From sequence record AP019521.1: a DNA stretch of 64,000 nucleotides; one strand, written 5' to 3'. The position numbers were made by a program, and so were the translations under genes. Shown here in pieces: positions 1 to 64,000 of this stretch. The notes beneath the pieces were generated by a model. It ran no database searches and was not told the DNA's origin. It worked only from the letters and a program-made list of their open reading frames with translations. Positions within the stretch are counted from its first letter, which is position 1; each line of letters opens with the position of its first letter. The stretch is from Escherichia phage KIT01.

Positions 1-103
1 TTACTGAACGAGTTAGAATAGTGTTACCAGGTTTAAGCATGATACCTGGGTTAATACTGGAGAAGTTTTTCAGAATGTTCAGAGTTTCTTTAGAGAATTT
101 CAT
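1..103 (-). CDS. 45: sliding clamp gp45, N-terminal 34 codons only (gene continues beyond window start)
   Basis: ATG at 101-103 (minus); translation MKFSKETLNILKNFSSINPGIMLKPG resembles the T4 gp45 N-terminus; lies downstream of 46 as in T4. Confidence 0.6.
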   Translation of the reverse strand, partial: MKFSKETLNILKNFSSINPGIMLKPGNTILTRSV

Positions 104-131
104 AATGTTTCCTTATCAAGTCAAAAATTAA

Positions 132-545
132 TTAAGCAATAACGATCATTTGTTTACGAATGGATTCAGGCAGAGATTCAATATACTCTGGAATCTGGGA
201 AGCAACAATAGCACCAGCTTCAAGCAGTTGTTCGTCAAAATCTACGCAATAATCATCTTCGAGACGTTCAGAACCATCACGGTCGATAACCAGTTTAGCA
301 CCTGCGGCCAGTGAATCATTATAGTGGCGACGCATAATTTCTACCCACTTATCGGATACGTCGTTATCAATGATACCGTAGAGCATGAACTTAGTTTCTT
401 GTGGAAGAGACTGCAGACGACGTGCAGAGTTGGTATCAATATTCAGTACCCATGATTTACGGATACGGTTTTGATTATGTGGGTTGGAATCAGTACGAAT
501 GGTTTTAACTTGGATATCTTTAACAGTAATAGCGTTAGCAAACAT
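132..545 (-). CDS. hypothetical protein at the position of T4 rpbA
   Basis: ORF track 132..587 begins at a TTG; internal ATG at 545 preceded by GAGAGAAA chosen as start; synteny only. Confidence 0.4.
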   Translation of the reverse strand: MFANAITVKDIQVKTIRTDSNPHNQNRIRKSWVLNIDTNSARRLQSLPQETKFMLYGIIDNDVSDKWVEIMRRHYNDSLAAGAKLVIDRDGSERLEDDYCVDFDEQLLEAGAIVASQIPEYIESLPESIRKQMIVIA

Positions 546-607
546 AATATTTTCTCTCATTTGGTTGGTAGATGTATTATAAATCAATATTTTAAAGCAC
601 TTAACGT

Positions 608-802
608 TTAATCAAAGTATTCATAAACGAACCAGGCAGGGTTCCTGTTCGACATGATTCTATCATACTCTGACTTAAAAGCATTTCGGAGATAATCTTC
701 AGTAACAAGATGTTCGTCTCCAGAGAAGTTATTAACTAAAACATACCGCTTTAGTTCAGGAACGGCCAACAAATGCTGGCCTGTTATAAAATTGGAAGCC
801 AT
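608..802 (-). CDS. hypothetical small protein (position of T4 45.2)
   Basis: 64-aa ORF on the early strand between rpbA-like ORF and gene 46. Confidence 0.4.
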   Translation of the reverse strand: MASNFITGQHLLAVPELKRYVLVNNFSGDEHLVTEDYLRNAFKSEYDRIMSNRNPAWFVYEYFD

Positions 803-839
803 ATAAATATCTTTATCAGTCGCTGTATCAAATAAGGAT

Positions 840-1562
840 TTGATAATGAATTATAAATCAATATACGAAAAGCTTATTCAACGAGCAGTTAATAGAAATT
901 TAACTACCTATAAAGAACGTCATCACATTATACCACAATGCATGGGTGGGACGGATGACGCTTTAAACTTGGTAGACTTAACACCTGAAGAACATTACTT
1001 GGCTCATCAGTTGTTAGTTAAAATCCATCCAGATAACGCATCGTTAGTCTACGCAGCAAGAATGATGACAGTTAGCTCACCAAAAGCTGATAGGTCTAAA
1101 AATAAATTATTTGGATGGCTTCGTCGTAAGAATTCAGAAGCCCAAAAGGATAAAGAATTCTCTGAAGAAACCAGAAAGAAAATGTCAATTTCTGCTTTAA
1201 AAAAGCCTAGAGTTACCTGTCCACACTGCGGCAAAACTGGATTGGTAGGCAATATGAACAGATGGCATTTCGATAACTGCCCTAAAGGCCCTAATAAAGT
1301 GGACCGCTCTATATCTGAAGAGCAAAAATTAAAAATAAAGAAAGGCCTAGAAAACATGGTCTATAAAATTGTGGAATGTGAATTCTGCGGCCTTTCAGGA
1401 AAATCCTGTGTTATTGCCTCTCATAAAGTTTTTTGTAAGAAAAATCCTAACGGGCGCAAAAAAACAGAAAAGAAGGTAGAATGCCCTCATTGTGGTAAAC
1501 AAGGGAATTCCGGTAATATGAATCGTTGGCATTTCGATAACTGTAAAATGAAGCCTCAATAA
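840..1562 (+). CDS. HNH homing endonuclease (Mob-like) with C-terminal Cys/His zinc-ribbon repeats
   Basis: HHIIPQCMGG...N...EEHYLAHQ HNH motif; two CPHCGK...NRWHFDNC repeats; only plus-strand gene inside a minus-strand early block. Confidence 0.75.
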   Translation: MIMNYKSIYEKLIQRAVNRNLTTYKERHHIIPQCMGGTDDALNLVDLTPEEHYLAHQLLVKIHPDNASLVYAARMMTVSSPKADRSKNKLFGWLRRKNSEAQKDKEFSEETRKKMSISALKKPRVTCPHCGKTGLVGNMNRWHFDNCPKGPNKVDRSISEEQKLKIKKGLENMVYKIVECEFCGLSGKSCVIASHKVFCKKNPNGRKKTEKKVECPHCGKQGNSGNMNRWHFDNCKMKPQ

Positions 1563-1567
1563 GAGGC

Positions 1568-3250
1568 TTATTCCATAATTGTAAATCGACCAACCTTTTT
1601 CATTTGTAAATGCTGACCGTACGCTTGAGGGTCATGGTCCCTGTGGCTGATTATAAAAACATTACTGTCTTCAAGACTATTAAGAATACTTGCAATCGCC
1701 TTAACAGCCTCAGCGTCAACTGCTCCGTCAAAAACTTCATCCAACACTAATGTACTGATGTGGACTCCACTGACTTTTTCAGCAATATCACGCCATGTAA
1801 AAAGTAGTGCGATATCAATACGTGCTTTCTCACCCTGTGAAAATGAAGCATAACTAAAGTCTTCACGTCCACGTGATTTAATCGTCTCATTGAATTCTTC
1901 GTCTAGGGTAAAGACGTAGTCGGCTTCCATAATCTTCAAATAAGAATTTATCTGCTTATTAAAGATAGGAATGTATTTCTTAATAATGGAACCTTTAATA
2001 CCGGTATCCTTCAACATTTCTGTTAGAATTCCACGATGATATTTTTCCATTACCAATGTGGATTTGGTAGAGACGATTTTATCAAGTTCTGCTTGAAGCG
2101 CTGCAATCTCTTCGGCGTTACTTACGAACTCAGCAGCGGCCTGGTCAATTAATACTTTAACCTTTTTAGCTTTCTCTACGGCAGTAATGGCTTGTTGCTT
2201 ATGAGTAGCTATCTGGGATTTAATAGCCAGAGCTTTATTACGTTGTTCGGTTACTTGGTCCTTAATGAGCTTGAGTTCTTGATACTGCTCATTAATCTTA
2301 TCCAAAGATTTTTGAAGCTCAAAGTTCTTATCCTTAATTTTAGTAAGGATATTTCCGTGCTCTTCCAATCCTTGCATACACGTAGGACAGCTGCCGCCAG
2401 TTTCGTATAATTTCACGACCTTAGTAAAGGTTGCCATATCATTCTTGATTGCAAACCCTTTATTGCTCAGGTCACTCATGGAGTTGCTAGGGTCATCATC
2501 GACGATAACATTGAGTAATTCATCAGTTAGTTTTTCTATATTGCCCTTCGCAGTCCTGGCTTCTTTAACGAGCTCGTCATACATTACTTGTAGACGTGCT
2601 GCGTTCTCGCCAGATAATTTACGTTGACGTTCTTCGTTGTCATTATAAATTTTAATCTGTTGGGTAATAGAATCCTGTTTAACGTCGATTACTTGGATTT
2701 GGCTATTAGTCTCACGAATCAAAGATTTGTTCAACTTATCCATATCCGCTAATACAGAAACCTCTAAGAGGTCTTCGACGAGTTTTCTTCTTGCAGGAGT
2801 GGATAGGCCCATAAAAGGGGTATATCCAGCTGTCCCGAGTACGACAATCTGTTTGAAGCTTGTGTAGGACATTCCGATAAGCTGTTCAAATTCTGCTTGG
2901 AAGTCCTTACTGCTGGCAGATTCATCAAGACGTTCACCGCCACAAGAGATTTCAAAAACGTTGGGTTTTTGCCCACGTTTGATGTAGTATTCTTTGCCAT
3001 CATATTCCATCCACAGTTCGACCAAAAGGTCTTTCTTATTACTTGAGTTAATCAACTGCCCTTTCTTAACATCACGAAAAGGCTTACCAAACAGAGCAAA
3101 TGTAACAGCTTCAAGGAACGTAGATTTCCCAGCGCCATTTTTACCGGTGACTAAGGTCTTTTGGACCTTATCAAGTTGGATTGTAATAGGTTGCTGGCCT
3201 ACCGACATAATATTTTTATACGTTACTTTCTTTAACTTAAAAGTCTTCAT
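1568..3250 (-). CDS. 46: recombination endonuclease subunit gp46 (Rad50/SbcC-like ATPase)
   Basis: MKTFKLKKVTYKNIMSVGQ...GKNGAGKST Walker A and overall match to T4 gp46; ATG at 3250 chosen (track start 3262). Confidence 0.9.
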   Translation of the reverse strand: MKTFKLKKVTYKNIMSVGQQPITIQLDKVQKTLVTGKNGAGKSTFLEAVTFALFGKPFRDVKKGQLINSSNKKDLLVELWMEYDGKEYYIKRGQKPNVFEISCGGERLDESASSKDFQAEFEQLIGMSYTSFKQIVVLGTAGYTPFMGLSTPARRKLVEDLLEVSVLADMDKLNKSLIRETNSQIQVIDVKQDSITQQIKIYNDNEERQRKLSGENAARLQVMYDELVKEARTAKGNIEKLTDELLNVIVDDDPSNSMSDLSNKGFAIKNDMATFTKVVKLYETGGSCPTCMQGLEEHGNILTKIKDKNFELQKSLDKINEQYQELKLIKDQVTEQRNKALAIKSQIATHKQQAITAVEKAKKVKVLIDQAAAEFVSNAEEIAALQAELDKIVSTKSTLVMEKYHRGILTEMLKDTGIKGSIIKKYIPIFNKQINSYLKIMEADYVFTLDEEFNETIKSRGREDFSYASFSQGEKARIDIALLFTWRDIAEKVSGVHISTLVLDEVFDGAVDAEAVKAIASILNSLEDSNVFIISHRDHDPQAYGQHLQMKKVGRFTIME

Positions 3251-3500
3251 CGTTATAAGCATCCTTGATGCATGATTCAGCCATATGAATTAATGTTTCT
3301 GGAGTATCATCTACCATTACATTAAAGCTAAATTCCACAGCCCAATCGGTAGCAACATAAACTTTAATAAGCTCGTTGGTATCGCGAGTGCTCACGGCTT
3401 CAAACCAGAACTTAATTGTATTAGGTTGTCCGTCGTCATCAATAACGATACAGTCGTGTTCTAGTTCAAGGCCTGATTTTTTGAATTCATCTAAAGTCAT
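3237..3500 (-). CDS. hypothetical protein (46.1-like)
   Basis: 87-aa ORF coupled between 47 and 46 with ATGA overlap to gp47 stop. Confidence 0.5.
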   Translation of the reverse strand: MTLDEFKKSGLELEHDCIVIDDDGQPNTIKFWFEAVSTRDTNELIKVYVATDWAVEFSFNVMVDDTPETLIHMAESCIKDAYNDEDF

Positions 3501-4519
3501 CGTGTAACCTCATTATAAAGTTGCGCGGCCATAGTCTTAAGGGCTTTAACATCATCTTCAGTGTGGCCGTCAGGAAGGGCATCGATATAATCATACATCA
3601 TATCCAAGAGGGACTTAACTTCATCTTCCTCTTCAGAATCATCGATATCAACACTGTTATCTACCTTAGACACAATACGTAAAGAATGGACAACCTTTTC
3701 AAGCTCTGATTCGAACTTAGTAAGTCCATCATCGATTTTATCGACTATAACACGAACTGCGATATTTGTAAAATCTTTGTAATCGATAGTCGCATTTGGA
3801 TAATGAATCTTACGGTGCCAACAGGTTTCATTGATGATGAAATCCATCTTATGAGTTTCTGTATCGAAAATCCAGAAGCCGCGAGGGTCATTCTCATCAC
3901 CTGCAGTTAGGGTCCAGGGCGTACCAATATACTTAACGTTTGCTGCATCAGAAATAGTGTGGAAGTGGCCTGACCAAACCTGCTTATATCTCTTAAGGAA
4001 ATCAGGTTCTAAACCATGGGATTTCATTCCTTTATAGAAATAGAAACCATTTAATTCCCAGTGACCTATACAGAAATCTGCCGTGGTATTTTTGATATGG
4101 TCCATGATATCAGTCGTGTTTTCTTCACACATCCATGGAATCAAATCAATTTCGGTGCCATCAAAATTAACAGTAGTAGGTTTCTCGTAAACAGTAAAAT
4201 TTTCATACTGAGTAAGAAGTTCAGAAACTGCATTAGGAGTTATGCTATTTTTAAACGTTGCATCATGGTTACCAATTATAACATGGACTTTAATACCTGC
4301 ATCGCTGATAATTTCCACCAGACCACGATTAAATTCCATACATTTATGGGTGATAGCCTTGCGTACATCGAACCAATCACCATATTGAATCCATGTATCA
4401 ATATTGTTTGCTTTAGAATATTCTACAGCCTGTTTAATACCGTTAAGCTGGATTTTCTGAATCCAAGGGTCATCGGCTTTTACTCCGATATGCAAATCAC
4501 CTATATTCAAAATTTTCAT
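3497..4519 (-). CDS. 47: recombination endonuclease subunit gp47 (Mre11/SbcD-like phosphoesterase)
   Basis: MKILNIGDLHIG...GNHD metallophosphatase motifs; upstream partner of gp46. Confidence 0.9.
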   Translation of the reverse strand: MKILNIGDLHIGVKADDPWIQKIQLNGIKQAVEYSKANNIDTWIQYGDWFDVRKAITHKCMEFNRGLVEIISDAGIKVHVIIGNHDATFKNSITPNAVSELLTQYENFTVYEKPTTVNFDGTEIDLIPWMCEENTTDIMDHIKNTTADFCIGHWELNGFYFYKGMKSHGLEPDFLKRYKQVWSGHFHTISDAANVKYIGTPWTLTAGDENDPRGFWIFDTETHKMDFIINETCWHRKIHYPNATIDYKDFTNIAVRVIVDKIDDGLTKFESELEKVVHSLRIVSKVDNSVDIDDSEEEDEVKSLLDMMYDYIDALPDGHTEDDVKALKTMAAQLYNEVTR

Positions 4520-5370
4520 AATCTACCTTTATAATGTATTTCACTATTAAATTCTATCTCAGAAATCATAAAGCTTTTTATGCCGTCATTAGCCCAGATT
4601 TTCTTAGGTCTAGTAATTGTAACTGTAGGCTTAAAAATTTTATAAACCAAATTGTGATAATTACCATCCATAAAACCTTTAGCTAAAGCTATTTCTCTAA
4701 ATTTATACGGTGGCAAAAATCCAGTAGAAATCCAAAGCTCTTTTAATTCTTTTTGAATATCAGGGTCATATATCCCATCGGTCTTTTTCAAGTTTTTCTT
4801 ATGTTCATCGGTTAGAAAACTGCCAAGGACCCAAGATTCAGGTTGTTTTCCTTCTACAAATAATCCTTTATCAACGCCATTGTTATACCACTTCTTACCC
4901 TTATTATGACTAGATGCTTTATAATTAGGAGAACGACCTTCTACGTATCCTTCGGGGACTGTAGGTGCAAAGGTTTGTTCTAATGTAACAGGATTATAGG
5001 AATGAATATATCCTTTGGCATTATGAGAGCCATAAAGAGGGTGTTGCTCTTTAGGTAGCGAAAGCCCAAAGAATCCTTTAGGAGCGGCGACAGCCCTATT
5101 AAAGAATAGAGGATTTTGGGCTGCGTCAGTTCTTAACTGGTACATTCTTTCAGCTTCTAAAGCCTCTTCTCTTGTAGGGTGTTCGCTTACAATACACGAG
5201 TCGAATAATTCAGGATGCTCTAAAAGCTCATTTTTATATATTTCTTTATATGCTTTAGAAAGGACACTCCCGTGATACCCTTTCAAATGCTTCTCCAAAG
5301 TGGTAGACCCTATATAAAACGGTGGAAGCTTAGTCCCGGAATATATTGTCAGGTATGTGATGTATTTCAT
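4516..5370 (-). CDS. putative GIY-YIG-like endonuclease (Seg-like)
   Basis: N-terminal YLTIYSGTKLPPFYIGST...LEKHLKGYH resembles a degenerate GIY-(10)-YIG module; occupies the position of T4 a-gt; weak RBS. Confidence 0.4.
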   Translation of the reverse strand: MKYITYLTIYSGTKLPPFYIGSTTLEKHLKGYHGSVLSKAYKEIYKNELLEHPELFDSCIVSEHPTREEALEAERMYQLRTDAAQNPLFFNRAVAAPKGFFGLSLPKEQHPLYGSHNAKGYIHSYNPVTLEQTFAPTVPEGYVEGRSPNYKASSHNKGKKWYNNGVDKGLFVEGKQPESWVLGSFLTDEHKKNLKKTDGIYDPDIQKELKELWISTGFLPPYKFREIALAKGFMDGNYHNLVYKIFKPTVTITRPKKIWANDGIKSFMISEIEFNSEIHYKGRL

Positions 5371-5396
5371 AGATTTATTTTATCATCCATTCAGAA

Positions 5397-5421
5397 AGCA
5401 AAAAAGGAGCCTAAGCTCCTT
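5397..5421 (-). terminator. rho-independent terminator (hairpin AAGGAGC-CTAA-GCTCCTT plus T-run on minus strand)
   Basis: perfect 7-bp stem at 5404-5421 followed on the minus strand by TTTTGC. Confidence 0.5.
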
Positions 5422-5584
5422 TACCAACTAATACACCATACAGAGGTTCATGAGAAGACCTGAACTTGATTTTCTTATAGGTAATAGTACCTTCGTTTTC
5501 TGCTTTAATACGAGCGGCTTCAAATTGAAGAATCATCTCGTTTTTGTCAGATTTAATCTTATCAAAATCCATCGAATTCGTCAT
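5411..5584 (-). CDS. hypothetical small protein (57 aa)
   Basis: ATG at 5584 preceded by AAGAGG; below ORF-track size cut-off; stop inside terminator hairpin. Confidence 0.35.
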   Translation of the reverse strand: MTNSMDFDKIKSDKNEMILQFEAARIKAENEGTITYKKIKFRSSHEPLYGVLVGKGA

Positions 5585-5642
5585 TCATACGACCTCTTAA
5601 ACTTTTTCGTATTCGTCTTTCATTAGCCACCTGTCCACGTTA

Positions 5643-5843
5643 TCATCGTTGCCACCATTTCTTAAGTTGATGAGAATCTACCCAAACCTTGGCTACGGGC
5701 TCAATCTTAAAAATACCATCAGAATATTGGCCCATCATTTTGTATTCGGTTTCGGACTGCTTAATACAGATATTACCGTATGAGCGAAGTCTAAAGGCGG
5801 CTCCAATAAGAAGCCGTTTAAAGGGTTTATTTACTAGAGCCAT
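5643..5843 (-). CDS. hypothetical protein
   Basis: 66-aa ORF on early strand. Confidence 0.35.
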   Translation of the reverse strand: MALVNKPFKRLLIGAAFRLRSYGNICIKQSETEYKMMGQYSDGIFKIEPVAKVWVDSHQLKKWWQR

Positions 5844-6138
5844 TGACGATTTCCCAAATTTGTTTGCGGGTAGATTCCCACATCAATTGAACAAGTTCAT
5901 CAGTAACAGGTTGACGGTAAATACCACGTAATTTAATTAAAGCGTACTTATATGCTTCAAAGTTGTTTTCAAGTACAGCGCCTTGGGCATGGAGATTTAA
6001 ACGACGGATTTCACGAGCGTTCTTCTTAAGAATCTTAGCCGCTTGCGAATTAGCTTCTTTAATATTGTGCTCTTCTAAACGTTGCTGGGCTTCTTCAATT
6101 TGCTCATCAGTCAATTGAGAAATGACATGGCTTTGCAT
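5827..6138 (-). CDS. hypothetical protein
   Basis: 103-aa ORF; AAGGA 8 nt upstream of ATG at 6138. Confidence 0.45.
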   Translation of the reverse strand: MQSHVISQLTDEQIEEAQQRLEEHNIKEANSQAAKILKKNAREIRRLNLHAQGAVLENNFEAYKYALIKLRGIYRQPVTDELVQLMWESTRKQIWEIVNGSSK

Positions 6139-6139
6139 A

Positions 6140-6370
6140 TTAATCCTTTGGAGTCAATTCAATAGTGAAGTAGAAATTAGCGTTCTCAACATGATAACGA
6201 TAATCTACGTTATTGTCAGGAGAAGTGAATTCAATATTCCTGACGTTAAGTGGGTCAATATCAATAGGAAGGCCTTTAACATCCCGTAATATCAATTTAA
6301 TAAAATAAGGGAGTGCTTCGAAGTCTTCCATTCCATCTAAAAGTGGAGTGATATTAATCTGATGTTCCAT
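6140..6370 (-). CDS. hypothetical small protein
   Basis: ORF track 6140..6406 starts at GTG and overlaps gene 55; ATG at 6370 used; no clear RBS. Confidence 0.3.
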
Positions 6371-6911
6371 ATAAAAAATCCAGTTCACCAACTTTAGGTT
6401 CGGCACTCTTATCAGACCCTGGTGCTTTAGTTAAAGAGGTTTCATACTGAGTCATTTTGTCGTAGATATCTTGGATAAAGGTTTCATCTGCAATACCTAC
6501 CATGTCGTCATCATTACTGTCATAGACATTATGGACGAAGTAGCTATATTTCTTTGCCATTTCTTTACGTTCTTTTTTGATACGCTGAACGAAGGCATTA
6601 AAACAAGCCATAGTGATATATGCATGTGGGTTGTCGTATTTTGTTTCGTCGAAGTTGTGAAGACCTTTAATCGAAGCTTCGATTCCATCAGCAATCATTT
6701 CTTGCTTCCAAGATTGGGTATATCCTGAGAAGTTGAAACGTTTACTTAGTCCTTCAGCAATGAGCATAATAGCCAAGCCAATAACGTCGTTCTGGCGAAC
6801 TATTTTATTAGGATCGGTATTTTCTCTGAGCTCTGTTTTCCATTGGGTGATAGCTTTCAGAAGCTCCTTATTATTTACATAGTTATTTTTAGTCAGTTTA
6901 ATTTCGGTCAT
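6354..6911 (-). CDS. 55: late-transcription sigma factor gp55
   Basis: 185 aa; NYVNNKELL...[41 protein letters not shown] matches T4 gp55 closely. Confidence 0.9.
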
Positions 6912-6977
6912 TGTTACCTCGGATAACTCAAATCATAGGTCTATTATATCATGGTATTTGAAGACCCTTTTAAAGCA

Positions 6978-7241
6978 TCAACGGAGTAAGCAATAAGCCT
7001 GAAATACTGTTTCAAGGATTTGTGTGAACTCGGAATAAGAAATTGTATCAGTACATCCATGTTCAGACATATATCCACAAAATTCTTTAAAAAGACCTGG
7101 ATATTCACGATGGTTGTATTTGGAAATATGAGACTTCCATACTAAAGAAGTCTCACCACAAACAAACTCAACATCCATACGGTTATCTATTAAGAAAAAT
7201 CCGAGACCTTCGTAGGCGAGGGTGGTGGATATGGGTTTCAT
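6978..7241 (-). CDS. hypothetical protein
   Basis: 87-aa ORF, coupled to neighbours. Confidence 0.4.
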   Translation of the reverse strand: MKPISTTLAYEGLGFFLIDNRMDVEFVCGETSLVWKSHISKYNHREYPGLFKEFCGYMSEHGCTDTISYSEFTQILETVFQAYCLLR

Positions 7242-7504
7242 TGTAGGAATCGGGCTCCTTCCAAGGCATCATCTAGGTTATCGAACTCGTCGACATAATC
7301 AACACCGCCAACTTCGTCCTTCGCATAAAGCCAATACTGTTTAAATTCATATTCAATAATAAAGTGGTCGCCTTCAATTTGAAGAGCCCCATCACCATTA
7401 AATTGAACTGCATAACCTGTAAAGCGGACATCATTCAAGAGTTCTTCTTTCATAGCAATCATTTCCAAGTTTTTATCGTAATTAGAGAGTTTTATTTTAA
7501 TCAT
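7238..7504 (-). CDS. hypothetical protein
   Basis: 88-aa ORF, ATGA overlap with downstream gene. Confidence 0.45.
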   Translation of the reverse strand: MIKIKLSNYDKNLEMIAMKEELLNDVRFTGYAVQFNGDGALQIEGDHFIIEYEFKQYWLYAKDEVGGVDYVDEFDNLDDALEGARFLQ

Positions 7505-7830
7505 TTCGCTGCCTTAACAATTTTCAGGTCAACGAATTTTTTCTTACGTTGGTTTTTCATACGACGGATAGTTTTATCCGTGATTTCACCAGGGGCCCAA
7601 GCTTTAGATTCAACACCAAATGCAGCGACATCGAATTCATCAAGGATATATTGAACCAGGATTTCACGAATACCGTTCTTACCAATTTTCTGGTCTTTAG
7701 AGTGCATGATTGGTAATAGTTCAGCAACCCATTGGTCAAGAACCTGAGGAGTTACAAAACCGGTTTTCATCAGTTCGTTTACTTTATCGAAAGCGAAAGA
7801 GTTCAGTACGTTTTTAATAGCTTGTGACAT
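7501..7830 (-). CDS. hypothetical protein
   Basis: ATG at 7830 preceded by GAGGAAA; track ORF 7501..7926 has an N-terminal extension. Confidence 0.5.
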   Translation of the reverse strand: MSQAIKNVLNSFAFDKVNELMKTGFVTPQVLDQWVAELLPIMHSKDQKIGKNGIREILVQYILDEFDVAAFGVESKAWAPGEITDKTIRRMKNQRKKKFVDLKIVKAAK

Positions 7831-7864
7831 AATAATTTCCTCAGTTTTAAAGTTATAATCCGTA

Positions 7865-7899
7865 GGACCATTATACTCTGGTCCCAAGAGTTTGTAAAC
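7865..7899 (-). promoter_or_regulatory. early sigma70-type promoter with inverted repeat flanking the -10 (PeSL-like)
   Basis: minus strand GTTTAC(7894-7899)-17 nt-GTATAA(7871-7876); GGACCA/TGGTCC arms. Confidence 0.5.
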
Positions 7900-8099
7900 T
7901 ATTTTTGTGCTTTGGCGCCTTTCCAACCTTCATACATCATTCCGGCGGAAATTAACAAAGCACCCGAGCAACTTGAATACTTGTGATTCCAAAACCAGTT
8001 TAGAAAAACTTCGTCATCAATACCTTGAGCTATCATATTTTCAAAGAACTGACGACGAGCTTCAGCAATTCGCTGTGATAATTTAGATTCAGGATTCAT
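7899..8099 (-). CDS. hypothetical protein
   Basis: 66-aa ORF. Confidence 0.4.
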   Translation of the reverse strand: MNPESKLSQRIAEARRQFFENMIAQGIDDEVFLNWFWNHKYSSCSGALLISAGMMYEGWKGAKAQK

Positions 8100-8231
8100 T
8101 TAAATTTTCCAATTGCCATTTTCATCAATGAATTTAACCCAGTCATTTACTGACCACTTGGTTGTATCGCCTTTTGGACTAACATTTAAAGTGTATAGTC
8201 CTTGCTTAAAAAGCATTCGTTTGATATTCAT
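8100..8231 (-). CDS. hypothetical small protein
   Basis: ATG at 8231 preceded by GAGGAAAA; track ORF 8100..8324 overlaps neighbour out of frame. Confidence 0.3.
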   Translation of the reverse strand: MNIKRMLFKQGLYTLNVSPKGDTTKWSVNDWVKFIDENGNWKI

Positions 8232-8238
8232 ATTTTCC

Positions 8239-8532
8239 TCAGCTGTAACGATAACACTCGTTTGATTTACGTTTTGCAACTTGATGAGAAGTATTGTAAT
8301 CAGGTTCATCGTCGTTGTAAACATCTTTTTTCAGCTTTCTCACTTCTTTACGAAGTTGGCGATTCATTTCATTCTTAACTTCAGAGTCAACGCCTCTCAT
8401 ACGTTTCCACTTGTCGGAACGGAAGATATTTTCTTCAACCAAATCCTGACTTACGCCGACCGGTGCTTTACGACGTCCGGAATAATAAAAATCTTTTACA
8501 GACAATTCTTTACGACGAATAGTTTTACCCAT
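8239..8532 (-). CDS. hypothetical basic protein
   Basis: 97-aa Lys/Arg-rich ORF. Confidence 0.45.
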   Translation of the reverse strand: MGKTIRRKELSVKDFYYSGRRKAPVGVSQDLVEENIFRSDKWKRMRGVDSEVKNEMNRQLRKEVRKLKKDVYNDDEPDYNTSHQVAKRKSNECYRYS

Positions 8533-8534
8533 AG

Positions 8535-8789
8535 TTACCTCAGCAGTTTGTATCCAATAAGATTTTTAATGTATTGGACATCTTTGACATCCAAATCTAA
8601 CTTAATATCTTTCAGGCGTTCAGCCAGAGTAAGAAATGTTACACGTTTCCAATTCTTAACAGGGCAGCAATAAGTTTTCGGGCCGTTAGCGATTTCAATA
8701 TTTTTATCAGTGATGGTGAGAAAAATCAGGCGCTCATCATCCAGATTAAGTGTGACGATATTTTTCATTGAATGTAATTTCAGGCTCAT
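8535..8789 (-). CDS. hypothetical protein
   Basis: 84-aa ORF. Confidence 0.45.
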   Translation of the reverse strand: MSLKLHSMKNIVTLNLDDERLIFLTITDKNIEIANGPKTYCCPVKNWKRVTFLTLAERLKDIKLDLDVKDVQYIKNLIGYKLLR

Positions 8790-8968
8790 AATTTGATTTC
8801 CTTAGCTATTGAACAAAACACGCTACGGTCACATACCATCATTGGAATATTTCTATGGTCTAGTACACGATACCATACGTCTGAATCGCTAGCAGCAATT
8901 ACACGAACCGCACGCCCATTTACCAAATAATACTGGTCGGCTTTAATTTCTTTATCTTGGATAGTCAT
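8786..8968 (-). CDS. hypothetical protein
   Basis: 60-aa ORF with GAGGAGAA RBS; first gene after a PeSL-like promoter. Confidence 0.45.
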   Translation of the reverse strand: MTIQDKEIKADQYYLVNGRAVRVIAASDSDVWYRVLDHRNIPMMVCDRSVFCSIAKEIKL

Positions 8969-8974
8969 AATGTT

Positions 8975-9026
8975 CTCCTCATGTGTTGGTAGGATAGACT
9001 ATAACACGTGAGGAGAGGAAGTAAAC
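8975..9026 (-). promoter_or_regulatory. early promoter with SD-pairing inverted repeat (PeSL-like)
   Basis: GTTTAC(9021-9026)-17 nt-TATAGT(8998-9003); arms CTCCTCATGTG(8975-8985)/CACGTGAGGAG(9005-9015). Confidence 0.5.
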
Positions 9027-9027
9027 A

Positions 9028-9345
9028 CTAATCTTCAATTAAATCTCGGTCATAACCAAGTTCAATCAAAAGTGATTTGAAGGTAGGAATATTTTCTATT
9101 TTCTTATTATCGACAAATATGACAGGATAGCGTATCGCTAAGCTCTTGAAGCCGGCACGTTTGGCCAATGATACTATAAGAGGCTTGTCATATACTGCGC
9201 CTGACGGCGTCTGGTTAATCACGGGATAGAAAGTATGTGGGATAGAAAGGGAATTTAGGAGCGATAGAACTGCAATGCACCCTGGACAGCGCATGACTGT
9301 CTCAGGGATGCCGTAGATTTCGATTTTAGTTAACTTTTGGTCCAC
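9028..9345 (-). CDS. thioredoxin-fold protein (glutaredoxin/NrdH-like)
   Basis: IEIYG...RCPGC active-site-like CxxC and YPVIFVDNKKI motif typical of glutaredoxins. Confidence 0.5.
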   Translation of the reverse strand: MDQKLTKIEIYGIPETVMRCPGCIAVLSLLNSLSIPHTFYPVINQTPSGAVYDKPLIVSLAKRAGFKSLAIRYPVIFVDNKKIENIPTFKSLLIELGYDRDLIED

Positions 9346-9622
9346 AGGAAATAACTCCTTGGTAGTCCCATGTTTTTAGAACTTCGTCTTCATTAGTTCC
9401 GTATGGGACGTAAACCTGTACAAGAAAACCTGTGTCATCGAAAGAGAAATAAACTGTCGGTTTGATTCCGTGAATCTCTGATAGAGCATAGATGTCTTTA
9501 AGGTCTTCTTCCTTACCGACAAAGAATTCCGGGTTCAGGTCACAGTCATGGAAGTACCAATCATCACCGAACTTGTCCCATGCGGTCCAATTCAAAGCTA
9601 CATATTCTTCAAAACGTTTCAT
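9326..9622 (-). CDS. hypothetical protein
   Basis: 98-aa ORF. Confidence 0.45.
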   Translation of the reverse strand: MKRFEEYVALNWTAWDKFGDDWYFHDCDLNPEFFVGKEEDLKDIYALSEIHGIKPTVYFSFDDTGFLVQVYVPYGTNEDEVLKTWDYQGVISCGPKVN

Positions 9623-9846
9623 TCTTTCACCTTCATCATTTTAGAAATAACACTATGAACAGACTGGATTCGTTTTTCGAACTCAGACGCTTCAAGACCT
9701 TTTTCAGTACTCAGGGCGCCAATAATCACAAACAGCAATCCAAATGGGATGACCAGGATTAAAAGGCACACGATAAACAGGACAAATGTAATATTGGCCA
9801 GGATATCAGAAACAGCATTACGAAATTTGTTCATTAAAGAACCCAC
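9619..9846 (-). CDS. small membrane protein
   Basis: 75 aa with hydrophobic stretch FVLFIVCLLILVIPFGLLFVIIGAL. Confidence 0.45.
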   Translation of the reverse strand: MGSLMNKFRNAVSDILANITFVLFIVCLLILVIPFGLLFVIIGALSTEKGLEASEFEKRIQSVHSVISKMMKVKE

Positions 9847-9955
9847 ATGTTAGTTACAACAAATAACCATTGAGCAGGATACTCAACACCCATAATACGT
9901 ACCACATCGTTCAGAGATTCGGCTAAAGCATAAAATGTGTAGCCATAAAAATTAA

Positions 9956-10429
9956 TCATTTAAGCGATTTCCTCAGTTGTTTTTTGAATGAATCCACCAT
10001 TTGTTTCTTAGTGGCAGATTCATTATAAGTCATTCCATGTGAAAGCATTTCAGCAATCATTTCTTCCTTACCCAACCTGCTGAACTCTTTGGTTTTATCA
10101 GGAACGAAATTAGGATGAATATTGTTTTCAGTATAATCAGCTTTCAGATAGACCAGCAAATTCTCTAACCATTCGAGGTAGTCAACGTTTTGACCTTTAA
10201 GACCAGAACGGTTGAACTTATGCTTCATTTGTCCTTCTGCAGCATTGCACAGGTTACATAGTAAACCACGAACCTTACCGGCTTTTGGCCCGTTCAATTC
10301 ATGGTCGTGGTCAAGGTGGTTACTTTGAACATCAGGGTTTAATTCACGTTTACAAATCAAACACTTACCACATTGTACATCATAAAGTTTTTGTTTTTCT
10401 TCTTTGTATAATTTGCCGGTCAACAACAT
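9956..10429 (-). CDS. 49: endonuclease VII (Holliday junction resolvase) gp49
   Basis: 157 aa; MLLTGKLYKEEKQK...HLDHDHELNGPKAGKVRGLLCNLCN nearly identical in pattern to T4 endo VII. Confidence 0.9.
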   Translation of the reverse strand: MLLTGKLYKEEKQKLYDVQCGKCLICKRELNPDVQSNHLDHDHELNGPKAGKVRGLLCNLCNAAEGQMKHKFNRSGLKGQNVDYLEWLENLLVYLKADYTENNIHPNFVPDKTKEFSRLGKEEMIAEMLSHGMTYNESATKKQMVDSFKKQLRKSLK

Positions 10430-10464
10430 AATAAACCCTTACCATTATTAGATAAGGGTATTTA

Positions 10465-10650
10465 TTATTTTTCAAATGTACTATAAAACGAGCGATGCAA
10501 CCGTTTAAATTGACGAATCATCTTTTTAGTAGGACGGGTGTATAATCCTACACAAGTGGCCATAAACTGGTCAGTTGGACTTCCTTTGATAAGAAGTTTC
10601 CAGACCTTGTCACCGTTTAACTTTTCGGTATAGACTAATACAGTTTTCAT
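10465..10650 (-). CDS. hypothetical protein
   Basis: 61-aa ORF. Confidence 0.35.
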   Translation of the reverse strand: MKTVLVYTEKLNGDKVWKLLIKGSPTDQFMATCVGLYTRPTKKMIRQFKRLHRSFYSTFEK

Positions 10651-10949
10651 GCGACCTCAAATTCATTATCATCGTTAGTCCAAAAACACCAGAATGCAGA
10701 TTTGGTGCCTTCATACATTTCTTTGGTGTATTCATATACCTTACCATTGAACTCAATAGCAGTCACACCAATGATTTCAGGATTACCCCAGGGAGAAATC
10801 TCCACCTTCAAGATTTTAACTTCAGCACCTTCACAGAGCTTACCGGATTCAAAGCCGCGATTGCCGTTTAATTCAGGCCAGTCAACATAATGGTCAACGG
10901 TTTCTTCAGTAATACGAACAGTTTTACCTTCAAATTCAAATAAATTCAT
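10647..10949 (-). CDS. hypothetical protein
   Basis: 100-aa ORF. Confidence 0.45.
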   Translation of the reverse strand: MNLFEFEGKTVRITEETVDHYVDWPELNGNRGFESGKLCEGAEVKILKVEISPWGNPEIIGVTAIEFNGKVYEYTKEMYEGTKSAFWCFWTNDDNEFEVA

Positions 10950-11238
10950 CAGAATACCTCATCAGAAAAGCGAAGTTGAGCTTCAAGCCAATGGATATAG
11001 TCAGCGGCAGCTTTAATCAAATCGGATTCTAGGTCAGGTAAAGAACCTGAATCCGACAACTCGTAAAGCGAATGTTCAATCAGACGGCCCTTATGACGGC
11101 CAACTTCAATTTTGGTACTCATATCCAAACTCCATATCGATTAAATCATTGTTTGAAGGTTCATTATACTCTATTTCGGAATCATTGTAAACCGGTTCCT
11201 CTGGCTCGGTAGTTTCCCACCGAGCGACATACCATGGC

Positions 11239-11547
11239 TTAACGGTCACACCACCAACTCGATACTTCAAAATCGGGTTCGCCGTGTTCCCAGTACCAAG
11301 GGCCGACTGGGTGCCAATCACCGTGTTCATCTTCTTCAAATTCTTCGGATTCAAGCCCAACGTATTGCCATTGAACTTCATAAGCGGTGCCACCTATTAC
11401 AACGGTGTTCTCGCCATATGGGTGAGCTACAGCAAAGTCTATACCTTCTGCTTTAGCCAGCCAAACCATATATTCATATAGTTTATATTCCAGGTCATCT
11501 TCGGTACCATCACCTAGAAAAATGGTTTGTTCGTTTAATTCAATCAT
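11239..11547 (-). CDS. hypothetical acidic protein
   Basis: 102 aa; ATG at 11547 preceded by GGTGGAG; ATGA coupling to upstream gene. Confidence 0.45.
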   Translation of the reverse strand: MIELNEQTIFLGDGTEDDLEYKLYEYMVWLAKAEGIDFAVAHPYGENTVVIGGTAYEVQWQYVGLESEEFEEDEHGDWHPVGPWYWEHGEPDFEVSSWWCDR

Positions 11548-11732
11548 AACTCCACCATAAATTCAAATAGCTGGTCACGTACACAGGTATCAGTCCAACC
11601 CCATTCGTTGGCTTCTTCTTTTAACCAATCAGGGAGACTTGCCAATACGGTTTCTTTACTAGGGGCAGGAGTATAAAACTCACTTGCAAAATCTCTTGCG
11701 CAGGTTTCATAAGCCGTATCAAATTCAGTCAT
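11544..11732 (-). CDS. hypothetical protein
   Basis: 62-aa ORF. Confidence 0.45.
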   Translation of the reverse strand: MTEFDTAYETCARDFASEFYTPAPSKETVLASLPDWLKEEANEWGWTDTCVRDQLFEFMVEL

Positions 11733-11892
11733 TTAAAGTTCCAGAATGAAGCACCAACCAGAAATAAAGGCCAACAAATCATAGACGTCAGCCACCAACA
11801 AAAGTCACCTATACCAGAATCATCTAATTTAGCTAGGGTCTTAGCATAACCAATACCGATGATAAGATACAAAATACCCAACAATAATTCAA

Positions 11893-12156
11893 TCATTTGA
11901 AGTATGCTCGCAGTTGGTCAAAGCCGCCAATATGACTTCCATCCGGAGCAAATACTTGAGGCATAGTCAAACCCACCTGAGATTCACGTCCAAGGGCAGC
12001 CAGGAGTTCGGCAATCTTCTCATCATCAAATACACCTTTTTCCGGCATCACGTTAATGAATTCGTAAGGTTGTTTCTTAACATCAAGCAGACGTTTGGCA
12101 TTATCACAGAAAACACAACGGTGAATATTTGAATCATAACCATAAACTTTAAACAT
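11893..12156 (-). CDS. nrdC: thioredoxin/glutaredoxin NrdC
   Basis: 87 aa; MFKVYGYDSNIHRCVFCDNAKRLL...GLTMPQVFAPDGSHIGGFDQL matches T4 NrdC. Confidence 0.85.
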   Translation of the reverse strand: MFKVYGYDSNIHRCVFCDNAKRLLDVKKQPYEFINVMPEKGVFDDEKIAELLAALGRESQVGLTMPQVFAPDGSHIGGFDQLRAYFK

Positions 12157-12157
12157 T

Positions 12158-12394
12158 TTAAATTCCTAATATTTGTTTGAATGCTTCAGAACGGTCGAGT
12201 TCTGTTCCATATTTTTCCATGTGCTCATATTTTAAATTATACACATCAGATAGTATATTATTATACGAACGAGTTAAAGCAGATTTTAAAACTGAATAAC
12301 TGTCTGGGAATTTACCATGCTCTTTATAATAAGCTAGGGTAAGTTCGCGGACTGCCTTATCGGCAGCCTCTACATATTCTTTACGCTTTGCCAT
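12158..12394 (-). CDS. hypothetical protein
   Basis: ATG at 12394 (MAKRKEY...); track ORF 12158..12508 overlaps upstream gene. Confidence 0.4.
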
Positions 12395-12689
12395 TTTCGT
12401 CTCGCTCAAATCGGTGTTTGCAATGGCGGCATTTGTAACGAAGATTACTAGTCTGCCAATGGACCAATTGGACCTGTTCTGTACCGCACTCAGGACAGTT
12501 AGGAACATTCTTAGAAGATTGTTCTCGTCGTGCGACCATAGCCATTACGGCATCCCAATTAACAGGGCTATAATCATCACAGCCATGAATCTTACCAACC
12601 AATTCAGCTTCAACATCCTCGGCTTTAATAAATTTCAATAAACCGGTATTAGATGCCGAAGCAATATCTTCAGCTAAACGTTGTTTCAT
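12381..12689 (-). CDS. zinc-ribbon protein
   Basis: 102 aa with CPECG...CRHCKH Cys pairs. Confidence 0.45.
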
Positions 12690-13696
12690 TTCAGCAGCTC
12701 CAGAGCCTGTTCAAGACGGTCTAAACGATTGGTAGACTCTTCCCAAAGTTTCTTGGCAGCAGTATATTGCCCGGTCAGTTTTTTGTTGATAGCAAGGGCA
12801 TCTTTATACGCTTTTTCTAAGGCAACGACTTCTGGTAACTTGGATTTAGTAATTGGTGTAGGGGCCATGATAGGGCTGTTCAAGTCGTTAATCAAGTCTT
12901 CTAATGTAGCAGGCTCTTTATCAGTGTTCACAATTTCCTCACATTTTTCTTGGTAAATTTCAGCATCAGTTTTTGGAACGGTATATTTGATTTCACGGAC
13001 TGTTACTAAAACTTCATATCCTTTCCAGCCTAAGTGGTGTTTAACTTCTTGGGTCTCATATTTCTCTACGGTATCCATCAGAGCTAAAGCTTGTTCGATA
13101 GTATTCAAGGTATCGTAAGCAATATCTTGATACTTTACAACTTCCGCATCATCTTTAGGTTTCCTATTAGGTGACCAAATAACAGAAATAATAGCTTTTC
13201 CTTTATAACTATTTGTTTTAATCATGCAATTAGCCAGCGGGTGAATAGTACGACAATCACCGGAAACTATAGTTTTAGAGGCCGCTTTGAGAATTAATGC
13301 AGAGTTAGCCTTGAATTCGCTAACCCAACGTTGCGGAAATAAACTACTAGGGTCCATACCTTTAATTTTGACATAATCTTTTATGGTATCACCAAACCAT
13401 TTGTAGCTAACAACATGGCTAGAACCCGGATATTTCTCTTTACCGAACTCAGAAAGGATGTCCTTATTGACCAGACGCGAAAGAAGTCGAGAACCTTTAA
13501 ATGTATCTACGATATCAGAAATAAACAAACGGCCTGCGATCTTTTCGATTTCAGCTTTGAAACAGCGCGATAATGCATCATCAATTTGGTCGACCCATTT
13601 ATTGATATTAGAAACTATTACCACATATGGGGTTAATGGAGGGGTGTTGGCAGTGATATACGTAGTAAAGGCATTGATGTATTCAGTACGAGTCAT
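12686..13696 (-). CDS. hypothetical protein with C-terminal coiled coil
   Basis: 336 aa; GAGGAGAA RBS; C-terminal [13 protein letters not shown]. Confidence 0.55.
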   Translation of the reverse strand: MTRTEYINAFTTYITANTPPLTPYVVIVSNINKWVDQIDDALSRCFKAEIEKIAGRLFISDIVDTFKGSRLLSRLVNKDILSEFGKEKYPGSSHVVSYKWFGDTIKDYVKIKGMDPSSLFPQRWVSEFKANSALILKAASKTIVSGDCRTIHPLANCMIKTNSYKGKAIISVIWSPNRKPKDDAEVVKYQDIAYDTLNTIEQALALMDTVEKYETQEVKHHLGWKGYEVLVTVREIKYTVPKTDAEIYQEKCEEIVNTDKEPATLEDLINDLNSPIMAPTPITKSKLPEVVALEKAYKDALAINKKLTGQYTAAKKLWEESTNRLDRLEQALELLK

Positions 13697-13723
13697 GATA
13701 TTCTCCTCAAGTTGATAGAAAGA

Positions 13724-13752
13724 TTATACTCCATCCATCCTTGGATGTAAAC
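13724..13752 (-). promoter_or_regulatory. early sigma70-type promoter
   Basis: GTTTAC(13747-13752)-17 nt-GTATAA(13724-13729) upstream of 12686..13696. Confidence 0.5.
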
Positions 13753-13753
13753 A

Positions 13754-14659
13754 TTATTTTAGAGCTAATACTGCCGCGCGGAGCTTGTCACGCTGGAGTT
13801 CCATGTTCTTGATGCGAATCAATACGTCTTGGATACTCTTTTTCTCATCTTCGATTTGACCGTTTAAACGGTGGATTGATTCCTGGAGGTGGTCCTCATG
13901 ATACTTCTCGATAGGTTTCATCGTAGGGTTAGTAACAACCAAAGAATTATCAGGTTTAATTTTCCAATGATACGGTTCGGAATTGAATGGGCTTGGTACA
14001 GCCGTGGTTTTGAATTTGTCATAGGCTGCATACTGGCCTACGCTATCACATGATACGGCAGAGGTAGAGATAGATATACGACGTTCCATTTGTGCGTCCT
14101 TTTGTTGGGATTGATAAGGGGCATAAGACAAAAGATATTCACTAGTTAGTTTAACGTTGATATACACTGCATCAGCCCGTCCAGAACAATCAGCGTATTC
14201 ATCGGTTGTAACTTTATATGATTCTACAGCCTTAATACGGGTCATTGCTTCCCTGAATAAGGTTTCAAATGCTTCACGAAGAGCCTTATTACCTTTTGAG
14301 GTAGGACGGAAACGAACTTGAATGCCGTCATTCAGAATATTAATGACTAGGTTACGAGCCGTAAAATTAATATTTTTGATATTGACAGGAACCGTAGAAA
14401 TACGTCCTGCGGTAGCCAAGAGGTCTTTGATATTAGCTCGCAATGTTGCACCGAACAGGTGGGCCGGGCAACGGCAATAATCGTTCAAAGAACCAATATA
14501 AGTTCCTTTACGGCCTACACCATAAGTATAATTACCATTACAAATATGGCCAAAGTCTGCCAGCCGATCGATAGCGATACGACGAGTCGTGTCATGGTCA
14601 TAGATGGAATATTCTTTACGTGTTTTAATGTTCATATCAGAGTCCAAATAATTTTTCAT
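13754..14659 (-). CDS. hypothetical protein with C-terminal coiled coil
   Basis: 301 aa; C-terminal LQRDKLRAAVLALK; start uncertain (ATG 14659 or 14635). Confidence 0.5.
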   Translation of the reverse strand: MKNYLDSDMNIKTRKEYSIYDHDTTRRIAIDRLADFGHICNGNYTYGVGRKGTYIGSLNDYCRCPAHLFGATLRANIKDLLATAGRISTVPVNIKNINFTARNLVINILNDGIQVRFRPTSKGNKALREAFETLFREAMTRIKAVESYKVTTDEYADCSGRADAVYINVKLTSEYLLSYAPYQSQQKDAQMERRISISTSAVSCDSVGQYAAYDKFKTTAVPSPFNSEPYHWKIKPDNSLVVTNPTMKPIEKYHEDHLQESIHRLNGQIEDEKKSIQDVLIRIKNMELQRDKLRAAVLALK

Positions 14660-14852
14660 AGAATTTAGCGATAGGCCACAGAATTAGCATACATAACCAA
14701 GCAAAGCAAAATACTGGCCATACAAATGTAATGAATACTGCATCATAGCTTGATTCAATTTTAACCGGGTTCCATGCGCCTGTTTTATGCGCAATCAAAG
14801 CAGTAATAAATCCTATCACAAGATATCCAAGAATAAAACTAATAATTTCCAT
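14637..14852 (-). CDS. small membrane protein
   Basis: 71 aa, two hydrophobic helices. Confidence 0.45.
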   Translation of the reverse strand: MEIISFILGYLVIGFITALIAHKTGAWNPVKIESSYDAVFITFVWPVFCFAWLCMLILWPIAKFYEKLFGL

Positions 14853-14854
14853 GA

Positions 14855-15697
14855 TTAATCCTTAAGAAGATTTAGGATATCGATATATTTTTGTCGTTCA
14901 GCCTTAGCTTTAGCGTTCAGACTAGAGAGTCGGAAAATCTCATCATCTTGTTGCTGAATTGTAACATTCAAGCAAGTAAGCAAATTGCTAAAATACTCGA
15001 TTTGAGATTGATGCTTCTCATTGCTGCGCACTGGTACAGGTTCCGGTTTAGGAGCTTCTGGGTGCTCTTCAGCCAGGTCTTTAATTTTATAAAGTTTAAT
15101 ACGCTGACCCGCGCCAGTTTCGGCATCACCAAAACTAAGAACACCGTGCTGTTCTAATTCAGACAAGGCCAGTCGGAGATGGAACTTCCAGTTGTCGTAT
15201 TGACAACCACTGTAATGGGAAATGGTATACTCATTTTCATTTCTGGGGTGGTTAACAATACTAAAGATAATCCAATCACCTGAACCATTGGTCTTAAAGG
15301 TCATTTGTTTATCAAGACCTTTTGCAAGGCGAGCGCCAAGAGCCAGTAGACGTCGTTGGTTGGCATGAAGGTCTTGAACAACTTCGTCAAATGACATCGC
15401 CGGGATTAAACGACCATAAAGGTCGTAGCCTTTGTTATAATTTTTAAGAATAATTTTGGCATTAGCACGAGACAACATACCTGTTTTACGAAGAGTTTTC
15501 ATGACCCGGTCTTCTAAGGTAAAAGACCCTTTGGTCTTGTCAAAGATTTTAGTGAAGTCATCTTTAACAGTACAAACATTGAACTTGTCCCACATCATAT
15601 ATAGAACCTTTTCAACCACTTCTTTAGTACTCGGAATACGACCAAATTTAATAACTTTTTTAACTTCAGAACGAATTTGATTAATTGCCTGTGACAT
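14855..15697 (-). CDS. hypothetical protein with C-terminal coiled coil
   Basis: 280 aa; C-terminal RQKYIDILNLLKD. Confidence 0.5.
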   Translation of the reverse strand: MSQAINQIRSEVKKVIKFGRIPSTKEVVEKVLYMMWDKFNVCTVKDDFTKIFDKTKGSFTLEDRVMKTLRKTGMLSRANAKIILKNYNKGYDLYGRLIPAMSFDEVVQDLHANQRRLLALGARLAKGLDKQMTFKTNGSGDWIIFSIVNHPRNENEYTISHYSGCQYDNWKFHLRLALSELEQHGVLSFGDAETGAGQRIKLYKIKDLAEEHPEAPKPEPVPVRSNEKHQSQIEYFSNLLTCLNVTIQQQDDEIFRLSSLNAKAKAERQKYIDILNLLKD

Positions 15698-15763
15698 AAT
15701 AATAATTTCCTCAGTAAGTAATTAAGAACCTAGAACCATTATACCATCCTTGGTATAAAGCGT

Positions 15764-16288
15764 TTATGCGAGAACCGTCTTTAAACGCTCTTCAAATTTC
15801 TGAAGCAGAGCTTGGCGTTCAGCTCGTTGTGATTTGTACTGCTCGATACGACCTGAAGTGAGGGCGTACTGTTCGTTTACTGATTCCCGCATGAATTCAG
15901 GAATCTCTTTACAAGCTTTGATTTCGTCAAACTTATCAATAACAGCTTGTTGTTCAGCAATCAGATTATCGAAATAAGCGATATCAGATTTAACGTTTGC
16001 CAGGTCGGATTCGGTAGGCATTAAACGTTTGTTACGTTCAGCTTGATAAGCCTGATTGGTTTCACGACTCCAGTGAAGAGTACGTTTTTTGTTAGTGTTT
16101 TTATAGAGCTCTACAATACCAACTGAATCGATGACTGCAATCCAGTTCCAACGGCTTTTGTAAATCTCTCCTCCGGATACGGTAATCTCATTACCACAAG
16201 CAACATCGTTAAAGAACTTGCTTTGTTTTTCAGATTTGAAATTACCGTTGTTGAAATTAATCAGTGAAAAAATATCTTTAGCGTTCAT
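15764..16288 (-). CDS. hypothetical protein with C-terminal coiled coil
   Basis: 174 aa; GGAGG RBS; C-terminal RQALLQKFEERLKTVLA. Confidence 0.5.
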   Translation of the reverse strand: MNAKDIFSLINFNNGNFKSEKQSKFFNDVACGNEITVSGGEIYKSRWNWIAVIDSVGIVELYKNTNKKRTLHWSRETNQAYQAERNKRLMPTESDLANVKSDIAYFDNLIAEQQAVIDKFDEIKACKEIPEFMRESVNEQYALTSGRIEQYKSQRAERQALLQKFEERLKTVLA

Positions 16289-16294
16289 GATAAC

Positions 16295-16343
16295 CTCCAG
16301 TAGTTGATAGGTCTATAGTATCATTTCTACTGGAGATGTAAAC
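16295..16343 (-). promoter_or_regulatory. early promoter with SD-pairing inverted repeat (PeSL-like)
   Basis: GTTTAC(16338-16343)-17 nt-TACTAT(16315-16320); arms CTCCAGTAG(16295-16303)/CTACTGGAG(16327-16335). Confidence 0.55.
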
Positions 16344-16345
16344 AA

Positions 16346-16687
16346 CTAATAGAAACTTTTTTCACCTGATTGTCCACTAAACCATGCGGATTGGGTATTC
16401 TCTTTCCGTTGGTGTTCGATACGAATGCGATATTCATTCCTGATGGCGCAGAGTTCACCTCGGAAGTCGCCTACCAACTTTACCTGCTTATGGTCTAGAT
16501 TTATTAAGGCTTGGGTCTTCGCTGCCAAGAGCAGTCTCCTGTAGTCTCCTTCTTCACAATCAGTTTTATAAACTCTATTAGTATATCCGTCGACAACTTC
16601 TTTATCATAGTCCTCGACAGACTGTTTCATGGCTTTAGAAAAAGTCTGACCTGCGTTAAAAAGATTGTAAATAAATTGTTCAAACAT
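16346..16687 (-). CDS. hypothetical protein
   Basis: 113-aa ORF. Confidence 0.45.
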   Translation of the reverse strand: MFEQFIYNLFNAGQTFSKAMKQSVEDYDKEVVDGYTNRVYKTDCEEGDYRRLLLAAKTQALINLDHKQVKLVGDFRGELCAIRNEYRIRIEHQRKENTQSAWFSGQSGEKSFY

Positions 16688-16696
16688 AATTCACCT

Positions 16697-17677
16697 TTAT
16701 TTCAGAAGGGTAACTTCAGCGATTTCGCTCCAGTCATTTTTATCGGTGGCAATGAAGTCCGCCAGATAAAGAGCTGTACGTAATGATACGTTACGAAGAC
16801 GAGATACATTAGCCTTCATCCATGCTAAAGCTTGATAAGTCTCAGCATCAGTCAGACCTCGATTTTGCATCATATCAGTGGACAGGATAACGTCTTCAAC
16901 ACGAACCATAATCTCTTCGTTAGAGTGAACTCCGAGGTCTAAGTAAACTGAACGAGATACTAAAGCCTGGAGGTGTGGAGCAAGTTTAGTTCCACGCTCT
17001 AATTCACGGTCGATATCAACGTTGGTGATGAACACGATGGTGCCTTCGTATTCAAATTCTTTATCGATATTTTTATCATCGAGGTAAGAACTTGAAGTGC
17101 TCCAGCACACCTTACGTTTTTCACCTGTATCCAATGCCGCTTTTAACAGGTTCAGGATATCCATATCAGAGAATACATCAACATCATCAATAAGAAGAAC
17201 ACTATTAGGGCCGCGGTTATTCCAAAGCTGCTCGTAAAGACCGATTCCACTAATCTTTCCGTTGATTGATTTATATTCGATAGTTTCATTTTCGTGGGCA
17301 TTTTGTAATGCTTTATCCAAAGAATACGTTTTACCAATACCTGCGGCACCAGAGATGATAAGGGAACGAATTTTACCATCGATGATTCCGTTGGTCATCA
17401 TGTTCATTACTTTAAAACGTTTGTTAATGCGATGTTTCATTTCTTCAGCGGATTCAGTAACCATTGCAGGAGCTTCAGCACCTTCCATTTCAACGTCACA
17501 TTTGAACACCCATACACCACGTTCAACACCATCAATCTGTACGAATACCTTGCCATCACCGAGGTGAGCTTCGGATTCATGAATTTTGTTAGGGAACCAG
17601 GTTTTACCTGAACTCATGAACGTACCAGAGATTTCATTACCGCGATAGATGCCTTTGTTGATTTTGATAGTTAACAT
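16697..17677 (-). CDS. AAA+ ATPase of unknown function
   Basis: Walker A ISGAAGIGKTYSL, Walker B VLLIDDVD, sensor FITNVD; ATG at 17677 after GGAGAA (track ORF starts further upstream). Confidence 0.65.
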   Translation of the reverse strand: MLTIKINKGIYRGNEISGTFMSSGKTWFPNKIHESEAHLGDGKVFVQIDGVERGVWVFKCDVEMEGAEAPAMVTESAEEMKHRINKRFKVMNMMTNGIIDGKIRSLIISGAAGIGKTYSLDKALQNAHENETIEYKSINGKISGIGLYEQLWNNRGPNSVLLIDDVDVFSDMDILNLLKAALDTGEKRKVCWSTSSSYLDDKNIDKEFEYEGTIVFITNVDIDRELERGTKLAPHLQALVSRSVYLDLGVHSNEEIMVRVEDVILSTDMMQNRGLTDAETYQALAWMKANVSRLRNVSLRTALYLADFIATDKNDWSEIAEVTLLK

Positions 17678-17714
17678 TATATTCTCCATTTCACTCAGTA
17701 GATTTGATAGGTCC

Positions 17715-17743
17715 ATAATAACATGCTCTACGAGAGTGTAAAC
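17715..17743 (-). promoter_or_regulatory. early sigma70-type promoter
   Basis: GTTTAC(17738-17743)-17 nt-TATTAT(17715-17720) upstream of the AAA+ ATPase gene. Confidence 0.5.
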
Positions 17744-17762
17744 TCTTTTTTGCACTAAACCC

Positions 17763-17784
17763 AAAAAGGCCCGAAGGCCTTTTA
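17763..17784 (-). terminator. rho-independent terminator (structurally bidirectional)
   Basis: AAAGGCC-CGAA-GGCCTTT hairpin flanked by A/T runs immediately after the nucleotidyltransferase stop. Confidence 0.55.
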
Positions 17785-18795
17785 TCATTTATAATACGAG
17801 TTGTGGTTGTCGAGGTATACCTCTTCAACGAACTTGTCCCAGAACTTCATGTCTACCTTCTCAGGCATACCGTTCTTAGCGGCCCAGATAGCATTAGTTT
17901 CGACTTCATCAACGATGGCTTCAAGTTCGGCCTGCACATCTTTAAAAGCATGAAGCCCTTGTTTGATTTCAAGGATAAACGGTGCCGTACGTAAAGGATA
18001 TTGGAGGTCACCTGTTTGATAGATTTCCTTCAACTGATAACCAGCACGATAAGCATGGCTCAGAGCTTTCCAGTCAATACCTTCGTTAGCTTCAGCCTTA
18101 CGAGCACGTTCACCATATTCCGCATCGAGCTTATTCAGAGATTGCTTGAGCTCGATTAATGACAGGGTGGTTTGGTATTTACGCCCGAGAACAGTATAGA
18201 ACGTTTGAGGGCCTGTTTTCTCATGGTTATGGAATACCCATTCACAGAATTCGTTTTCAGGGAGTCGATGTTTGATATCTTCTACCTTAGTACGACGTTG
18301 CTTAGTCGAACCATCTTCTTGATAATCGACCCACTGTTCAGGAATCTGGTTAACAATAGCCAGTACACCACGCAGAGCAGCCAGTCGAGAACCCTTAACA
18401 CCATATTTAGAAGCTTGCTTACGGACATACCCTAAATAGGCTTTCATGTTAGTTGTATAGAACCGAGAACGGTTATCTTGGATAAATTTCCATACATCAG
18501 GTAAATCAGATTTAACCACCAGTTCAGGTGGGGTGTGGAGCATATCCAGAGCAACGGTTTCGCCTTCAGCCGCTAGTTTAAAGAAATATTTCAGGCTGTA
18601 AAGCTCATGGTCAACATCATCTTTAGTGTTTTTGGAAGCAGTGTTATTCGTATTCAGGTTGGTATGGTTCATAGCCGTACCTAACAGAATATCACGCGGA
18701 TGTGGAACAAAGATTTCTTTAAAATCGACATCAGATTCCGGAGTACTTGTTCCATAAAGGTGGCTACCGAAGTAGCCTTTCATAACTGTTCTCAT
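17785..18795 (-). CDS. Pol-beta-superfamily nucleotidyltransferase of unknown specificity
   Basis: N-terminal GSHLYGTSTPESDVDF (GS-x9-DxD) motif; ATG at 18795 overlaps upstream stop (ATGA); track ORF begins at GTG 18825. Confidence 0.6.
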   Translation of the reverse strand: MRTVMKGYFGSHLYGTSTPESDVDFKEIFVPHPRDILLGTAMNHTNLNTNNTASKNTKDDVDHELYSLKYFFKLAAEGETVALDMLHTPPELVVKSDLPDVWKFIQDNRSRFYTTNMKAYLGYVRKQASKYGVKGSRLAALRGVLAIVNQIPEQWVDYQEDGSTKQRRTKVEDIKHRLPENEFCEWVFHNHEKTGPQTFYTVLGRKYQTTLSLIELKQSLNKLDAEYGERARKAEANEGIDWKALSHAYRAGYQLKEIYQTGDLQYPLRTAPFILEIKQGLHAFKDVQAELEAIVDEVETNAIWAAKNGMPEKVDMKFWDKFVEEVYLDNHNSYYK

Positions 18796-19244
18796 TCTTT
18801 GTTCTCGAAGTGGATTACAGGACACATCTTAGATTTACGAGCTTTAATGTATTGAATAACGATATTTTCTTTAGTTTCTCGGCCTTCACGCTCAGCTTGA
18901 ATACGTTGCCATTCCTTTTCTTCTCTACGGGCATCATACCATGCGTGTAAATTCATCGCACCGAATGCCAAACCAATGGATAGCGCAATAATAAGAGCTA
19001 TTGCAACCAACCCTAAAACAAACCCAAGGCTCAACAGAACAGGAGTACTTAATACAAAGAAATGCTCTAATACGCCAGCGCCCGCGACAGTTAATCCAAA
19101 AAGCGTACTACCTGCAACAACAGCACAAGCAAAACAAGCCCAAATCATTTTCCAGAAATAAGCGCACAGAGAGTGTGGTCGAGAATGACGGTCGTAAAAA
19201 CGGTCATGTAGTTTAACGTGCCAAGAGTTCGCATTGATAATCAT
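18792..19244 (-). CDS. membrane protein
   Basis: 150 aa; AAGGAAA RBS; two long hydrophobic helices. Confidence 0.5.
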   Translation of the reverse strand: MIINANSWHVKLHDRFYDRHSRPHSLCAYFWKMIWACFACAVVAGSTLFGLTVAGAGVLEHFFVLSTPVLLSLGFVLGLVAIALIIALSIGLAFGAMNLHAWYDARREEKEWQRIQAEREGRETKENIVIQYIKARKSKMCPVIHFENKE

Positions 19245-19254
19245 AATATTTTCC

Positions 19255-19815
19255 TTAAGAGTTCATAGTTGGGATAACAGAGTTCAGATAAGAGACTAAA
19301 ACTTTTAGCTCGTCTTTAGTAAATACCACTTCATTTTCACCGTCGTGTCTTTGGGTCAAGGATAGTAAATCACGGCCCTGATATTGATACACGGTTAATT
19401 CGGTATCATAATCCAGTTCTTCTTCATCACCTTCAAATGTTTCACTAGAACGAATCACCGCATCTTGACCTGGGACTTTCCATTCAACTTCCGGATGGCA
19501 TTCTTCCTGGAACAGTTTAAAAATACATTTAAAGAAATTAGCAGAATCACTAATGCTTAGGCATTCTTTGTCAGTTTCGATATTAAACCCAACTTCATGT
19601 TTATAAATTTTGGCCCATACATCGCTGTTAATATCAATCGAGGCACTATGGCGTCCATCAAGATAATCCTGTTTGTCCAAAACCTTTAAATCGTAAAGTG
19701 GTTTGATATCTTGGATAGTCAGTACGATTTTATCGTCTTCTTGTGAAAGCACAATTGCATTATCAACTACTTCAGCGGTCAGTTCGCCAAACAATTCAGT
19801 TGTTTCAATAATCAT
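19255..19815 (-). CDS. hypothetical acidic protein
   Basis: 186-aa ORF. Confidence 0.5.
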   Translation of the reverse strand: MIIETTELFGELTAEVVDNAIVLSQEDDKIVLTIQDIKPLYDLKVLDKQDYLDGRHSASIDINSDVWAKIYKHEVGFNIETDKECLSISDSANFFKCIFKLFQEECHPEVEWKVPGQDAVIRSSETFEGDEEELDYDTELTVYQYQGRDLLSLTQRHDGENEVVFTKDELKVLVSYLNSVIPTMNS

Positions 19816-19825
19816 TTTCTGTTCC

Positions 19826-20098
19826 TCAACGGTTATGTTTTAAAATACTATAAAGCTCTTCAACTTGGCTTGCGTTCAGACAAATCATATCATTTTCTTG
19901 TTGGAGCGTAATTCCACCTTTTTCTTCCCAATCTTTAACAAAGACATCATCGTCAGATTCTTCAACATCTGCCAAAAGGACAATAATACCATCTTCAGAA
20001 TTACCACTCGGATCATATAACATTACAGTTTCCTCGCTAACCGTGAAAAGAATAAACCAATTAAAACAGGCCCTACAACCATTGTTAACCAAGCCCAA
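19826..20098 (-). CDS. hypothetical protein
   Basis: 90-aa ORF. Confidence 0.4.
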   Translation of the reverse strand: MGLVNNGCRACFNWFILFTVSEETVMLYDPSGNSEDGIIVLLADVEESDDDVFVKDWEEKGGITLQQENDMICLNASQVEELYSILKHNR

Positions 20099-20143
20099 GG
20101 TTCAAGATAGTAAATCATCTTCAGGCTCCTGTGCCATCAGCCA

Positions 20144-20326
20144 TTATGCTTTCAACTCATTAAGATACTCAACCAAGGCCGCTTTAGAGTTAGCCAAATC
20201 TCGTTTACACTGCTCTATTCCGGAATATGAATAACCTTCGCAATATTCAACAGCCAGGTCATTGGATGCGTTTTCAATGTGCCGGGCGAGTTTGATAATT
20301 TTCTCAATCTGTTCAGTAGTTAACAT
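20144..20326 (-). CDS. hypothetical protein
   Basis: 60-aa ORF. Confidence 0.35.
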   Translation of the reverse strand: MLTTEQIEKIIKLARHIENASNDLAVEYCEGYSYSGIEQCKRDLANSKAALVEYLNELKA

Positions 20327-20330
20327 AATA

Positions 20331-20567
20331 TCACCAGTATTTGTTGATAGTAGAAATTAATTCTTGGGCTTGGGTAGTCTTCAGTTTACATCCACAACCC
20401 TTTAATGTGTCTTTAAGGAGCCACGGTTCCTTGAGCTCGTCCTTTTCTAGACGAATTCTGTATCCTCGATAATCGGCGAAGATACTTCGGTCGTCGAATA
20501 TCTTAATCTCAAGGATACGGCCATTGATTTCGTATTCTAATGAAACCGTAGTACTCGTAAGTTTCAT
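20331..20567 (-). CDS. hypothetical protein
   Basis: 78 aa; GAGGAGAA RBS; first gene after PeSL-like promoter. Confidence 0.45.
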   Translation of the reverse strand: MKLTSTTVSLEYEINGRILEIKIFDDRSIFADYRGYRIRLEKDELKEPWLLKDTLKGCGCKLKTTQAQELISTINKYW

Positions 20568-20595
20568 ATTGTTCTCCTCATTAGTTGATAGGTCT

Positions 20596-20624
20596 ATAGT
20601 ATCATGTTCCTAGAGGATGTAAAC
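20596..20624 (-). promoter_or_regulatory. early promoter (PeSL-like)
   Basis: GTTTAC(20619-20624)-17 nt-TACTAT(20596-20601); TCCTC/GAGGA arms pairing SD region. Confidence 0.5.
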
Positions 20625-20664
20625 ACCTAAACGAAAAAAGGTCCCACCGAAGTGAGACCTTTGA

Positions 20665-21048
20665 TTATTCTAACGTTAGCAAATACTTAGTCTGGTAAAA
20701 GACACCAGTGATATCGTCCAAAGTCGACTGGATGGCCTTAGGAAGGGTATCATAGATTTTATCAGATGCTTTAAGAAGCTCGTCAAGAAAATCTACCGGG
20801 TCCTTAGGCAAGTCTGAAGCAGACGGTAATGATGCTTTATATTCTTTGCCACTGAATCCAAGATATTGCTCACTAAATTGGTCCAGAGGTCCTTGAACTT
20901 CTACATAATAGAAGTCATACGCTTTGTGTCTTGCATAGCTTTTGGTTTCTAAATGGGCTGACTTAAAATAGGCTAAAGAAACCAGTAGCCAACCAATATA
21001 AGAATCCACTTCAGACCCTCGACCGGGTACGAAATCATTGAACTTCAT
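20665..21048 (-). CDS. hypothetical protein
   Basis: 127-aa ORF. Confidence 0.45.
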   Translation of the reverse strand: MKFNDFVPGRGSEVDSYIGWLLVSLAYFKSAHLETKSYARHKAYDFYYVEVQGPLDQFSEQYLGFSGKEYKASLPSASDLPKDPVDFLDELLKASDKIYDTLPKAIQSTLDDITGVFYQTKYLLTLE

Positions 21049-21328
21049 CTTCCACCTTCATTAGTTTTACATAACGCTCTCCGATGGCACGACCTTCAAT
21101 TGAGCATGTTTCTACAGTCTGACAACTTGAAATCTTCCAGGAAGCCGTAACATAAGCCCAATAGTCTTCGGAGGCCTTTACGCTAGGTCTACTCATTTGC
21201 GCATAAACAGGCATCGCACTACTAGCAAATGCATCCATCAATTTACCATTGGTATCATTTGCTAGTGAAACTGTAGGGCTTAAACATCCCGCCATAAGGA
21301 TACAAGCCGCTGTACGGAAAATATCCAT
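21035..21328 (-). CDS. secreted/periplasmic protein (rI-region family)
   Basis: 97 aa with signal-peptide-like N-terminus and Cys pairs; position just below tk. Confidence 0.4.
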   Translation of the reverse strand: MDIFRTAACILMAGCLSPTVSLANDTNGKLMDAFASSAMPVYAQMSRPSVKASEDYWAYVTASWKISSCQTVETCSIEGRAIGERYVKLMKVEDEVQ

Positions 21329-21352
21329 ACAAAAGTCCTTTGTTGTTTTATA

Positions 21353-21700
21353 CTATTTGCCTTTCGGCCTTAACCGATAGCGATTACCAAAAGCTAAAGC
21401 TCTACGGTTAGTATTATTATTTATAGCTTTTTTAAGCTTACGACAATAAGAATAGAACACGTCGTTAAAATTATGCTCAACCCAATTCCTCTGTATAGGC
21501 GAGGTAATGGAAAGCATATAATGCGCTTTAATTAAATCCATCCCATTTTTATTAGGACATTCTTTATTATTAGCATTATATGTCGCTGCTACAACCTCTA
21601 TCTCTCTTTTGTAAGCCACATCATCCATGATAGGCGAAAGAACAATATAAGAAATGGCCACAGCGAACGCTAGAATTAAAATCTTTGAATTTAGGTCCAT
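21353..21700 (-). CDS. putative lysis-inhibition regulator rI-like membrane-anchored protein
   Basis: N-terminal anchor ILILAFAVAISYIVLSPIM and position adjacent to tk resemble T4 rI; from memory only. Confidence 0.35.
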   Translation of the reverse strand: MDLNSKILILAFAVAISYIVLSPIMDDVAYKREIEVVAATYNANNKECPNKNGMDLIKAHYMLSITSPIQRNWVEHNFNDVFYSYCRKLKKAINNNTNRRALAFGNRYRLRPKGK

Positions 21701-21707
21701 AGTACCC

Positions 21708-22280
21708 TCAACTCGTTATTTCTATCCAGTGCTTCCTGCACAATGACACGTAAGAATCGTTGCCACCTATAGAAACTTGGGCGCCGTCCTTAATTGCGAT
21801 ACCATCCTGGACCCTAGCAGTCATAGTAGCTTTACGGCCACAATGGCACACACCTTTGTACTCAACGAGTTTATCTGCTGTAGCGAGTAATTCAGCAGAG
21901 CCAGGAAACAGTTTACCCTGAAAATCAGTTCTTAGCCCGTAGCACATAACCGGGACATTATAATTGTCTACTATCTTTGCCAGTTGTTTTATCTGTGCAG
22001 GTTCTAAGAACTGTGCTTCATCCACAAATACACAGTGGATATCTTTTTGAGATTCAGCCCAACGATAGAACTCGTATAGGTCCATATCCGGAGTCACGGC
22101 ATTAGCCTCTTGACTAATCCCTATACGAGACGAAATGGTATGGCTTGATTCTCTATTGTCTATCGCAGGCTTTAAAAGGAGTACGCCCATACCGCGTTCT
22201 TTGTAGTTATGAGCGGCCGTTAGCAATGAAGCAGTTTTCCCGGAATTCATTGCCGCATAGTGAAAATAAAGTTGAGCCAT
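21708..22280 (-). CDS. tk: thymidine kinase
   Basis: 190 aa; P-loop AAMNSGKTASLL and C-terminal Cys cluster characteristic of type II thymidine kinase. Confidence 0.85.
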   Translation of the reverse strand: MAQLYFHYAAMNSGKTASLLTAAHNYKERGMGVLLLKPAIDNRESSHTISSRIGISQEANAVTPDMDLYEFYRWAESQKDIHCVFVDEAQFLEPAQIKQLAKIVDNYNVPVMCYGLRTDFQGKLFPGSAELLATADKLVEYKGVCHCGRKATMTARVQDGIAIKDGAQVSIGGNDSYVSLCRKHWIEITS

Positions 22281-22289
22281 ATTACCTTC

Positions 22290-22496
22290 TTAAAGACTAT
22301 TTACATAAGCAATTAATTCGTTTTCTTTCTCATCAAATCGATTAGCAAATTCTTCCAAATGGTCGGCATCTATCGGGCCATATTCATCATAAAAGGCATT
22401 TGCTTCCGTATGCTCATCCAAAAGCTCATGGATAAGCTCAAACAATTTATCTTTCTGTTCTTTACTCAGACTCATAACCATTGTACCTTTAAGCAA
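22290..22496 (-). CDS. hypothetical protein
   Basis: 68-aa ORF. Confidence 0.4.
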   Translation of the reverse strand: MLKGTMVMSLSKEQKDKLFELIHELLDEHTEANAFYDEYGPIDADHLEEFANRFDEKENELIAYVNSL

Positions 22497-22684
22497 TATT
22501 CTTCTACGTGCTGTTTACGTTTATTTTTATCTATAAAAGTATATTCAACATATTCGCCAATATACCATTTATCGGTGTTGTGTTGACTTTTTATAGGACA
22601 TTTAGTTACTCGAGTTTCGGTCCAGCGTCGAATAATTTCCGCTTTGTTTTTAGGGTCAAACGGATGTGGGTAATGGGCTTTCAT
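22472..22684 (-). CDS. hypothetical protein
   Basis: 70-aa ORF. Confidence 0.4.
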   Translation of the reverse strand: MKAHYPHPFDPKNKAEIIRRWTETRVTKCPIKSQHNTDKWYIGEYVEYTFIDKNKRKQHVEEYCLKVQWL

Positions 22685-23123
22685 AATCTACCACCACTAA
22701 ATTAATATCAGGAGTAAACAAATTAATCAATTGGTAAACCTTGTCCCAATCACCACCAGCAATACCACAACCAATGCGAGGGATATAAATTCTTGGTTTA
22801 AACAAAAGACCTTTTGCTTGTTGATTTAATTCTATCATACAGTTTACTAAAGCGCCGTAATCAAGATTAGGGCCTGGTTCGTATTGGGTATATAAATTAT
22901 AGCAAATTTGGCCATTATTACCTGTAGCTTGAGTAAACGTGCCAAGTTTTGCCAAATTACCTAAATAAGTAGTTTTATCGATAGCGAGAATAGGCGGATA
23001 AGCCTTAGCCAATTGCCCAGCTACACCTGAACCCATCGTGTGGAAACAGTTACACCCGTGTGCAACATTATTACCTTGAAGAAACAGGGCGACGATATCG
23101 CCCTTAATATAATCAATAATCAT
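22656..23123 (-). CDS. Macro-domain protein (ADP-ribose binding/processing)
   Basis: YIKGDI...NNVAHGCNCFHTMGSGVAGQ and IGCGIAGGDW resemble the Macro-domain diphosphate-binding loops (compare E. coli YmdB). Confidence 0.55.
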   Translation of the reverse strand: MIIDYIKGDIVALFLQGNNVAHGCNCFHTMGSGVAGQLAKAYPPILAIDKTTYLGNLAKLGTFTQATGNNGQICYNLYTQYEPGPNLDYGALVNCMIELNQQAKGLLFKPRIYIPRIGCGIAGGDWDKVYQLINLFTPDINLVVVDYESPLPTSV

Positions 23124-23476
23124 TTAGAGTTTAATCCTCGATTGTATGAGTCAACGAGTCTGTCTACCATAGACGCGCACATTTCTTTGTACTTTTTATC
23201 AGATGGAATACATTCAGTAACGTTTAGACGTTGCTCGTATCTTTTAGAAAGGGTTTTCTCTTTCATTCGGCGATGCTCTACGTCGTTCTGGCCATCTTTA
23301 AAAGCAGCTGTGATTTTTGAACTGAATTCGATAATGCATTCAGTATTACTCGGATGACAATAATCTTTTGCTGTACGGGTAGCATACTCGACAATTGAAT
23401 TATTACTATCATCAACTTGTGACGCTAATACTCCCGGAGCAATCAACATAAGCGCTATAGTCATCTGCTTAATCAT
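23120..23476 (-). CDS. secreted hypothetical protein
   Basis: 118 aa with N-terminal signal peptide MIKQMTIALMLIAPGVLAS. Confidence 0.45.
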   Translation of the reverse strand: MIKQMTIALMLIAPGVLASQVDDSNNSIVEYATRTAKDYCHPSNTECIIEFSSKITAAFKDGQNDVEHRRMKEKTLSKRYEQRLNVTECIPSDKKYKEMCASMVDRLVDSYNRGLNSK

Positions 23477-24016
23477 TTAATACACCGCCTCAAACATCTT
23501 TTTAGATTTTAGGTAATTGGCCTTTTCTAGAACTTCAGAAGCATATTTACTGCCTGCTTTGACGTTCCAGCCTGCATTATAAGAAGCAATCGCTTTTCTC
23601 AGGTCACCTTTGTGAACATCAATCCAATAAGACAGTTCAATGTAGGCCCAAGAGGCACTGTTCTGTCGTTTTTGGACCATACGAATTATTTCTTTGTCTG
23701 ACATCTTCCAACCTACCTGTTGAACACGACTTCTTAACGTAGGCAAGTAATTTTGGAACATGCCATAAGCATGGTGCTTATCTTTATTTAAACCCTGATT
23801 AATTCCGGCGGATGATTCCTGCCATAGTAATCCGGCCATAATATATCCTAATCCTTTTTGATTAGGGTTTTCTTTGAACTTTCCCGACTTTTGGTATTGT
23901 TCACCGAAAGCATACGCATAATGTAAATTATCGAGTTGTTCATTACTGAAAGTAGGCTCTACGCTATAGGCAGACATACTAACTGTCAATAGTAAAGTGG
24001 CTAATACTTTTTTCAT
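23477..24016 (-). CDS. periplasmic lytic transglycosylase-like protein (SLT domain)
   Basis: signal peptide; LLWQESSAGIN...AYGMFQ...ASYNAG resemble SLT catalytic motifs. Confidence 0.55.
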   Translation of the reverse strand: MKKVLATLLLTVSMSAYSVEPTFSNEQLDNLHYAYAFGEQYQKSGKFKENPNQKGLGYIMAGLLWQESSAGINQGLNKDKHHAYGMFQNYLPTLRSRVQQVGWKMSDKEIIRMVQKRQNSASWAYIELSYWIDVHKGDLRKAIASYNAGWNVKAGSKYASEVLEKANYLKSKKMFEAVY

Positions 24017-24028
24017 GAGACCTCATTA

Positions 24029-24487
24029 TTAAAGATAGATTACTTTCGTGCTGGTTTTACCTTCTAAACGTTTAGAGTTAACAAATGCCATACGACATTT
24101 AAGGGAATATCCTTTATCAGGATGTTTACGGTCTACGGTCATACCCAACCATAAGGTTTTATCGGTAATTTCGAGACGCAACGGGCGATACACTTTACCA
24201 GGGACAATTTCGGATTCAACATCAGGCAGAGGTTCCTGGATTAAGAATTCATGAATTTCTTTAACATGGATATGGAGTTGCTTGAATAAAGCAAAAACGT
24301 ATTTTTCGTCGATTTCACGTTGGATAGCACGGTCCAACAAGTGATTAGAGTACTTAATAAAGAAGGCTGGGACTCCGCTCTTAATGGCGGCTTTTTTGAT
24401 GGACGCATTCAGTTCACGGAATTCGGTTTCGAACTGACGACGTAATTTGTTGCGGCGGATGAATACTTCTGAATTAATTTCTGACAT
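24029..24487 (-). CDS. regB: site-specific endoribonuclease RegB
   Basis: 152 aa; EVFIRRNKLRR...KYSNHLLDRAIQREIDEKYVF...LRLEITD matches T4 RegB. Confidence 0.85.
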   Translation of the reverse strand: MSEINSEVFIRRNKLRRQFETEFRELNASIKKAAIKSGVPAFFIKYSNHLLDRAIQREIDEKYVFALFKQLHIHVKEIHEFLIQEPLPDVESEIVPGKVYRPLRLEITDKTLWLGMTVDRKHPDKGYSLKCRMAFVNSKRLEGKTSTKVIYL

Positions 24488-24494
24488 TTTGTAA

Positions 24495-24544
24495 TCTCCT
24501 GTAGATGATAGGTCTATAGTACCACGTCTACAGGAGATGTAAAC
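24495..24544 (-). promoter_or_regulatory. early promoter with 11-bp perfect inverted repeat pairing the regB SD (PeSL-like)
   Basis: GTTTAC(24539-24544)-17 nt-TACTAT(24516-24521); arms TCTCCTGTAGA(24495-24505)/TCTACAGGAGA(24527-24537). Confidence 0.6.
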
Positions 24545-24550
24545 TGCTTT

Positions 24551-24832
24551 TTAGTATTTCTCTTCAGGTCGGAAAACACCGCGACAAGCCCACATAGAAG
24601 CTTCTTTCAAACGGTCTTTGGCCTTAGACAGACAATCAGATGCAAAGAGTACCGGGTCCAACTCTTCTTCTGGGGTGGAAGAGCTGTTGGCTAGTCGATT
24701 ATATTCTTCGATAATCTCGTCTTCAAGCGCTTTAAAGATTAAACCCAATCGAACTTCAGCGTCTTTGATAGCATTCACTTTACTGATTTTATCGTCGGTA
24801 TGTGGTTTATAACCCTTGATATCTTCAATCAT
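24551..24832 (-). CDS. hypothetical protein (vs.3/vs.4 region)
   Basis: 93-aa ORF between regB and denV. Confidence 0.45.
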   Translation of the reverse strand: MIEDIKGYKPHTDDKISKVNAIKDAEVRLGLIFKALEDEIIEEYNRLANSSSTPEEELDPVLFASDCLSKAKDRLKEASMWACRGVFRPEEKY

Positions 24833-25047
24833 TTCACTTCCTCATCAGATGCAATATCATATTCAACTAAATGAAGCCCATCATATCCACCACGAACAGA
24901 GATATATGTGTTTGGATAAACGGTTTCTTTACCATTCCATTGACCACTGTCCCAGCATTCCAGAAAGTCTTGTTCACCTTGGCCATGGAACCAATCAACA
25001 AACACCTTCAAAGCCTCATCAGAACCTTCAATAGTCAATTTAGACAT
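24829..25047 (-). CDS. hypothetical protein
   Basis: 72-aa acidic ORF. Confidence 0.4.
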   Translation of the reverse strand: MSKLTIEGSDEALKVFVDWFHGQGEQDFLECWDSGQWNGKETVYPNTYISVRGGYDGLHLVEYDIASDEEVK

Positions 25048-25336
25048 ATTTTTTCCAGTCAGAAATCATATGAATCTCTTGGTCATAAGTCAAGAGACTG
25101 CGAGTAATAATACCCTTACAAGGCCCTGAGATGAACTCGAGGGTGAAGTAAGGAACCTGTTTCATTAATCGGATGCTTGGGGCATGGCATCTAAAACGAG
25201 AGCCCTTAAAGGGTCCTGTCATGAACACGTATTCTAGTGGATAGAAATAAGCATATTCGAAATTTTTAGTAAGGTCCTCTCTTCGAACCTTACGTGAGAA
25301 ATAACAGAACTCAAAAAGTTCTTCATCAGTCATCAT
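25040..25336 (-). CDS. hypothetical protein
   Basis: start moved to MMTDEELFE (ATG 25336) to remove overlap. Confidence 0.4.
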   Translation of the reverse strand: MMTDEELFEFCYFSRKVRREDLTKNFEYAYFYPLEYVFMTGPFKGSRFRCHAPSIRLMKQVPYFTLEFISGPCKGIITRSLLTYDQEIHMISDWKKYV

Positions 25337-25860
25337 TGCATTCCTATCACAAAGAACAGAGGCAAAGGCTTGTCGCCTTGGCACATAAATTTATTAATCA
25401 TTATCTGGTAAGCTTCGTAGAACTTATCCATCGCTGGAAGGCGCATCGGCTCTTCGATAATAATCAATAATCTAGTAACAGATAGTCCACGATACTTATG
25501 GAAATTGTCTTCATCAAGGAAACTGCGCACAGTATCATAGACAACAAAACCGGGACCTTCGACTTGGAGATGTGGGTGTGCCTTAGAAACCTGTTTTATT
25601 ATATTACAAATTTCTCGCGAGCGATGCGAACTACTTGACATAACAATCACATCATTACCTTTGGAAACCCAATCGGCTGCGAACTGAGCAAGGGCACTTG
25701 TTTTACCTGTTTGTCGACCACCATCAAGACGAAGAGTACCAAACTCTTGCATTCTTGAAGCAGGTTCATACCAGGTATATTGGTCTGAGTCTAAACGTTC
25801 AATGGCGCGTTCAGCGAAGGCGTGCATTAAGGTTAGATAAATAGGGGTTAAAAATTTCAT
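25333..25860 (-). CDS. P-loop NTPase-like protein
   Basis: 175 aa with GGRQTGKTSA Walker A-like motif. Confidence 0.45.
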   Translation of the reverse strand: MKFLTPIYLTLMHAFAERAIERLDSDQYTWYEPASRMQEFGTLRLDGGRQTGKTSALAQFAADWVSKGNDVIVMSSSSHRSREICNIIKQVSKAHPHLQVEGPGFVVYDTVRSFLDEDNFHKYRGLSVTRLLIIIEEPMRLPAMDKFYEAYQIMINKFMCQGDKPLPLFFVIGMQ

Positions 25861-26021
25861 AGGTGTCTCTTAGTTGGTGGGGCCGTTCCTTGGCACATAA
25901 TTCATCCATGTATCCGTATGTAAACCCTTTACCGCACTTGGGCTCGACCTTATTACAGGTAGGGAAAGGTCCATCACTCAGAGGACGCGACGTTCATGAG
26001 GAGAGGGCCGGCTTGCCTTTA

Positions 26022-26321
26022 TTAGAAAGAACCAGAACCTTTAATTGTGTTCTGACGACCTTTATTTTCCAATTCGGAGTGGTCGATTTCATATGCTTGT
26101 GCTACGCCAAAGGCCTTTTTAACTTTAGCTAAAGAACCTTTAGATGTAACAATATTAAAAGTATTACCTTTGGTAAAATCAACCAAATCCACTTGTACAC
26201 CCTGCTTGCCGAGGCTTGCTACAATAGCATCAACATATTGTTGGTCTAAAGTACCTTGGACGCCAATTTGAAATGCTTTAGGAGCTTTGGCTTCTGTAAT
26301 AAATTCTTGATAAGTTTTCAT
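26022..26321 (-). CDS. capsid-targeted internal protein (CTS leader)
   Basis: N-terminus MKTYQEFITE matches the T4 internal-protein capsid-targeting leader ending at Glu10. Confidence 0.55.
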   Translation of the reverse strand: MKTYQEFITEAKAPKAFQIGVQGTLDQQYVDAIVASLGKQGVQVDLVDFTKGNTFNIVTSKGSLAKVKKAFGVAQAYEIDHSELENKGRQNTIKGSGSF

Positions 26322-26329
26322 ATTAAGCC

Positions 26330-26689
26330 TTAAAGATGGTCTAGTGCTGGGTTATGAGGTTTTTCTGCTTTAGTAGTGTTTTTATGCCAATCTGATTTAG
26401 AAACACGGATGGCATCAGCGCCATAAGAACTCTTAAGGAGACCTTTTTTATTGTACACGCTTATTGAAGTAAGAGAATCACCATTCCATGTAGCATGAAT
26501 GAAGTTAGATTTAGATTTAAGTTCTTTAGCCAAGCTCTGGTTAGTGGCCATGGAAGCAAAGTCTTTACCTGTAACTTTAAAAACTTCAGATGGGTTCAGC
26601 CCTTCTTTAGCCTTAGCCAATTGTTCAGGAGACATAGCTTCGTTAATGCGCTGAGTAGATTCAGTAATAAATTGTTGGTAAGTTTTCAT
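26330..26689 (-). CDS. capsid-targeted internal protein (CTS leader)
   Basis: N-terminus MKTYQQFITE; AAGGAA RBS; cotranscribed with the next CTS gene. Confidence 0.55.
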   Translation of the reverse strand: MKTYQQFITESTQRINEAMSPEQLAKAKEGLNPSEVFKVTGKDFASMATNQSLAKELKSKSNFIHATWNGDSLTSISVYNKKGLLKSSYGADAIRVSKSDWHKNTTKAEKPHNPALDHL

Positions 26690-26731
26690 ATTATTCCTTA
26701 AGTTGATAGAAGTATTCTATCACGGATTTAA

Positions 26732-27148
26732 TTAAGCGTAAATAGCCTTGCCGTAATGTTTGTACCAGGTAGGACGCTGTGCAATTTTTTCGTCCAAACG
26801 GGCTTGTGAAATGGCGATAGAAGCTTCGTGTGGAGTATAATCACCACGGAATTCCTGAGGAATATCACTAATGTCCTGGACCGTAGTATCCTTGATATTA
26901 AAACCACGTTTTAAACATTCCGCTATAAGCTCGATTTGACGTTTACGTAAAAACTCAAGCTTATCATAAAAGAAAGTAACATGGCCTGTACCAAGGATAA
27001 AAGTAGAGCTAATTTTAAAATCACGAACACGTTTACCATTAGCAACATGCTTACGAACTGCACCGAAAACACGTGGCAATTCACGATATTCAGCCATTAA
27101 GTGTTGGTCAGCCAATTCAGATACTAAGGTAAGGTTGATACGAGTCAT
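26732..27148 (-). CDS. denV: endonuclease V (pyrimidine-dimer DNA glycosylase) DenV
   Basis: [29 protein letters not shown]... matches T4 DenV; ATG 27148 after GGAG. Confidence 0.85.
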
Positions 27149-27177
27149 TTTAGTGTTCTCCATGTTTGTATGAGAAC

Positions 27178-27206
27178 ACTATATCACAGCTATTGTAAAA
27201 GTAAAC
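27178..27206 (-). promoter_or_regulatory. early promoter upstream of denV
   Basis: GTTTAC(27201-27206)-17 nt-TATAGT(27178-27183); GTGTTCTC/GAGAACAC inverted repeat in leader. Confidence 0.5.
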
Positions 27207-27208
27207 TG

Positions 27209-27511
27209 TTATTTAGCTTTAATTGCTTTAGCTGCTTCGGTAGCCGCTTGCTGAAGGTCATCCATAGACATACCGAACTTAGAAGCAAAGTTATCAATTT
27301 TCTTTTCGACAGAATTCAAAGGCTTGGCCTGTTTACCTTCATTAGCGCCCGGGAGAGCGAGAATACGCTCTTTGTCAATATAAAGGCTTACAAGTTTCTT
27401 ACGGTCTTTATCCGACAAATCATGAAATGAATGGGCCTTTTTATTTACAGCGGCTTCTAATTTACCTGCGGTTACGCGGGCTTCAGTGATAAATTCTTGA
27501 TAGGTTTTCAT
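27209..27511 (-). CDS. ipII: internal protein II-like (CTS leader)
   Basis: 100 aa; MKTYQEFITEARVTAGKLEAAVNKKAHSFHDL... resembles T4 IPII; position between denV and e. Confidence 0.6.
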   Translation of the reverse strand: MKTYQEFITEARVTAGKLEAAVNKKAHSFHDLSDKDRKKLVSLYIDKERILALPGANEGKQAKPLNSVEKKIDNFASKFGMSMDDLQQAATEAAKAIKAK

Positions 27512-27563
27512 ATGTTTCCTTAAAGGTAAATATTTTAATTGGTATGTTCAAGTAACTGTAGAT

Positions 27564-27592
27564 ATACTATCACAATTCTAGGAGATGTAAAC
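27564..27592 (-). promoter_or_regulatory. early promoter upstream of ipII-like gene
   Basis: GTTTAC(27587-27592)-17 nt-TAGTAT(27564-27569). Confidence 0.45.
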
Positions 27593-27991
27593 TTATTTGT
27601 AGGTTTTCATCCAATTCTTGAACAAAGCCGCGACGTCTTTCTCTTTAACGTTCAGTTTAACGTCCAACATTTTACCACCCGCTGCTCTCGTTTGGCGAAT
27701 CTTAGCAGTACCGGTTTCACCATTCCACTCAACATAATACTGTCCAGTGTTCATTGCAATACCATCACCATAGTCTTCATTTTTAGAAGTGGTGAATGCC
27801 AGCTTCATAGTCTTAGATACACGAGCCTGCATGCCTGTCTGAAGGGCATTACGAACTCGAATAACCTGAGGAGTGGCCTGGGTCAGGTTCTCATTCAGTT
27901 CTTCAGTGAACTCTTCGGATTCGAACATCGCCAAAAGTTCTTTAGATGCAGGAATTACATTCTCTGCGATAAATTCATTATAAGTTTTCAT
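27593..27991 (-). CDS. capsid-targeted internal protein (CTS leader; IPIII position)
   Basis: 132 aa; N-terminus [10 protein letters not shown]; directly downstream of e. Confidence 0.55.
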
Positions 27992-28472
27992 ATGCTTTCC
28001 AAGTACCTGTTTTAAATGTAGAAATCACGCGCTTAGCACGATTAGGAGTTTGTTTATACCAACGGGATTGAGCCAGGTTAACTGCCGCATCGTTCCAACG
28101 TTTCTGTCGGAGCATACGTAAAGAGTTAGTGAACCCTGCTACACCTGCTTCACCCATTTGGAAGACCATGTTAATTAAAGCACAACGACGAACTTCGTCC
28201 AATACATCGTAAACAGGTTTCAATTTAGGATTACGCAGAATAGCTCTACGAGCATTTTCAACCGATCGGTTAAAGAGTTGTTCAGCTTCAGCCATAGTAA
28301 TACGTCCATTGCAAACTCGACCCATAAGCTTATCAAGTTCAGCCCGAGCAACATCTTTAGAAGGATTCTTAGTAATCAATTGGCCAATACCAATAGTCCA
28401 ATAACCTTCGGTGTCTTTATAAAGATTTAAATCAAGACCTTCGTCTTGACGTAACATATCAAAAATATCCAT
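27978..28472 (-). CDS. e: lysozyme (endolysin) gp e
   Basis: 164 aa; [35 protein letters not shown]... matches T4 lysozyme. Confidence 0.9.
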
Positions 28473-28474
28473 AA

Positions 28475-28502
28475 TACCTCCTGAGTATAGGAGGTATTTA
28501 TA
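28475..28502 (-). promoter_or_regulatory. SD-sequestering hairpin plus late promoter TATAAATA for gene e
   Basis: palindrome TACCTCCT-GAGTAT-AGGAGGTA (28475-28496) contains the e RBS; minus-strand TATAAATA at 28495-28502. Confidence 0.55.
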
Positions 28503-28952
28503 TCAAAAGAGCGAATCTAAAACCTTAAACATCGACGGGCCCATGACATATTCCCATTGCGGACGTTTAATCAAAGCAAAAGCATCGAATTCAGGAATCG
28601 TGCGACCATCAGGGAACGTATGGTAAGCTGTACATTTGCAATCCTTGAACTGCTCGTGTTCCACAGGCACCGTATATAAGAACAGGTGTAGATTCTTATT
28701 GCTTGAATATTTGAACTCACCTAGGTCTTTCAGGAACGCAGGATCGTATGCTGTGAATCCAATCTCTTCTTCGGTTTCACGCATTGCCGCTTGAATAGGC
28801 TCTTCGCCTGGTTCGACATGACCTTTAGGAATGTCCCATTTATGACGCATATTCTCTGGATTACGAGAGCCTGTTACACGACCCATAACTAGTTCTTTAT
28901 CAACGGTCATGAACAAAATACCTGCCGATAATTCCTTAGCTTTCTTACTCAT
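28503..28952 (-). CDS. nudE: Nudix hydrolase NudE (e.1)
   Basis: 149 aa; Nudix box GHVEPGEEPIQAAMRETEEEIG. Confidence 0.75.
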   Translation of the reverse strand: MSKKAKELSAGILFMTVDKELVMGRVTGSRNPENMRHKWDIPKGHVEPGEEPIQAAMRETEEEIGFTAYDPAFLKDLGEFKYSSNKNLHLFLYTVPVEHEQFKDCKCTAYHTFPDGRTIPEFDAFALIKRPQWEYVMGPSMFKVLDSLF

Positions 28953-28972
28953 CGTCTCGTTCCCATGATTGT

Positions 28973-29182
28973 TTAAAAAATATCTCGTATAATAATTTCA
29001 ACACATGTTTCTGTTGACGGACTTTCACTATCAGATATTTGGACCATATAATCAGAAATAGGTCGGAACATATCCAAGTCGCTTTCTAAATCTTCTTTGA
29101 TTTTCTCTTCTGATGTTCCGGTATCATAGGAATACAGGTAAGAATCACATGACTCAGATTTAATATAAATTGCAATACTCAT
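28973..29182 (-). CDS. hypothetical acidic protein
   Basis: 69-aa ORF. Confidence 0.4.
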   Translation of the reverse strand: MSIAIYIKSESCDSYLYSYDTGTSEEKIKEDLESDLDMFRPISDYMVQISDSESPSTETCVEIIIRDIF

Positions 29183-29766
29183 TTACGGCATTCCTTAATA
29201 AAAGAGTTTAATGTATTTTTCTTGGTGATATCATCATATACCTTTTTAACTTTAGAAATACGAAAAGGTACTTCAATAACGGAGGTCCATAAAAATGATG
29301 CGATAAGACCTAAGATAGCAGCAGACATCGCTGAAGCGAATACACAAATAGGCAGGTCATTATCTGTTGTCAGGAAAAACCCTAGGAGTAGGAAAAATAA
29401 TATACCCATCCAAACATAGAATCTAGAACTCACCAATTTGTCGTATTCATCACTCCAGGCACGGAAGCCGTATTTTTTGCTATAACAAATCAATGGGTCT
29501 GGAGTCTGTTCTTTATGTGGTTCTGGTTGCCAGCCGTTTACGATATAGCCCATTTTATATTCCTCAATTAAAAGCCGTTTCATTTCGGCAGTACAACCTG
29601 ACCAATCTATTGTACTGGCTGAAATTCCTTCATCACCGTCATCGATATTTCGCCAGGACTTTTTAATAATCATAGTCTCACCACTTGGGATAATAATTCC
29701 GGCATTTTCCGACCGACGGATGAAGTTTGCATCAATACCCATACACCCAGGTTCATAAAGGGCCAT
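29179..29766 (-). CDS. membrane protein
   Basis: 195 aa; two C-terminal hydrophobic helices. Confidence 0.5.
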   Translation of the reverse strand: MALYEPGCMGIDANFIRRSENAGIIIPSGETMIIKKSWRNIDDGDEGISASTIDWSGCTAEMKRLLIEEYKMGYIVNGWQPEPHKEQTPDPLICYSKKYGFRAWSDEYDKLVSSRFYVWMGILFFLLLGFFLTTDNDLPICVFASAMSAAILGLIASFLWTSVIEVPFRISKVKKVYDDITKKNTLNSFIKECRK

Positions 29767-30455
29767 TACCAGCCCTCCATAGGGAATTCCAGATATACTT
29801 GAGCATTAACACGGATTTCATTAGTAATCTTTTTAACACGGTCTGTATTACGAGACACACGACCAAACCAGCGCCAACCGTTACTTACTGCACGAGAACC
29901 TGTATGCCATGTCTGCCAATCAAACTGGAGCAACGTGCGGTCAGGAGCATCCCACTTGGTTAATTCATTGGACTCAATTTTTTCCAGAACTTCTTTATGC
30001 CACTGGCGATAGATAAGTTCGCCTTCAGGAATCTGACTGAACTGTGCAGTTCCGGTTGCAAAATGAGTAGGACACACATCAGCGTTAACAAGACCAAGAA
30101 TATGTTCAGAATGGTATCGAGGATTATCATAATCAGGTTGCCCTGCGGTAATAAAGTGTTGACCAACCGGAATATCCGGACGTGGTACATCATCATGGTG
30201 GAAGCCTGGAATTGCAGGGTACCAGCCAGGCATTAACATGTGTACACGGGAATCAAATACAATATCAGGGCCACATTGCCAATCTTCAGGCAGGTTTTCA
30301 ATAAAGCTACGAGTAATAGGACCACCGTGTTTATGAGCAAAATAAGCATCGCAATTAAAGAACATAGGCTCATTTTTAATCATACCATTACTGATATCTT
30401 GAGCAAAATTACCTACTATAGAAGCTTTAGAATTAAAAGTTTTCGGACCGTTCAT
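29766..30455 (-). CDS. 2OG-Fe(II) oxygenase superfamily-like protein (PhyH-like)
   Basis: HxD-like FHHDD and distal WHTGSRAVSNGWRWFGRVS resembling the H-x-G-x-x-N-x-S...R 2-oxoglutarate-binding motif. Confidence 0.4.
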   Translation of the reverse strand: MNGPKTFNSKASIVGNFAQDISNGMIKNEPMFFNCDAYFAHKHGGPITRSFIENLPEDWQCGPDIVFDSRVHMLMPGWYPAIPGFHHDDVPRPDIPVGQHFITAGQPDYDNPRYHSEHILGLVNADVCPTHFATGTAQFSQIPEGELIYRQWHKEVLEKIESNELTKWDAPDRTLLQFDWQTWHTGSRAVSNGWRWFGRVSRNTDRVKKITNEIRVNAQVYLEFPMEGW

Positions 30456-30469
30456 AATATTTTCCTCAC

Positions 30470-30682
30470 TTACTTTTTGTTGAAAAAGTACATTTTACCT
30501 TTAGGAGATAAGGATACACGAAGTGCGTTACCAATACCAACTGAACATTTAACCAGGTCAGCAGATTTCAATTCACCAAATGCTTGACGAAGGTCACCAT
30601 CACGAGTGTTAACCATCAGGCATTTAGCACCAGCTGCACGAACTTCGTTTAACATGTTGATTGCTTGGTTAGAAAGTTTCAT
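30470..30682 (-). CDS. hypothetical protein
   Basis: ATG 30682 (MKLSNQ...) after GGAGAATAAA; the upstream in-frame ATG is part of the SD. Confidence 0.45.
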   Translation of the reverse strand: MKLSNQAINMLNEVRAAGAKCLMVNTRDGDLRQAFGELKSADLVKCSVGIGNALRVSLSPKGKMYFFNKK

Positions 30683-30713
30683 TTTATTCTCCATTTCACT
30701 CTGTTGTTTTGAT

Positions 30714-30748
30714 AGGTCTATAGTATCACACCTATAGACCTTGTACAC
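30714..30748 (-). promoter_or_regulatory. early promoter with 10-bp perfect inverted repeat (PeSL-like)
   Basis: GTGTAC(30743-30748)-17 nt-TACTAT(30720-30725); arms AGGTCTATAG(30714-30723)/CTATAGACCT(30732-30741). Confidence 0.5.
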
Positions 30749-30760
30749 TGTTTTGTGCAA

Positions 30761-31720
30761 TTATTTTTCGAAAGGACGAATTAAATGATGGTTATCTTGG
30801 AAACGCTTGATGTAGTCGTTTTCACCTAAAGTCTTGTACATATTAACCACAGCTTGGTAGTTTTCCCAGGCGTACTCACGGAACCAACCTGAAGTGATTG
30901 AGGTACACACTTTCTCAAGGGCCATATAGAAACTTAATGATGGTGAAATATTGAAGTCATTAGGAACCTGTGAACGTTCTAGGGCAAGGACACAAGTTTC
31001 TTCATACACGCCAGCCAATTTAATAGCTTCAGGCAAAGCCTCGAACTTCTCACGAGAGGTCATGACTTCAGAACCTTCCTTCATATAAAAGGTATATGCA
31101 GGGCGCCCTGCCAATGCTACTGCTTCATGAATAGAGTCATGGTCCAGCGTATAAATGGTATCATTAAAGAATGATGATTTGTTTACGTCCAATTTAGGGT
31201 GGGAATAGCTCAACGTTTCTTTTTGACGCTGCAGCATAATTTCCTGGAGTTCTTCGTTCAGGGTGATACCTTTATTACGAAGGTATTTGATGTGGGACAT
31301 AGTTTTCAGGAAGAACGGAGTATTCTTCAGGAAACGATGAGAGGTTTTGATAGCCAGACAGATATCAGGCGTAGCCCAATAGAAACCTGTAAGACGGTCC
31401 TTTTTAATATGATTTTCGGCATATTTCAAAAGACGATAACTTGAGGTGAAATCTTCGTCTTGAAGCTCACCGGTGATTTCGCGTACATTAGTCAGAGCAC
31501 GAACGATATAAGCTTCAAAATAGGTTTCTTTACCATTATGCATACATTTGAAAGCCTGGACATCAGGATTGTCAACGTGTACATGGGCACCGAACATCCG
31601 AGCTTTAAAGTGATTCCATGAGCCTTGGTCGGCAATGAAATCCCAATCAGAATTTTCGATTTGCTTACTTTCAATCAGGCCAGCGTGGTGCAGTGCACGA
31701 GAACCAATAACTAACATCAT
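30761..31720 (-). CDS. hypothetical protein (319 aa)
   Basis: ATG 31720 after GAGGAAAA; N-terminal VIGSRALHHAGL...NSDWDFIA could be a divergent nucleotidyltransferase-like motif (uncertain). Confidence 0.5.
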   Translation of the reverse strand: MMLVIGSRALHHAGLIESKQIENSDWDFIADQGSWNHFKARMFGAHVHVDNPDVQAFKCMHNGKETYFEAYIVRALTNVREITGELQDEDFTSSYRLLKYAENHIKKDRLTGFYWATPDICLAIKTSHRFLKNTPFFLKTMSHIKYLRNKGITLNEELQEIMLQRQKETLSYSHPKLDVNKSSFFNDTIYTLDHDSIHEAVALAGRPAYTFYMKEGSEVMTSREKFEALPEAIKLAGVYEETCVLALERSQVPNDFNISPSLSFYMALEKVCTSITSGWFREYAWENYQAVVNMYKTLGENDYIKRFQDNHHLIRPFEK

Positions 31721-31739
31721 AATATTTTCCTCATTAAAC

Positions 31740-31979
31740 TTAAATTTCAGCAACGTAATCGTTATGCAATTCCCACATATCATCAGAATTATTCTTAATG
31801 ATAGGAATTATCTCATTAGAGATTTCTTCTGCATAAGGGTCATTGATACAGTGAGCATCTTCAAAACGAACACCGTAATCAGACTTCTTATAGGCAAAGC
31901 CATAAATCTTTTTAAACTTGGCACGGGTAATGCGTACCGGTTCATTAGACTTATCAGACAACGGAGAGTAATACCACAT
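31740..31979 (-). CDS. hypothetical protein
   Basis: 79-aa ORF. Confidence 0.4.
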   Translation of the reverse strand: MWYYSPLSDKSNEPVRITRAKFKKIYGFAYKKSDYGVRFEDAHCINDPYAEEISNEIIPIIKNNSDDMWELHNDYVAEI

Positions 31980-32022
31980 ATGTTCTCCTCATGTTTGTGT
32001 ATGGTAATAGTAACACGATTTT

Positions 32023-32352
32023 CTAGAGTTGTACATCACTTCTGCAATATTCTAAAAATAATTTATCATTGTCTACAGTATCCCAACGACGCCAAGATGG
32101 ATTCCAGACCAGAGCGTTGTCACCACAATCATTGAGCTTAAAATGGTCGTAGTACATAGCTATATGTCTAGTTTCGTCACCAGAGAACCCTAGTATAGGC
32201 TCACCGTGGGTGTGATACATATGATGGTGCATTGAGAGGTCGCATTTGTAAAACATCTCACGTTTACCACGAACGAACAAGAAAGCTTGCCCATTCATAT
32301 AGAATTCTTTATCTGTTTTCAAAAGATATTTGAATACTGAATCTTTGTGCAT
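32023..32352 (-). CDS. His-rich hypothetical protein (possible metal-binding)
   Basis: ATG 32352 after AGGAGG; contains MHHHMYHTHGE cluster. Confidence 0.45.
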   Translation of the reverse strand: MHKDSVFKYLLKTDKEFYMNGQAFLFVRGKREMFYKCDLSMHHHMYHTHGEPILGFSGDETRHIAMYYDHFKLNDCGDNALVWNPSWRRWDTVDNDKLFLEYCRSDVQL

Positions 32353-32382
32353 AAGTCCTCCTACCACATCCGTGTGGTTAAA

Positions 32383-32610
32383 TTATTTTCCTAACGAAAC
32401 ACGAGTAGGTTTTTTACCAAAATAGTCTTCATAAGAACCATCTAAACGTCCCGCTTTAGACCGACAATATGAATCGTACTTTTTATAATAAGTCATCTCA
32501 GTATTATAACGTGGGTGTCTATCAGCCATAATAATACTTAGTGGCCAACCTTTGGCATAATCGCGAAGACCATTTATTTTACGAATGTATCGTTTTTTCA
32601 ATTTTAGCAT
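32383..32610 (-). CDS. hypothetical basic protein
   Basis: 75-aa ORF. Confidence 0.4.
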   Translation of the reverse strand: MLKLKKRYIRKINGLRDYAKGWPLSIIMADRHPRYNTEMTYYKKYDSYCRSKAGRLDGSYEDYFGKKPTRVSLGK

Positions 32611-32828
32611 GAGCTTGGGTACCAGATTTTACCATCGGCCTGAGCAACGAAGGTGCGACCAGCTTCTTCACCATAACAAGAGCTATTCAGCCAATCTTCG
32701 AGACGAACTTCACCGTCATAATCGTCTAGCTCAACACCAAAATCCTGAGCAGAAGCCATATCTTTTACTTTCTTATACAGTGCGGCCAGTTCAAGTGCCG
32801 CTTTTTCTAATTCATTAATATCAGACAT
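32604..32828 (-). CDS. W-x-SS-C-tail paralog family member D
   Basis: 74 aa; helical N-terminus, C-terminus KIWYPSSC. Confidence 0.5.
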   Translation of the reverse strand: MSDINELEKAALELAALYKKVKDMASAQDFGVELDDYDGEVRLEDWLNSSCYGEEAGRTFVAQADGKIWYPSSC

Positions 32829-32839
32829 TTTTTATCACC

Positions 32840-33049
32840 TTAGCAAGACATAGAGGAGCTAAACCAGAAACCTTCACCTTCAGGAATACCGTAGTCATCA
32901 CGGGCCCATTCATAATCATCATATTCCGGACTAGAAGCTGGAATATATTCTTCGCCACCAGCGTGGAAGTGCTGACCTGTTTCGTCAGCCACGGCCTGGC
33001 CTTTACGTACTAATTCGCGGATTTGTTTTTCAATTTCATCAATAGTCAT
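32840..33049 (-). CDS. W-x-SSS-x-x-C-tail paralog family member C
   Basis: 69 aa; C-terminus FWFSSSMSC. Confidence 0.5.
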   Translation of the reverse strand: MTIDEIEKQIRELVRKGQAVADETGQHFHAGGEEYIPASSPEYDDYEWARDDYGIPEGEGFWFSSSMSC

Positions 33050-33058
33050 TTTATTTCC

Positions 33059-33340
33059 TTAGCATTCAGAAGAAGAGGACACCCAACCACCATTTTCTAG
33101 GCTGGTAGTGTAATCATGCTGGTTTACAATAGCGTACTGAGCTTCACCGTATTCTTCCCAGTGGGCAAGGTCGGCTTTCAGGGCGCCAGGAGAATAATAG
33201 TCACCGCCCATACCGCGAGCAGGGTATATATTAAAATGAGTCTCATATTTGTTTGCAATTTCCTCGGCACGACGAATAGCTTTATGGATATCATTTACTG
33301 CATCAGCCAGTTCTTTATTTTTACGGTAATCATTCATCAT
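33059..33340 (-). CDS. W-x-SSS-x-x-C-tail paralog family member B
   Basis: 93 aa; C-terminus GWVSSSSEC. Confidence 0.5.
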   Translation of the reverse strand: MMNDYRKNKELADAVNDIHKAIRRAEEIANKYETHFNIYPARGMGGDYYSPGALKADLAHWEEYGEAQYAIVNQHDYTTSLENGGWVSSSSEC

Positions 33341-33349
33341 AGCGTTTCC

Positions 33350-33640
33350 TTAGCACAATGCCGAAGAGGAGACCCAAGCACCAACGGTAACGACACCGTT
33401 TTCAACTTCACCACCGTTGTTTTCAATTTCATCTTTAAACCACTGGGAGCATTCGTAACCGACAGGATAATATGTACGACCCGAACCATAATCACCAGTG
33501 CCGAATTCAATACCATACTTATCGGCAATAGCTTCACATTCATGTTCGATGGTATTCACTTTATTCAGAAGAGCATAGATAGCCTTTTCTGCAGATTTCT
33601 CGTCGTTGTGTTCCGGGATTTCGATTTCAATTTTATTCAT
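33350..33640 (-). CDS. W-x-SSS-x-x-C-tail paralog family member A
   Basis: 96 aa; C-terminus AWVSSSALC; ATG overlaps upstream stop. Confidence 0.5.
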   Translation of the reverse strand: MNKIEIEIPEHNDEKSAEKAIYALLNKVNTIEHECEAIADKYGIEFGTGDYGSGRTYYPVGYECSQWFKDEIENNGGEVENGVVTVGAWVSSSALC

Positions 33641-33987
33641 GATTTACATTCCTTAATAAAGGTTTCAAGGTCATTACGTTTAGTTTGTTTTACATACTCA
33701 TTATAATTAGCCATCTCTAAAGCATATCTCTTTTTGCTTGGCTTGTTTATCCTATTGGTGTTGATAATATCCAAGACAAGAGGGATAAAGTATCCTATTA
33801 AAGCTGGAACCCAAATCCAGGCAGGGTTCAATTCAAATAGATTTTGTGTCGTATCATTAACGACTCCGCCAGCAATTAGTCCAACAAGCCCGGCAATCAT
33901 ACCAGTGACAAGTCCAGCGAATAAAGAAATAGCGATATCATAATCTGCTAATGCGTAACCAGGGTCGGTTTTACTAGGCTTATACAT
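33637..33987 (-). CDS. membrane protein
   Basis: ATG 33987 after AAGAGG; hydrophobic GLVTGMIAGLVGLIAGG and a second helix. Confidence 0.45.
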   Translation of the reverse strand: MYKPSKTDPGYALADYDIAISLFAGLVTGMIAGLVGLIAGGVVNDTTQNLFELNPAWIWVPALIGYFIPLVLDIINTNRINKPSKKRYALEMANYNEYVKQTKRNDLETFIKECKS

Positions 33988-34516
33988 TACGAACCTCTTT
34001 AGCGTATTCGCGGCATTCAGCAATAAAACGATTAAGCTTCCGTTGCTGTTTTCGAATCTCTGATGTATACTCATTGGCCAAAATAATAAGCTCATCTTTA
34101 TCGTAATTTTTAATATCAGAGTAAGATGGGCGGCGGTCGACCATACCAAAATGGTCACCATTTTCTAACATCAAATAGCATACTAAATGGTAATCATCGT
34201 CGGCATTAGTAAGCTGTTTATAATCGCTTGGTTCATTTAAAGAGTATACTGAATAGCGTAGCCCAGCGAACTCCACTCGTTGAATATCCAGATTTACGTC
34301 AATAATTTCTAAAGCTTCTGCAAAAGAAAGGTCCTCAGCCAAAGCAAAGATAAAAGGTAATTTGGTAGTATGCCCACGGCTACTTGTTCGACTTAAGAAA
34401 TCATTGGAATAACCTAAGTCTTGGCGAATTCTATAAAGAACTGAATTAGTTTCATGTGAAAGACCACTATGTTTAAACCAATCAATATTTGATATCAGGT
34501 CGTCATATAAACTCAT
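33980..34516 (-). CDS. hypothetical protein
   Basis: 178-aa ORF. Confidence 0.5.
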   Translation of the reverse strand: MSLYDDLISNIDWFKHSGLSHETNSVLYRIRQDLGYSNDFLSRTSSRGHTTKLPFIFALAEDLSFAEALEIIDVNLDIQRVEFAGLRYSVYSLNEPSDYKQLTNADDDYHLVCYLMLENGDHFGMVDRRPSYSDIKNYDKDELIILANEYTSEIRKQQRKLNRFIAECREYAKEVRNV

Positions 34517-34564
34517 AATATTCTCCTCTCCTCCAAATAGGGAGACCGAAGTCTCCCAGTAACA

Positions 34565-35158
34565 TTACTTAAGTGAATTAATGTAGTCGTCGATATCGGC
34601 AGAAGTCGTATCCATTCCAACTTGCGGGCCTTTAAACGTTTCTACACGCAGTAGGGTGTCTTCAATATCAATCTTAGTCAGTGCAGCGATTTCAACAACA
34701 TCATCGGCAGTAGCAATACCAAGGGCAGCCATATTACGAGTTTCACGGATATACTCGAGCTTAACGGCCAGTTCCTGACGAGAGTCATCAAGTTCCTTAA
34801 CCTTCAGTTTAATTTCATTACGCATTTCGATATAATCATCAGCTTTCTTACGAAGCTGAGTAGCTGTACGACGATAAAGGAGGCCAAGTTTAGCATGTAC
34901 CTGGACATCAGCGCCTTCGGCAATCAGTTTACGAATTTCACGTTCTTTAGAAGCAGCGAGCTGGTCCTTTTCATTAGCCAATGCACGAATACGTTTTTCT
35001 TCATTCACGGACTTAACATGAGCAGTCTGGAGTTCAGTAATTTTATCAATCAGGGTAGAAGCAGCTTTGGTGTATTGGTCTTCGATTGACAGGTTCTGAG
35101 TCATCGCGGTGCCCAGTTTAGAACGAATGAATTCAACGATTTTCTTTAAAGTGTTCAT
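34565..35158 (-). CDS. coiled-coil protein (PspA/IM30-like architecture, tentative)
   Basis: 197 aa almost entirely heptad-like charged helix; GAAGGAAA RBS; first gene after a PeSL-like promoter. Confidence 0.45.
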
Positions 35159-35195
35159 AGTATTTCCTTCAGTTGGTTAACGTTTTGTAATCCAT

Positions 35196-35231
35196 GAGGA
35201 CATTATACCCTGTCCTCTGAGGGTTGTAAAC
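35196..35231 (-). promoter_or_regulatory. early promoter (PeSL-like)
   Basis: GTTTAC(35226-35231)-17 nt-GTATAA(35203-35208); GAGGACA/TGTCCTC arms. Confidence 0.5.
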
Positions 35232-35234
35232 ATT

Positions 35235-35636
35235 TTATTTCATTTTTGCTAGGCAGATTTCATTGGCTTCCCATTGAGCTTGCTTAATAATAGCTTTGGA
35301 TACAGGAACCCTTTGGCCATAAATTTTTGACGTTGAGAGAACAATATATTTGTTTGCCTCATTATGCCATCCTACTGATTTTTCGCCATGAGTACCTTTA
35401 ACTACAGCAGACACCTCAACAGAGCAGCCATCAGAACTAATCTTGGTGTCTACAATCCATTCATTTCTCTCGGCAGCTTCAATTTCCGATCTCATTTTTT
35501 CTTCATACATGGCTGCCCAATCAGTTTTCGCCAAGTTGAAAGTAAGAGCTTTCTCTAATTCTTTGGCGGCTTTTTGTTGTTCAGGTGTTAATGAATTATA
35601 CAACTCTTGCATTTCTTTATCTTCGATATTCATCAT
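35235..35636 (-). CDS. hypothetical protein
   Basis: 133 aa; GAGGAGA RBS. Confidence 0.5.
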   Translation of the reverse strand: MMNIEDKEMQELYNSLTPEQQKAAKELEKALTFNLAKTDWAAMYEEKMRSEIEAAERNEWIVDTKISSDGCSVEVSAVVKGTHGEKSVGWHNEANKYIVLSTSKIYGQRVPVSKAIIKQAQWEANEICLAKMK

Positions 35637-35653
35637 GCTCTCCTCAAATTATA

Positions 35654-35689
35654 GGGCTCATAATATCTTAATCATGAGCCCATGTAAAC
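35654..35689 (-). promoter_or_regulatory. early promoter (PeSL-like)
   Basis: GTTTAC(35684-35689), -10 near 35660-35666; GGGCTCAT/ATGAGCCC arms. Confidence 0.45.
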
Positions 35690-35692
35690 ATT

Positions 35693-35956
35693 TTATTTCA
35701 TATTATTGAAATAATCTTCTGCATCAAAATCGTTATCATGATAAACTTTGGTAGACGATTTGGCGTAGCCTTCAGCTGAGAACATATTAATCACAACTTT
35801 AATTGTATACCACTGTCCATCTTCATTACCCATTACTGCATAGGTTTCATACACTGGGTGTTCAGGACCGATAACTTTAATATCGTTAACAGTAGCACCA
35901 AATTCTTCAGGAACGCATTTCATAAAGAAATTAAACAATTCACCATAATTATCCAT
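35693..35956 (-). CDS. hypothetical protein
   Basis: ATG 35956 (MDNYGELF...) after AAGGAGAG; track ORF begins at an upstream GTG. Confidence 0.5.
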   Translation of the reverse strand: MDNYGELFNFFMKCVPEEFGATVNDIKVIGPEHPVYETYAVMGNEDGQWYTIKVVINMFSAEGYAKSSTKVYHDNDFDAEDYFNNMK

Positions 35957-35962
35957 TTTACT

Positions 35963-36020
35963 CTCCTTCACACTGTTGTTTTGATAGGTCTATAGTATCA
36001 TGTTTAAAGGAGGTGTAAAC
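35963..36020 (-). promoter_or_regulatory. early promoter (PeSL-like)
   Basis: GTTTAC(36015-36020)-17 nt-TACTAT(35992-35997); CTCCTT/AAGGAG arms. Confidence 0.5.
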
Positions 36021-36079
36021 AACTTTGTGAAATTATTTTTAGTTTAAACCCCCAAAAAGGAGACCGAAGTCTCCTTTCA

Positions 36080-36688
36080 TTATTTACGAGTCTTTTCGAA
36101 CTGTGCTGCGTCACCTGCAAGGCGGCCCGCTTGGCGAAGTTTGTTATTGATTTCTTCGCGCATAGGCTGGGTATACTTAAGGCCTTCAACCGTCAGATAG
36201 AGACGATACAGGTCTGGGGTATCCAGGTTGTTAATGTGTTGACCATTACGAAGAGCGTTGAATTCACGAACAAGGTGTTTAGTTTCAGATTCGATTTCAG
36301 AAACTAAAGAAGCCAGTTGGTTATATTTTTTAACTATAGTGCTGGTGTCAAACTTGATTTTAGATTTAGGAGCTTCTTTTACAGGTTCTGGTTTAGGCGT
36401 CGGTTTCGGTGTTGCAACTTTGGGCTGAGCCGCAGGTTTAGCAACAGGAGCTTTAGCAGGTTTAGCAGCGCCACCAGCTACTATATCTTTAAAAGCTTTG
36501 GAAGCTTTGTAATATTCTTTCTGGCTGCTAGTATCAAAACCATACATATCATAGACGTTTTTAAAGAATTCGGTGGTGGTTTTAGTCCCAGAAATTTTAT
36601 CATAAGCTGCTTGCCACATATCTTTAGTCATGCGGATGCCGGCTTCACTCAGAACGCTTTCGTTCAAAAATTCATTGTAAGTTTTCAT
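36080..36688 (-). CDS. capsid-targeted internal protein with Ala/Pro-rich linker
   Basis: 202 aa; N-terminus MKTYNEFLNE; central AKPAKAPVAKPAAQPKVATPKPTPKPEP; late promoter upstream. Confidence 0.55.
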   Translation of the reverse strand: MKTYNEFLNESVLSEAGIRMTKDMWQAAYDKISGTKTTTEFFKNVYDMYGFDTSSQKEYYKASKAFKDIVAGGAAKPAKAPVAKPAAQPKVATPKPTPKPEPVKEAPKSKIKFDTSTIVKKYNQLASLVSEIESETKHLVREFNALRNGQHINNLDTPDLYRLYLTVEGLKYTQPMREEINNKLRQAGRLAGDAAQFEKTRK

Positions 36689-36716
36689 TGGTATTTCCTA
36701 AGTTAATTAACTTATC

Positions 36717-36752
36717 TATTTATACAAAAAGCCCAACCTTTCGGAAGGGCCG
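36717..36752 (-). promoter_or_regulatory. terminator hairpin fused to late promoter TATAAATA (module copy 1)
   Basis: minus strand: hairpin (36726-36752) then T-run overlapping TATAAATA (36717-36724), 29 nt upstream of ATG 36688. Confidence 0.55.
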
Positions 36753-36756
36753 TGAA

Positions 36757-37311
36757 TCAATTCTTATAGAATCGGAACGGGTTTACGTGGAAGGCTAACA
36801 TAGCCTTAGGGATTTTACGAGACAAAAGACTCTTAAGTTTCCAACCGCAGTATACTCGTAGGTAAAAGGTAATCCCACCAACCTTAAGATATGGAACCGA
36901 AGCAAAGACTCCCCAGGCGTCGTCATTCCACATCCATAGCCACCCATGATGAGCTTTATCAGGAGAACCTGATTCCACATCGGGATTACCACGATAATGG
37001 AATTCTGAGCTACAATCACGGCCGAGTTTATGGTAAGCAAAGTTATAAGCTTTATTTCGCCACAACCAGGCTACTCGTTGAAGGTATATGCCTAAAGGTA
37101 GTTTTCTTATTTTAGCCCAACGTTTAATGTGACCTTTATCACCGTCAATTGGATTATCGTATGTCATCATCCAATCAAAGCCGTACGGCAATTTACCAGT
37201 CTTTTTATTGTGGAAAGGAACTACAAAAGGTGCAAGGATAACAGCCAGAACCATAGAGATAAAATCTAGTGGGACCAACAGAACCCAACTCAAATATTTT
37301 AAAAGTTTCAT
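36757..37311 (-). CDS. late-expressed membrane-anchored protein of unknown function
   Basis: 184 aa; N-terminal TM MKLLKYLSWVLLVPLDFISMVLAVILAPFVVPF; AGGAAATAAT RBS; flanked by the two module copies. Confidence 0.5.
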   Translation of the reverse strand: MKLLKYLSWVLLVPLDFISMVLAVILAPFVVPFHNKKTGKLPYGFDWMMTYDNPIDGDKGHIKRWAKIRKLPLGIYLQRVAWLWRNKAYNFAYHKLGRDCSSEFHYRGNPDVESGSPDKAHHGWLWMWNDDAWGVFASVPYLKVGGITFYLRVYCGWKLKSLLSRKIPKAMLAFHVNPFRFYKN

Positions 37312-37337
37312 ATTATTTCCTAAGTTAGTTTACTACA

Positions 37338-37376
37338 TATTTATACAAAAAAGGCCCAACCTTTCGGAAGGGCCTT
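37338..37376 (-). promoter_or_regulatory. terminator hairpin fused to late promoter TATAAATA (module copy 2)
   Basis: near-identical to copy 1: hairpin 37351-37376, TATAAATA at 37338-37345. Confidence 0.55.
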
Positions 37377-37383
37377 TAACCTA

Positions 37384-37756
37384 GGGTAACCTTGTCGGGG
37401 TTCCACCTGCTAGGCAAGTGTTTGTACGAAACGCCAGGATTCGAACCCGGTTATTAAGTAGTTGACGCTACTCAATATTTTTAAAAGGCCATATCTCGAC
37501 CATATCCGAACGTTCCGTCAAAAACGCTACTCGGCTTACGGCAAAGATATTTCCTCGAATCGATAATTAGGTGCGCCGTTTCTGCTGTGATGTAAGGGGA
37601 CGTTAACAGATCGTAAAGATTTGTTAATGCCAGTCCTTACTCAGGGAACATCAGTCCGACGACTTACCGGTAGCGACCCGGTTTCTTGTTTGTTGCGCCG
37701 GTGAATGCTGGTAATCAGTCTTCATACGACGGCTTGACTATATAATAGTCTTCATT
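37384..37756 (-). ncRNA. structured non-coding RNA region downstream of the tRNAs (possible small stable RNAs, includes a tRNA-like T-arm)
   Basis: no ORF; GGTTCGAATCC T-loop-like element near 37432-37447 with acceptor-like pairing but no standard anticodon arm; bounded by terminator at 37351-37376. Confidence 0.3.
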
Positions 37757-37831
37757 TGGTATCCCGCCCTGGGATCGAACCAGGACCGCAAACTTAGAAG
37801 GATCGTATGCTATCCATTACACCAGCGGGAC
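37757..37831 (-). tRNA. tRNA-Arg (anticodon UCU)
   Basis: hand-folded cloverleaf: acceptor GTCCCGC/GCGGGAT, T-arm CCTGG-TTCGATC-CCAGG, anticodon loop CTTCTAA, encoded ACCA 3' end. Confidence 0.7.
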
Positions 37832-37836
37832 GTAGT

Positions 37837-37913
37837 TGGTGACCCAGACCAGATTTGAACTGGTAACCTTTCCCTTATGAGGGGACTGCTGCTAACCATT
37901 GAGCTACAGGGCC
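37837..37913 (-). tRNA. tRNA with CAU anticodon (Met, or Ile if lysidine-modified)
   Basis: hand-folded: T-arm ACCAG-TTCAAAT-CTGGT, anticodon loop CTCATAA, encoded CCA; 5 nt from tRNA-Arg. Confidence 0.65.
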
Positions 37914-37918
37914 TTAAA

Positions 37919-38185
37919 TCAAACTACAAATCCAGCAGGAGCATTATCATCTTTAGCCATGTGCTGAATTGTATGATAAGTCATTTCTTCAGGAGCAACC
38001 AGATAAGCCGCAGCGTTAACTAGTGGAATTATTTTTGGTTTAGCGAATGTGCTATCGGCAATTGCCATAAAGGGCTCGCCATCAGTCTCAACTTCGCCAA
38101 ATTGACATTCATATGAAATAGAACAACGTTTGGTAGTTGTTGTCTTGGTTTCTGGGTCGTAAAAAGCTAATTTTAATACTAACAT
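37919..38185 (-). CDS. hypothetical protein
   Basis: ATG 38185 after GAGGTG; immediately upstream of the tRNAs. Confidence 0.45.
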   Translation of the reverse strand: MLVLKLAFYDPETKTTTTKRCSISYECQFGEVETDGEPFMAIADSTFAKPKIIPLVNAAAYLVAPEEMTYHTIQHMAKDDNAPAGFVV

Positions 38186-38297
38186 AAACACCTCAAATAA
38201 AATTAAGTAAAGTAAGTTTGATTAATAGACTTTGTCTATTATGAAAGGTTCTTTGAGGGAAGAACCTTTGGTAATAGAGGGTATTAATGATAGAGTA

Positions 38298-38322
38298 ATA
38301 ATAACACATTACTCTTAAAGCA
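38298..38322 (-). promoter_or_regulatory. candidate MotA-dependent middle promoter
   Basis: minus strand TGCTTTA (38316-38322) 12 nt upstream of TATTAT (38298-38303) in a 170-nt ORF-free region with two hairpins. Confidence 0.3.
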
Positions 38323-38359
38323 TATTACTATTTTTAGGAATAGTCTGGTCAAATTTGAT

Positions 38360-38650
38360 TCATTGTGGCCACATATTAATGTAATCAAGTTTAATAGAAG
38401 CAATCTTCAAAGGATTTTTAAAGATGTCGTATTCGATCAATCCGTTTTCAGTTGCGGTGTAGAAAGTAAAGTTAACAGAATTATAACGGCGACCATTAAC
38501 TTTTAGTTTAACGTCGCTTGAACTACGACCAATATTAACCTGTTGGACATCAAGCACAGCACCTTTGCCAAAGTTGCGAATCAGTAGCTCTGCTGCAACC
38601 TGGTCTGAATTATAGCCATTCTCTGGATTAGTAACCTTAACGTATAGCAT
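38360..38650 (-). CDS. hypothetical protein
   Basis: 96-aa ORF. Confidence 0.45.
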   Translation of the reverse strand: MLYVKVTNPENGYNSDQVAAELLIRNFGKGAVLDVQQVNIGRSSSDVKLKVNGRRYNSVNFTFYTATENGLIEYDIFKNPLKIASIKLDYINMWPQ

Positions 38651-39058
38651 TTAACCCTCGTCTACAATAGTATGGGTATTAGCATTAACAATCTGCCACC
38701 AGTCACAGTCAAAACGATTAGAACCGTAACGAGGCTTTTTCTCATTTTCGTTAATAATATCACGTAGTTCGTCTTCAGAAAATGCTTTAGCGATTAAATC
38801 GGTATAGCCGCCACGTGGATAATAGTTATCACCTGCGAACAGAAGGAAATTTACTTTACCAGAAGGAACATATGCTTCCTTAGAGTACTTGTTTCCTGCA
38901 TGGTCTACCACTTCAATATAACGATAAGGGATATCGGTACTTTCAACCCATTGCCAAGCTGCAGCAGGGGATTCAAAAGCATCTACACCTAAACGGTTAT
39001 CTTCATCTTTAGACGGATTATTTTCATAATCCGCATATACATAATATTCAACGTTCAT
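38651..39058 (-). CDS. hypothetical protein
   Basis: 135-aa ORF. Confidence 0.5.
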   Translation of the reverse strand: MNVEYYVYADYENNPSKDEDNRLGVDAFESPAAAWQWVESTDIPYRYIEVVDHAGNKYSKEAYVPSGKVNFLLFAGDNYYPRGGYTDLIAKAFSEDELRDIINENEKKPRYGSNRFDCDWWQIVNANTHTIVDEG

Positions 39059-39243
39059 TATTCACCTTTAGAGATTTTATCCATAACGAAAGAAATTGAA
39101 CCAATTAAGAATGCCACTACTAAAGAGATTATATTCTCTGAAGTTGAAAGCATATCGAGCATGAATCCTGCAAACATACTAAAGCCAAAAGCAGTAACAG
39201 CGGCCAGTGCAGTAACATTTCTAATTAATTCACAACGTTTCAT
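39058..39243 (-). CDS. small membrane protein
   Basis: ATG 39243 (MKRCELIR...) after GGAGAATAAA; hydrophobic helices. Confidence 0.4.
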   Translation of the reverse strand: MKRCELIRNVTALAAVTAFGFSMFAGFMLDMLSTSENIISLVVAFLIGSISFVMDKISKGE

Positions 39244-39279
39244 TTTATTCTCCAATCACTCATTTGTTTTGATAGGGCT

Positions 39280-39309
39280 ATAGTACCATCACTAAAGCCC
39301 GTTGTAAAC
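39280..39309 (-). promoter_or_regulatory. early promoter (PeSL-like)
   Basis: GTTTAC(39304-39309), -10 near 39280-39286; GGGCT/AGCCC arms. Confidence 0.45.
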
Positions 39310-39311
39310 AA

Positions 39312-39584
39312 TTATTTTAAATAAATTGCATATTTTTTATAACCAGCCGTCTCGTGACGCAGTCCTTTTTCATTAGCAAAACGTTCAATATTGTTAATTT
39401 GATTCTGGTCGAGTTCTGAAGTATCAAAAACAAAAAAGTTTCGCTTATTGCCTAAAGTTACGTGATTAGTCAAATCGATGTTATAGAGATGATTTATATC
39501 ATCAATCATAGTCTTAACAGATTTGTTAATTTTTACTTCTTCATTAAGAAGAGATTCAGCGATAAATTCTTGGTATGATTTCAT
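39312..39584 (-). CDS. capsid-targeted internal protein (IPI position)
   Basis: 90 aa; N-terminus MKSYQEFIAE; adjacent to 57B as T4 ipI. Confidence 0.55.
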   Translation of the reverse strand: MKSYQEFIAESLLNEEVKINKSVKTMIDDINHLYNIDLTNHVTLGNKRNFFVFDTSELDQNQINNIERFANEKGLRHETAGYKKYAIYLK

Positions 39585-39585
39585 T

Positions 39586-39810
39586 TTATTCAGCGCCAGC
39601 GGCTTTCAAAAGTTTTTTAAGGTTGGCTATGCCGCCAGCAGAAAACGTGACCTTGCCACCTTTTTCATTGATAGAGCCAGTCAATTTAGCAAGCTTATCA
39701 CTAGGGACTTTTTTAAAATCAGCCAGTGTGCCATCAAAGGTTTTTGTAACAATTGGCAGTTCATCTTCATGTCTTTTAGCTTCGGTGATAAATTCTTGAT
39801 AAGTTTTCAT
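39586..39810 (-). CDS. capsid-targeted internal protein (CTS leader)
   Basis: ATG 39810 gives MKTYQEFITEAKR...; GGAGAATAAA RBS. Confidence 0.55.
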   Translation of the reverse strand: MKTYQEFITEAKRHEDELPIVTKTFDGTLADFKKVPSDKLAKLTGSINEKGGKVTFSAGGIANLKKLLKAAGAE

Positions 39811-39841
39811 TTTATTCTCCATTTCACTCTGTTGTTTTGAT

Positions 39842-39876
39842 AGGTCTATAGTATCATGCCTATAGACCTTGTAAAC
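39842..39876 (-). promoter_or_regulatory. early promoter with 10-bp perfect inverted repeat (PeSL-like)
   Basis: GTTTAC(39871-39876)-17 nt-TACTAT(39848-39853); arms AGGTCTATAG(39842-39851)/CTATAGACCT(39860-39869). Confidence 0.55.
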
Positions 39877-39888
39877 ACCTTTTTTAAA

Positions 39889-40581
<693 letters not shown>

Positions 40582-40589
<8 letters not shown>

Positions 40590-41343
40590 TTTTATTTCCT
40601 AATAATTTATCAATAGTGGTGTATAGTTCAGAAAGAGTGCCGTTATTTTCAACAACAACGTCACCAGGTAAAATTGGTAGACCCGCTTCAGTGATGTGCG
40701 AGTCTTGTACTTGACCGGTTTCAGCGCGAACTACATGAATAATCGTAGCACCCATCGCTCTGAGCGAATCAATTTCGTGTGTTTGACGAACATCAGGTAC
40801 GACATAGTATTTCGCATCAGAGTATATTTTATCAAAATAGTCTAAAGCGAACAACTTAACCCAATACATCTTATCAAATTGGTTAACAATAATATCAGTC
40901 CCAAGGGTCTGCATGAGACGACGTACTGACCAATTGTTATTTTTATTTATTACTTCAAACAGTTGGTCTTTTGTTTCTTCAGACAGATACTGAACTGGGG
41001 TAAGACCATAATGATATGCGGTACGAACGTCCATTCCTGGAATAGGAAGGATATTATTCAGTTTGACAATAGCATTTTCAAAGATATCAATCACATCATA
41101 TGGTTTTAAAGGAAGGATTTCTTCACGGTCGTAACCTATACCTTCAAAACAGTTGAAATCCAGTTTAGGCATATAACTACGGTCGAATACAGGGTCATCA
41201 GAGATGTATTCATAGGCTTCAGCCAGATACTTTTTAATAGGACCTGCGAGCTGAAATTTTACCGAATCCATATTTTCGATTACATAGTTAGCAACGGTAT
41301 CCTTACCGCTACGTTTGATTCCTACAATTGATATTAGTTTCAT
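40582..41343 (-). CDS. 1: deoxynucleoside monophosphate kinase gp1
   Basis: 253 aa; GIKRSGKDT P-loop and WSVRRLMQTLGTDIIVNQFDKMYWVKLFALDY match T4 gp1. Confidence 0.9.
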
Positions 41344-41933
41344 TATTTTCTCATAGATGGATGCATAGACATACGAGCCACACGTTGTTCGGCATACGAA
41401 TCAATTTGTGGACGACCTGTAACTATTGTACCATCTATTTCTACAGCAAACGATTTGAAGTTGAATGTCGCTGTAGCGATAATCGCCGGGTCAGAATCCT
41501 CTTTATAAGAGTACTGGATTTCCGAGAGGTCGGATGGCCAACCACCGTAGTAATGAATGCTCATTACTATTTTCTGTTTGTTGTTATCAAGGATGTGGAG
41601 GGTGATAGCTTCCGGCTGTCCTTTAGGATGCCAGGCTTCTGAATCATGGGTTACGTAGTTGTTTAATGACAACATCCACTTATAAACGTCAAGCCACGAC
41701 TTCAATTCACGGTCTACAAGAAAGTTCACAATCAATGGGTCGAATTCTACCGTAGAACCTGGCAGCTTAGCACGATGTATGCCCTGGGTCGATCCTGGGA
41801 CGTCTGAGACCGGAATATGGATACCCGGTAGTGTTACATCTTGTACGTTCAATTTGAATGCCTGCGTCATTCCTGCGTCACTAACCTCTAAGATAAAGTT
41901 AGTAGTGTTAGTTTGGTTAAATAAACCGTTCAT
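41343..41933 (-). CDS. 3: tail tube terminator / tail completion protein gp3
   Basis: ATG 41933 after AGGAA; track ORF extends upstream into gene 2; synteny 1-3-2-4. Confidence 0.75.
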   Translation of the reverse strand: MNGLFNQTNTTNFILEVSDAGMTQAFKLNVQDVTLPGIHIPVSDVPGSTQGIHRAKLPGSTVEFDPLIVNFLVDRELKSWLDVYKWMLSLNNYVTHDSEAWHPKGQPEAITLHILDNNKQKIVMSIHYYGGWPSDLSEIQYSYKEDSDPAIIATATFNFKSFAVEIDGTIVTGRPQIDSYAEQRVARMSMHPSMRK

Positions 41934-42015
41934 AGGGTTCCTATATTGCTTAAGTCCCAGCCAGTGTATAATGGTCCTAGGTCTGTTCCATTCAATAACT
42001 GGCCGGGATAATAGA

Positions 42016-42852
42016 TTATGAATTCTTCCATACTTTCTGAGCTGAGTAACGCTTACCTTTAGACATGAACTGTTGGAGCGGCAGCATGACCACATTAGCC
42101 CAATCAGATGGTTTTATCTCTACTAAAGGTCCCTTAATATTTCCAGGGATATAAGCCTTAATCATCACGTCGGCTCCGGCGAATCCTTTTACCTTACTCC
42201 AATCGATTTTTAATTTAGTCGAGTTCGTAATGGTAGGCGTACTCGCATATTGCTTCAGCAATTCTTCCAGAAATTGTTGTCGTGCTTTAGGTGGGATATA
42301 GTGTAAGTTCAGCCCGTACATTAAATTATGCTTACCTAACCCAAGATAAATGATTAAAGGATATTTGTCCCAGTACGGTAGGGTATCCTTATGTTTGGCA
42401 TCATAGATATAAGCATAAAGCTTACCAGGAGATGGTTTAGATACCTGGTGTCCACGAATTCCTTTCTTTAATGTTTCTGTAAACCATTTAGCTGATTTAT
42501 TGTTTACAGCAGCGCCTTCGTTAGCAATCTTATCACGAATACTCTTTCTAAAACTATTCACCAAAATTAATTGTCGTTCGGCTTTGGTTAATTTATTGCC
42601 AGGTTTATTCTGAAGTTTTTCAACCTGTACAGCAGTTTTAATTCGACTCGAGTATCGAGACATTGCAGATGTAAAGCTAGAATACTTGATGCCTTTATCT
42701 TCAGCGAATTTCTTAGCCGAGACACCTTTAGCCTTGGCATTGGCATATTCAACGCCTAAAGCTATCCATTGTTGTTCTGAACGAGTAGGCTTAGAACCTT
42801 TTGTAGTTTCAGTAGCCTCGTTTATGTAAGAAAATATACTCATCCTTTCCAT
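42016..42852 (-). CDS. 2: DNA end-protector protein gp2
   Basis: 278 aa, size and position of T4 gp2. Confidence 0.8.
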
Positions 42853-43289
42853 CCTAATTTTTTCAGTGAGTTTTCGGTAATCAATCTGAAATTAATTCCC
42901 ATTTTATCTGCTGTAGCTTTAGCAGCTTTCCATTTATCTTTATTTACACTCCATGTATAATGTTCGTTGATATATCTCTTTTTAGCAGCTGTAGTCATTT
43001 TAGCAGGTGCCGCTGGAGGATGGGTTTCTTTAAAAGGTTTGACTTCGAAAAAGAATTGTTGACCATTATCGAACTTCACCCAGAAGTCCATAAAATACCG
43101 ACGTTTCTTTCCATCAGCGTTACTAAAATATGGAATCACAACCTCTTCCGAGTTCCACTGGACGACATTAGGGTGGTTGTCAAGCCAACGCATAAGCCAT
43201 GCTTCCCAAGAGGAACGATATTGGATTTTCTTCCAGTCACCTTTATATTTTTGTAAGTTTGTAGGTTTAAATTTCCCTGAGTAGGCCAT
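42840..43289 (-). CDS. 4: head completion protein gp4
   Basis: 149 aa; late promoter 26 nt upstream; divergent from gene 53. Confidence 0.8.
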
Positions 43290-43299
43290 AGTGCCTCCT

Positions 43300-43322
43300 T
43301 ATAAATATTAATATTATTTATA
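43300..43322. promoter_or_regulatory. divergent late promoters for genes 53 (plus) and 4 (minus)
   Basis: TATAAATA at 43300-43307 on plus strand and at 43315-43322 on minus strand. Confidence 0.6.
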
Positions 43323-43334
43323 CTCGGAGGCCCT

Positions 43335-43937
43335 ATGCTCTTCTCATTTTTCGATCCTATCGAATACGAATCAAAAACAGTCAAGCCGGATTCGGGCTCA
43401 TTAACCAATACCGATGTACTGAGCGTGCCGATGACTGATATATTTAGAAATTATAAAGAATATTTTGATAAAGTGGCTAAAAATTATACACTAAAGACTT
43501 ATTACATCAACGGGGCCCCTCGTCCAGAAGAATTGGCCAATCAACTTTATGGCAACGTCCAATTATATTGGGTTTTATTGATGTGTAATAATATATACGA
43601 CCCTTATTACGGGTGGATTACAGGTCAAGAAGTTGCATATCAAGCTGCAATCCAAAGATATTCTACCGCAGGCGGTAATCAAGTTCTTTATCATGTTAAT
43701 GAAAAGGGTGAGAAATTCTGGAATCTAGTAAATACTCCGGAAAATCCTTATACTTGGTATGATAAGGGCGATACCGAAAAACGTTATCCTCAATATGAAG
43801 GTCCTTTGGCTGCAGTAGATATTTACGAGGACGCCATTCGTAAAAATGAATATAAGCGCGAAATAAAGATTATAGACCCTAATGACATCGAGTCCTTTGT
43901 TTCGGCATTAATCCGTGAAATGGAAAAGGCACTCTAA
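43335..43937 (+). CDS. 53: baseplate wedge protein gp53
   Basis: 200 aa, position and size of T4 gp53. Confidence 0.8.
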   Translation: MLFSFFDPIEYESKTVKPDSGSLTNTDVLSVPMTDIFRNYKEYFDKVAKNYTLKTYYINGAPRPEELANQLYGNVQLYWVLLMCNNIYDPYYGWITGQEVAYQAAIQRYSTAGGNQVLYHVNEKGEKFWNLVNTPENPYTWYDKGDTEKRYPQYEGPLAAVDIYEDAIRKNEYKREIKIIDPNDIESFVSALIREMEKAL

Positions 43938-44572
43938 TGTTTTATTATGTATATAAAATAACCAATAATATTAACGGCAAATTTTATATCGGGGCGCATA
44001 GTACATCAAATATGGATGATGGATATATGGGCTCAGGTAAATTAATTAAACGTGCCATACTAAAATATGGCATTGAAAATTTCAAAAAAGAAATATTAAA
44101 ATTTGTTGATTCCAAACAAGAAATGTATGAACTTGAAAAGGAACTTGTTGTTCTTAATGAAAACTCATACAATTTAAAACCAGGCGGCTCCGGTGGATTT
44201 TTAAAACATGATAACTTTAAAGGTCGAAAACATAGCCAGAAAACTAAAGATATTATGAGTGCAAATAACTCAGGTAAAAATAATCCCATGTATGGAAAAA
44301 AGCGAGACCAGCATGGAGTAAATGCACCAAATTATGGCAAAAAATGTTCAGAAGAGAAAAAGAAGATTCTTTCTGATAAGCTTAAAAAGCATTTTGAAAA
44401 TGAGCAGACAATAACTAAGAACATGGGGTTTATACCAACGTCGGTTGAAACCCGTTATGTGTCTCGACATATTAAAAAGTTAGGATTTGATTTTTACCAA
44501 TTCAATCGAAATATATGTGAGCATAATATTTCCATAGTTAAAAATATTTTAAAACAGAGGAAAGCGCTATGA
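43937..44572 (+). CDS. GIY-YIG homing endonuclease (Seg-like) inserted between genes 53 and 5
   Basis: YYVYKITNNINGKFYIGAH GIY-YIG module plus DGYMGSGK motif and Lys-rich C-terminal domain. Confidence 0.75.
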   Translation: MFYYVYKITNNINGKFYIGAHSTSNMDDGYMGSGKLIKRAILKYGIENFKKEILKFVDSKQEMYELEKELVVLNENSYNLKPGGSGGFLKHDNFKGRKHSQKTKDIMSANNSGKNNPMYGKKRDQHGVNAPNYGKKCSEEKKKILSDKLKKHFENEQTITKNMGFIPTSVETRYVSRHIKKLGFDFYQFNRNICEHNISIVKNILKQRKAL

Positions 44573-46311
44573 TTAACATGTCTGATAATGTCAGTTGGTT
44601 CGTCGGCGTAGTTGAAGACCGTATGGACCCACTCAAACAAGGCCGAGTACGCGTGCGAGTATGGGGTATGCATCCATATGAAAAAGTGCAAGGTCCAGTA
44701 AAAGGCCTTCGTACAGAAGATTTACCATGGATGTCCGTATTAATGCCTACATCTTCTGCCTCTGTTTCAGGTATTCAAACCGCTATGACTGGTATGGTTC
44801 CTGGTACTCAGGTTTATGGGCACTTTCTTGATAAGTGGAAATTAAACGGACTTGTCCTTGGTACATACGGTTCCGCTTCAAGACAGAAGGCTAATCCTAA
44901 TGAAGGTTTTAGCGACCCGACAGGTCAATATCCGCTTTATTTAGGTAATGATGCTGCAGCACTAAACCGAGGCGGTGAAGTTGGATATGACGCCACTTCT
45001 AACGTAATACAAGATGCAAACACCGATGTAGGTATTAATCCTGACGGGTTAGATTTAAGTCAAGTCAAGCCTGACGATAATCCTAATTTCACAATAGAAA
45101 ACATGCTTCACCGTGATGAAGGGCTTAGACTGAAGGTATATTGGGACACCGAAGGTTATCCTACTATAGGTATAGGCCACCTTATTACGCCACAACCTAT
45201 TAGAGATATGAATCGAATAAACAAAATATTATCTAATCAGGTAGGACGAGAAGTTAAAGGTAACCCAGGTGCAATATCAATGGACGAGGCTTCTAAATTA
45301 TTCCAAGAAGACCTTAAAAAAGTCCAAAACGATATAGGTCGGCATAGTGTTGTAGGTCCTGTTTACAATAAAGAAAACCGTTCAAGACAAATGGCTCTTG
45401 AAAACATGGCTTTCCAAATGGGATTAGGTGGCTTGGCTAAATTCCGTGGAATGCTTAGTGCAATGTTAATAGGCGATTATAAAAAGGCATTTGAGGAAGC
45501 TCGTAATTCAGTATGGTTTAACCAAACTAAAGGCCGTGCATCAAGGGTATCAATGATTATCCTCACAGGTAACATGGAATCATATGGTATTATGGCCCCT
45601 AAAGAAAGGTCATTTAAAGGGCGTTCGTATAGAATGATTCAAACCTTTGCCGCACCTGCAAATTCAGACCCTGCCGATCCGTGGACCCCAGAAGATACAA
45701 GGATTTTGTTTAAAGAACCTGATTCTAGTTATAAAGGTGAATACCCATATGTCCAGACCATGCAAACTGAAGGTGGACACGTCCAAGAATTTGATAACAC
45801 CCCAGGGCAAGAACGTTATCGTTTAATCCATCCTACAGGTAGTTATGAAGAAGTTGCTCCTGATGGTCGCAAAACTTCTAAGACGGTAGCCGATGGGTAT
45901 TATATGACCCAAGGCGATTCTAATACTTATGTTGGTGGTAATAATAAAGTCAACATAGGTGGCGATGAAACCTATTATAATATGGCAAACGTCCGCCGTC
46001 AAACTGACGGGTCTGAAAGCATCCATATTCGTGGTAATGAAACCAAAACAGTAGAAGGTGATGGGACCCTTATTGTTAAAGGAAACGTCACAGTTCTTGT
46101 TGAGGGTAATGCTGATATAACTGTTAAAGGCGATGCCAAAACATTAGTTGAAGGCAACCATGACTATACAGTAAATGGAAACGTTAAATGGTCTGTAAAT
46201 GGAAACGTTGATATGACTGTTGCAGGTAATTGGTCTGAAACTATGTCGACTATGAGTTCAATTGCATCCGGTCAATATACTATTGATGGTTCGAGGATTG
46301 ACATTGGCTAA
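44569..46311 (+). CDS. 5: baseplate hub and tail lysozyme gp5
   Basis: 580 aa; NWFVGVVEDRMDPLKQGRVRVRVWG N-terminus, central lysozyme domain similar to gene e, C-terminal beta-helix VxGNxxV repeats. Confidence 0.9.
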   Translation: MINMSDNVSWFVGVVEDRMDPLKQGRVRVRVWGMHPYEKVQGPVKGLRTEDLPWMSVLMPTSSASVSGIQTAMTGMVPGTQVYGHFLDKWKLNGLVLGTYGSASRQKANPNEGFSDPTGQYPLYLGNDAAALNRGGEVGYDATSNVIQDANTDVGINPDGLDLSQVKPDDNPNFTIENMLHRDEGLRLKVYWDTEGYPTIGIGHLITPQPIRDMNRINKILSNQVGREVKGNPGAISMDEASKLFQEDLKKVQNDIGRHSVVGPVYNKENRSRQMALENMAFQMGLGGLAKFRGMLSAMLIGDYKKAFEEARNSVWFNQTKGRASRVSMIILTGNMESYGIMAPKERSFKGRSYRMIQTFAAPANSDPADPWTPEDTRILFKEPDSSYKGEYPYVQTMQTEGGHVQEFDNTPGQERYRLIHPTGSYEEVAPDGRKTSKTVADGYYMTQGDSNTYVGGNNKVNIGGDETYYNMANVRRQTDGSESIHIRGNETKTVEGDGTLIVKGNVTVLVEGNADITVKGDAKTLVEGNHDYTVNGNVKWSVNGNVDMTVAGNWSETMSTMSSIASGQYTIDGSRIDIG

Positions 46312-46345
46312 TATTTTACCTATGAGCACAGATTTAGGAGACTCC

Positions 46346-46843
46346 ATGGAAGGGGCCTCAATCGATGTTACGTTTACTGCTCAATTAGAAACAAACGAAA
46401 CATTAGTTGAAATAAATATAACAGAATATGAGCCTACAGAAGGCATTATTGTCGATGGAGCTCATTTATATGGAACCTACGAATCGGTATTTGGATTCTC
46501 TGAAGATGCCTTGAAATATCGATTAAACGATGAATTTAAAACAGCCGGTTCATGGAAAGACCTACCGGCCGACAGTAACACTCAATTATACCTCTGGAAA
46601 GCTCCTAGTAATCTTCAGAAGACGTTTTCTTACACAGTCACATTAACCTATGACTTTCAAGAAGAGTCATCAGGAGGTGATACAGGGAACTCAGGCGGTA
46701 GTAACTCTAGAGCTGGCGCAGAAACCGATCCACCTCCGGCTCCTGTAAGAAAAACCCTTACTAAGGTTTATACCAAGGTTATTGTCGGTAATTGGAGCAA
46801 GTGGGCTTCACAATTAAGAGAATACGTATACGCGAGGTCATAA
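46346..46843 (+). CDS. gp5.1-like protein
   Basis: ATG 46346 after AGGAG; between 5 and 5.4. Confidence 0.55.
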   Translation: MEGASIDVTFTAQLETNETLVEINITEYEPTEGIIVDGAHLYGTYESVFGFSEDALKYRLNDEFKTAGSWKDLPADSNTQLYLWKAPSNLQKTFSYTVTLTYDFQEESSGGDTGNSGGSNSRAGAETDPPPAPVRKTLTKVYTKVIVGNWSKWASQLREYVYARS

Positions 46844-47137
46844 ATGTCAGGCTTAAGTTATAACCAATGTGTAACGGCAGGTCATGAAGCATGGCCTCCT
46901 ACAGTAATAAACGCCACCCAAGGTAAAGTATTTACGGGTGGTATTCCTGTATTAGTAGATGGTGACCCTATTACAGAACATACAGAAATTAAAAAACCAT
47001 ATGAAACCCATGGTGGGGTAACCCAACCTAGAACATCAAAGGTATATGTTACAGGCAAAAAGGCTGTCCAGATGGCAGACCCTATTTCGTGCGGAGATAC
47101 AGTCGCACAAGCCTCATCTAAAGTATTCATAAAATAG
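46844..47137 (+). CDS. 5.4: PAAR-repeat spike tip protein gp5.4
   Basis: 97 aa; [26 protein letters not shown]... matches T4 gp5.4. Confidence 0.85.
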
Positions 47138-47145
47138 GAATTAAA

Positions 47146-49104
47146 ATGGCTACTCCTACGAATTACCAATTAACAAGAACCGTTAACGCTATCCCAAAAG
47201 TATTTGTGGGAGCTACGTTTGAAGAGATTAAAAAGAATATTATCGATTGGCTTTCTAGCCAGGATGAATTTAAGGATTATGATTTCGTAGGTTCGCGAAT
47301 GAATATCCTGATTGACATGTTAGCTTACAATACCCTTTATATGCAGCAGTTTGCTAATACTGCGGTATATGAATCTTTCATCGGCACTGCTAACTTGCGT
47401 TCCTCCGTCGTCCAGGCTGCACAGGATAACGGCTATTTGCCAAGTTCTAAATCAGCAGCCAAAACAAGTATCATGTTGACCTGTACTCAAGCCCTGAATG
47501 AAAAGAATATTCGTATCCCACGTGGTACTAAATTCTTGGCCTATGCCCGTGATACTTCAGCGGACCCGTATGCTTTTGTTACCACGGAAAACGTTATTGC
47601 CGTACGTGATGTCAATAACCAATATCTTCCTATTGTATCTTTAGCACAGGGCCGTATTATTCGTACCGAACTTAAGTATGACCCTAAAACCCCTATTCTT
47701 ATTCGTGACCCGGATATCGATAGACAAGAAGTTAAACTTTATGTCGATGGAGCAGAATGGACTAACTGGACTAATAAATCCATGGTTCACGCTGGTAGCA
47801 CATCTACCATTTATTATATGCGCGAAACCGTAGATGGTAATACCGAATTCTTCTTTGGTGAAGGTGTTGCTGAAAAATCAGTTGCGGGTGGTGTATTAGA
47901 AGCCAATTATATCGGTGGTTTAAAACCTGTTAAAGATGCCACTATTGTTATAGAATATCTTCGTACTGATGGCGAAGTTGCTAACGGGGCGGTGGACTTT
48001 AGTTATGCGGATTCTTTGGCATATATTACGGTTGAAAAAATTACAGAAAACTACGATGAAAACCCGGATTATGTAGGTGCTGACGGTGGTGGTGACCCAG
48101 AAGATATTGAACGTATTCGTGAACTTGCCGTAGTTAAACGTGAAGCCCAGATGCGTGCTGTAACCGGTACAGATTACGATACATTCGTTTCAGAGCGATT
48201 TGGTTCTATTGTACAAGCAGTACAAACCTTTACAGACCCAAATAAACCAGGTTATGCCTTTGTTACCATTAAACCTAAATCAGGATTATATTTAACTGCG
48301 GTTCAACGCGAAGATATCCAAAATTATCTTTCAGAATTTAACTTGGCTCCTATTACTCCTTCGGTTATTTCTCCTGACTACTTGTTCTTGAAGCATAAAA
48401 TTAAGGTTTCATATGCACTGAACAAATTACAGGAATCCGAACAATGGCTAACGGCTCAAATCCTTTCCCAAATAGACCGTTATTATATTAACGAAGTTGA
48501 AATATTCAACCACGGATTTGCCAAGTCTAAAATGTTGACTTATATTGATAATGCGGACCACAGTATCCTTGGCTCTTCGGCTACGGTAACAATGGTTCGC
48601 GAGGTATTAAACTTCTTCAAAACACCTGAAGCAGGTATTAAATACTATAATCAATACACCAACCGTTCTGTAACTTCTAGTGAATTTGAGTTCGTCCCAA
48701 CAAACGTATCGGATGTTGTTAAATCTTACAACGTGCGTATTGTTGCTACAGATAAAGACGAACGAGGCGATGGTAAAATGGTTATAGGTCCTTTCCGACC
48801 TGGCGATGTAATTGAAAACCAATACATCCAACCTTATACCGGAGATGACTTTGATAAAATGGTAGCGCCTGCAGACCAATCAGTCTACTATGTTATTGGC
48901 GAAATTGATTATTACTCAGACTTTATTTTCTGGGATATCGCCGCAATAGGCCTTACTTCCGACCGTTTTGAAGTCCAGTCTATTGAACTTTATGCAGGGC
49001 CAGACCAAGACAACATCTTTACCAAAGACGGTTCTTTAATCGTATTTGAAGATGACCTTCGTCCTCAGTACACAACTATAGAGTTGGAACCAATTACAAT
49101 ATAA
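47146..49104 (+). CDS. 6: baseplate wedge protein gp6
   Basis: 652 aa; NYQLTRTVNAIPKVFVG...DYDFVGSRMN resembles T4 gp6. Confidence 0.85.
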   Translation: MATPTNYQLTRTVNAIPKVFVGATFEEIKKNIIDWLSSQDEFKDYDFVGSRMNILIDMLAYNTLYMQQFANTAVYESFIGTANLRSSVVQAAQDNGYLPSSKSAAKTSIMLTCTQALNEKNIRIPRGTKFLAYARDTSADPYAFVTTENVIAVRDVNNQYLPIVSLAQGRIIRTELKYDPKTPILIRDPDIDRQEVKLYVDGAEWTNWTNKSMVHAGSTSTIYYMRETVDGNTEFFFGEGVAEKSVAGGVLEANYIGGLKPVKDATIVIEYLRTDGEVANGAVDFSYADSLAYITVEKITENYDENPDYVGADGGGDPEDIERIRELAVVKREAQMRAVTGTDYDTFVSERFGSIVQAVQTFTDPNKPGYAFVTIKPKSGLYLTAVQREDIQNYLSEFNLAPITPSVISPDYLFLKHKIKVSYALNKLQESEQWLTAQILSQIDRYYINEVEIFNHGFAKSKMLTYIDNADHSILGSSATVTMVREVLNFFKTPEAGIKYYNQYTNRSVTSSEFEFVPTNVSDVVKSYNVRIVATDKDERGDGKMVIGPFRPGDVIENQYIQPYTGDDFDKMVAPADQSVYYVIGEIDYYSDFIFWDIAAIGLTSDRFEVQSIELYAGPDQDNIFTKDGSLIVFEDDLRPQYTTIELEPITI

Positions 49105-49131
49105 GCCTCTTCGGAGGTTTAAGGAGATTTA

Positions 49132-52100
49132 ATGTCTGTACAAGCGCCTTATGTTACTAGTCTGAGAATTGATAAACTCTCGGCTAACCATGTGAGCATT
49201 CTTTGGGATGACGTAGGCGCCAACTTCTATTATTTCGTAGAACTGGCCCAAACGAAGGATGCGGGTGTAGAAATTCCCGACGATAGATTATTTTGGAGAA
49301 ATTTAGGTTACACCCCTAATAACGAATGGTTTGAAGAGGCATTCATTTCTCCTAATTCATTTTATAAAATGCGAGTTGCGGTGGCCGCCCAGGGGTTTGA
49401 GCAGTCTGAATGGGTTTACACTGAAGAATTTGAAACTTTCTCTACCAACGCATATACATTTGAGCATATGCGCGAATTCGCTTTGTCTAGTAAATTTATT
49501 GAAGAAAAATTCACAAAAAATAATCAGAATTATGTGAACTTTAATACTGATGCCATTATGGCTTCCTTAATGACGGAAGATTTCAACTTTACACCAGCGT
49601 ATTCGCATTTGTCATCTATATCAAATTATGTTTTAAAAGCCGACCGATTCCATGAAATCCAAGGAAGCATTCAAGCAGTTTGTAAAGACCCTAAACGTTC
49701 TATTTTAATGGAACTTGGTGGCGTACTTTACCTTTTAGAAAGATTCCAAAGCACTGCTAAGGTTTCTAATGATAAAGGACAGAACTGGCATTATATCCGT
49801 TTGTTTAATGACCGGGTAGGTAACCCTGTTTCACGTACGGTACATTACCAAACTGAAACGACTACTTATGTTCTAGGTTACGACCAAATATTTTACGGAC
49901 GTAAATCAAGTGATATTCGTTGGTCTGCTGATGATGTTAGATTTAGTTCCCAAGATGTAACTTTTGCTAAAATAGGTAGTGATATCGACCTTCCATTTGA
50001 AATCGAGATATTTGGTTCATACGCAAAGCTTCCTTTACCTATTTCTACTATCGCTGAGGCCATGTGCGCATCTGACGATTTCATTTATGTTGCAGGTAGA
50101 GACCGAGTTTATAAAGCAAAAACATCCGAGGCCCCTATAGACACTGACCCTAGTTCTCCGACTTATGGAGAGAAGATATTTGAAAGCGGATATTCGACTA
50201 TCACAGGGAACCCTAAAGCCGTTTGTTATAAATTAGATTCTATCCAAGGCCATACGTTTGCTTTAATTACAGGCGAAGTTAAAGAAGAAAAAATGGACCC
50301 TACAGTCGAATCTAATGTGGTCGATTCTGAATCCAAAGGTGTTTATTGGTTAGACACTTCAACCGATACATGGACCCGTGTATTTGGAAACACCGAAGAA
50401 GAACGTCGTCGTATAGAGCATGGATATACCAGCATGTCCACCGACGGAGAGGAATTATTTTTCAGTTCAAGCAACTTTAGATATGAAGTAGAGGTTGATT
50501 CTGAACTTCCTTTGGAATATCCTGAAATTGTCACTTCAGCCGTTAAATATGTTAAAGATGAACAATGGATTCATGATAAGCATTATTTGATGATGAGTTT
50601 TAGGTCTAACTCTAAATCTGATTTCAAAGAATTTAAACCTGGTCGTATGGCTTATTATGCCGAACCATTCTTTAGTTGGTCTCGACGTGATGGAACCCGT
50701 TCATGGATTACTACTAGCGACCACGCGATGGTTGTTTATAACGATGCTTTATACCAGAAAATTATCGACCTGAACAGTGGTTCTTCACCTGAACGTATTG
50801 TTCATGAGATTTGGAATAAAGGTTTTTGTAAAGTCACGTCTCCTAATATAGAATTTAATGGCTTTAAGAAATATTCTTCCGGAATGATGATTCACAAATC
50901 TACAGGTGAATTGGTTGGATATTTTGAATTTGACTATCGCGTGCGTGATGAAGTCCGTGTTATTTGGAAGCCTAAAGAAGTTATGTTTACGGCTGAATTG
51001 CAAAACCAAGAACATGAAATACCGTGGAAGCCCAAAGAAGAAGTTGGTGAGCAAGACCCGGACCTCCAACCTTTACTGGTTAAAATGATTCCAGATAGTT
51101 ATTTGCTTCAAGATACCAATTTTGAAAAATTCTGCGAATACTATCTCCAATTTATTAGTGATGGCTCAGGTACACACTATAATAATTTGTTGAATCTTAT
51201 TCGTAACCAATACCCACGTGAAGAAGATTCATGGGAATATTTGTGGTCGGAAATCTATAAGCGTAATATCTATTTGTCGAAAGAAAAACGCGATGAAGTT
51301 GTTCGTTTTTTCCAGGCGCGCCAAACTGATTTTTGGTCTACAAAAGGTACTGAAGCTTCATATAAATTCCTGTTTAAATTGCTTTACAACGAAGATGTCG
51401 AAATTGATATCGAGTCCAAGAACTCTATCGAATATGATATCATCGTAGAATCCGATAATATCAGTGAAGATATCGTAGGCCAAACGATTTATACTCCTAC
51501 GGGTCGTAGTAATGTTACTTATATAGAACGAAATTACAAAGATGGTAAACTGCAATGGCGTTTAACCATTCATAATCTTTTAGGTCGTTTTATAGTCGGA
51601 CAGGAAATTAAATCTGAACGTACTTCGTTCAAGGGTATGATTGTTCAGGGCGTACGCGGTAAAGAGCTTTTGAGTAACAATATCGACTATATCAACCGTA
51701 ACCGTTCTTATTATGTGATGACCATTAAGTCTAATCTCCCTACCTCTCGTTATCGCAACGATGTTTTGAGATTTGTCCATCCGGTAGGTTTCGGCTTTGT
51801 AGGTATAACTTTGCTTTCTATGTTTGTTAACGTAGGTTTAACGCTAAAACATACAGAAACTATTATTAATATCCTTAAGAACTATAAATGGGACTCAGGT
51901 TTGCCATCTGAATGGTATGATAGAGTTGCTGTAATAGGTTTTGATGGTAATATAGAACGAGACCCTAGAACAGGACTTCCGGTTTATAACGTAGGACCTA
52001 AAGCAGGAGAACCGTTTGATATTCCTGCTGATTATGATGCAGAAAATGATTTCTCTGTATTCCAAGGTCAATTACCACACGAACGTATTAAAAAGCATAG

Positions 52101-52227
52101 TCCATTGTTTGACCAAAGTGCTGTGACCTTTGCCAATTGGCGTGCACTGGTTGATAAGCGTCTTAAAGACGATATTGGAAATCCTAGAGACCCTAAAGTT
52201 CCAACTCAGGTAAAAATTAATGATTAA
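49132..52227 (+). CDS. 7: baseplate wedge protein gp7
   Basis: 1031 aa, size and position of T4 gp7. Confidence 0.8.
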   Translation: MSVQAPYVTSLRIDKLSANHVSILWDDVGANFYYFVELAQTKDAGVEIPDDRLFWRNLGYTPNNEWFEEAFISPNSFYKMRVAVAAQGFEQSEWVYTEEFETFSTNAYTFEHMREFALSSKFIEEKFTKNNQNYVNFNTDAIMASLMTEDFNFTPAYSHLSSISNYVLKADRFHEIQGSIQAVCKDPKRSILMELGGVLYLLERFQSTAKVSNDKGQNWHYIRLFNDRVGNPVSRTVHYQTETTTYVLGYDQIFYGRKSSDIRWSADDVRFSSQDVTFAKIGSDIDLPFEIEIFGSYAKLPLPISTIAEAMCASDDFIYVAGRDRVYKAKTSEAPIDTDPSSPTYGEKIFESGYSTITGNPKAVCYKLDSIQGHTFALITGEVKEEKMDPTVESNVVDSESKGVYWLDTSTDTWTRVFGNTEEERRRIEHGYTSMSTDGEELFFSSSNFRYEVEVDSELPLEYPEIVTSAVKYVKDEQWIHDKHYLMMSFRSNSKSDFKEFKPGRMAYYAEPFFSWSRRDGTRSWITTSDHAMVVYNDALYQKIIDLNSGSSPERIVHEIWNKGFCKVTSPNIEFNGFKKYSSGMMIHKSTGELVGYFEFDYRVRDEVRVIWKPKEVMFTAELQNQEHEIPWKPKEEVGEQDPDLQPLLVKMIPDSYLLQDTNFEKFCEYYLQFISDGSGTHYNNLLNLIRNQYPREEDSWEYLWSEIYKRNIYLSKEKRDEVVRFFQARQTDFWSTKGTEASYKFLFKLLYNEDVEIDIESKNSIEYDIIVESDNISEDIVGQTIYTPTGRSNVTYIERNYKDGKLQWRLTIHNLLGRFIVGQEIKSERTSFKGMIVQGVRGKELLSNNIDYINRNRSYYVMTIKSNLPTSRYRNDVLRFVHPVGFGFVGITLLSMFVNVGLTLKHTETIINILKNYKWDSGLPSEWYDRVAVIGFDGNIERDPRTGLPVYNVGPKAGEPFDIPADYDAENDFSVFQGQLPHERIKKHSPLFDQSAVTFANWRALVDKRLKDDIGNPRDPKVPTQVKIND

Positions 52228-53224
52228 TTCTACAGTAGTTTATCGTTCTATTGTTACTTCAAAATTTAGAACGGAAAAAATGTACAACTTTTACAGAACA
52301 ATAGGTGATGGTGAAGACCAGAACACTATGTATGTATCTTTCGGAAGGGCCCGACCATGGGCCGATAACGAAAACGACCCAGGTTTTGCCCCGCCATATC
52401 CTGTAGATGATTCTGAGGGCGTAGAAGACGTCTGGACCAACATGATGGGATGCGTTAAGGTTTATAAGAGCATGTTGGATTGTGTTGTTCCTCGCAAAGA
52501 CTGGGGCGATACCTCTTATCCTAATCCGTTTACTTTCCAGATTGGTGAAATTGTAGTGGCGAACAGCCAGCCGCAAAACCGTACTGATGTCGGTGCCGGG
52601 TGGATGGTTTATCGTTGTGTAGATATCCCAGAATCAGGTACATGTTCTATTTTGTCCCTTGATAATAAAACTGAGTGTATTAAACTTGGTGGTAAATGGA
52701 CCTCAAATGTACAGTCGGTTAAAGCCCCTGCAGGACAAGGCGATACGGAAGGTATGGTTGATACAGGTGATGGATATCTCTGGGAATATTTGTATGAGAT
52801 TCCACCTGATGTAAGTATAAACCGTTGCACTAATGAGTATATTGTGGTTCCATGGCCGGAAGAAATTGCCGAAGACCCGGAACGTTGGGGATACGAGAAT
52901 AACCTTACTTGGCAGCAAGACGATTATGGATTGATTTATCGTATTAAAGGCAATACCATTCGTTTTAAAGCATTCTTAGATTCAGTTTACTTCCCTGAAT
53001 TTAGTCTGCCTGGTAACAAAGGGTTTAGACAGCTTTCGATAATTTCTAACCCGTTAGAAGCTAAAGCTCACCCGTCCGATCCGATCATTAAAGCCGAAAA
53101 AGAGTACTATGATGTTATAGACCTCTCCCGCCATTCAGGTGAAATGATTTATATGGAAAACCGTCCTCCGGTTATTCGTTCCATGGACCAAACAGAAGAA
53201 ATTAACATTATCTTCGAATTCTAA
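52220..53224 (+). CDS. 8: baseplate wedge protein gp8
   Basis: 334 aa, same length as T4 gp8; overlaps gene 7 stop. Confidence 0.8.
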   Translation: MINSTVVYRSIVTSKFRTEKMYNFYRTIGDGEDQNTMYVSFGRARPWADNENDPGFAPPYPVDDSEGVEDVWTNMMGCVKVYKSMLDCVVPRKDWGDTSYPNPFTFQIGEIVVANSQPQNRTDVGAGWMVYRCVDIPESGTCSILSLDNKTECIKLGGKWTSNVQSVKAPAGQGDTEGMVDTGDGYLWEYLYEIPPDVSINRCTNEYIVVPWPEEIAEDPERWGYENNLTWQQDDYGLIYRIKGNTIRFKAFLDSVYFPEFSLPGNKGFRQLSIISNPLEAKAHPSDPIIKAEKEYYDVIDLSRHSGEMIYMENRPPVIRSMDQTEEINIIFEF

Positions 53225-53227
53225 TAA

Positions 53228-53250
53228 GGGCCGCAAGGCCCTTTCGGGTT
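53228..53250 (+). terminator. rho-independent terminator after gene 8
   Basis: GGGCC-GCAA-GGCCC hairpin followed by TTTCGGGTTT. Confidence 0.5.
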
Positions 53251-53285
53251 TAATAAATACAGTATATCAATAATGAGGCATACCT

Positions 53286-54146
53286 ATGATTAAGCAAACT
53301 GGTAAAGAACTAATTGACGTCGGTGAAATTGGTAATGCCAGCACCGGCGACATTCTTTATGATGGTGGTGTTAAACTGAACACTGACTTAAACAACATCT
53401 ATAATACTTTCGGCGACCAACGCAAAACTGCTTTAACTGGCGAATTAACCGGTCAGAAATTACACGCTACAGGTTATTATCAAAAATTTGGTGATATGGA
53501 CCAAGCAAGCTCAGTAGATTTAGGCTCCTTGGTAGATATCGATGCTTCTACCGGTTCTATCGTGTTAACCACTGTAAAAGGTGCGGTCGGTGAAGGTATT
53601 GAAATAATTAACTCTAATGGAAGTATTTCAGCTACCAACTATCTTGAAATCCGTATATTAGATACTTTCGCGAGCCATTCATCTTCGTCTTTGCGTATTG
53701 TGACACCTTATACACGAGTTCTTTTATGGTGTGTATCAGATACAAACGGCATTGCAGTATGGGATTATTCAATTGAAAGTATGTTTGGTGATAAACGAAT
53801 TCCATTAAATAAGACATATAATATATCTTCTGTCGCTCGTGATATTCCGGTGGTTTATTCCGGCCAGTATTCATTGGTCAAACTTTTAGTTACGGCAGTG
53901 AATGCCAACGAAACCATTTACAAAGCTTCAGAATACCTTGTGTTTATCGACAACCAAGCTAGAAAGATTTATTCCACCGAATACGCCGTTATTAAACGTG
54001 GACAAACTTCAGATGATGACGAAATTTATTCCCTAGATTTTAAATTCGATACATCAAACTATATTATCGCGACCGCTTCTTCTGTCAATCCTATGAGGCT
54101 TGCAATTAAGGTCGTAGAAACCCAAACTATTGGAGTTCCAGTATAA
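53286..54146 (+). CDS. 9: baseplate wedge / long-tail-fibre socket protein gp9
   Basis: 286 aa, position and size of T4 gp9. Confidence 0.8.
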   Translation: MIKQTGKELIDVGEIGNASTGDILYDGGVKLNTDLNNIYNTFGDQRKTALTGELTGQKLHATGYYQKFGDMDQASSVDLGSLVDIDASTGSIVLTTVKGAVGEGIEIINSNGSISATNYLEIRILDTFASHSSSSLRIVTPYTRVLLWCVSDTNGIAVWDYSIESMFGDKRIPLNKTYNISSVARDIPVVYSGQYSLVKLLVTAVNANETIYKASEYLVFIDNQARKIYSTEYAVIKRGQTSDDDEIYSLDFKFDTSNYIIATASSVNPMRLAIKVVETQTIGVPV

Positions 54147-55957
54147 TGAAACAAGACTTAAAAGTAGGTTCCGCTGTTGATGACGGGTCCGGTGATTACC
54201 TGCGTGCAGGTGGTCTTAAAATTAATAACAACTTCAATGAGCTTTATTACCAATTAGGTGATGGCAACAACCCACATGCAGCAGGTGCTTGGAAACAGCA
54301 TTCTACTGCAGATGGTGCTTTGTTGAACGCTGTAATGGGTCATAGCTATACCCTTAATACTCAAGGTGGGCGTATTAACGTTCAGCTTCCTAAAGGCTCC
54401 CCTGAAGAATATAACTTTGTTATCCGTGTACGTGACGTGTATTCTTCATGGCAAGCTAACCCGGTAACCCTAATCCCTGCCACAGGTGATACCATTAAGG
54501 GTTCAGCTACTCAAGTAGAAATTGCTCGCAACTTCTCTGACCTTGAATTAGTTTATTGTGCCCCAGGACGTTGGGAATACGTTGAAAATAAGCAAGTAAA
54601 CCGTATTCCAAATAACGACCTCGCTACCGTAGCCACCAAGCAATTTATTGCCACCGAAGGTCAAACAGATTTTTTAGACATTTTCCCAGGGCTTTCTTAT
54701 AACGTGGCGAGTTTAAGCGTTTCACAACGTGGTAACAATTTGTTCTACGGTGTTGATGATATTTTTGACGCTGCTACCGCAGAGTTCGGTTCTCCGGGTG
54801 CTCAACCGGGCGAATTGGTAGCTTTGAATGGTAAGGACATCCGTTTAAAATATCCTTGTGAAGCAGGTGATACTGTTATTATCAAATCATATAATGACGG
54901 ACTTGCCCAATGGCGTAGTTCTTATAACCGCCGTGATATAACAATCCAAAGTTCAGAATTGACTAAAAACGTTTCTGTTCCTGGTTCTTCTTTCGTCGGA
55001 GATTTGAATACTTCGCATGTTATATCAGCCGCTGATTTGAATATTTCTGTTAACAGCCCTATCAACCCAAATGCTTGTCAAGTCATGCTTAATAGCACAT
55101 TACTTCATCAAGCTGGTACAGCTGGACTTCCTTCGTTTTATTGTGAAGGTGCCGATGGTCGTACTGCTACCGAGTGTTTTAATGCTGGCGGCCAATGGAC
55201 CCAATCTAAATCAGACTATATTTTTAATTTGACTCCTGAAGACAAGATTGAATCCATCGAATTTGGACGTAACTTTGAACATGGTGATATTCTTACAGTA
55301 ATTTGGTACAATAATGATATCGGTACCACCATGGAAATTGATGAGATTTTAGATTATACCAACAACATCTATATTTCTAAAGGTCCATCGATTGATATAA
55401 CAGGGCAGGTTCGTATTACTGATGTAGATAATCCTTTTGCACCTAACGTTGAACCTGTTGCCGCGTCCAATATTACAATAGATACAGCAGCAACGTTTTT
55501 TGATTTGGTTTATCCAATAGGAACCATCTATGAGAATACGGTGAACCCTAATAACCCTAAAACATATATGGGCTTTGGTTCATGGAAGCGTTTATCTGAT
55601 GTGTTCTTGGTAGGTTGGTCTCCTGACGCTAGTTCTTTGTTTAATGCAAATAACAACGATCTGGATTCTGCTGGTATTCCGCAGTCAACTGCCGGTGGTA
55701 CTGGTGGCGCTCATGTGGCTAATTTGAAATATGAGAATATCCCTGAACTTAACACCGATGATAAAGTCCTTATTGCTGATAACGATGGCCCTATTTTTGT
55801 AGGTGGATGTTTAGTTGACCCTGATTCACAAGGACCAGCTTATACAAAATATCGTGAAGATAAAGCCAGTATTAATAAGGCTCAAGGAACCACTCCTATC
55901 CCGGTTAATACTCTACCACCATACTTAACTGTTCATCGCTGGATGAGGATTGCATAA
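54146..55957 (+). CDS. 10: baseplate wedge protein gp10
   Basis: 603 aa, position and size of T4 gp10. Confidence 0.8.
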   Translation: MKQDLKVGSAVDDGSGDYLRAGGLKINNNFNELYYQLGDGNNPHAAGAWKQHSTADGALLNAVMGHSYTLNTQGGRINVQLPKGSPEEYNFVIRVRDVYSSWQANPVTLIPATGDTIKGSATQVEIARNFSDLELVYCAPGRWEYVENKQVNRIPNNDLATVATKQFIATEGQTDFLDIFPGLSYNVASLSVSQRGNNLFYGVDDIFDAATAEFGSPGAQPGELVALNGKDIRLKYPCEAGDTVIIKSYNDGLAQWRSSYNRRDITIQSSELTKNVSVPGSSFVGDLNTSHVISAADLNISVNSPINPNACQVMLNSTLLHQAGTAGLPSFYCEGADGRTATECFNAGGQWTQSKSDYIFNLTPEDKIESIEFGRNFEHGDILTVIWYNNDIGTTMEIDEILDYTNNIYISKGPSIDITGQVRITDVDNPFAPNVEPVAASNITIDTAATFFDLVYPIGTIYENTVNPNNPKTYMGFGSWKRLSDVFLVGWSPDASSLFNANNNDLDSAGIPQSTAGGTGGAHVANLKYENIPELNTDDKVLIADNDGPIFVGGCLVDPDSQGPAYTKYREDKASINKAQGTTPIPVNTLPPYLTVHRWMRIA

Positions 55958-56622
55958 TGACTTTAACTGAAATGAAAAGCGGGTTAAAATCCCGCTTAGC
56001 CGATTATTTGGAATTATCTTACACTAGTGACAAGCCTACTGCTGTCGCTGACCAACGTCCTATTGGTGGTCCTTCTGCAAACCAAACCCAGAAGGGTGTT
56101 TATTTTCCTACGGTCCAAAGTGCAATAGATGATATTGCATTTAGAACAGAGCTTCCTGTGAACTCTGTTATTATTACCACAGAAAACAGAGCACCTGGAT
56201 TTATCCAGCAATCTGATAAAATTACATTTACCGGTTCTATTTCTTCAGGCGGTGAACTTGGCGACCCGGTTATTATTAAAGTGTTCGGACTTCCTGTAGA
56301 GGTCTTAGTTGGCGATTCATCTGTATTGGTTGCATCTAAAGTAAATGATGTGTTTTTAGACGCTATTGCTAATAGCTATATTTTGGCCGAAACTGCTATT
56401 GATGCCTTAGACCAATCTACCTTGAATATTAAATACAATGACTATCAGAATCATATTTTTTCACCATATAAACAATCGGGTTGTACAATTTCCCATACTA
56501 TAGTCCAACAGCCAAGGGCTGGATACGGTAAGTGGGAATACTTAGGTAACTCTACCCAATCGTTAGCAGGTGGTACAGTTAACGGCACGATTCCTTTATA
56601 TTACTATAAGAGATTATATTAA
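55957..56622 (+). CDS. 11: baseplate wedge protein gp11
   Basis: 221 aa, position and size of T4 gp11. Confidence 0.8.
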   Translation: MTLTEMKSGLKSRLADYLELSYTSDKPTAVADQRPIGGPSANQTQKGVYFPTVQSAIDDIAFRTELPVNSVIITTENRAPGFIQQSDKITFTGSISSGGELGDPVIIKVFGLPVEVLVGDSSVLVASKVNDVFLDAIANSYILAETAIDALDQSTLNIKYNDYQNHIFSPYKQSGCTISHTIVQQPRAGYGKWEYLGNSTQSLAGGTVNGTIPLYYYKRLY

Positions 56623-58148
56623 TGTCAACAAACACACTAAAACACATTAGTGATAAATCGGAATTCAAATCATTCGACCCTACTGGGTCGAATTTCCCGC
56701 CTGATATTACTAATGTTCAAGAAGCATTGGCAACTATTTCATTAATCGGCGTCACAGGTAATGTTCCTTCAGCCACAGAAACGTCCCAAGGCATTATTCG
56801 TCTTGCCACTACACAAGAAGTAATGGATGGATTGGATGCTTATAGTGCAGTGACACCAGCAACTTTAAAAGCTCGTTTAGATATTCCTACTCAGGCAACA
56901 GAAACTTATGTAGGTATCACCCGTTATGCTACTAACGCTGAAGCCATAGCAGGCACAGAGCCCCAGGCAGCAATCGTAGCAACTTCTTTGAAAGCGGTAA
57001 TGGATTATACATTTGAGAACCGTTTATCAACAGAGAACGCTACAGGCGTTATCAAGATTTCAACTACACCTGCTGCATTAGCTGGTACCGATGATACCAC
57101 AGCAATGACCCCACTTAAAGTATCTCAGGCAATTGGTGCAGCGACGGCCGCGTTACCGGTTTATTCTACAGCAACGACTACAAATGAAGGTTTAGTTCGT
57201 TTAGCGACCAATGCCGAGGTTGGTAATGGAAATCTTTCTGTAGGTATCGCTATTTCTCCGGCAGGATTAGCCACATTAACTTCCACCGAAGCCAGAAGTG
57301 GTATTATTAAACTCGCTGGTTGGGATATGGTATCTAATGGTACCGACCATACCGCCGCAGTTACACCGGCTTCTTTGTTAGCTCGTACAGGTAATACTGG
57401 ACGTATTGGGTTGGTTCGTTTATCTACTACTGTAGGCCAAGGCGATGGTAATACGGCACTGGCTTATAATGCTAACGTTATTTCTACTTCAGGCGGCGAA
57501 ATATGGGGTACTTTAAACGTTAATGGCGCATTACGTCGTAATGGTGTTGATGTTGTTACCCATGACCAATTATCAGATAGCGTTCCGGTAGGTACTATTT
57601 GCATGTGGGGTGGCCATGAAGGTAATATACCTGGTAAATGGCGTGCTTGTGTAGGTGGGACTTACACTGGTGGTGCATATTTAAATGCCGTTGGTGGGCG
57701 TTGGGGATGGTGGGGTGCTATTCCAGATTTCCGTGGATTATATCCTCGCGGCGCTAATATGGTTGGTGGATATTCTGAAGGTGAAGTTAACCCACATATT
57801 GCCGGTAACCGAGGACAAGACGGTAAAGGTAAGGCCCGTTTAGGCAACGGTGTTGGTTCGTTCCCGCAATCTTCCGTTCAAGCCCAAGCATTACGTTATC
57901 ATAAACATGCTGGTGGTTTTGGTGAACATGATAACTATGGCGCTTTTGGTAACACCGCTAACTCCGGATATGTTGGTACTCGTAAAGGACTTGACTGGGA
58001 TAACCGTAGTTATTATACCAACGAAGGTTTTGAGACCACCGATCCTTGGAACCGTGATGGACATACCACATTGAATAGTGAAGGTCTTATTGCCAACGAA
58101 ACACGTCCATGGACAATGTCCGTTCTTTTTATTATTAAAGTAGAATAA
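56622..58148 (+). CDS. 12: short tail fibre protein gp12
   Basis: 508 aa with repetitive (V/I)RLAT...E(A/V)xxG segments typical of gp12. Confidence 0.8.
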   Translation: MSTNTLKHISDKSEFKSFDPTGSNFPPDITNVQEALATISLIGVTGNVPSATETSQGIIRLATTQEVMDGLDAYSAVTPATLKARLDIPTQATETYVGITRYATNAEAIAGTEPQAAIVATSLKAVMDYTFENRLSTENATGVIKISTTPAALAGTDDTTAMTPLKVSQAIGAATAALPVYSTATTTNEGLVRLATNAEVGNGNLSVGIAISPAGLATLTSTEARSGIIKLAGWDMVSNGTDHTAAVTPASLLARTGNTGRIGLVRLSTTVGQGDGNTALAYNANVISTSGGEIWGTLNVNGALRRNGVDVVTHDQLSDSVPVGTICMWGGHEGNIPGKWRACVGGTYTGGAYLNAVGGRWGWWGAIPDFRGLYPRGANMVGGYSEGEVNPHIAGNRGQDGKGKARLGNGVGSFPQSSVQAQALRYHKHAGGFGEHDNYGAFGNTANSGYVGTRKGLDWDNRSYYTNEGFETTDPWNRDGHTTLNSEGLIANETRPWTMSVLFIIKVE

Positions 58149-58157
58149 GGGTAAAAA

Positions 58158-59747
58158 ATGATTAACAAATTGGAACTTAGTGAGTTACCATTTGTTGACG
58201 GCGTACCTGATGCTCCTCAAAAGCGTATCCAATGGATACGCGAGGGTGATTGTATGTCTGCAGCAAAAACAAAATACGGCAATGAAGGTAATTTGAACGC
58301 TGCTGCTTTAGGAGTTCAGAAAAACGTTGAAGCTCTTGATGCGAATGATTTGAAAACCGCAGATAAAGTTAACGAACTGGTAGAAAACGTTAATAATATC
58401 AATGATGCCTTAGAAATGGCTACGGATATTTCCGTCATCCAACAAATTGAGAAAAACCGTGTTGATATCGTAGAGCTTAAGAGAGTAGAAGGCGAAACCA
58501 CTACTGGGCTAAACAATTTAACCATAAATTTAGACCACCTAAAAGAAGACGTTGGTTACCATGACCCTTTACAAGATGGCCCATATTTAACTGTACGTGA
58601 AAATATTGTTCTTCTTAAAACCGAAATAGGTCATTATGAAAACCAGGATATAAATGGCAATCCATTGCCTCCTGGTGAAACCAGCGAAGCCACCGGTATG
58701 AAACGTCGCATCATTGATAATACCACTCAATTGGTCGACCATCGTCTTCGCATTGATACCCTTGAAAGGAATTATGAAGATTCTGACGTCGGGCAACTAG
58801 GTATTAAATTAAATGAAATTCGTGCTGAACTTGGGCCTCATTCTGATACTGTAGGTAAACAACCGGCTTATACCCGAATTTCTGTATTAGAAACGGCTGC
58901 AATTAATTTTAATACATCTATTGACGAAATTAAGGCTGATATTGATTTCTCTGGTATGCCTATAAAGGACCGAGTAACTACTTTAGAAAGCAAAACTCTT
59001 ACCCTAGAAAATTCAGTCAACGTTGATTTAAGCCCTCGTGTAACATCAATTGAAACCCAAATAGGTTCTGAATCAACTCCTACTTCTATTAATGGACGTT
59101 TAAGCGGTCTTCGTACTGATGTAAATGACCTTAAAACCATAGTGGGTGTTAGTTCAAGTGATGGCTTACGTTTCCAAGTTACTGATATCAACCGCCGTTT
59201 AGGTAGTGAAGTATCTCCGGCAGCTGGGACCATTAATAAGCGTTTAAATGACGTTATTATCCAAGCAAACCAATCTACTTCATCTATCCAGGATATTCAA
59301 GTAGAAATTGGAAATAACCAATCCGGTATTAAGGGTACTTTACTTAAACTCACCAATAAGGTTGATGGGACAAACCCTAACGGTGCTACTGTAGAAGAAC
59401 GTGGTCTTATTAACGCGGTTACTTCTTTAGAAACCCAGATGTTAGGTAAGTTGAATGATGCCCCTTCCGATGGTAAGCTTTATGCTCGTCGTAATGCTAC
59501 ATGGACCGAAGTTCCTAACGTTTCTACTGAAATAGGGACCGTTAAAGCTGATTTAGTTGTTACCGATGGTAATGTGGCAGCTTTAACTTCTAGAGTTACT
59601 GCAGCAGAAGATAAAATCACTGCATTAGAAACTGAACTTGCTAAACGTCCACCGGTGGCTCCAGTTGCTGATGGACTTCCGTATGTTCTTGTTGATAATG
59701 CATGGGTGTTATTGTCAGATTTTGTGACTTTAAACCCAGCACCATAA
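58158..59747 (+). CDS. wac: fibritin (whisker antigen control) Wac
   Basis: 529-aa coiled coil ending in a foldon-like DGLPYVLVDNAWVLLSDFV. Confidence 0.85.
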   Translation: MINKLELSELPFVDGVPDAPQKRIQWIREGDCMSAAKTKYGNEGNLNAAALGVQKNVEALDANDLKTADKVNELVENVNNINDALEMATDISVIQQIEKNRVDIVELKRVEGETTTGLNNLTINLDHLKEDVGYHDPLQDGPYLTVRENIVLLKTEIGHYENQDINGNPLPPGETSEATGMKRRIIDNTTQLVDHRLRIDTLERNYEDSDVGQLGIKLNEIRAELGPHSDTVGKQPAYTRISVLETAAINFNTSIDEIKADIDFSGMPIKDRVTTLESKTLTLENSVNVDLSPRVTSIETQIGSESTPTSINGRLSGLRTDVNDLKTIVGVSSSDGLRFQVTDINRRLGSEVSPAAGTINKRLNDVIIQANQSTSSIQDIQVEIGNNQSGIKGTLLKLTNKVDGTNPNGATVEERGLINAVTSLETQMLGKLNDAPSDGKLYARRNATWTEVPNVSTEIGTVKADLVVTDGNVAALTSRVTAAEDKITALETELAKRPPVAPVADGLPYVLVDNAWVLLSDFVTLNPAP

Positions 59748-59750
59748 TAA

Positions 59751-59770
59751 AAGGGCTTCGGCCCTTTTTT
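59751..59770 (+). terminator. rho-independent terminator after wac
   Basis: AAGGGC-TTCG-GCCCTT hairpin followed by TTTTTT. Confidence 0.6.
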
Positions 59771-59772
59771 GC

Positions 59773-59780
59773 TATAAATA
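59773..59780 (+). promoter_or_regulatory. late promoter TATAAATA for gene 13
   Basis: exact TATAAATA 22 nt upstream of the gene 13 ATG. Confidence 0.6.
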
Positions 59781-59801
59781 CGGTTATTAGAGGAATAAAC
59801 C

Positions 59802-60737
59802 ATGGCAAGTGAATCATATAACCCTAAGCAACTCAAGGACGCAATCCTGCGCCGCCTGGGTGCACCGATTACGAATATTGAAGTAACTACAGACCAAGTA
59901 TACGATTGCATCCAGCGCGCCCTGGAGCTCTACGGTGAGTATCATTATAACGGCTATAACAAAGGTTATCAGGCTTTTTATATAGGTCATGATGACGAAG
60001 AAAAATTCCGTAACGGCGTATTTGACCTTAAAGGCCGTAATATATTTGCGGTAACACAAATTTTAAGAACTAATGTAGGTTCTTTAACATCTATGGATGG
60101 CCAAGCGACTTATCCATGGTTTACTGATTTTGTATTAGGCCTAGCTGGTATTAATGGTGGTCTTGGAACTTCTTGTAACAGCTTTGGGCCTAATGCCTTC
60201 GGTGCCGACCTTGGGTATTTTACACAATTAATGCAATATCGTTCTATGATGCAAGACCTTTTGGTTCCATTGCCTGATTATTGGTATAACGATGCCACCG
60301 AACAATTGAAGGTAATGGGTAACTTTGTTAAAGGCGATTTTATTGTAATTGAAGTTTATACTCGCTCTTTTAATGGGGTTGATTCTATGGTAGGAAATAC
60401 CGCAGGATATGGATATGCCTCTGGTGGGTGCGACGAAAATGAATGGAGCCCTGGAGCTATTTGGGATAACCCGGCTCGTCGTATTTCAGGTATGAGGGCA
60501 GGTGAAGACCTTGGTTTGCAAGATGGTTCATATAATAACCGCTGGGTCAAAGATTATGCCACGGCATTGGTTAAAGAAGTCAATGGTAATATTTTGGCCA
60601 AACACCAAGGCATGCAACTTGCAGGTGGAACCACCGTAGATGGTATTCGATTGATTGAAGAAGCTCGTTTAGAAAAAGAACGTCTTCGCGAAGAATTAGA
60701 TTTACTCGACCCACCAACACCTATTTTAATTGGATAA
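59802..60737 (+). CDS. 13: neck protein gp13
   Basis: 311 aa, position and size of T4 gp13. Confidence 0.8.
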
Positions 60738-60739
60738 TT

Positions 60740-61513
60740 ATGGCTACTTTCGATTCGAGTTTATTTGCCAAGCTGGAAAATAACACTGGTTATGCTAACA
60801 CGAACGAAACTGAAATAATGAATCCGTTCGTCAACTTCTACAAGCACGAGAATACCCAAACATTGGCTGATGCTTTAGTTGCTGAGTCTATTCAAATGCG
60901 TGGTATTGAGCTTTATTATATACCACGTGAATACGTTAATCCAGACCAGCTATTTGGCGAAGACCTTCAGAACAAATTTACTAAAGCCTGGAAATTTGCA
61001 GGTTATTTGGATTCCTTTGAAGGTTATTCCGGTGACAATACTTATTTCAGTAAGTTCGGTATGATGGTTAATGATGAAGTAACAATCACAATTAACCCTA
61101 ACCTTTTTAAACATCAATGCAATGGCACTGAACCTGTTTCAGGTGATTTGATTTATTTCCCAATGGACAACAGCCTATTCGAAATTAACTGGGTACAACC
61201 TTACGACCCGTTCTATCAAGTAGGAGCTAACGTCCAGCGTCGCATCACCGCTACCAAGTTCATTTACAATGGTGAAGAGCTTCGTCCTGAATTACAGAGA
61301 AATGAAGGTATTAATATTCCTGAGTTTAGTGAGCTTGATTTAATGCCTGTTAAGAATATCGACGGATTGGCTGATATCTCCGACATTCAATATGAAGAGG
61401 TCAATGAGATTAATGCTGAAGCGGCTGAATTCGTACATCCATATGTTGTAATTAATGGGCGAGGAGAGGATGCTCCTCCTACAGCATTTGATGATGCTTT
61501 TTTAGATGATTAA
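60740..61513 (+). CDS. 14: neck protein gp14
   Basis: 257 aa, position and size of T4 gp14. Confidence 0.8.
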
Positions 61514-61522
61514 ATAACTTCT

Positions 61523-62110
61523 ATGATAGAAGAAAAAGTAGGATTATGGCTTGGGGATTTGACAGATGAATATCTGGCGGTGGTCTCCAAGCCACCTAAA
61601 ACAGAATACACCGAAAAACATCATATTCTCCCTAGGTCTTTATTTCCAGAATACGAAAACACGCCGGAAAATATAGTTTCTATAGATGTTTTAGACCATC
61701 TAGAAGCGCATGCAATCTTAGCAAAAACAAAAGACCCTAAAATGATTTTAGCCTTTTGGATTATGTTTAGTAGTTCTGAACGTAGAAATTTAAATTTATC
61801 TGAAGAAGAATTAAAAATAAAATACGAAGAAGCCCGTATAGAAATGAAGAGGGTTAAATCAGCCTGGGGCAAAACTCGTATAGGTGAATTGAATCCATTT
61901 TTTGGTAAACACCACGGAGAGTATGCCAAAAAGAGAGCCAGTGAAACCCACAAAGGCAAAAAGCTTTCAGCAGAACATACCATATCCTTTGGACAAGCCC
62001 AAACAGGTGTACCAAAGAGAAAAGTAGAGTGTCCACATTGCCACAAGATGATAGGATACCATCTTATAAATCGTTGGCATAATGATAATTGTAAAATGAG
62101 AGGTGAGTAA
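61523..62110 (+). CDS. HNH homing endonuclease (Mob-like) inserted between genes 14 and 15
   Basis: EKHHILPRSLF...N...LDHLEAHAIL HNH motif; C-terminal CPHCHK...NRWHNDNC ribbon paralogous to the HNH at 840..1562. Confidence 0.75.
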   Translation: MIEEKVGLWLGDLTDEYLAVVSKPPKTEYTEKHHILPRSLFPEYENTPENIVSIDVLDHLEAHAILAKTKDPKMILAFWIMFSSSERRNLNLSEEELKIKYEEARIEMKRVKSAWGKTRIGELNPFFGKHHGEYAKKRASETHKGKKLSAEHTISFGQAQTGVPKRKVECPHCHKMIGYHLINRWHNDNCKMRGE

Positions 62111-62972
62111 TGTTCGGTCACTTTTATAATAGTTCGCTACGTCGCTATATTGTTTTGATGGGTGATTTATTTTCCCATGTTCAAGTAGCACGTCAAAGAG
62201 AAGATACAGGGCTTAAATTTATTAAGGTTCCTATTACGTATGCTTCTAAAGAAAGATTTATGGCAAATTTAGGTAAATGGACGGCAGTACAGAATATTCC
62301 AAACCCTAATATGTCTCCTAAAGAACGAGCTGAACAAAAGGCTAAAGTGGAAACAGTTCTTCCACGTATGAACCTTCAAATGGTTGATATGCTTTATAAC
62401 TCACAATACAAAACGGCTCTTCAGAACAGAACACAAATTCAATTTGAGAACGGTGACCCGAGAAAACGAGTTAGCCAATATTCTCCTACTCCAGTAAAAA
62501 TGATTTTCGAACTGGGTATTTACACTAGAACCCAAGATGATATGTTCCAAATTGTGGAACAGATTATGCCTTATTTCCAACCTCACTTTAATACAACAAT
62601 CACTGAACTCTATACAAACGAGATTAAATTTGACCGTGATATTCGTATTGTGTTCCAGTCTATTGCAATGGACGAACAATTAGAAGGTGATACCACTTCA
62701 CGTCGTCGCTTAGAATGGTCTATGATGTTTGAGGTTAACGGATGGTTATATCCTCCTGTGAAGGAAATGGAAGGCGAAATTAAAACCATTTATCTTGATT
62801 TCTTTGCTAACTCAAAGGAACTCGCTCCCGAAGGTAATTTTGAATCGGTTGATAGCGAAGTGGTTCCTAGAGGTGTAGAAGAAAAAGAATGGGATGGAAG
62901 TTCCGTTCAAACATATTCACAAGATATTCCAGTGCCTGTCGAGCCAGCGCCTCCAGCACCAAGGAGAAACCC

Positions 62973-62976
<4 letters not shown>
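62110..62976 (+). CDS. 15: tail sheath terminator / tail completion protein gp15
   Basis: 288 aa, synteny 14-15-16-17. Confidence 0.8.

Positions 62977-64000
<1,024 letters not shown>

What the first reader, a model, noticed from the sequence alone, without database searches (positions are those of the whole stretch)
12686..16288. Four consecutive accessory proteins share a C-terminal amphipathic helix despite unrelated bodies
The products of 12686..13696, 13754..14659, 14855..15697 and 15764..16288 end in similar leucine-rich helices ([13 protein letters not shown]; LQRDKLRAAVLALK; RQKYIDILNLLKD; RQALLQKFEERLKTVLA). The upstream domains show no obvious similarity. A shared C-terminal oligomerisation or docking helix on variable effector domains is a possible explanation.
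Basis: seen in the sequence. Interest (0 to 1): 0.5.

Follow-up and report, generated by a model that had tools for sequence, protein, structure and literature searches.

The report
Tandem phage paralogs with coiled-coil tails
Three of the four neighbouring phage proteins are very diverged copies of one gene that kept the same long C-terminal helix; the fourth belongs to a separate family, and one relative in phage T4 is known to disarm a bacterial immune protein, so this is an ordinary but informative accessory-gene array.

Summary
The window comes from a JS98/IME08-like T4-type coliphage (Dhakavirus). The four minus-strand ORFs and their quoted C-termini are real. They are NrdC.4-like, DUF7235 (the Pfam family of T4 NrdC.5), NrdC.6-like and NrdC.8-like.

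All four end in heptad-patterned helices, ranking 3rd, 4th, 5th and 7th of 108 window ORFs. AlphaFold2 predicts a body, a low-confidence Pro-rich linker and a roughly 50-residue terminal helix for NrdC.4-like and NrdC.6-like.

The tail sequences are not more alike than generic coiled coils: single-sequence shuffles, heptad-preserving profile shuffles and leave-one-family-out HMMs are all negative.

"Unrelated bodies" is wrong for three of the four. With tails removed, Foldseek, iterative HMMs with decoys and hhalign (P about 2e-5 to 5e-5, reversed controls 0.16-0.4) unite NrdC.3/.4/.5/.6 with a single-copy gene at the same position in Klebsiella, Edwardsiella, Kosakonia and Citrobacter phages. 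The helix is therefore inherited by tandem duplication, not a shuffled module. NrdC.8 (Pfam Phage_T4_Y05D) is a separate family.

T4 NrdC.5 counteracts the Dsr1 sirtuin defence (PMC9391042). The array is therefore probably a set of diversifying anti-defence proteins with a tail that most likely self-associates. That function is inferred, not shown.

The parts
12686..13696 (-). NrdC.4-like protein, 336 aa (phrog_1435; precomputed Pfam PF26897). Body aa 1-257 (nt 12926-13696), low-confidence Pro-rich linker about aa 258-287 (nt 12836-12925), single C-terminal helix aa 288-335 (nt 12689-12835).
   Evidence: AlphaFold2 (mean pLDDT 81; body about 90; 259-262 and 274-286 below 50; helix 288-335 at 67-84); heptad register.
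13754..14659 (-). DUF7235 protein, 301 aa, same Pfam family as T4 NrdC.5. Heptad-patterned tail about aa 250-301 (nt 13757-13912), ending LQRDKLRAAVLALK.
   Evidence: Pfam DUF7235 E 4.5e-122, full length; T4 NrdC.5 also DUF7235, E 5e-126; blastp to T4 NrdC.5 22% identity, E 9e-16; register.
14855..15697 (-). NrdC.6-like protein, 280 aa (phrog_2257; precomputed Pfam PF26899). Body aa 1-203 (nt 15089-15697), low-confidence linker aa 204-229 (nt 15011-15088), terminal helices aa 230-256 and 262-279 (nt 14858-15010).
   Evidence: AlphaFold2 (mean pLDDT 80; 208-225 below 50).
15764..16288 (-). NrdC.8-like protein, 174 aa (phrog_2274; family Phage_T4_Y05D / PF26901). Conserved N-domain about aa 1-90 (nt 16019-16288); helical, charged region about aa 95-174 (nt 15767-16006). 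A separate family, not a paralogue of the other three.
   Evidence: 68% identity to T4 NrdC.8; 45 cluster representatives share the N-domain and carry variable helical tails; hhalign against the other groups P 0.1-0.8, same as reversed controls.
14637..14852 (-). 71-aa hydrophobic, probably membrane ORF (phrog_7899) between the NrdC.6-like and DUF7235 genes, overlapping the start of the latter by 23 nt. Context only, not part of the paralogue family.
   Evidence: (annotated at this position in Bp7).
12381..12689 (-). NrdC.2 zinc-ribbon protein. Its ATG overlaps the NrdC.4-like stop codon (ATGA at 12686-12689), so the two are probably translationally coupled. The last paralogue of the array overlaps nrdC.2 by 4 nt in T4, PEi20 and Kosakonia phage 305, and by 1 nt in JK45.
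   Evidence: annotations.
13723..13751 (-). Promoter-like site (TTTACA, 17 nt spacer, TATAAT; 11 of 12 matches) in the gap between the DUF7235 and NrdC.4-like genes, after the stop codon.
   Evidence: A consensus match only.
16315..16342 (-). Promoter-like site (TTTACA, 16 nt spacer, TACTAT) upstream of the NrdC.8-like gene, after the stop codon of the preceding ORF.
   Evidence: A consensus match only.

Best explanation
The block is a tandem array of diverged paralogues of one T4-type phage gene. That gene is single-copy next to nrdC.2 in Klebsiella, Edwardsiella, Kosakonia, Citrobacter and probably Acinetobacter T4-like phages, and has expanded to NrdC.3/.4/.5/.6 in the T4, RB69 and JS98 lineages. 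Here the members are NrdC.4-like, DUF7235/NrdC.5-like and NrdC.6-like.

All members keep one architecture: an alpha/beta body of about 200-260 residues, a Pro-rich flexible linker of about 25 residues, and a heptad-repeat helix of about 48 residues running to the C-terminus and ending in a [KR]-h-x-x-[AI]-h-x-x-L-K type motif. The shared helix is therefore inherited. The bodies have diverged almost beyond sequence recognition, while the tail is held constant within each orthologue group.

NrdC.8-like is an unrelated neighbour: a widespread small N-domain followed by its own variable helical tail.

Inferred mechanism (not shown): the tail forms a coiled coil that self-associates. The resulting multivalent body binds and neutralises a host defence protein, as T4 NrdC.5 does genetically for the Dsr1 sirtuin. 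Different paralogues would then address different targets.
For: Identity of the locus.

Architecture: AlphaFold2 models give nearly the same order of secondary-structure elements in both bodies, then a linker with pLDDT below 50, then the terminal helix or helices.

Body homology, tails excluded:
- Foldseek of the NrdC.4 model hits an NrdC.3-length protein (E 2e-7), Acinetobacter, Erwinia and Serratia phage proteins, and a 378-aa Shigella phage Sf25 protein (E 6e-4, probability 1.0). That Sf25 entry is the second-best hit of the NrdC.6 model (E 5.9e-19) and matches NrdC.6-family member P0188 in phage, length and source name.
- The NrdC.6 model hits the same Acinetobacter and Serratia proteins.
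- phmmer on tail-less bodies links PEi20 and NrdC.6 (2e-5), NrdC.3 and NrdC.4 (1e-5), and DUF7235 and T4 NrdC.5 (1e-6).
- An iterative HMM with 90 residues trimmed and reversed decoys gathers all groups at E 1e-5 to 9e-4, against a best decoy of 0.067.
- hhalign: NrdC.3/4 vs NrdC.6 group P 4.5e-5; NrdC.3/4/6 vs NrdC.5 group P 2.3e-5 over 111 columns; reversed controls 0.16-0.4.

Tails:
- Common heptad register counted from the C-terminus.
- A terminal motif, defined post hoc, found in 12 family members plus one neighbouring protein among 224 proteins, and in only 13 of 1653 six-frame ORFs.
- The PEi20 tail matches the tail part of Pfam DUF7235 (E 6e-6) although its body is closest to NrdC.6.

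Single-copy gene at the same position in other genera.

Function: T4 nrdC.5 restores infection of Dsr1-carrying cells (PMC9391042). T4 NrdC.5 and the window ORF are both full-length DUF7235 members.
Against: - The NrdC.5/DUF7235 link to the other bodies is weaker (hhalign probability 47-76%; direct E 0.06-0.16 for the window protein) and partly transitive.
- No structure model of the DUF7235 or NrdC.8-like proteins could be made.
- The local database is small, the terminal motif is post hoc and the alignments are shallow, so the AlphaFold2 models are of only moderate confidence.
- Oligomerisation is inferred from the heptad pattern and an isolated long helix. No multimer prediction or experiment was available, and the NrdC.6 tail is predicted as two helices with a break, so its geometry may differ.
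- Only T4 NrdC.5 has a demonstrated anti-defence role. The window's DUF7235 protein is only about 22% identical to it and need not target Dsr1.
Confidence: 0.6

Rival explanations
1. One reading: a common C-terminal oligomerisation or docking helix has been attached, by domain shuffling, to unrelated effector domains.
For: Single-sequence and shallow-profile comparisons of the bodies find nothing. The tails are well conserved within families. The PEi20 protein combines an NrdC.6-like body with an NrdC.5-like tail, which could be read as mosaicism.
Against: The bodies are homologous once structure and intermediate sequences are used. There is no DNA repeat or shared codon usage in the tail-coding regions, so no recent transfer of a module. 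The tails of different paralogues are not specifically alike, so they would not fit one docking site.
Confidence: 0.08
2. Coincidence: these are generic amphipathic C-terminal helices of no common origin or function.
For: Shuffling and heptad-preserving controls show no sequence similarity beyond a coiled-coil pattern. Leave-one-out HMMs fail. For NrdC.8-like this is probably the right description of its relation to the other three.
Against: Four adjacent genes rank 3rd, 4th, 5th and 7th of 108. Three share body homology, linker, tail length, register and terminal motif. The tails are the most conserved segment in two families.
Confidence: 0.1
3. The tails mediate hetero-association among the paralogues, or with a shared partner encoded nearby such as the NrdC.10 AAA-type ATPase or NrdC.2, so that the array forms one complex.
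For: The genes are adjacent, all tails share one heptad register from the C-terminus, and the DUF7235 and NrdC.6-like tails have only one core polar mismatch in register. NrdC.10 is conserved next to the block in many genera. The last paralogue is translationally coupled to NrdC.2.
Against: Most genera carry a single copy, so the ancestral tail cannot have depended on paralogue partners. The NrdC.4-like tail has 4-5 core polar mismatches with the others, and g-e' charge pairs are slightly better for self-pairing (+2, +2) than for mixed pairs (-1 to 0) (a crude heuristic). T4 nrdC.5 alone, expressed from a plasmid, restores infection of a T4 deletion clone (other T4 genes are still present during that infection).
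Confidence: 0.15

Closest known systems
T4 NrdC.5 (Pfam DUF7235), the anti-Dsr1 factor of Srikant et al. 2022 (PMC9391042)
   Same: The window ORF 13754-14659 is a full-length DUF7235 member, like T4 NrdC.5. It sits at the same place in the nrdC block and has the same type of tail (PxEK[YW]H ... QRxKL..A...L.K).
   Different: Only about 22% identical to T4 NrdC.5 and 39 residues shorter. Whether it acts on Dsr1 or on another target is unknown. The mechanism of T4 NrdC.5 itself has not been published in the literature I could search.
T4 ORFs nrdC.3, nrdC.4 and nrdC.6 (uncharacterised; Pfam PF26897 and PF26899 as precomputed)
   Same: NrdC.4-like is 44% identical and NrdC.6-like 47% identical to the T4 proteins, with the same gene order and the same body-linker-helix plan.
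   Different: This phage lacks nrdC.3 and nrdC.7. The databases file these as separate families, whereas the evidence here places them, with DUF7235, in one superfamily of tandem paralogues.
Phage_T4_Y05D (PF26901), the T4 NrdC.8 family
   Same: The window ORF 15764-16288 is 68% identical to T4 NrdC.8. Its N-terminal domain of about 90 residues recurs in 45 cluster representatives, all followed by a helical, charged tail.
   Different: Not related to the NrdC.3-.6 bodies. In this family the tail sequence is not conserved between distant members, and the family also occurs in phages that are not T4-like.
DSAD1, the phage inhibitor of the DSR2 sirtuin defence (PMC10973363, PMC10981675, PMC11087589)
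   Same: Functional analogy only: a phage protein that neutralises a defence-associated sirtuin, in that case by direct binding.
   Different: No sequence or structural relationship was tested or seen here. DSAD1 targets DSR2, not DSR1.
The dmd-tifA-adfA anti-toxin island of T4 (PMC9391042)
   Same: A cluster of early, non-essential, individually promoted accessory genes that counter host defences and vary between T4-like phages.
   Different: Those genes are unrelated small proteins, whereas here the cluster arose by duplication of one gene.

Membership tests
Pfam DUF7235 (PF23882; T4 NrdC.5 family) | Full-length match to the family model above the gathering score | tested here: met
   ORF 13754-14659: E 4.5e-122, 407.7 bits against a cut-off of 30, residues 1-301 on profile positions 1-307. 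T4 NrdC.5 itself: E 5.3e-126.
Pfam DUF7235 (PF23882; T4 NrdC.5 family) | Counteracts the Dsr1 sirtuin defence, the only function shown for a member | not testable with these tools
   Shown genetically for T4 nrdC.5 only. The window protein is about 22% identical to it.
NrdC.4 family (phrog_1435; PF26897 precomputed) | Full-length match to the family model and orthology to T4 NrdC.4 | tested here: met
   phrog_1435 E 4.9e-144, residues 1-336; 44% identity over the full length to T4 NrdC.4; all database homologues carry PF26897. The PF26897 model is not in the local Pfam copy (no hit).
NrdC.6 family (phrog_2257; PF26899 precomputed) | Full-length match to the family model and orthology to T4 NrdC.6 | tested here: met
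   phrog_2257 E 6e-124; 47% identity to T4 NrdC.6; homologues carry PF26899.
NrdC.8 / Phage_T4_Y05D (phrog_2274; PF26901) | Conserved N-terminal domain of about 90 residues and orthology to T4 NrdC.8 | tested here: met
   phrog_2274 E 1.4e-101; 68% identity to T4 NrdC.8; N-domain hits in 45 representatives. PF26901 is recorded for relative P0210 but the model is not in the local Pfam copy.
Proposed NrdC.3/.4/.5/.6 superfamily of tandem paralogues | Homologous body, tested with the tail removed | tested here: met
   NrdC.4-like and NrdC.6-like: Foldseek cross-hits at probability 1.0, hhalign P 4.5e-5, iterative HMM. DUF7235 branch: hhalign P 2.3e-5 and probability 76%; T4 NrdC.5 joins the iteration at E 4e-4 against a best decoy of 0.067. 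This branch is weaker, and the window protein is linked through T4 NrdC.5.
Proposed NrdC.3/.4/.5/.6 superfamily of tandem paralogues | Body, low-confidence Pro-rich linker, then a heptad helix of about 48 residues reaching the C-terminus with the terminal [KR]-h-x-x-[AI]-h-x-x-L-K motif | tested here: met
   AlphaFold2 for two members; register and motif for all three window members. The motif was defined post hoc.
Proposed NrdC.3/.4/.5/.6 superfamily of tandem paralogues | Membership of the NrdC.8-like protein | tested here: not met
   hhalign P 0.1-0.8, the same as reversed controls; iterative HMM E 0.18; register offset by one and no terminal motif; the tail links to nothing outside its own family.
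Coiled coil (oligomerising alpha-helical tail) | Unbroken heptad a/d hydrophobic pattern in a long continuous helix | tested here: met
   NrdC.4-like: 14 consecutive a/d positions over 49 residues and one predicted helix 288-335. DUF7235: same register. NrdC.6-like: same register, but the helix is broken at residues 257-261. NrdC.8-like: weaker pattern. No dedicated coiled-coil predictor was available.
Coiled coil (oligomerising alpha-helical tail) | Actual self-association and oligomeric state | not testable with these tools
The g-e' and core-polar heuristics are only suggestive.
DSAD1-type anti-DSR proteins | Sequence or fold relationship to DSAD1 | not tested
   Considered only as a functional analogue, from the literature listed.

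The most novel reading that the evidence does not exclude
Probability: 0.15. Interest if true: 0.7.

Novelty: new member of a known kind. Interest (0 to 1): 0.35.

Why it matters
The nrdC-to-nrdC.10 region is one of the variable accessory regions of T4-type phages (my own knowledge), and nearly all of its genes are unannotated. Showing that NrdC.3, .4, .5 and .6 are one duplicated gene family with a fixed body-linker-coiled-coil plan links three orphan families to the one member with a phenotype, T4 NrdC.5 against Dsr1. That gives concrete candidates for new anti-defence proteins and a simple experiment, tail deletion, to probe how they work. It also corrects the idea of a shuffled docking helix.

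Tried and rejected
- **A DNA-level cause** (a promoter or MotA-box-like signal inside the gene ends imposing the 'LLK' ending). Rejected: the codons differ (CTGCTGAAA, GCTCTAAAA, CTTCTTAAGGAT, GTTCTCGCA) and the promoter-like sites lie after the stop codons.
- **Recent gene conversion or module transfer.** Rejected: there are no DNA repeats in the tail-coding regions, only short repeats around ribosome-binding sites.
- **Full-length hhalign with shallow family alignments.** It found nothing significant and clearly lacked power, since it also missed the NrdC.4/NrdC.6 relation that structure later showed.
- **Leave-one-family-out tail HMMs and tail-only phmmer.** No specific signal; reversed coiled-coil decoys score almost as well.
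- **Database scans.** PADLOC, NCBIfam and PDB sequence searches gave no informative hits for the four proteins.
- **The tblastn hits covering only NrdC.6 residues 228-280** in RB69-like phages looked like the tail on a new body. That protein (JK45_00094) is simply a diverged NrdC.6 with an insertion.
- **Aeromonas phage ZHF and Cronobacter phage S13.** The region next to NrdC.10 has no such block there.
- **Literature.** Searches for nrdC.3/.4/.6/.8, DUF7235 and Dsr1 inhibitors gave nothing beyond the nrdC.5 genetics and one transcript-level mention of nrdC.8.
- **A working error.** My interim note that reversed loci were missing from the sandbox was wrong; the files hold several records each.

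Full report
**1. What the locus is.** Window 12000-17000 is 92-96% identical to Dhakavirus coliphages (vB_EcoM-E33, WG01, QL01, IME08, Bp7), which are T4-type phages of the JS98 group. The annotations of IME08, Bp7 and T4 place the finding in the early, leftward-transcribed block between nrdC.10/nrdC.11 and nrdC. All four ORFs are on the minus strand. In order of increasing coordinate (the reverse of the direction of transcription) they are:
- 12686-13696: NrdC.4-like (phrog_1435).
- 13754-14659: a full-length member of Pfam DUF7235 (E 4.5e-122).
- 14855-15697: NrdC.6-like (phrog_2257).
- 15764-16288: NrdC.8-like (phrog_2274).

T4 NrdC.5 is also a full-length DUF7235 member (E 5e-126). A 71-aa hydrophobic ORF (14637-14852) lies between the NrdC.6-like and DUF7235 genes. 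The ATG of the NrdC.2 zinc-ribbon gene overlaps the NrdC.4-like stop codon.

**2. Checking the observation.** The quoted C-terminal peptides are exact.

On single sequences the tails are no more alike than shuffled versions. For the last 20 residues p ranges from 0.07 to 0.97. The only low value is NrdC.4-like against DUF7235 over 60 residues (p=0.006), which is one of 18 tests.

I then built family profiles from database homologues and scored ungapped profile-profile alignments anchored at the C-terminus.
- Every pair among NrdC.3, .4, .5 and .6 scored best at offset 0 or 7. They share one heptad register counted from the C-terminus, with p<=0.006 against free column shuffling.
- NrdC.8 was always offset by one residue.
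- When the shuffling preserved the heptad position, nothing between different families stayed significant (p 0.05-0.5), apart from a marginal NrdC.3/NrdC.5 signal.
- Leave-one-family-out HMMs of the tails ranked the left-out protein 4th, 7th, 8th and 26th of 105 window proteins.

A crude heptad score of the last 35 residues ranks the four proteins 3rd, 4th, 5th and 7th of 108 ORFs called in the window. NrdC.4-like and DUF7235 have an identical, unbroken 49-residue a/d pattern. The tails are also conserved within families: mean pairwise identity 0.74/0.75/0.72 for the last 50 residues against 0.55/0.59/0.68 for the bodies, and 0.87/0.84 for the last 20 residues of the first two families.

**3. 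A DNA-level cause is excluded.** The endings use different codons, and the promoter-like sites lie after the stop codons. The only direct DNA repeats in 12600-16400 are short ones around ribosome-binding sites and start codons.

**4. Architecture.** AlphaFold2 was run with family alignments.
- NrdC.4-like (mean pLDDT 81): a confident body 1-257, a linker with pLDDT below 50 (259-262 and 274-286), and one helix 288-335.
- NrdC.6-like (mean pLDDT 80): a body 1-203, a linker with pLDDT below 50 (208-225), and helices 230-256 and 262-279.

The order of secondary-structure elements in the two bodies is nearly the same: five N-terminal helices, a helix pair, a beta-hairpin, a long helix and a second beta-hairpin.

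**5. The bodies are not unrelated.**
- *Foldseek against BFVD.* The NrdC.4 model hits an NrdC.3-length protein (E 2e-7), proteins of Acinetobacter, Erwinia and Serratia T4-like phages, and the 378-aa Shigella phage Sf25 protein A0A2K9VMF6 (E 6e-4, probability 1.0). That entry is the second-best hit of the NrdC.6 model (E 5.9e-19) and matches NrdC.6-family member P0188 in phage, length and source name (I did not compare the two sequences). The NrdC.6 model hits the same Acinetobacter and Serratia proteins. In phage Acj61 the two models hit proteins with consecutive accession numbers.
- *Equivalent blocks in other phages.* I fetched the block from nine phages, anchoring on the widely conserved NrdC.10 ATPase. 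Klebsiella GF, Edwardsiella PEi20, Kosakonia 305, Citrobacter Ursula and Acinetobacter Morttis each have one protein of 324-355 aa with the same kind of tail (for example ...AQRGKLLHAMQELRK). In the PEi20, Kosakonia and Ursula phages, where an nrdC.2-type zinc-ribbon gene is recognisable, it lies directly upstream of that gene.
- *Single-sequence searches, last 60 residues removed.* PEi20 matches NrdC.6 (2e-5), NrdC.3 matches NrdC.4 (1e-5), and DUF7235 matches T4 NrdC.5 (1e-6).
- *Iterative HMM, 90 residues trimmed, reversed decoys in the database.* Seeded with NrdC.4, it gathers in turn NrdC.3, the Klebsiella, Kosakonia and PEi20 proteins (about 1e-5), T4 NrdC.5 (4e-4), NrdC.6 (9e-4 and then 1e-10), Ursula and JK45 NrdC.5. 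The best decoy scores 0.067.
- *Independent tail-less hhalign.* NrdC.3/4 against the NrdC.6 group gives P 4.5e-5. NrdC.3/4/6 against the NrdC.5/DUF7235 group gives P 2.3e-5 over 111 columns. Reversed controls give 0.16-0.4.
- *Tail link.* The PEi20 protein matches the tail portion of Pfam DUF7235 (E 6e-6) although its body is closest to NrdC.6. This ties the tails together by descent.
- *Terminal motif.* A motif defined post hoc occurs in 12 family members plus one neighbouring Acinetobacter-phage protein among 224 proteins, and in only 13 of 1653 six-frame ORFs.

Three of the four proteins are therefore diverged tandem paralogues. The DUF7235 branch is the least certain.

**6. NrdC.8-like is different.** It never joins the superfamily: hhalign gives P 0.1-0.8, the same as the reversed controls, and the iterative HMM gives E 0.18. 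An exhaustive search finds its N-terminal domain of about 90 residues in 45 cluster representatives, each followed by a helical, charged tail of variable sequence. One distant member carries Pfam PF26901 (Phage_T4_Y05D) and sits next to DnaB and primase genes in a different kind of phage. With three of the four explained by duplication, the presence of a fourth coiled-coil-tailed neighbour is a single event. It may be coincidence, or a similar solution reached independently.

**7. Function.**
- *Shown.* T4 nrdC.5, expressed from a plasmid, restores plating of a T4 deletion clone on cells carrying the Dsr1 sirtuin defence of ECOR17 (PMC9391042). I found no later work on its mechanism, and nothing on nrdC.3.4 or .6.
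- *Inferred.* The paralogues are anti-defence or other host-directed proteins whose bodies diversify. The tail, held constant within each orthologue group and separated by a flexible linker, is a coiled coil that self-associates.
- *Self-pairing versus mixed pairing.* The ancestral gene is single-copy, so its tail cannot have depended on paralogue partners. The paralogous tails differ at core polar positions (4-5 mismatches for NrdC.4-like against the others), and g-e' charge pairs slightly favour self-pairing. That analysis is a crude heuristic.

**8. Limits.**
- Only two structure predictions were allowed, so there are no models of DUF7235 or NrdC.8-like.
- No multimer prediction and no dedicated coiled-coil predictor was available.
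- The family alignments are shallow because the families are restricted to enteric Tevenvirinae.
- E-values refer to a local database of about 220-450 sequences.
- The heptad score and the terminal motif are my own simple constructs.

**9. Verdict.** This is a new set of members of known T4 ORF families, with a modest new insight (one superfamily, one architecture) and a testable link to anti-defence function.

Noticed in passing
L003 (T4 NC_000866) 7951-8300, minus strand: The annotated T4 NrdC.6 ends ...IEELIFLFNNMMMKFSDYLD. The canonical tail DISIQQYDDEIFRLSGLSSKAKSEREKLIKIVDLLKS* is intact in another reading frame at that very point, so the reference record has a frameshift where the coiled coil begins. 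A newer T4 record (MT984581) matches in one piece.
   Followed up: partly
window 12686-12689: The NrdC.4-like stop codon and the NrdC.2 zinc-ribbon start codon overlap (ATGA). The last paralogue of the array overlaps nrdC.2 by 4 nt in T4, PEi20 and Kosakonia phage 305, and by 1 nt in JK45, which suggests conserved translational coupling.
   Followed up: partly
window 14637-14852 (-): A 71-aa hydrophobic, probably membrane ORF (phrog_7899) lies between the NrdC.6-like and DUF7235 genes and overlaps the start of the latter by 23 nt. T4 has a different predicted membrane protein (NrdC.7) in this block.
   Followed up: no
window 33980-34516 (-): A 178-aa protein of unknown function (phrog_8788) has the strongest C-terminal heptad score in the whole window.
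   Followed up: no
[not shown]
   Followed up: no
window 13693-13718 and 16285-16310: The NrdC.4-like and NrdC.8-like genes share a similar 5' leader and ribosome-binding region (26 nt, 81% identical), each downstream of a TTTACA-type promoter-like site.
   Followed up: no
window 16697-17788 (-) and 17785-18825 (-): NrdC.10 is a P-loop/AAA-type ATPase with weak STAND-like hits, conserved across more than 1300 phage records in many genera. NrdC.11 is an RlaP-type nucleotidyltransferase (RNA-repair-associated family). They flank the variable block.
   Followed up: no
L007 (Acinetobacter phage Morttis) 7560-8186 (-): A 208-aa protein one gene upstream of the single-copy superfamily member (a 195-aa ORF lies between them) also ends with the terminal motif (...KSRLKEALECLSLI). 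It may be a further diverged or truncated paralogue.
   Followed up: no
records listed: Many GenBank records label the nrdC.x ORFs 'thioredoxin', apparently by propagation from the neighbouring nrdC gene. None of the four proteins has a thioredoxin domain.
   Followed up: partly

Follow-up and report, generated by a model that had tools for sequence, protein, structure and literature searches.

The genes around tk in Escherichia phage KIT01 were characterized in the window, which is the whole stretch of 64,000 nucleotides (AP019521.1) that was analysed. On the minus strand the gene order is regB, vs.1, vs, tk.4, tk.3, tk.2 and tk. The gene considered here, tk.4 (adfM), is an open reading frame of 155 codons that starts with ATG. 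The genes and sequence features of the locus are as follows.

24029-24487, minus strand: regB
23477-24016, minus strand: vs.1
23120-23476, minus strand: vs, directly upstream of tk.4
22656-23123, minus strand: tk.4 (adfM) coding sequence, 155 aa with one Macro domain, from the open reading frame list, Pfam, PHROG, identity to the Bp7 and T4 proteins, AlphaFold2 and Foldseek
22472-22684, minus strand: tk.3, DUF7202
22290-22496, minus strand: tk.2, DUF7438
21708-22280, minus strand: tk
23120-23123, minus strand: ATGA, overlap of the vs TGA stop and the tk.4 ATG, read from the sequence
23135-23139, minus strand: GAGGA, resembling a Shine-Dalgarno sequence, in the last part of vs and 11 nt before the tk.4 ATG
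23086-23104, minus strand: GC-rich stem-loop AGGGCGAT-ATC-GTCGCCCT, codons 7-13 of tk.4, flagged in a terminator scan

The 3' end of tk.4 overlaps tk.3 by 29 nt. A preliminary description of this DNA had placed the gene next to tk; the two are not directly adjacent, as the small genes tk.3 and tk.2 lie between them. The predicted product is a 17-kDa protein.

The ATGA overlap between the end of vs and the start of tk.4 is also present in T4 and RB3 and suggests translational coupling. The Shine-Dalgarno-like region of tk.4, AATCGAGGATT, is identical in both of these phages. The stem-loop near the 5' end of the gene (-13.0 kcal/mol by RNAfold) consists of rare codons, whose joint frequency is about 0.002; it is kept in the tk.4 genes of T4 and RB3 and is absent from more distant homologs. 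Sigma-70-like promoter matches numbered 12, about as many as shuffled sequence gives (11.8), and the minus strand from 21.5 to 25.5 kb had no match to a MotA-box middle promoter. Since no dedicated promoter signal was detected, tk.4 is probably transcribed by read-through from upstream.

Across the 4 kb around tk.4, identity to Escherichia phages WG01, Bp7, JS10 and IME08 is about 95%, and 25 kb of the window give a similar picture; by these identities the window belongs to a T4-like coliphage of the Bp7/JS10/WG01 type. The window protein shares 99.4% identity with the one annotated as tk.4 in Bp7. BLASTP aligned it with T4 Tk.4 over 155 of 155 amino acids with 52.9% identity (E=5e-62), whereas the protein of RB3, a member of the same genus as T4, is 75.5% identical. 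The arrangement regB-vs.1-vs-tk.4-...-tk is common to T4, RB3 and T4-like phages of Klebsiella and Aeromonas, and the position of tk.4 between vs and tk.3/tk is the same in T4, RB3 and PhiKpNIH-6. On the combined evidence of synteny and sequence, the window gene is the ortholog of T4 tk.4 (adfM) in the PHROG 335 group. The T4 protein, which is the AdfM of a recent preprint (bioRxiv 10.1101/2025.11.20.689424), resembles the window protein in its length of 155 aa, in the vs-tk.3 position and vs ATGA overlap of its gene, and in the invariant motifs AHGCNC, NLYTQ and PRIG.G..G.W. It differs at 47% of positions, has seven extra residues inserted after residue 67, and shows GAGIGKGNW in the phosphate loop in place of the GCGIAGGDW shared by the window protein and the family consensus. 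Unusually fast evolution of tk.4, as expected of an arms race, was considered and rejected because its 53% identity to T4 lies inside the range of 46-71% found for six neighbouring genes and their T4 counterparts.

The product of tk.4 was compared with domain profiles and solved structures. Pfam PF01661 (Macro) matched it at profile positions 2-117 of 118 with 33.4 bits (E=4.9e-8; the gathering cut-off is 22 bits), and PHROG 335 matched it with E=4.8e-67. Homologs were found in 2733 of 50,697 phage records, reaching far outside the T4-like phages, and 355 protein clusters matched at E<=1e-3. The Pfam and PHROG matches and the wide distribution of homologs show that tk.4 is not a chance open reading frame. 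AlphaFold2, supplied with a family alignment of 35 sequences from which T4 was left out, gave a model with a mean pLDDT of 92.9 and a pTM of 0.87, in which alternating strands and helices form the three-layer alpha/beta/alpha macro fold and disorder is limited to the last five residues.

Foldseek comparison of this model with the PDB gave human TARG1 as the top match (E=9e-9, TM 0.75-0.83), followed by Poa1p (E=6e-8), BT1257 (E=1e-7), DarG of M. tuberculosis (E=6e-7) and of T. aquaticus (E=1.2e-6), and the Thermosipho DarTG fusion 7omu (E=6e-6); coronavirus Mac1 ranked after all of these. The 50 matches listed were all macrodomains or designed proteins matching together with them, with TM values of 0.64-0.83. 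Searching PDB sequences with the family profile gave a similar set, namely BT1257 (2.8e-20), TARG1 (8.7e-18), SCO6735 (2.6e-17), Poa1p (4e-14) and DarG (6.6e-10). [quoted passage not shown] The preliminary description had called the 155-aa product a Macro-domain protein; the Pfam and profile scores and the predicted fold, with DarG macrodomains among its Foldseek matches, bear this out. Both of the motifs on which that description relied are present in the translation exactly as given, NVAHGCNCFHTMGSGVAGQ at residues 19-37 (nt 23013-23069) and IGCGIAGG at residues 117-124 (nt 22752-22775). The conservation of the two Gly-rich loops (MGSGVAG and GCGIAGG) predicts that the protein binds ADP-ribose.

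A family alignment of 36 sequences has 18 invariant columns, and the window protein retains every one of the invariant residues. The motifs that hold most of these residues are listed here, with invariance as seen in that alignment.

23046-23063, minus strand: AHGCNC, residues 21-26; A21, H22, G23 and N25 invariant
23013-23036, minus strand: MGSGVAGQ loop, residues 30-37; G33 and A35 invariant, G31 nearly so; aligns with MGAGIA of TARG1
22884-22898, minus strand: NLYTQ, a strand end, residues 76-80; N76, Y78, T79 and Q80 invariant
22746-22781, minus strand: PRIGCGIAGGDW loop, residues 115-126; P115, G118, G120, G124 and W126 invariant

AHGCNC aligns with AHVCND of SCO6735, and N25 aligns within the H.CND motif of SCO6735 and BT1257, where it corresponds to the conserved catalytic-site Asn (Asn27 of SCO6735). 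Mutation of Asn27 has been linked to complete loss of activity in SCO6735 (PMC9411070), and mutation of the conserved Asn lowered the activity of PhiKZ AdfM (PMC13309987). By analogy with macrodomain structures, the MGSGVAGQ loop would be one of the loops lining the ADP-ribose site. Where Tk.4 has Q80, TARG1 and DarG have their catalytic Lys (K84 and K80, respectively). In the profile alignment, LITK of TARG1 and MIGQ of BT1257 stand opposite lYtq of the family, and FPTK of PhiKZ gp104 aligns there too. The Lys/Gln equivalence is thus based on the TARG1 and BT1257 alignments, on PhiKZ gp104 as a DarG-like proxy and on the structure-based alignment of PMC9411070, in which Gln85 of SCO6735 takes the position of DarG K80 and TARG1 K84; its Q85A and Q85E mutations abolished activity (PMC9411070). 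This Gln-for-Lys substitution was not remarked in the preliminary description. The PRIGCGIAGGDW loop aligns with PRIGCGLDRLQW of TARG1, PRIGCGLAGGKW of BT1257 and PRIGCGLAGGTW of SCO6735, with A122 of the window protein opposite the catalytic D125 of TARG1. We infer that this loop is the counterpart of the phosphate-binding loop of SCO6735, which holds a conserved Gly128 whose G128E mutation lowers activity (PMC9411070).

With Gln at the catalytic-Lys position (Q80) and the conserved Asn in the first strand-loop (N25), the window protein has the residues of the Gln-type macrodomains. SCO6735 of Streptomyces coelicolor (PDB 5E3B) and BT1257 of Bacteroides (PDB 2FG1/2AFC), both among the best profile matches to solved structures, are likewise stand-alone proteins of about 150-180 aa that lack a toxin-binding domain, have Gln at the DarG/TARG1 Lys position and the conserved Asn, and carry a GCGLAGG loop. 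Unlike tk.4, they are encoded by bacterial chromosomal genes, and their identity to the window protein is about 25%. The mobile loop that follows the Gln is also longer in them; Tk.4 is about six residues shorter there, with a gap opposite YKDSKGLPP of BT1257. A long mobile loop has been called characteristic of the SCO6735/BT1257 subclass (PMC9411070), and the window protein, with its six-residue gap, does not have this extension. TARG1 (OARD1; PDB 4J5R/4J5S) is the best structural match and reverses the thymidine ADP-ribosylation made by DarT (PMC9411070), but its catalytic dyad of K84 and D125 is replaced by Q80 and A122 in Tk.4.

DarG (PDB 5M3I, 5M3E) has the same fold class as Tk.4 and the same opponent, DarT2. 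It is, however, about 340 aa long with a C-terminal DarT-binding domain, whereas Tk.4 has 155 aa and no such domain, and the catalytic Lys80 of the T. aquaticus protein is replaced by a Gln that is invariant in the Tk.4 family. The NCBIfam equivalog model for DarG (NF048014) gave 20.6 bits for the window protein and 30.3 bits for T4 Tk.4, both far below the cut-off of 250, and in both proteins it matched only with its N-terminal macro part (positions 3-138 of 338 for the window protein). The PADLOC model for DarG agreed (E=2.4e-6, positions 3-142 of 329). No darT gene lies beside tk.4 in the window, where its neighbours are vs and tk.3.

Bacterial relatives were sought in 185,579 species, each represented by one genome, and at least 505 were confirmed. 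The best 80 of these are 32-43% identical to Tk.4, and among the 74 of the 80 with an identifiable open reading frame, 59 are stand-alone proteins of 140-179 aa. Genes adjacent to the 74 are mixed: Peptidase_A8, EamA and Exo_endo_phos occur four times each, and NADAR, ADP_ribosyl_GH and TK are single cases. No DarT family was found among the 25 most frequent of the 66 Pfam families in 91 neighbours of the 74 bacterial homologs. We considered whether the closest bacterial relatives might be DarG proteins encoded next to DarT and rejected this on the same three grounds of short stand-alone reading frames, mixed neighbours and the lack of a DarT family among the 25 most frequent; isolated DarT neighbours outside these 25 families may still occur. 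Because the reading frames are short and stand-alone, their neighbours are mixed and the DarT-binding domain is missing, the Tk.4 lineage looks like an orphan macrodomain family rather than a recently captured DarG.

Genetic evidence for the function of tk.4 comes from a HIDEN-SEQ preprint of November 2025, in which a T4 transposon library was grown on E. coli expressing DarTG2 and tk.4 was the single significant match (bioRxiv 10.1101/2025.11.20.689424). A clean deletion of tk.4 sensitised T4 to DarTG2, and the gene was renamed adfM (anti-DarT factor Macrodomain), with a structural likeness to M. tuberculosis DarG being noted (bioRxiv 10.1101/2025.11.20.689424). Enzymatic removal of ADP-ribose from DNA was graded there as something that "seems likely" (bioRxiv 10.1101/2025.11.20.689424). 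This evidence consists of one preprint with one DarTG2 system and the T4 allele, and our reading of the literature gave no biochemical assay for a protein of the Tk.4 type. [quoted passage not shown] That the window gene might reverse host ADP-ribosylation by DarTG, as the preliminary description proposed, matches the single screen match and the sensitised knockout of the T4 ortholog, and the proposal is supported by these published genetics. It is correct and already known, the gene being the named and genetically characterised tk.4/adfM; the window itself adds nothing new, because tk.4 is annotated in near-identical phages and the phenotype of the T4 ortholog has been defined.

It is likely that tk.4/adfM encodes a stand-alone macrodomain that provides counter-defence by hydrolysing the thymidine ADP-ribose made by DarT2, and the chemistry is probably of the SCO6735 type. 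The host toxin DarT2 would ADP-ribosylate thymidines in single-stranded phage DNA and so block replication; Tk.4, holding the ADP-ribose with its two Gly-rich loops, would hydrolyse the bond between thymine and ribose, making the DNA replicable again. An essential Gln (Q80) and Asn (N25) would probably position the substrate and a water molecule as in SCO6735, and the Lys-dependent chemistry of DarG and TARG1 is probably not used. The grounds for this reading that we regard as established are the Macro fold and class, the fact that the gene is orthologous to T4 tk.4, the replacement of Lys by Gln and of Asp by Ala, and the requirement for tk.4 on DarTG2 hosts reported in T4. In vitro, SCO6735 takes ADP-ribose off thymidines modified by DarT more quickly than either DarG or TARG1, and it also protects cells against DarT; a water-mediated mechanism has been proposed for it (PMC9411070). 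The window protein has the same loop type, GCG[IL]AGG. Several observations count against hydrolysis of this kind. Nearly half of the positions differ between the window allele and the T4 allele that was tested, with changes in the phosphate loop as well. The long mobile loop that has been proposed as a DNA clamp in SCO6735 and BT1257 (PMC9411070) is absent from Tk.4, and the window protein is mildly acidic (pI 5.5), in contrast to the strongly electropositive character described for SCO6735.

SCO6735 also inhibits DarT by direct interaction, so that protection without hydrolysis is possible. Tk.4 might then protect mainly by binding and blocking DarT2 ("interaction-inhibition"), as do AdfA, AdfB and the C-terminal domain of DarG. 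We think this improbable. The catalytically dead Q85A form of SCO6735 inhibits DarT in vitro more strongly than mutants of DarG or TARG1 do (PMC9411070), two other phage anti-DarT factors, AdfA and AdfB, work by binding DarT, and the acidity of Tk.4 (pI 5.5-5.9) is suggestive given that the DarG C-terminal domain mimics negatively charged ssDNA. However, the residues used by SCO6735 for hydrolysis (the Asn, the Gln and the Gly-rich loops) are invariant in 36 diverse family members, bacterial-like ones included, and invariance across so diverse a family is expected of an enzyme rather than of a toxin-specific binder. The match to the DarG model also ends with the macro part, so that Tk.4 has no counterpart of the DarT-binding domain.

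Activities on other substrates were also weighed. Tk.4 could be a small-molecule enzyme of NAD or nucleotide metabolism with no part in defence evasion, either an ADP-ribose-1''-phosphate phosphatase like Poa1p or an O-acetyl-ADP-ribose deacetylase. Yeast Poa1p is indeed among the top matches by both fold and sequence, genes of nucleotide metabolism, tk among them, are neighbours of tk.4, the label of PHROG 335 is "phosphatase", and several sources name homologs "O-acetyl-ADP-ribose deacetylase". These labels, however, are transferred annotations, which we consider misleading for Tk.4; the sole reported phenotype of tk.4 is conditional essentiality on DarTG2 (bioRxiv 10.1101/2025.11.20.689424), and two of the three solved relatives closest by profile (BT1257, TARG1 and SCO6735) hydrolyse DNA adducts made by DarT (PMC9411070), which makes a purely metabolic role very unlikely. 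Small-molecule activity and DNA de-ADP-ribosylation are not mutually exclusive. It is equally hard to credit that the substrates are other ADP-ribose marks, whether protein or RNA modifications made by the phage's own Alt, ModA and ModB or those made by host toxins that ADP-ribosylate RNA. T4-like phages encode Alt, ModA and ModB (PMC8120803), SCO6735 removes ADP-ribose from proteins as well (PMC9411070), and RNA-targeting ADP-ribosylating defences and enzymes that reverse them have been described (PMC11833690, PMC11825919). Yet Alt, ModA and ModB modify arginine (PMC8120803), and none of the literature consulted reports Arg-ADP-ribose cleavage by the ALC1-like class, so erasure of their marks is unlikely; the suggestion in the preliminary description that the protein might tune the phage's own marks finds no support for the same reasons. 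The vicinity of tk.4 contains no alt, modA or modB gene, neither an ADP-ribosyltransferase family nor any other ADP-ribose-related gene was found among the 25 listed of 51 Pfam families in the 86 other open reading frames of the window, and the match to tk.4 in the T4 screen was specific to DarTG2 (bioRxiv 10.1101/2025.11.20.689424).

It is rather unlikely, if conceivable, that T-even Tk.4/AdfM constitutes a third branch of DNA de-ADP-ribosylating macrodomains, adapted to phages and marked by the Gln-type site, a shortened mobile loop and an acidic surface. Were this so, it could differ from DarG and SCO6735 in the substrates it accepts or in how it acts, for example by acting only on phage replication intermediates, by needing a phage partner, as AdfN does, or by combining hydrolysis with DarT binding, and the differences between window/RB3-type and T4-type alleles would reflect adaptation to different DarT2 variants.

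As a probable gene for counter-defence by hydrolysis, tk.4 joins the phage enzymes, increasing in number, that reverse the ADP-ribosylation of DNA by the host. Like Tk.4, T4 AdfN (gp30.3, NADAR) and AdfA (gp61.2) are T-even anti-DarT factors, and AdfN is also an orphan, antitoxin-like ADP-ribosylglycohydrolase (PMC11825919). AdfN differs in its NADAR fold and in acting on guanosine adducts made by DarT1, with no effect on DarTG2 (PMC11825919). Neither adfN nor adfA was identified in the window, as far as the 25 listed of 51 Pfam families in its 86 other open reading frames show. Gp104 of PhiKZ, also named AdfM, is a stand-alone phage macrodomain of 162 aa that counters DarT2 (Cell Rep 2026, PMC13309987) and removes ADP-ribose from a DarT2-modified oligonucleotide in vitro (PMC13309987). 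It is, however, 20% identical to the window protein (profile-profile probability of 96% by hhalign), keeps the DarG-type Lys (FPTK) where Tk.4 has Gln, and scores 137.8 bits against the DarG model on which the window protein scores 20.6. Judged by these comparisons, PhiKZ gp104 and T-even Tk.4 are separate lineages under one name, and the existence of a Lys-type and a Gln-type AdfM indicates that phages recruited macrodomains against DarT2 at least twice. The mechanistic interest lies in these two unrelated macrodomain lineages, of which the T-even one lacks the catalytic lysine of DarG.

The genus Tequatrovirus holds two divergent alleles of tk.4 (adfM), represented by RB3 and T4.
L083 (comparison stretch from phage RB3) 1501-1980: RB3 tk.4
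L001 (comparison stretch from phage T4) 2501-2968: T4 tk.4
The RB3 protein shares 75.5% identity with the Tk.4 of the window, whereas the T4 protein shares only 52.9%, and the phosphate loop of T4 Tk.4 (GIGKGNW) departs from the family consensus, GIAGGDW. The name AdfM has also been published for a protein of PhiKZ, gp104.
L082 (comparison stretch from phage PhiKZ) 12518-13006: PhiKZ gp104
In contrast to Tk.4, gp104 is a DarG-like, Lys-type macrodomain, with just 20% identity to Tk.4; the name AdfM now spans two separate lineages, Tk.4 and PhiKZ gp104.

The 5' end of tk.4 contains a GC-rich hairpin with a folding energy of -13 kcal/mol, followed by a T-rich stretch.
Window 23086-23104, minus strand: hairpin AGGGCGAT-ATC-GTCGCCCT, codons 7-13 of tk.4
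The hairpin is made up of the rare codons AAG, GGC, GTC and GCC (joint usage about 0.002) and is kept in the tk.4 genes of T4 and RB3 despite protein identities of just 53-76%; the homologs from Klebsiella, Aeromonas and Acinetobacter lack it. It could serve as an attenuator or translational-control element between vs and tk.4.

The genes flanking tk.4 lie on the same strand.
Window 22290-22684, minus strand: tk.2/tk.3 region
Window 23120-23476, minus strand: vs, "valyl-tRNA synthetase modifier"
Window 23477-24016, minus strand: vs.1, weak SLT transglycosylase match
Downstream, tk.4 and tk.3 overlap by 29 nt in the window, compared with a 4-nt ATGA overlap in T4, and there is one tk.2-like gene without a tk.1 paralog, whereas T4 has both. 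Upstream, the N-termini of Vs and Vs.1 are hydrophobic and signal-peptide-like (MIKQMTIALMLIAPGVLAS and MKKVLATLLLTVSMSAYS, respectively), as are those of their T4 counterparts, which is odd for Vs given its reputed binding to a cytoplasmic synthetase.

Two further predicted counter-defence genes were detected in the window.
Window 24551-24832, minus strand: 93-aa Acb2/Tad1 hairpin-domain protein (PF24729, E=9e-17)
Window 39889-40344, minus strand: homolog of the anti-CBASS phosphodiesterase Acb1 (PF23474, E=8e-59)
The 93-aa protein looks like an anti-CBASS/anti-Thoeris sponge, and its gene is 1.4 kb upstream of tk.4, which places two counter-defence genes in one small-gene cluster. The Acb1 homolog is encoded near the dNMP kinase gene (window 40582-41343).

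Two other loci were recorded.
Window 37757-37913, minus strand: tRNA-Arg(TCT) and tRNA-Met(CAT), side by side
Window 42840-43289, minus strand: 149-aa ORF matching the N-terminal domain of TnsA-like endonucleases (PF08722, E=2.9e-24)
The ORF, which may encode a mobile or homing-type nuclease, is close to the baseplate gene block.

Follow-up and report, generated by a model that had tools for sequence, protein, structure and literature searches.

Early promoters enclosed by predicted Shine-Dalgarno-pairing hairpins in a T4-type phage

The window, by which we mean the whole 64,000-nucleotide stretch of DNA analysed here, belongs to a Dhakavirus, a JS10/JS98-like T4-type phage whose early genes lie on the minus strand, where we located 18 T4-type early promoters, many of them with the common sequence TACTATAGACCTATCA. 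At the promoter of regB an inverted repeat is present: TCTCCTGTAGA occupies positions 24495-24505 on the plus strand, its reverse complement is found at 24527-24537, and the arms of the repeat are separated by 21 nt. The original prediction of a perfect 11-bp inverted repeat was right about its existence but not about its length, which is 12 bp (24494-24505 / 24527-24538). A base-by-base layout agrees, at this locus, with the proposal of one arm within the -35/-10 spacer and a partner arm on the ribosome-binding site (RBS) (Table 1).

The same geometry, a spacer arm combined with an arm on the Shine-Dalgarno (SD) sequence, had been proposed for six sites, and it holds at three of them (regB, 16295 and 8975) but not at 30714, 39842 or 35963. 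Upstream of an nrdC.8-like gene, at 16295, the arms form 9 Watson-Crick pairs, or 11 pairs counting one G.U and one A-U, and upstream of a 55.6-like gene, at 8975, there are 12 paired positions and, in the mRNA sense, a single C.A mismatch. The regB and nrdC.8-like cassettes differ by a compensatory double change, T/A to A/T. A fourth SD-occluding site, absent from the earlier list, was found at denV, where the 5' arm does not lie in the spacer and spans the -10 box to about +1. The SD-occluding form therefore comprises regB, the nrdC.8-like gene, the 55.6-like gene and denV (4/18 early promoters in the window), with the geometry checked base by base at every one. At all four, the internal promoter is GTTTAC-N17-TA(C/T)(T/A)(A/G)T, of the T4 early type, and just 1-6 nt separate the stop codon of the upstream gene from the -35 hexamer, with no convincing terminator of the intrinsic type in between.

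Table 1. Promoter and hairpin features in the window (positions count from the first letter of the window)
Feature	Position	Strand	Details
regB -35 hexamer	24539-24544	-	GTTTAC; T4-type early promoter consensus; same element in all regB orthologues
regB hairpin 5' arm	24527-24538	-	ATCTCCTGTAGA; inside 17-nt -35/-10 spacer, upstream of predicted local start
regB -10 hexamer	24516-24521	-	TACTAT; in hairpin loop; conserved start region AGACCTATCA next
regB hairpin 3' arm	24494-24505	-	TCTACAGGAGAT; contains SD GGAG at 24499-24496
regB coding sequence	24029-24487	-	152 aa; ATG 24487-24485; phrog_1323 endoribonuclease, E 4e-71; regB in annotated relatives
nrdC.8-like gene, whole promoter/hairpin	16293-16343	-	-35 at 16343-16338; -10 at 16320-16315; ATG 16288
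nrdC.8-like arms	16337-16327; 16303-16293	-	5' ATCTCCAGTAG; 3' with SD CTACTGGAGGT; -19.5 kcal/mol; opening penalty +12.1 kcal/mol
55.6-like gene, whole promoter/hairpin	8974-9026	-	-35 at 9026-9021; -10 at 9003-8998; ATG 8968
55.6-like arms	9016-9005; 8985-8974	-	5' TCTCCTCACGTG; 3' with SD CACATGAGGAGA; -19.3 kcal/mol; opening penalty +17.6 kcal/mol
denV promoter/hairpin	27151-27206	-	-35 at 27206-27201; -10 TATAGT at 27183-27178; ATG 27148; phrog_1183, endonuclease V
denV arms	27181-27172; 27160-27151	-	5' TAGTGTTCTC; 3' with SD GAGAACACTA; -14.5 kcal/mol; opening penalty +10.6 kcal/mol
Gene e, positive control	28470-28502	-	late promoter TATAAATA at 28502-28495 overlaps 5' arm; -14.1 kcal/mol; ATG 28472
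Gene e arms	28498-28489; 28482-28473	-	5' AATACCTCCT; 3' with SD AGGAGGTATT
Hairpin of different class, SD unpaired	39842-39869	-	z -3.8; opening penalty only +2.2 kcal/mol
Arms of the 39842 hairpin	39869-39860; 39851-39842	-	AGGTCTATAG in spacer; CTATAGACCT over -10/+1
Hairpin of different class, same cassette as 39842, SD unpaired	30714-30741	-	arms 30741-30732 and 30723-30714
Weak CTCCTT/AAGGAG pairing	35963-36012	-	CTCCTT at 36012-36007; AAGGAG at 35968-35963; intrinsic terminator just upstream of promoter

The three remaining sites fall outside this class. Perfect 10-bp repeats do exist at 30714 and 39842, as predicted, but their downstream arm CTATAGACCT is the -10/start region and not the RBS, and the SD lies unpaired ~25 nt beyond it. 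Hairpins of this kind, which reach from the spacer to -10/+1 and spare the SD, occur at 6/18 early promoters in the window (39842, 30714, 39309 and 35689 among them) and at many in T4; 39876 and 30748 have near-identical cassettes, and a compensatory change distinguishes GGGCT/AGCCC at 39309 from GGTCT/AGACC at 39876. The pairing at 35963 is of neither kind, since its 6 bp (8 with G.U) close a 38-nt loop with a z-score of -0.25 and an opening penalty of +1.0 kcal/mol, no better than chance.

Predicted folds bear out the idea that read-through RNA can fold over the RBS. At the three cited sites the SD-burying hairpins reach -19 to -20 kcal/mol (regB -20.1, z -3.6; nrdC.8-like -19.5, z -4.2; 55.6-like -19.3, z -3.9), and the denV hairpin reaches -14.5 kcal/mol (z -2.2). 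The whole SD is paired in the minimum-free-energy folds at all four sites, and at regB the 5' arm ATCTCCTGTAGA is paired in the fold of the read-through RNA. The companion claim, that RNA begun at the local promoter has no 5' arm and an open RBS, agrees with predicted local leaders that are essentially unstructured (-1.4 kcal/mol for regB, -2.2 for the nrdC.8-like gene and -2.3 for the 55.6-like gene). We expressed the difference as an opening cost, that is, the free energy needed to open the RBS (-16 to +5) in read-through RNA minus that in local RNA, and obtained +9.7 kcal/mol for regB, +12.1 for the nrdC.8-like gene, +17.6 for the 55.6-like gene and +10.6 for denV. The late-promoter arrangements in the same window cost +10.3 (gene e) and +12.2 kcal/mol (gene 4). 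The likeness to T4 gene e suggested at the outset is apt, and the window has an e-type hairpin of its own; in T4 the e hairpin lowers lysozyme synthesis ~100-fold (Uzan and Miller review, PMC3014915). The mean SD-unpaired probability was dropped as a measure because weak pairing with the coding region lowers it in local transcripts too.

A perfect 12-bp repeat within 45 nt is not rare in 64 kb (~0.2 expected by our own estimate); the placement and the recurrence of the repeats are far beyond chance. Across the 18 promoters, spacers pair better with their cognate SD regions than with non-cognate ones (permutation p=3.5e-4), and when 66 putative minus-strand genes with an SD were ranked by the strength of SD-occluding pairing, 4 of the top 5 were at early promoters (Fisher p=0.017). 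When all promoter-associated genes were compared with the rest, SD-occluding energy did not differ significantly (Mann-Whitney p=0.23), which limits the effect to a subset of promoters. Wobble asymmetry, which would tie the helix to the sense RNA, was not detected (7 sense-better and 10 antisense-better helices, Wilcoxon p=0.70). Strong SD helices were somewhat commoner where no intrinsic terminator precedes the promoter, as a non-significant trend only (1/11 vs 9/45, Fisher p=0.67); the lone positive (9026) is a weak hairpin within coding sequence. With Rfam 15 at the gathering score, the whole window yielded just two tRNAs (37760-37913), and the hairpins match no family.

Two other assignments of the stems were rejected. 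Read as intrinsic terminators, their tails (UUACAAAAUG, GUUAUCAUG and ACAUUAUG) have no direct U-run and a terminator scan flags none of them; true intrinsic terminators lie elsewhere in the window, at 20662-20637 and 17783-17764. Attenuation that needs no U-tract, or that works through Rho, may nevertheless occur at these stems. As RNase III sites the stems are too short, at 10-15 bp, typical substrates of that enzyme being longer.

Covariation had been taken to imply selection for structure. That argument is weakened by the mixing of classes among the sites first listed, but it is upheld by orthologues, in which pairing is kept while the arms change. Among regB orthologues a helix of 8-15 bp is kept in 10/15 lineages, T4 included, and a strong SD helix is absent in the other 5. 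The part of the helix outside the SD is entirely different between lineages, with arm pairs such as TGTAG/CTACA, TTTTAGT/ACTAAAA, ATTTG/CAAAT, TGTAAG/CTTACA, TCTTTATG/CATAAAGA and TCTAGTTG/CAACTAGA, and UCUUGAC/GUUAAGA in T4. Cognate regB arms beat non-cognate ones, the observed value being reached in 0/200,000 permutations (p<5e-6). Because a plain MAFFT alignment of the leaders put the GGAG cores out of register, which made it unusable for column-wise pair counts, covariation was scored on an ungapped alignment anchored only on TCC/GGA, with the register-free cognate/non-cognate tests beside it. In this alignment 11/15 pairs show changes on both sides, and the covariation score is 0.300 vs 0.138 for shuffled alignments (0/500 reach the observed score) and 0.08-0.15 for slid partners.

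T4 itself has the structure. Its regB hairpin is predicted at -21.6 kcal/mol (z -4.9), and 7/38 candidate early promoters (alc, ndd.4, nrdC.8, alt.-3, regB, denV and motB.2) have a cognate SD-occluding duplex of -15 kcal/mol or stronger, a level reached by 2% of non-cognate pairs (p ~1e-5). The arms of the T4 denV cassette are the arms of the regB cassette of the window. For denV, the SD pairs with a segment upstream of the predicted start site in all of ~15 T4-like lineages (p<5e-6), and this segment lies in the spacer in some lineages and across -10/+1 in others; on these sequences, predicted SD occlusion is the constant feature of the locus, and the position of the hairpin is not. Loss of complementarity in orthologues, which would have counted against the idea, was not what we found: regB, denV and nrdC.8 all keep the pairing with changed arms.

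The sequence geometry, the predicted folds with their energies, and the covariation in paralogues and orthologues are directly seen, and they lead us to favor, with a probability of roughly 0.6, transcript-specific gating of translation by an early sigma-70 promoter placed inside an SD hairpin at regB, the nrdC.8-like gene, the 55.6-like gene and denV. Polymerase at the local promoter would start ~7 nt past the -10 box, a start that we infer from the position of the hexamers and that falls downstream of the 5' arm, so the local transcript would have no upstream arm, a short open leader and a free RBS. Transcripts from upstream promoters, whose existence and amount we likewise infer, would carry both arms and could form a stem with 10-12 paired positions and a predicted energy of -14 to -20 kcal/mol. 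Because this stem would bury the SD, the gene would presumably go untranslated from read-through RNA, and its protein would be made only while its own early promoter fires. Two side effects may follow. RegB acts on GGAG in single-stranded form and is readily blocked by RNA structure (PMC1702504), so a GGAG held in the helix should be shielded from it, and Rho may come to act on the read-through RNA, which would be untranslated. The upstream stop codon lies 8-13 nt from the 5' arm, and a ribosome that terminates there could open part of the helix, allowing some coupled translation.

Gating at early promoters would probably be the early-gene mirror image of the control known for T4 e, soc, 49 and I-TevI (and also for I-TevII/III, segB and Aeh1 mobE). 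In both cases a stable helix pairs the SD and/or AUG with upstream RNA; in the known system a promoter in or next to the 5' arm gives arm-less transcripts that are translated and leaves longer ones silent, and here too the promoter is placed so that transcripts, with starts judged from the hexamers, would begin downstream of the 5' arm. Gene e and gene 4 of the window have the e-type arrangement, with energies comparable to those at the early promoters. However, the genes known by 2010 to be under e-type control were all late genes, according to a review (Edgell et al. 2010, PMC2988022), with a gp55-dependent late promoter (TATAAATA), whereas the promoter here is a sigma-70 early one, the 5' arm lies inside the -35/-10 spacer or across -10/+1, and translation is predicted to be early-only instead of late-only. 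A second parallel is the autoregulation of RegB by cleavage of its own SD, which involves the same gene and the same GGAG and keeps RegB synthesis brief (PMC3014915). That process is a trans effect on single-stranded transcripts of the regB promoter, whereas the hairpin would be a cis-acting element of read-through RNA and would hide the GGAG from RegB.

The sites also resemble PeSL cassettes (Arbiol et al. 2010; Comeau et al. 2014), in which a strong early promoter is combined with a stem-loop and ends in an SD and start codon; the window likewise has a strong sigma-70-type early promoter with a 3' SD and start codon, repeated in early plastic regions. PeSL cassettes recur at many small early genes and have been linked to modular shuffling, and the identity of the T4 denV and window regB arms fits that picture. 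PeSL stem-loops have been placed over the two promoter boxes or in the interval separating them, 5' of the -35, or immediately ahead of the start site, and are described as often G/C-rich and interpreted and assayed as terminators or attenuators (PMC2839356). Those of T4/PST are drawn upstream of the promoter. The hairpins at 39842, 30714, 39309 and 35689 agree with these positions, unlike the four SD-occluding sites, whose 3' arm lies on the SD in the predicted transcribed leader; the accessible parts of the PeSL descriptions contain no stem with the SD as its 3' arm and a translational role. Similar motifs, T4 early promoters with AT-rich stem-loops of varying size that recur between small genes, are known from the internal-protein loci of T-even phages and are discussed as recombination motifs (Repoila et al. 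1994, via Arbiol et al. 2010; PMC2839356). We found no description of SD sequestration embedded in an early promoter in the accessible literature, although older T4 papers may mention such structures.

This resemblance gives rise to an alternative that we regard as unlikely, namely that the hairpins are general promoter-straddling stem-loops of the PeSL type, selected for attenuating or stopping read-through transcription, for protection of the 3' ends of upstream mRNAs or for homology in cassette shuffling, with SD pairing incidental. The SD-sparing hairpins, being so many and including one with a compensatory change, do make a more general role for promoter-straddling hairpins possible. Published work has interpreted stem-loops at such positions both as recombination cassettes and as terminators or attenuators (PMC2839356), the cassettes evidently move (T4 denV has the window regB arms, and 39876 resembles 30748), and promoters that follow true terminators (36020, 20624 and 17743) lack strong hairpins. 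Against it, the stems have no U-tract and go unflagged by the terminator scan, the opening penalties are on a par with those of the e-type controls, and the SD-occluding form is present in 10/15 regB lineages, compared with ~20% of early promoters genome-wide. Further, SD pairing is kept at regB, denV and nrdC.8 while the arms change in sequence and the 5' arm shifts in position, which argues for selection on SD pairing itself.

It is less probable still that the helix serves mainly to hide the SD GGAG from RegB in polycistronic read-through RNA, sparing long early and middle transcripts from cutting and degradation at these junctions, with the lost translation a tolerated cost. RegB cuts single-stranded GGAG in intergenic SDs and 16 structured T4 sites are resistant (PMC1702504), all of the helices contain GGAG or GGA, and the SD of regB is itself a known RegB target (PMC3014915). 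However, 4-6 pairs would be enough to hide a GGAG and the stems have 10-15 bp, often reaching toward the AUG; the late-promoter genes e and 4 share the design without a RegB rationale; and shielding is compatible with translational gating, so that the two do not exclude each other.

An action of the repeats on DNA, through promoter strength tuned by the spacer, through cruciforms, or through a dimeric factor such as one involved in early-promoter shut-off, appears very improbable. The 5' arm does lie within the promoter itself, the wobble-asymmetry test gave no preference for the sense RNA, and the mechanism of early-promoter shut-off has been described as incompletely understood (PMC3014915). 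However, complementarity persists although the arms are wholly different from gene to gene and from lineage to lineage, which speaks against any shared sequence-specific protein, the SD is always the arm on the downstream side, an RNA-level signal 12-20 nt inside the predicted transcribed region, and several helices contain G.U pairs available only in the sense RNA (2 in T4 regB, 2 in L074, and T4 ndd.4). Chance complementarity between pyrimidine-rich (CTCC-like) spacers and purine-rich SDs fully explains 35963, and non-cognate pairs already reach 4-7 bp because many spacers begin (A/T)TC(C/T)TC, but at the four SD-occluding sites this reading can be rejected, despite the modest improbability of a single 12-bp repeat, on the preference for cognate partners in the window, at regB, in T4 and at denV, the covariation in the part of the stems outside the SD, and fold z-scores of -3.6 to -4.9.

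If transcript-specific gating is correct, a classic control device of T4 would extend from late to early promoters, and a -35/-10 spacer could also encode an anti-Shine-Dalgarno arm. Gating would explain how the RegB RNase and endonuclease V, toxic or dose-sensitive proteins, are confined to the first minutes of infection despite continued read-through; at regB, whose production is tightly limited (PMC3014915), it would add a third layer of control beside promoter shut-off and self-cleavage. Expression would not be predictable from transcript abundance alone, which bears on annotation and engineering, and moving or deleting a promoter in T4-like therapeutic phages would alter downstream translation. 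T4 itself is open to a direct test of the idea, having this structure at regB, denV, alc and nrdC.8. More tentatively, there may be an as yet undescribed general design rule in T4-like phages by which a subset of early genes, among them nucleases and functions in host takeover such as regB, denV and alc, is translationally autonomous, with the promoter inside an SD hairpin and read-through RNA that is silent, resistant to RegB at the junction and possibly terminated by Rho. Were such a rule true, the hairpin would also insulate transcription units that have no classical terminator, and it would impose a strict immediate-early pulse of expression, the early-phase equivalent of the way in which e, soc and 49 are restricted to late translation.

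At regB, the original prediction described a perfect 11-bp inverted repeat with one arm in the -35/-10 spacer and the other containing the ribosome-binding site (RBS). The geometry is correct, and the perfect repeat is 12 bp long, with arms 21 nt apart: TCTCCTGTAGA occurs once per strand, at 24495-24505 and 24527-24537, and in mRNA sense the region reads GTTTAC(-35) ATCTCCTGTAGA CGTGG TACTAT(-10) AGACCTATCA TCTACAGGAGAT TACAAA ATG. By our own estimate, about 0.2 12-bp repeats with arms no more than 45 nt apart are expected in 64 kb; a lone one is unremarkable, and what needs testing is placement and recurrence. T4-type phages match a 2-kb query around this site at 91-96% identity, and the annotated region of JS10 (Dhakavirus) has the order vs.4 - regB - vs.1, with the three genes on the window's minus strand. 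The minus strand of the window carries 18 early promoters of the pattern GTTTAC-N17/18-TAnnnT, named here by the coordinate at which the -35 begins, and AGACCTATCA is conserved as the start region after the -10 of many of them. Promoter 27592 resembles a decayed regB-type cassette (spacer ATCTCCTAGA; leader ATCTACAG|TTAC, with GGAGA lost), its real Shine-Dalgarno sequence (SD; AAGGAAAC) lying ~40 nt farther downstream.

The regB geometry had been claimed with different arms at five other sites; of the six in all, three have it (regB, 16343, and 9026) and three do not (39876, 30748, and 35963). We call this arrangement, in which the spacer holds the 5' arm and the SD falls in the 3' arm, class A. 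We also count in it a fourth promoter-embedded, SD-occluding hairpin, absent from the earlier list, at denV; its 5' arm TAGTGTTCTC takes in the final 4 nt of the -10 box and ends near +1, and its partner GAGAACACTA covers the SD. At regB, the two further cited sites, and denV, the pattern is genuine and significant. Within the window, spacers pair better with the SD region of their own gene (cognate) than with that of another gene (non-cognate; permutation p=3.5e-4), a signal carried by regB (-19.5 kcal/mol), 16343 (-17.6), and 9026 (-18.1), and weakly by 36020. Ranked by upstream-to-SD pairing, the top five of 66 putative SD-bearing minus-strand genes include four at early promoters (Fisher p=0.017); the remaining one is the homologue of gene 4, a head-completion gene, in which the late promoter TATAAATA occupies the hairpin loop (GCCTCC ... 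TATAAATA ... GGAGGC) and the SD is occluded in an e-type arrangement.

Folds spanning the -35 hexamer through the start codon, with the local leader taken from about +1, bore out the contrast proposed between RNA read through from an upstream promoter, in which the SD is predicted to be buried, and RNA from the gene's own promoter, in which it is predicted to be open, at regB, nrdC.8-like, and 55.6-like; all three hairpins were kept when folded with longer context. Opening cost in the table is the extra free energy, for positions -16 to +5, of the read-through RNA (folded with 150 nt upstream) relative to the local transcript. Genes e and 4 served as positive controls; at e, TATAAATA overlaps the 5' arm, and the T4 e hairpin is reported to lower lysozyme synthesis about 100-fold (PMC3014915).

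Coordinates, pairing, and predicted energies (kcal/mol) of features in the window; all entries with a strand are on the minus strand
Feature	ORF	Hairpin or element	Strand	Pairing or detail	Read-through fold (z)	Leader fold	Opening cost
regB (phrog_1323, E 4e-71), class A	24029-24487	24494-24544	minus	12 bp	-20.1 (-3.6)	-1.4	+9.7
nrdC.8-like protein, 16343, class A	15764-16288		minus	ATCTCCAGTAG/CTACTGGAGGT, 11 pairs, one G.U	-19.5 (-4.2)	-2.2	+12.1
55.6-like protein (60 aa), 9026, class A	8786-8968		minus	TCTCCTCACGTG/CACATGAGGAGA, one C.A mismatch	-19.3 (-3.9)	-2.3	+17.6
DenV, endonuclease V, class A	26732-27148	27151-27206	minus				+10.6
Gene e							+10.3
Gene 4 homologue		43287-43331	minus				+12.2
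36020			minus				+1.0
39876, class B		39842-39876	minus				+2.2
30748, class B		30714-30748	minus				+4.9
39309, class B		39275-39300	minus				
35689, class B		35654-35681	minus				
35231, class B			minus				
7899, class B			minus				
27592		27540-27592	minus				
Terminator upstream of 20624		20637-20662	minus				
Terminator upstream of 17743		17764-17783	minus				
Terminator upstream of 36020		about 36030-36055	minus				
Inverted repeat within ORF	21035-21328	21221-21266	minus	ACTAGCAAATG/CATTTGCTAGT, perfect 11 bp, arms 24 nt apart			
Inverted repeat, intergenic gap by tRNA cluster		38235-38278		19 nt, 89% complementary, 6-nt loop			
Two tRNAs		37760-37913					

Arm complementarity in orthologues, the loss of which had been named as evidence against selection for structure, is kept at regB in 10 of about 15 lineages and also at denV, and on these sequence comparisons the original interpretation passes its own comparative test. 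The regB loci of 42 viral contigs and T4 gave 27 distinct arm pairs from about 15 lineages. In the 10 lineages, an SD helix of 8-15 bp combines a constant SD core with a loop-side extension that is wholly different between lineages; in T4, for instance, the arms UUUUCCUCUUGAC/GUUAAGAGGAGAA form 13 pairs, two of them G.U, and more in the full fold (-21.6 kcal/mol, z -4.9). Mean pairing is -14.4 kcal/mol for cognate versus -8.8 for non-cognate combinations (0 of 200,000 permutations as good). An ungapped alignment anchored on the TCC/GGA core only has both-sided changes in 11 of 15 pairs and a covariation score of 0.300; shuffles score 0.138 (none of 500 reaches 0.300) and slid partners 0.08-0.15. 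The strong helix is missing in five lineages; in two of them, an inner hairpin of the spacer and the -10 region closes a short SD helix. Orthologues of 55.6 and nrdC.8 behave in the same way: in one 55.6 relative two G.U pairs preserve the helix, in another the arms differ (GATAG/CTATA), and the T4-type nrdC.8 arms are GUUCCUCUGU/ACGGAGGAAC. The most telling case is denV, whose SD pairs with sequence preceding the start site in all of about 15 T4-like lineages (p<5e-6), that partner lying in the spacer in some and in the -10/+1 region in others; the conserved property is SD occlusion by sequence missing from the local transcript.

A scan of the T4 early regions gave 38 candidate early promoters, seven of which (alc, ndd.4, nrdC.8, alt.-3, regB, denV, and motB.2) reach -15 kcal/mol or lower in the cognate duplex, versus 2% of non-cognate combinations (p about 1e-5); in all seven folds the loop contains the -10 box and the stem the SD. 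Many other T4 promoters (e.g., T4 coordinates 57990, 20612, 65799, and 73939) carry what we call class B hairpins, in which spacer sequence (5' arm) pairs with the -10 box and start region (3' arm) and the SD stays unpaired. To this class belong the sites at 30714 and 39842, for which SD pairing had been claimed; their cassettes are near-identical from the spacer through ATG+3, and 39309 differs from 39876 by a compensatory change (GGGCT/AGCCC vs. GGTCT/AGACC). The abundance of class B favors the alternative that all are generic hairpins of the promoter-early stem-loop (PeSL) kind. Two PeSL descriptions place such stem-loops over or between the hexamers of early promoters and read them as terminators and recombination motifs (PMC2839356, PMC4122927); the text consulted contains no stem ending on the SD, where the class A stems end. 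Mobility of the cassettes also favors this alternative: the T4 denV promoter cassette (L020, 7356-7420; GTTTACATCTCCTGTAG...TACTATAGACCTATCAACTACAGGAGA) shares both arms with the window regB cassette, and window DenV is 97% identical to T4 DenV, yet has a different promoter and hairpin; promoter/SD cassettes appear to have been exchanged between genes. We nevertheless consider this alternative unlikely, because the SD pairing persists gene-specifically and a terminator scan did not find the terminator signature at SD-occluding sites. In ~350-kb jumbo-phage relatives, four denV loci (L106-L108 and L112) have the classical PeSL layout, with -35 TTGAC within the stem of a terminator-like, G/C-rich hairpin (AAAGGGTTGACTTCGGTCAGCCCTTTTT), TATAAT after it, and the SD not occluded.

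A role of the inverted repeats at the DNA level is hard to reconcile with diverse arms and constant SD involvement, and we regard it as very improbable; a wobble asymmetry test of such a role versus sense RNA was not significant. Chance complementarity, which explains only the cited 35963 site (6-8 bp, 38-nt loop, folding at the shuffled level, z -0.25), is scarcely credible as a general account.

Transcript-specific translational gating is the best-supported reading, to which we give a probability of roughly 60% from sequence and modeled folds. At regB, nrdC.8-like, 55.6-like, and denV, the upstream stop codon and the -35 hexamer are 1-6 nt apart. The terminator scan flagged nothing adjoining the regB or nrdC.8-like promoters, at 9026 there is just a weak hairpin within coding sequence, and because no convincing terminator intervenes, any upstream transcription must run through the four promoters. 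RNA started upstream would contain both arms and hide the SD, whereas RNA from the local promoter would start past the 5' arm and have an open leader. Strong intrinsic terminators of the UUCG-loop type lie directly upstream of 20624, 17743, and 36020, whose SD helices are weak or absent; upstream terminators and SD hairpins are inversely associated only as a trend.

T4 e, soc, 49, and I-TevI, as well as I-TevII/III, segB, and Aeh1 mobE, are established cases of a late promoter inside an RBS hairpin (PMC3014915), and the genes so regulated are all late (Edgell et al. 2010; PMC2988022); in class A, in contrast, the embedded promoter is early. We found no description of this early version in the accessible literature, which covers older T4 work incompletely, and we treat it as a variant of an established principle and not as categorically new. 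Gating at regB fits existing knowledge of that gene. RegB requires single-stranded GGAG and is readily inhibited by structure (PMC1702504), and the hairpin should therefore also shield the SD junction from RegB in polycistronic RNA; untranslated read-through RNA may in addition be exposed to Rho.
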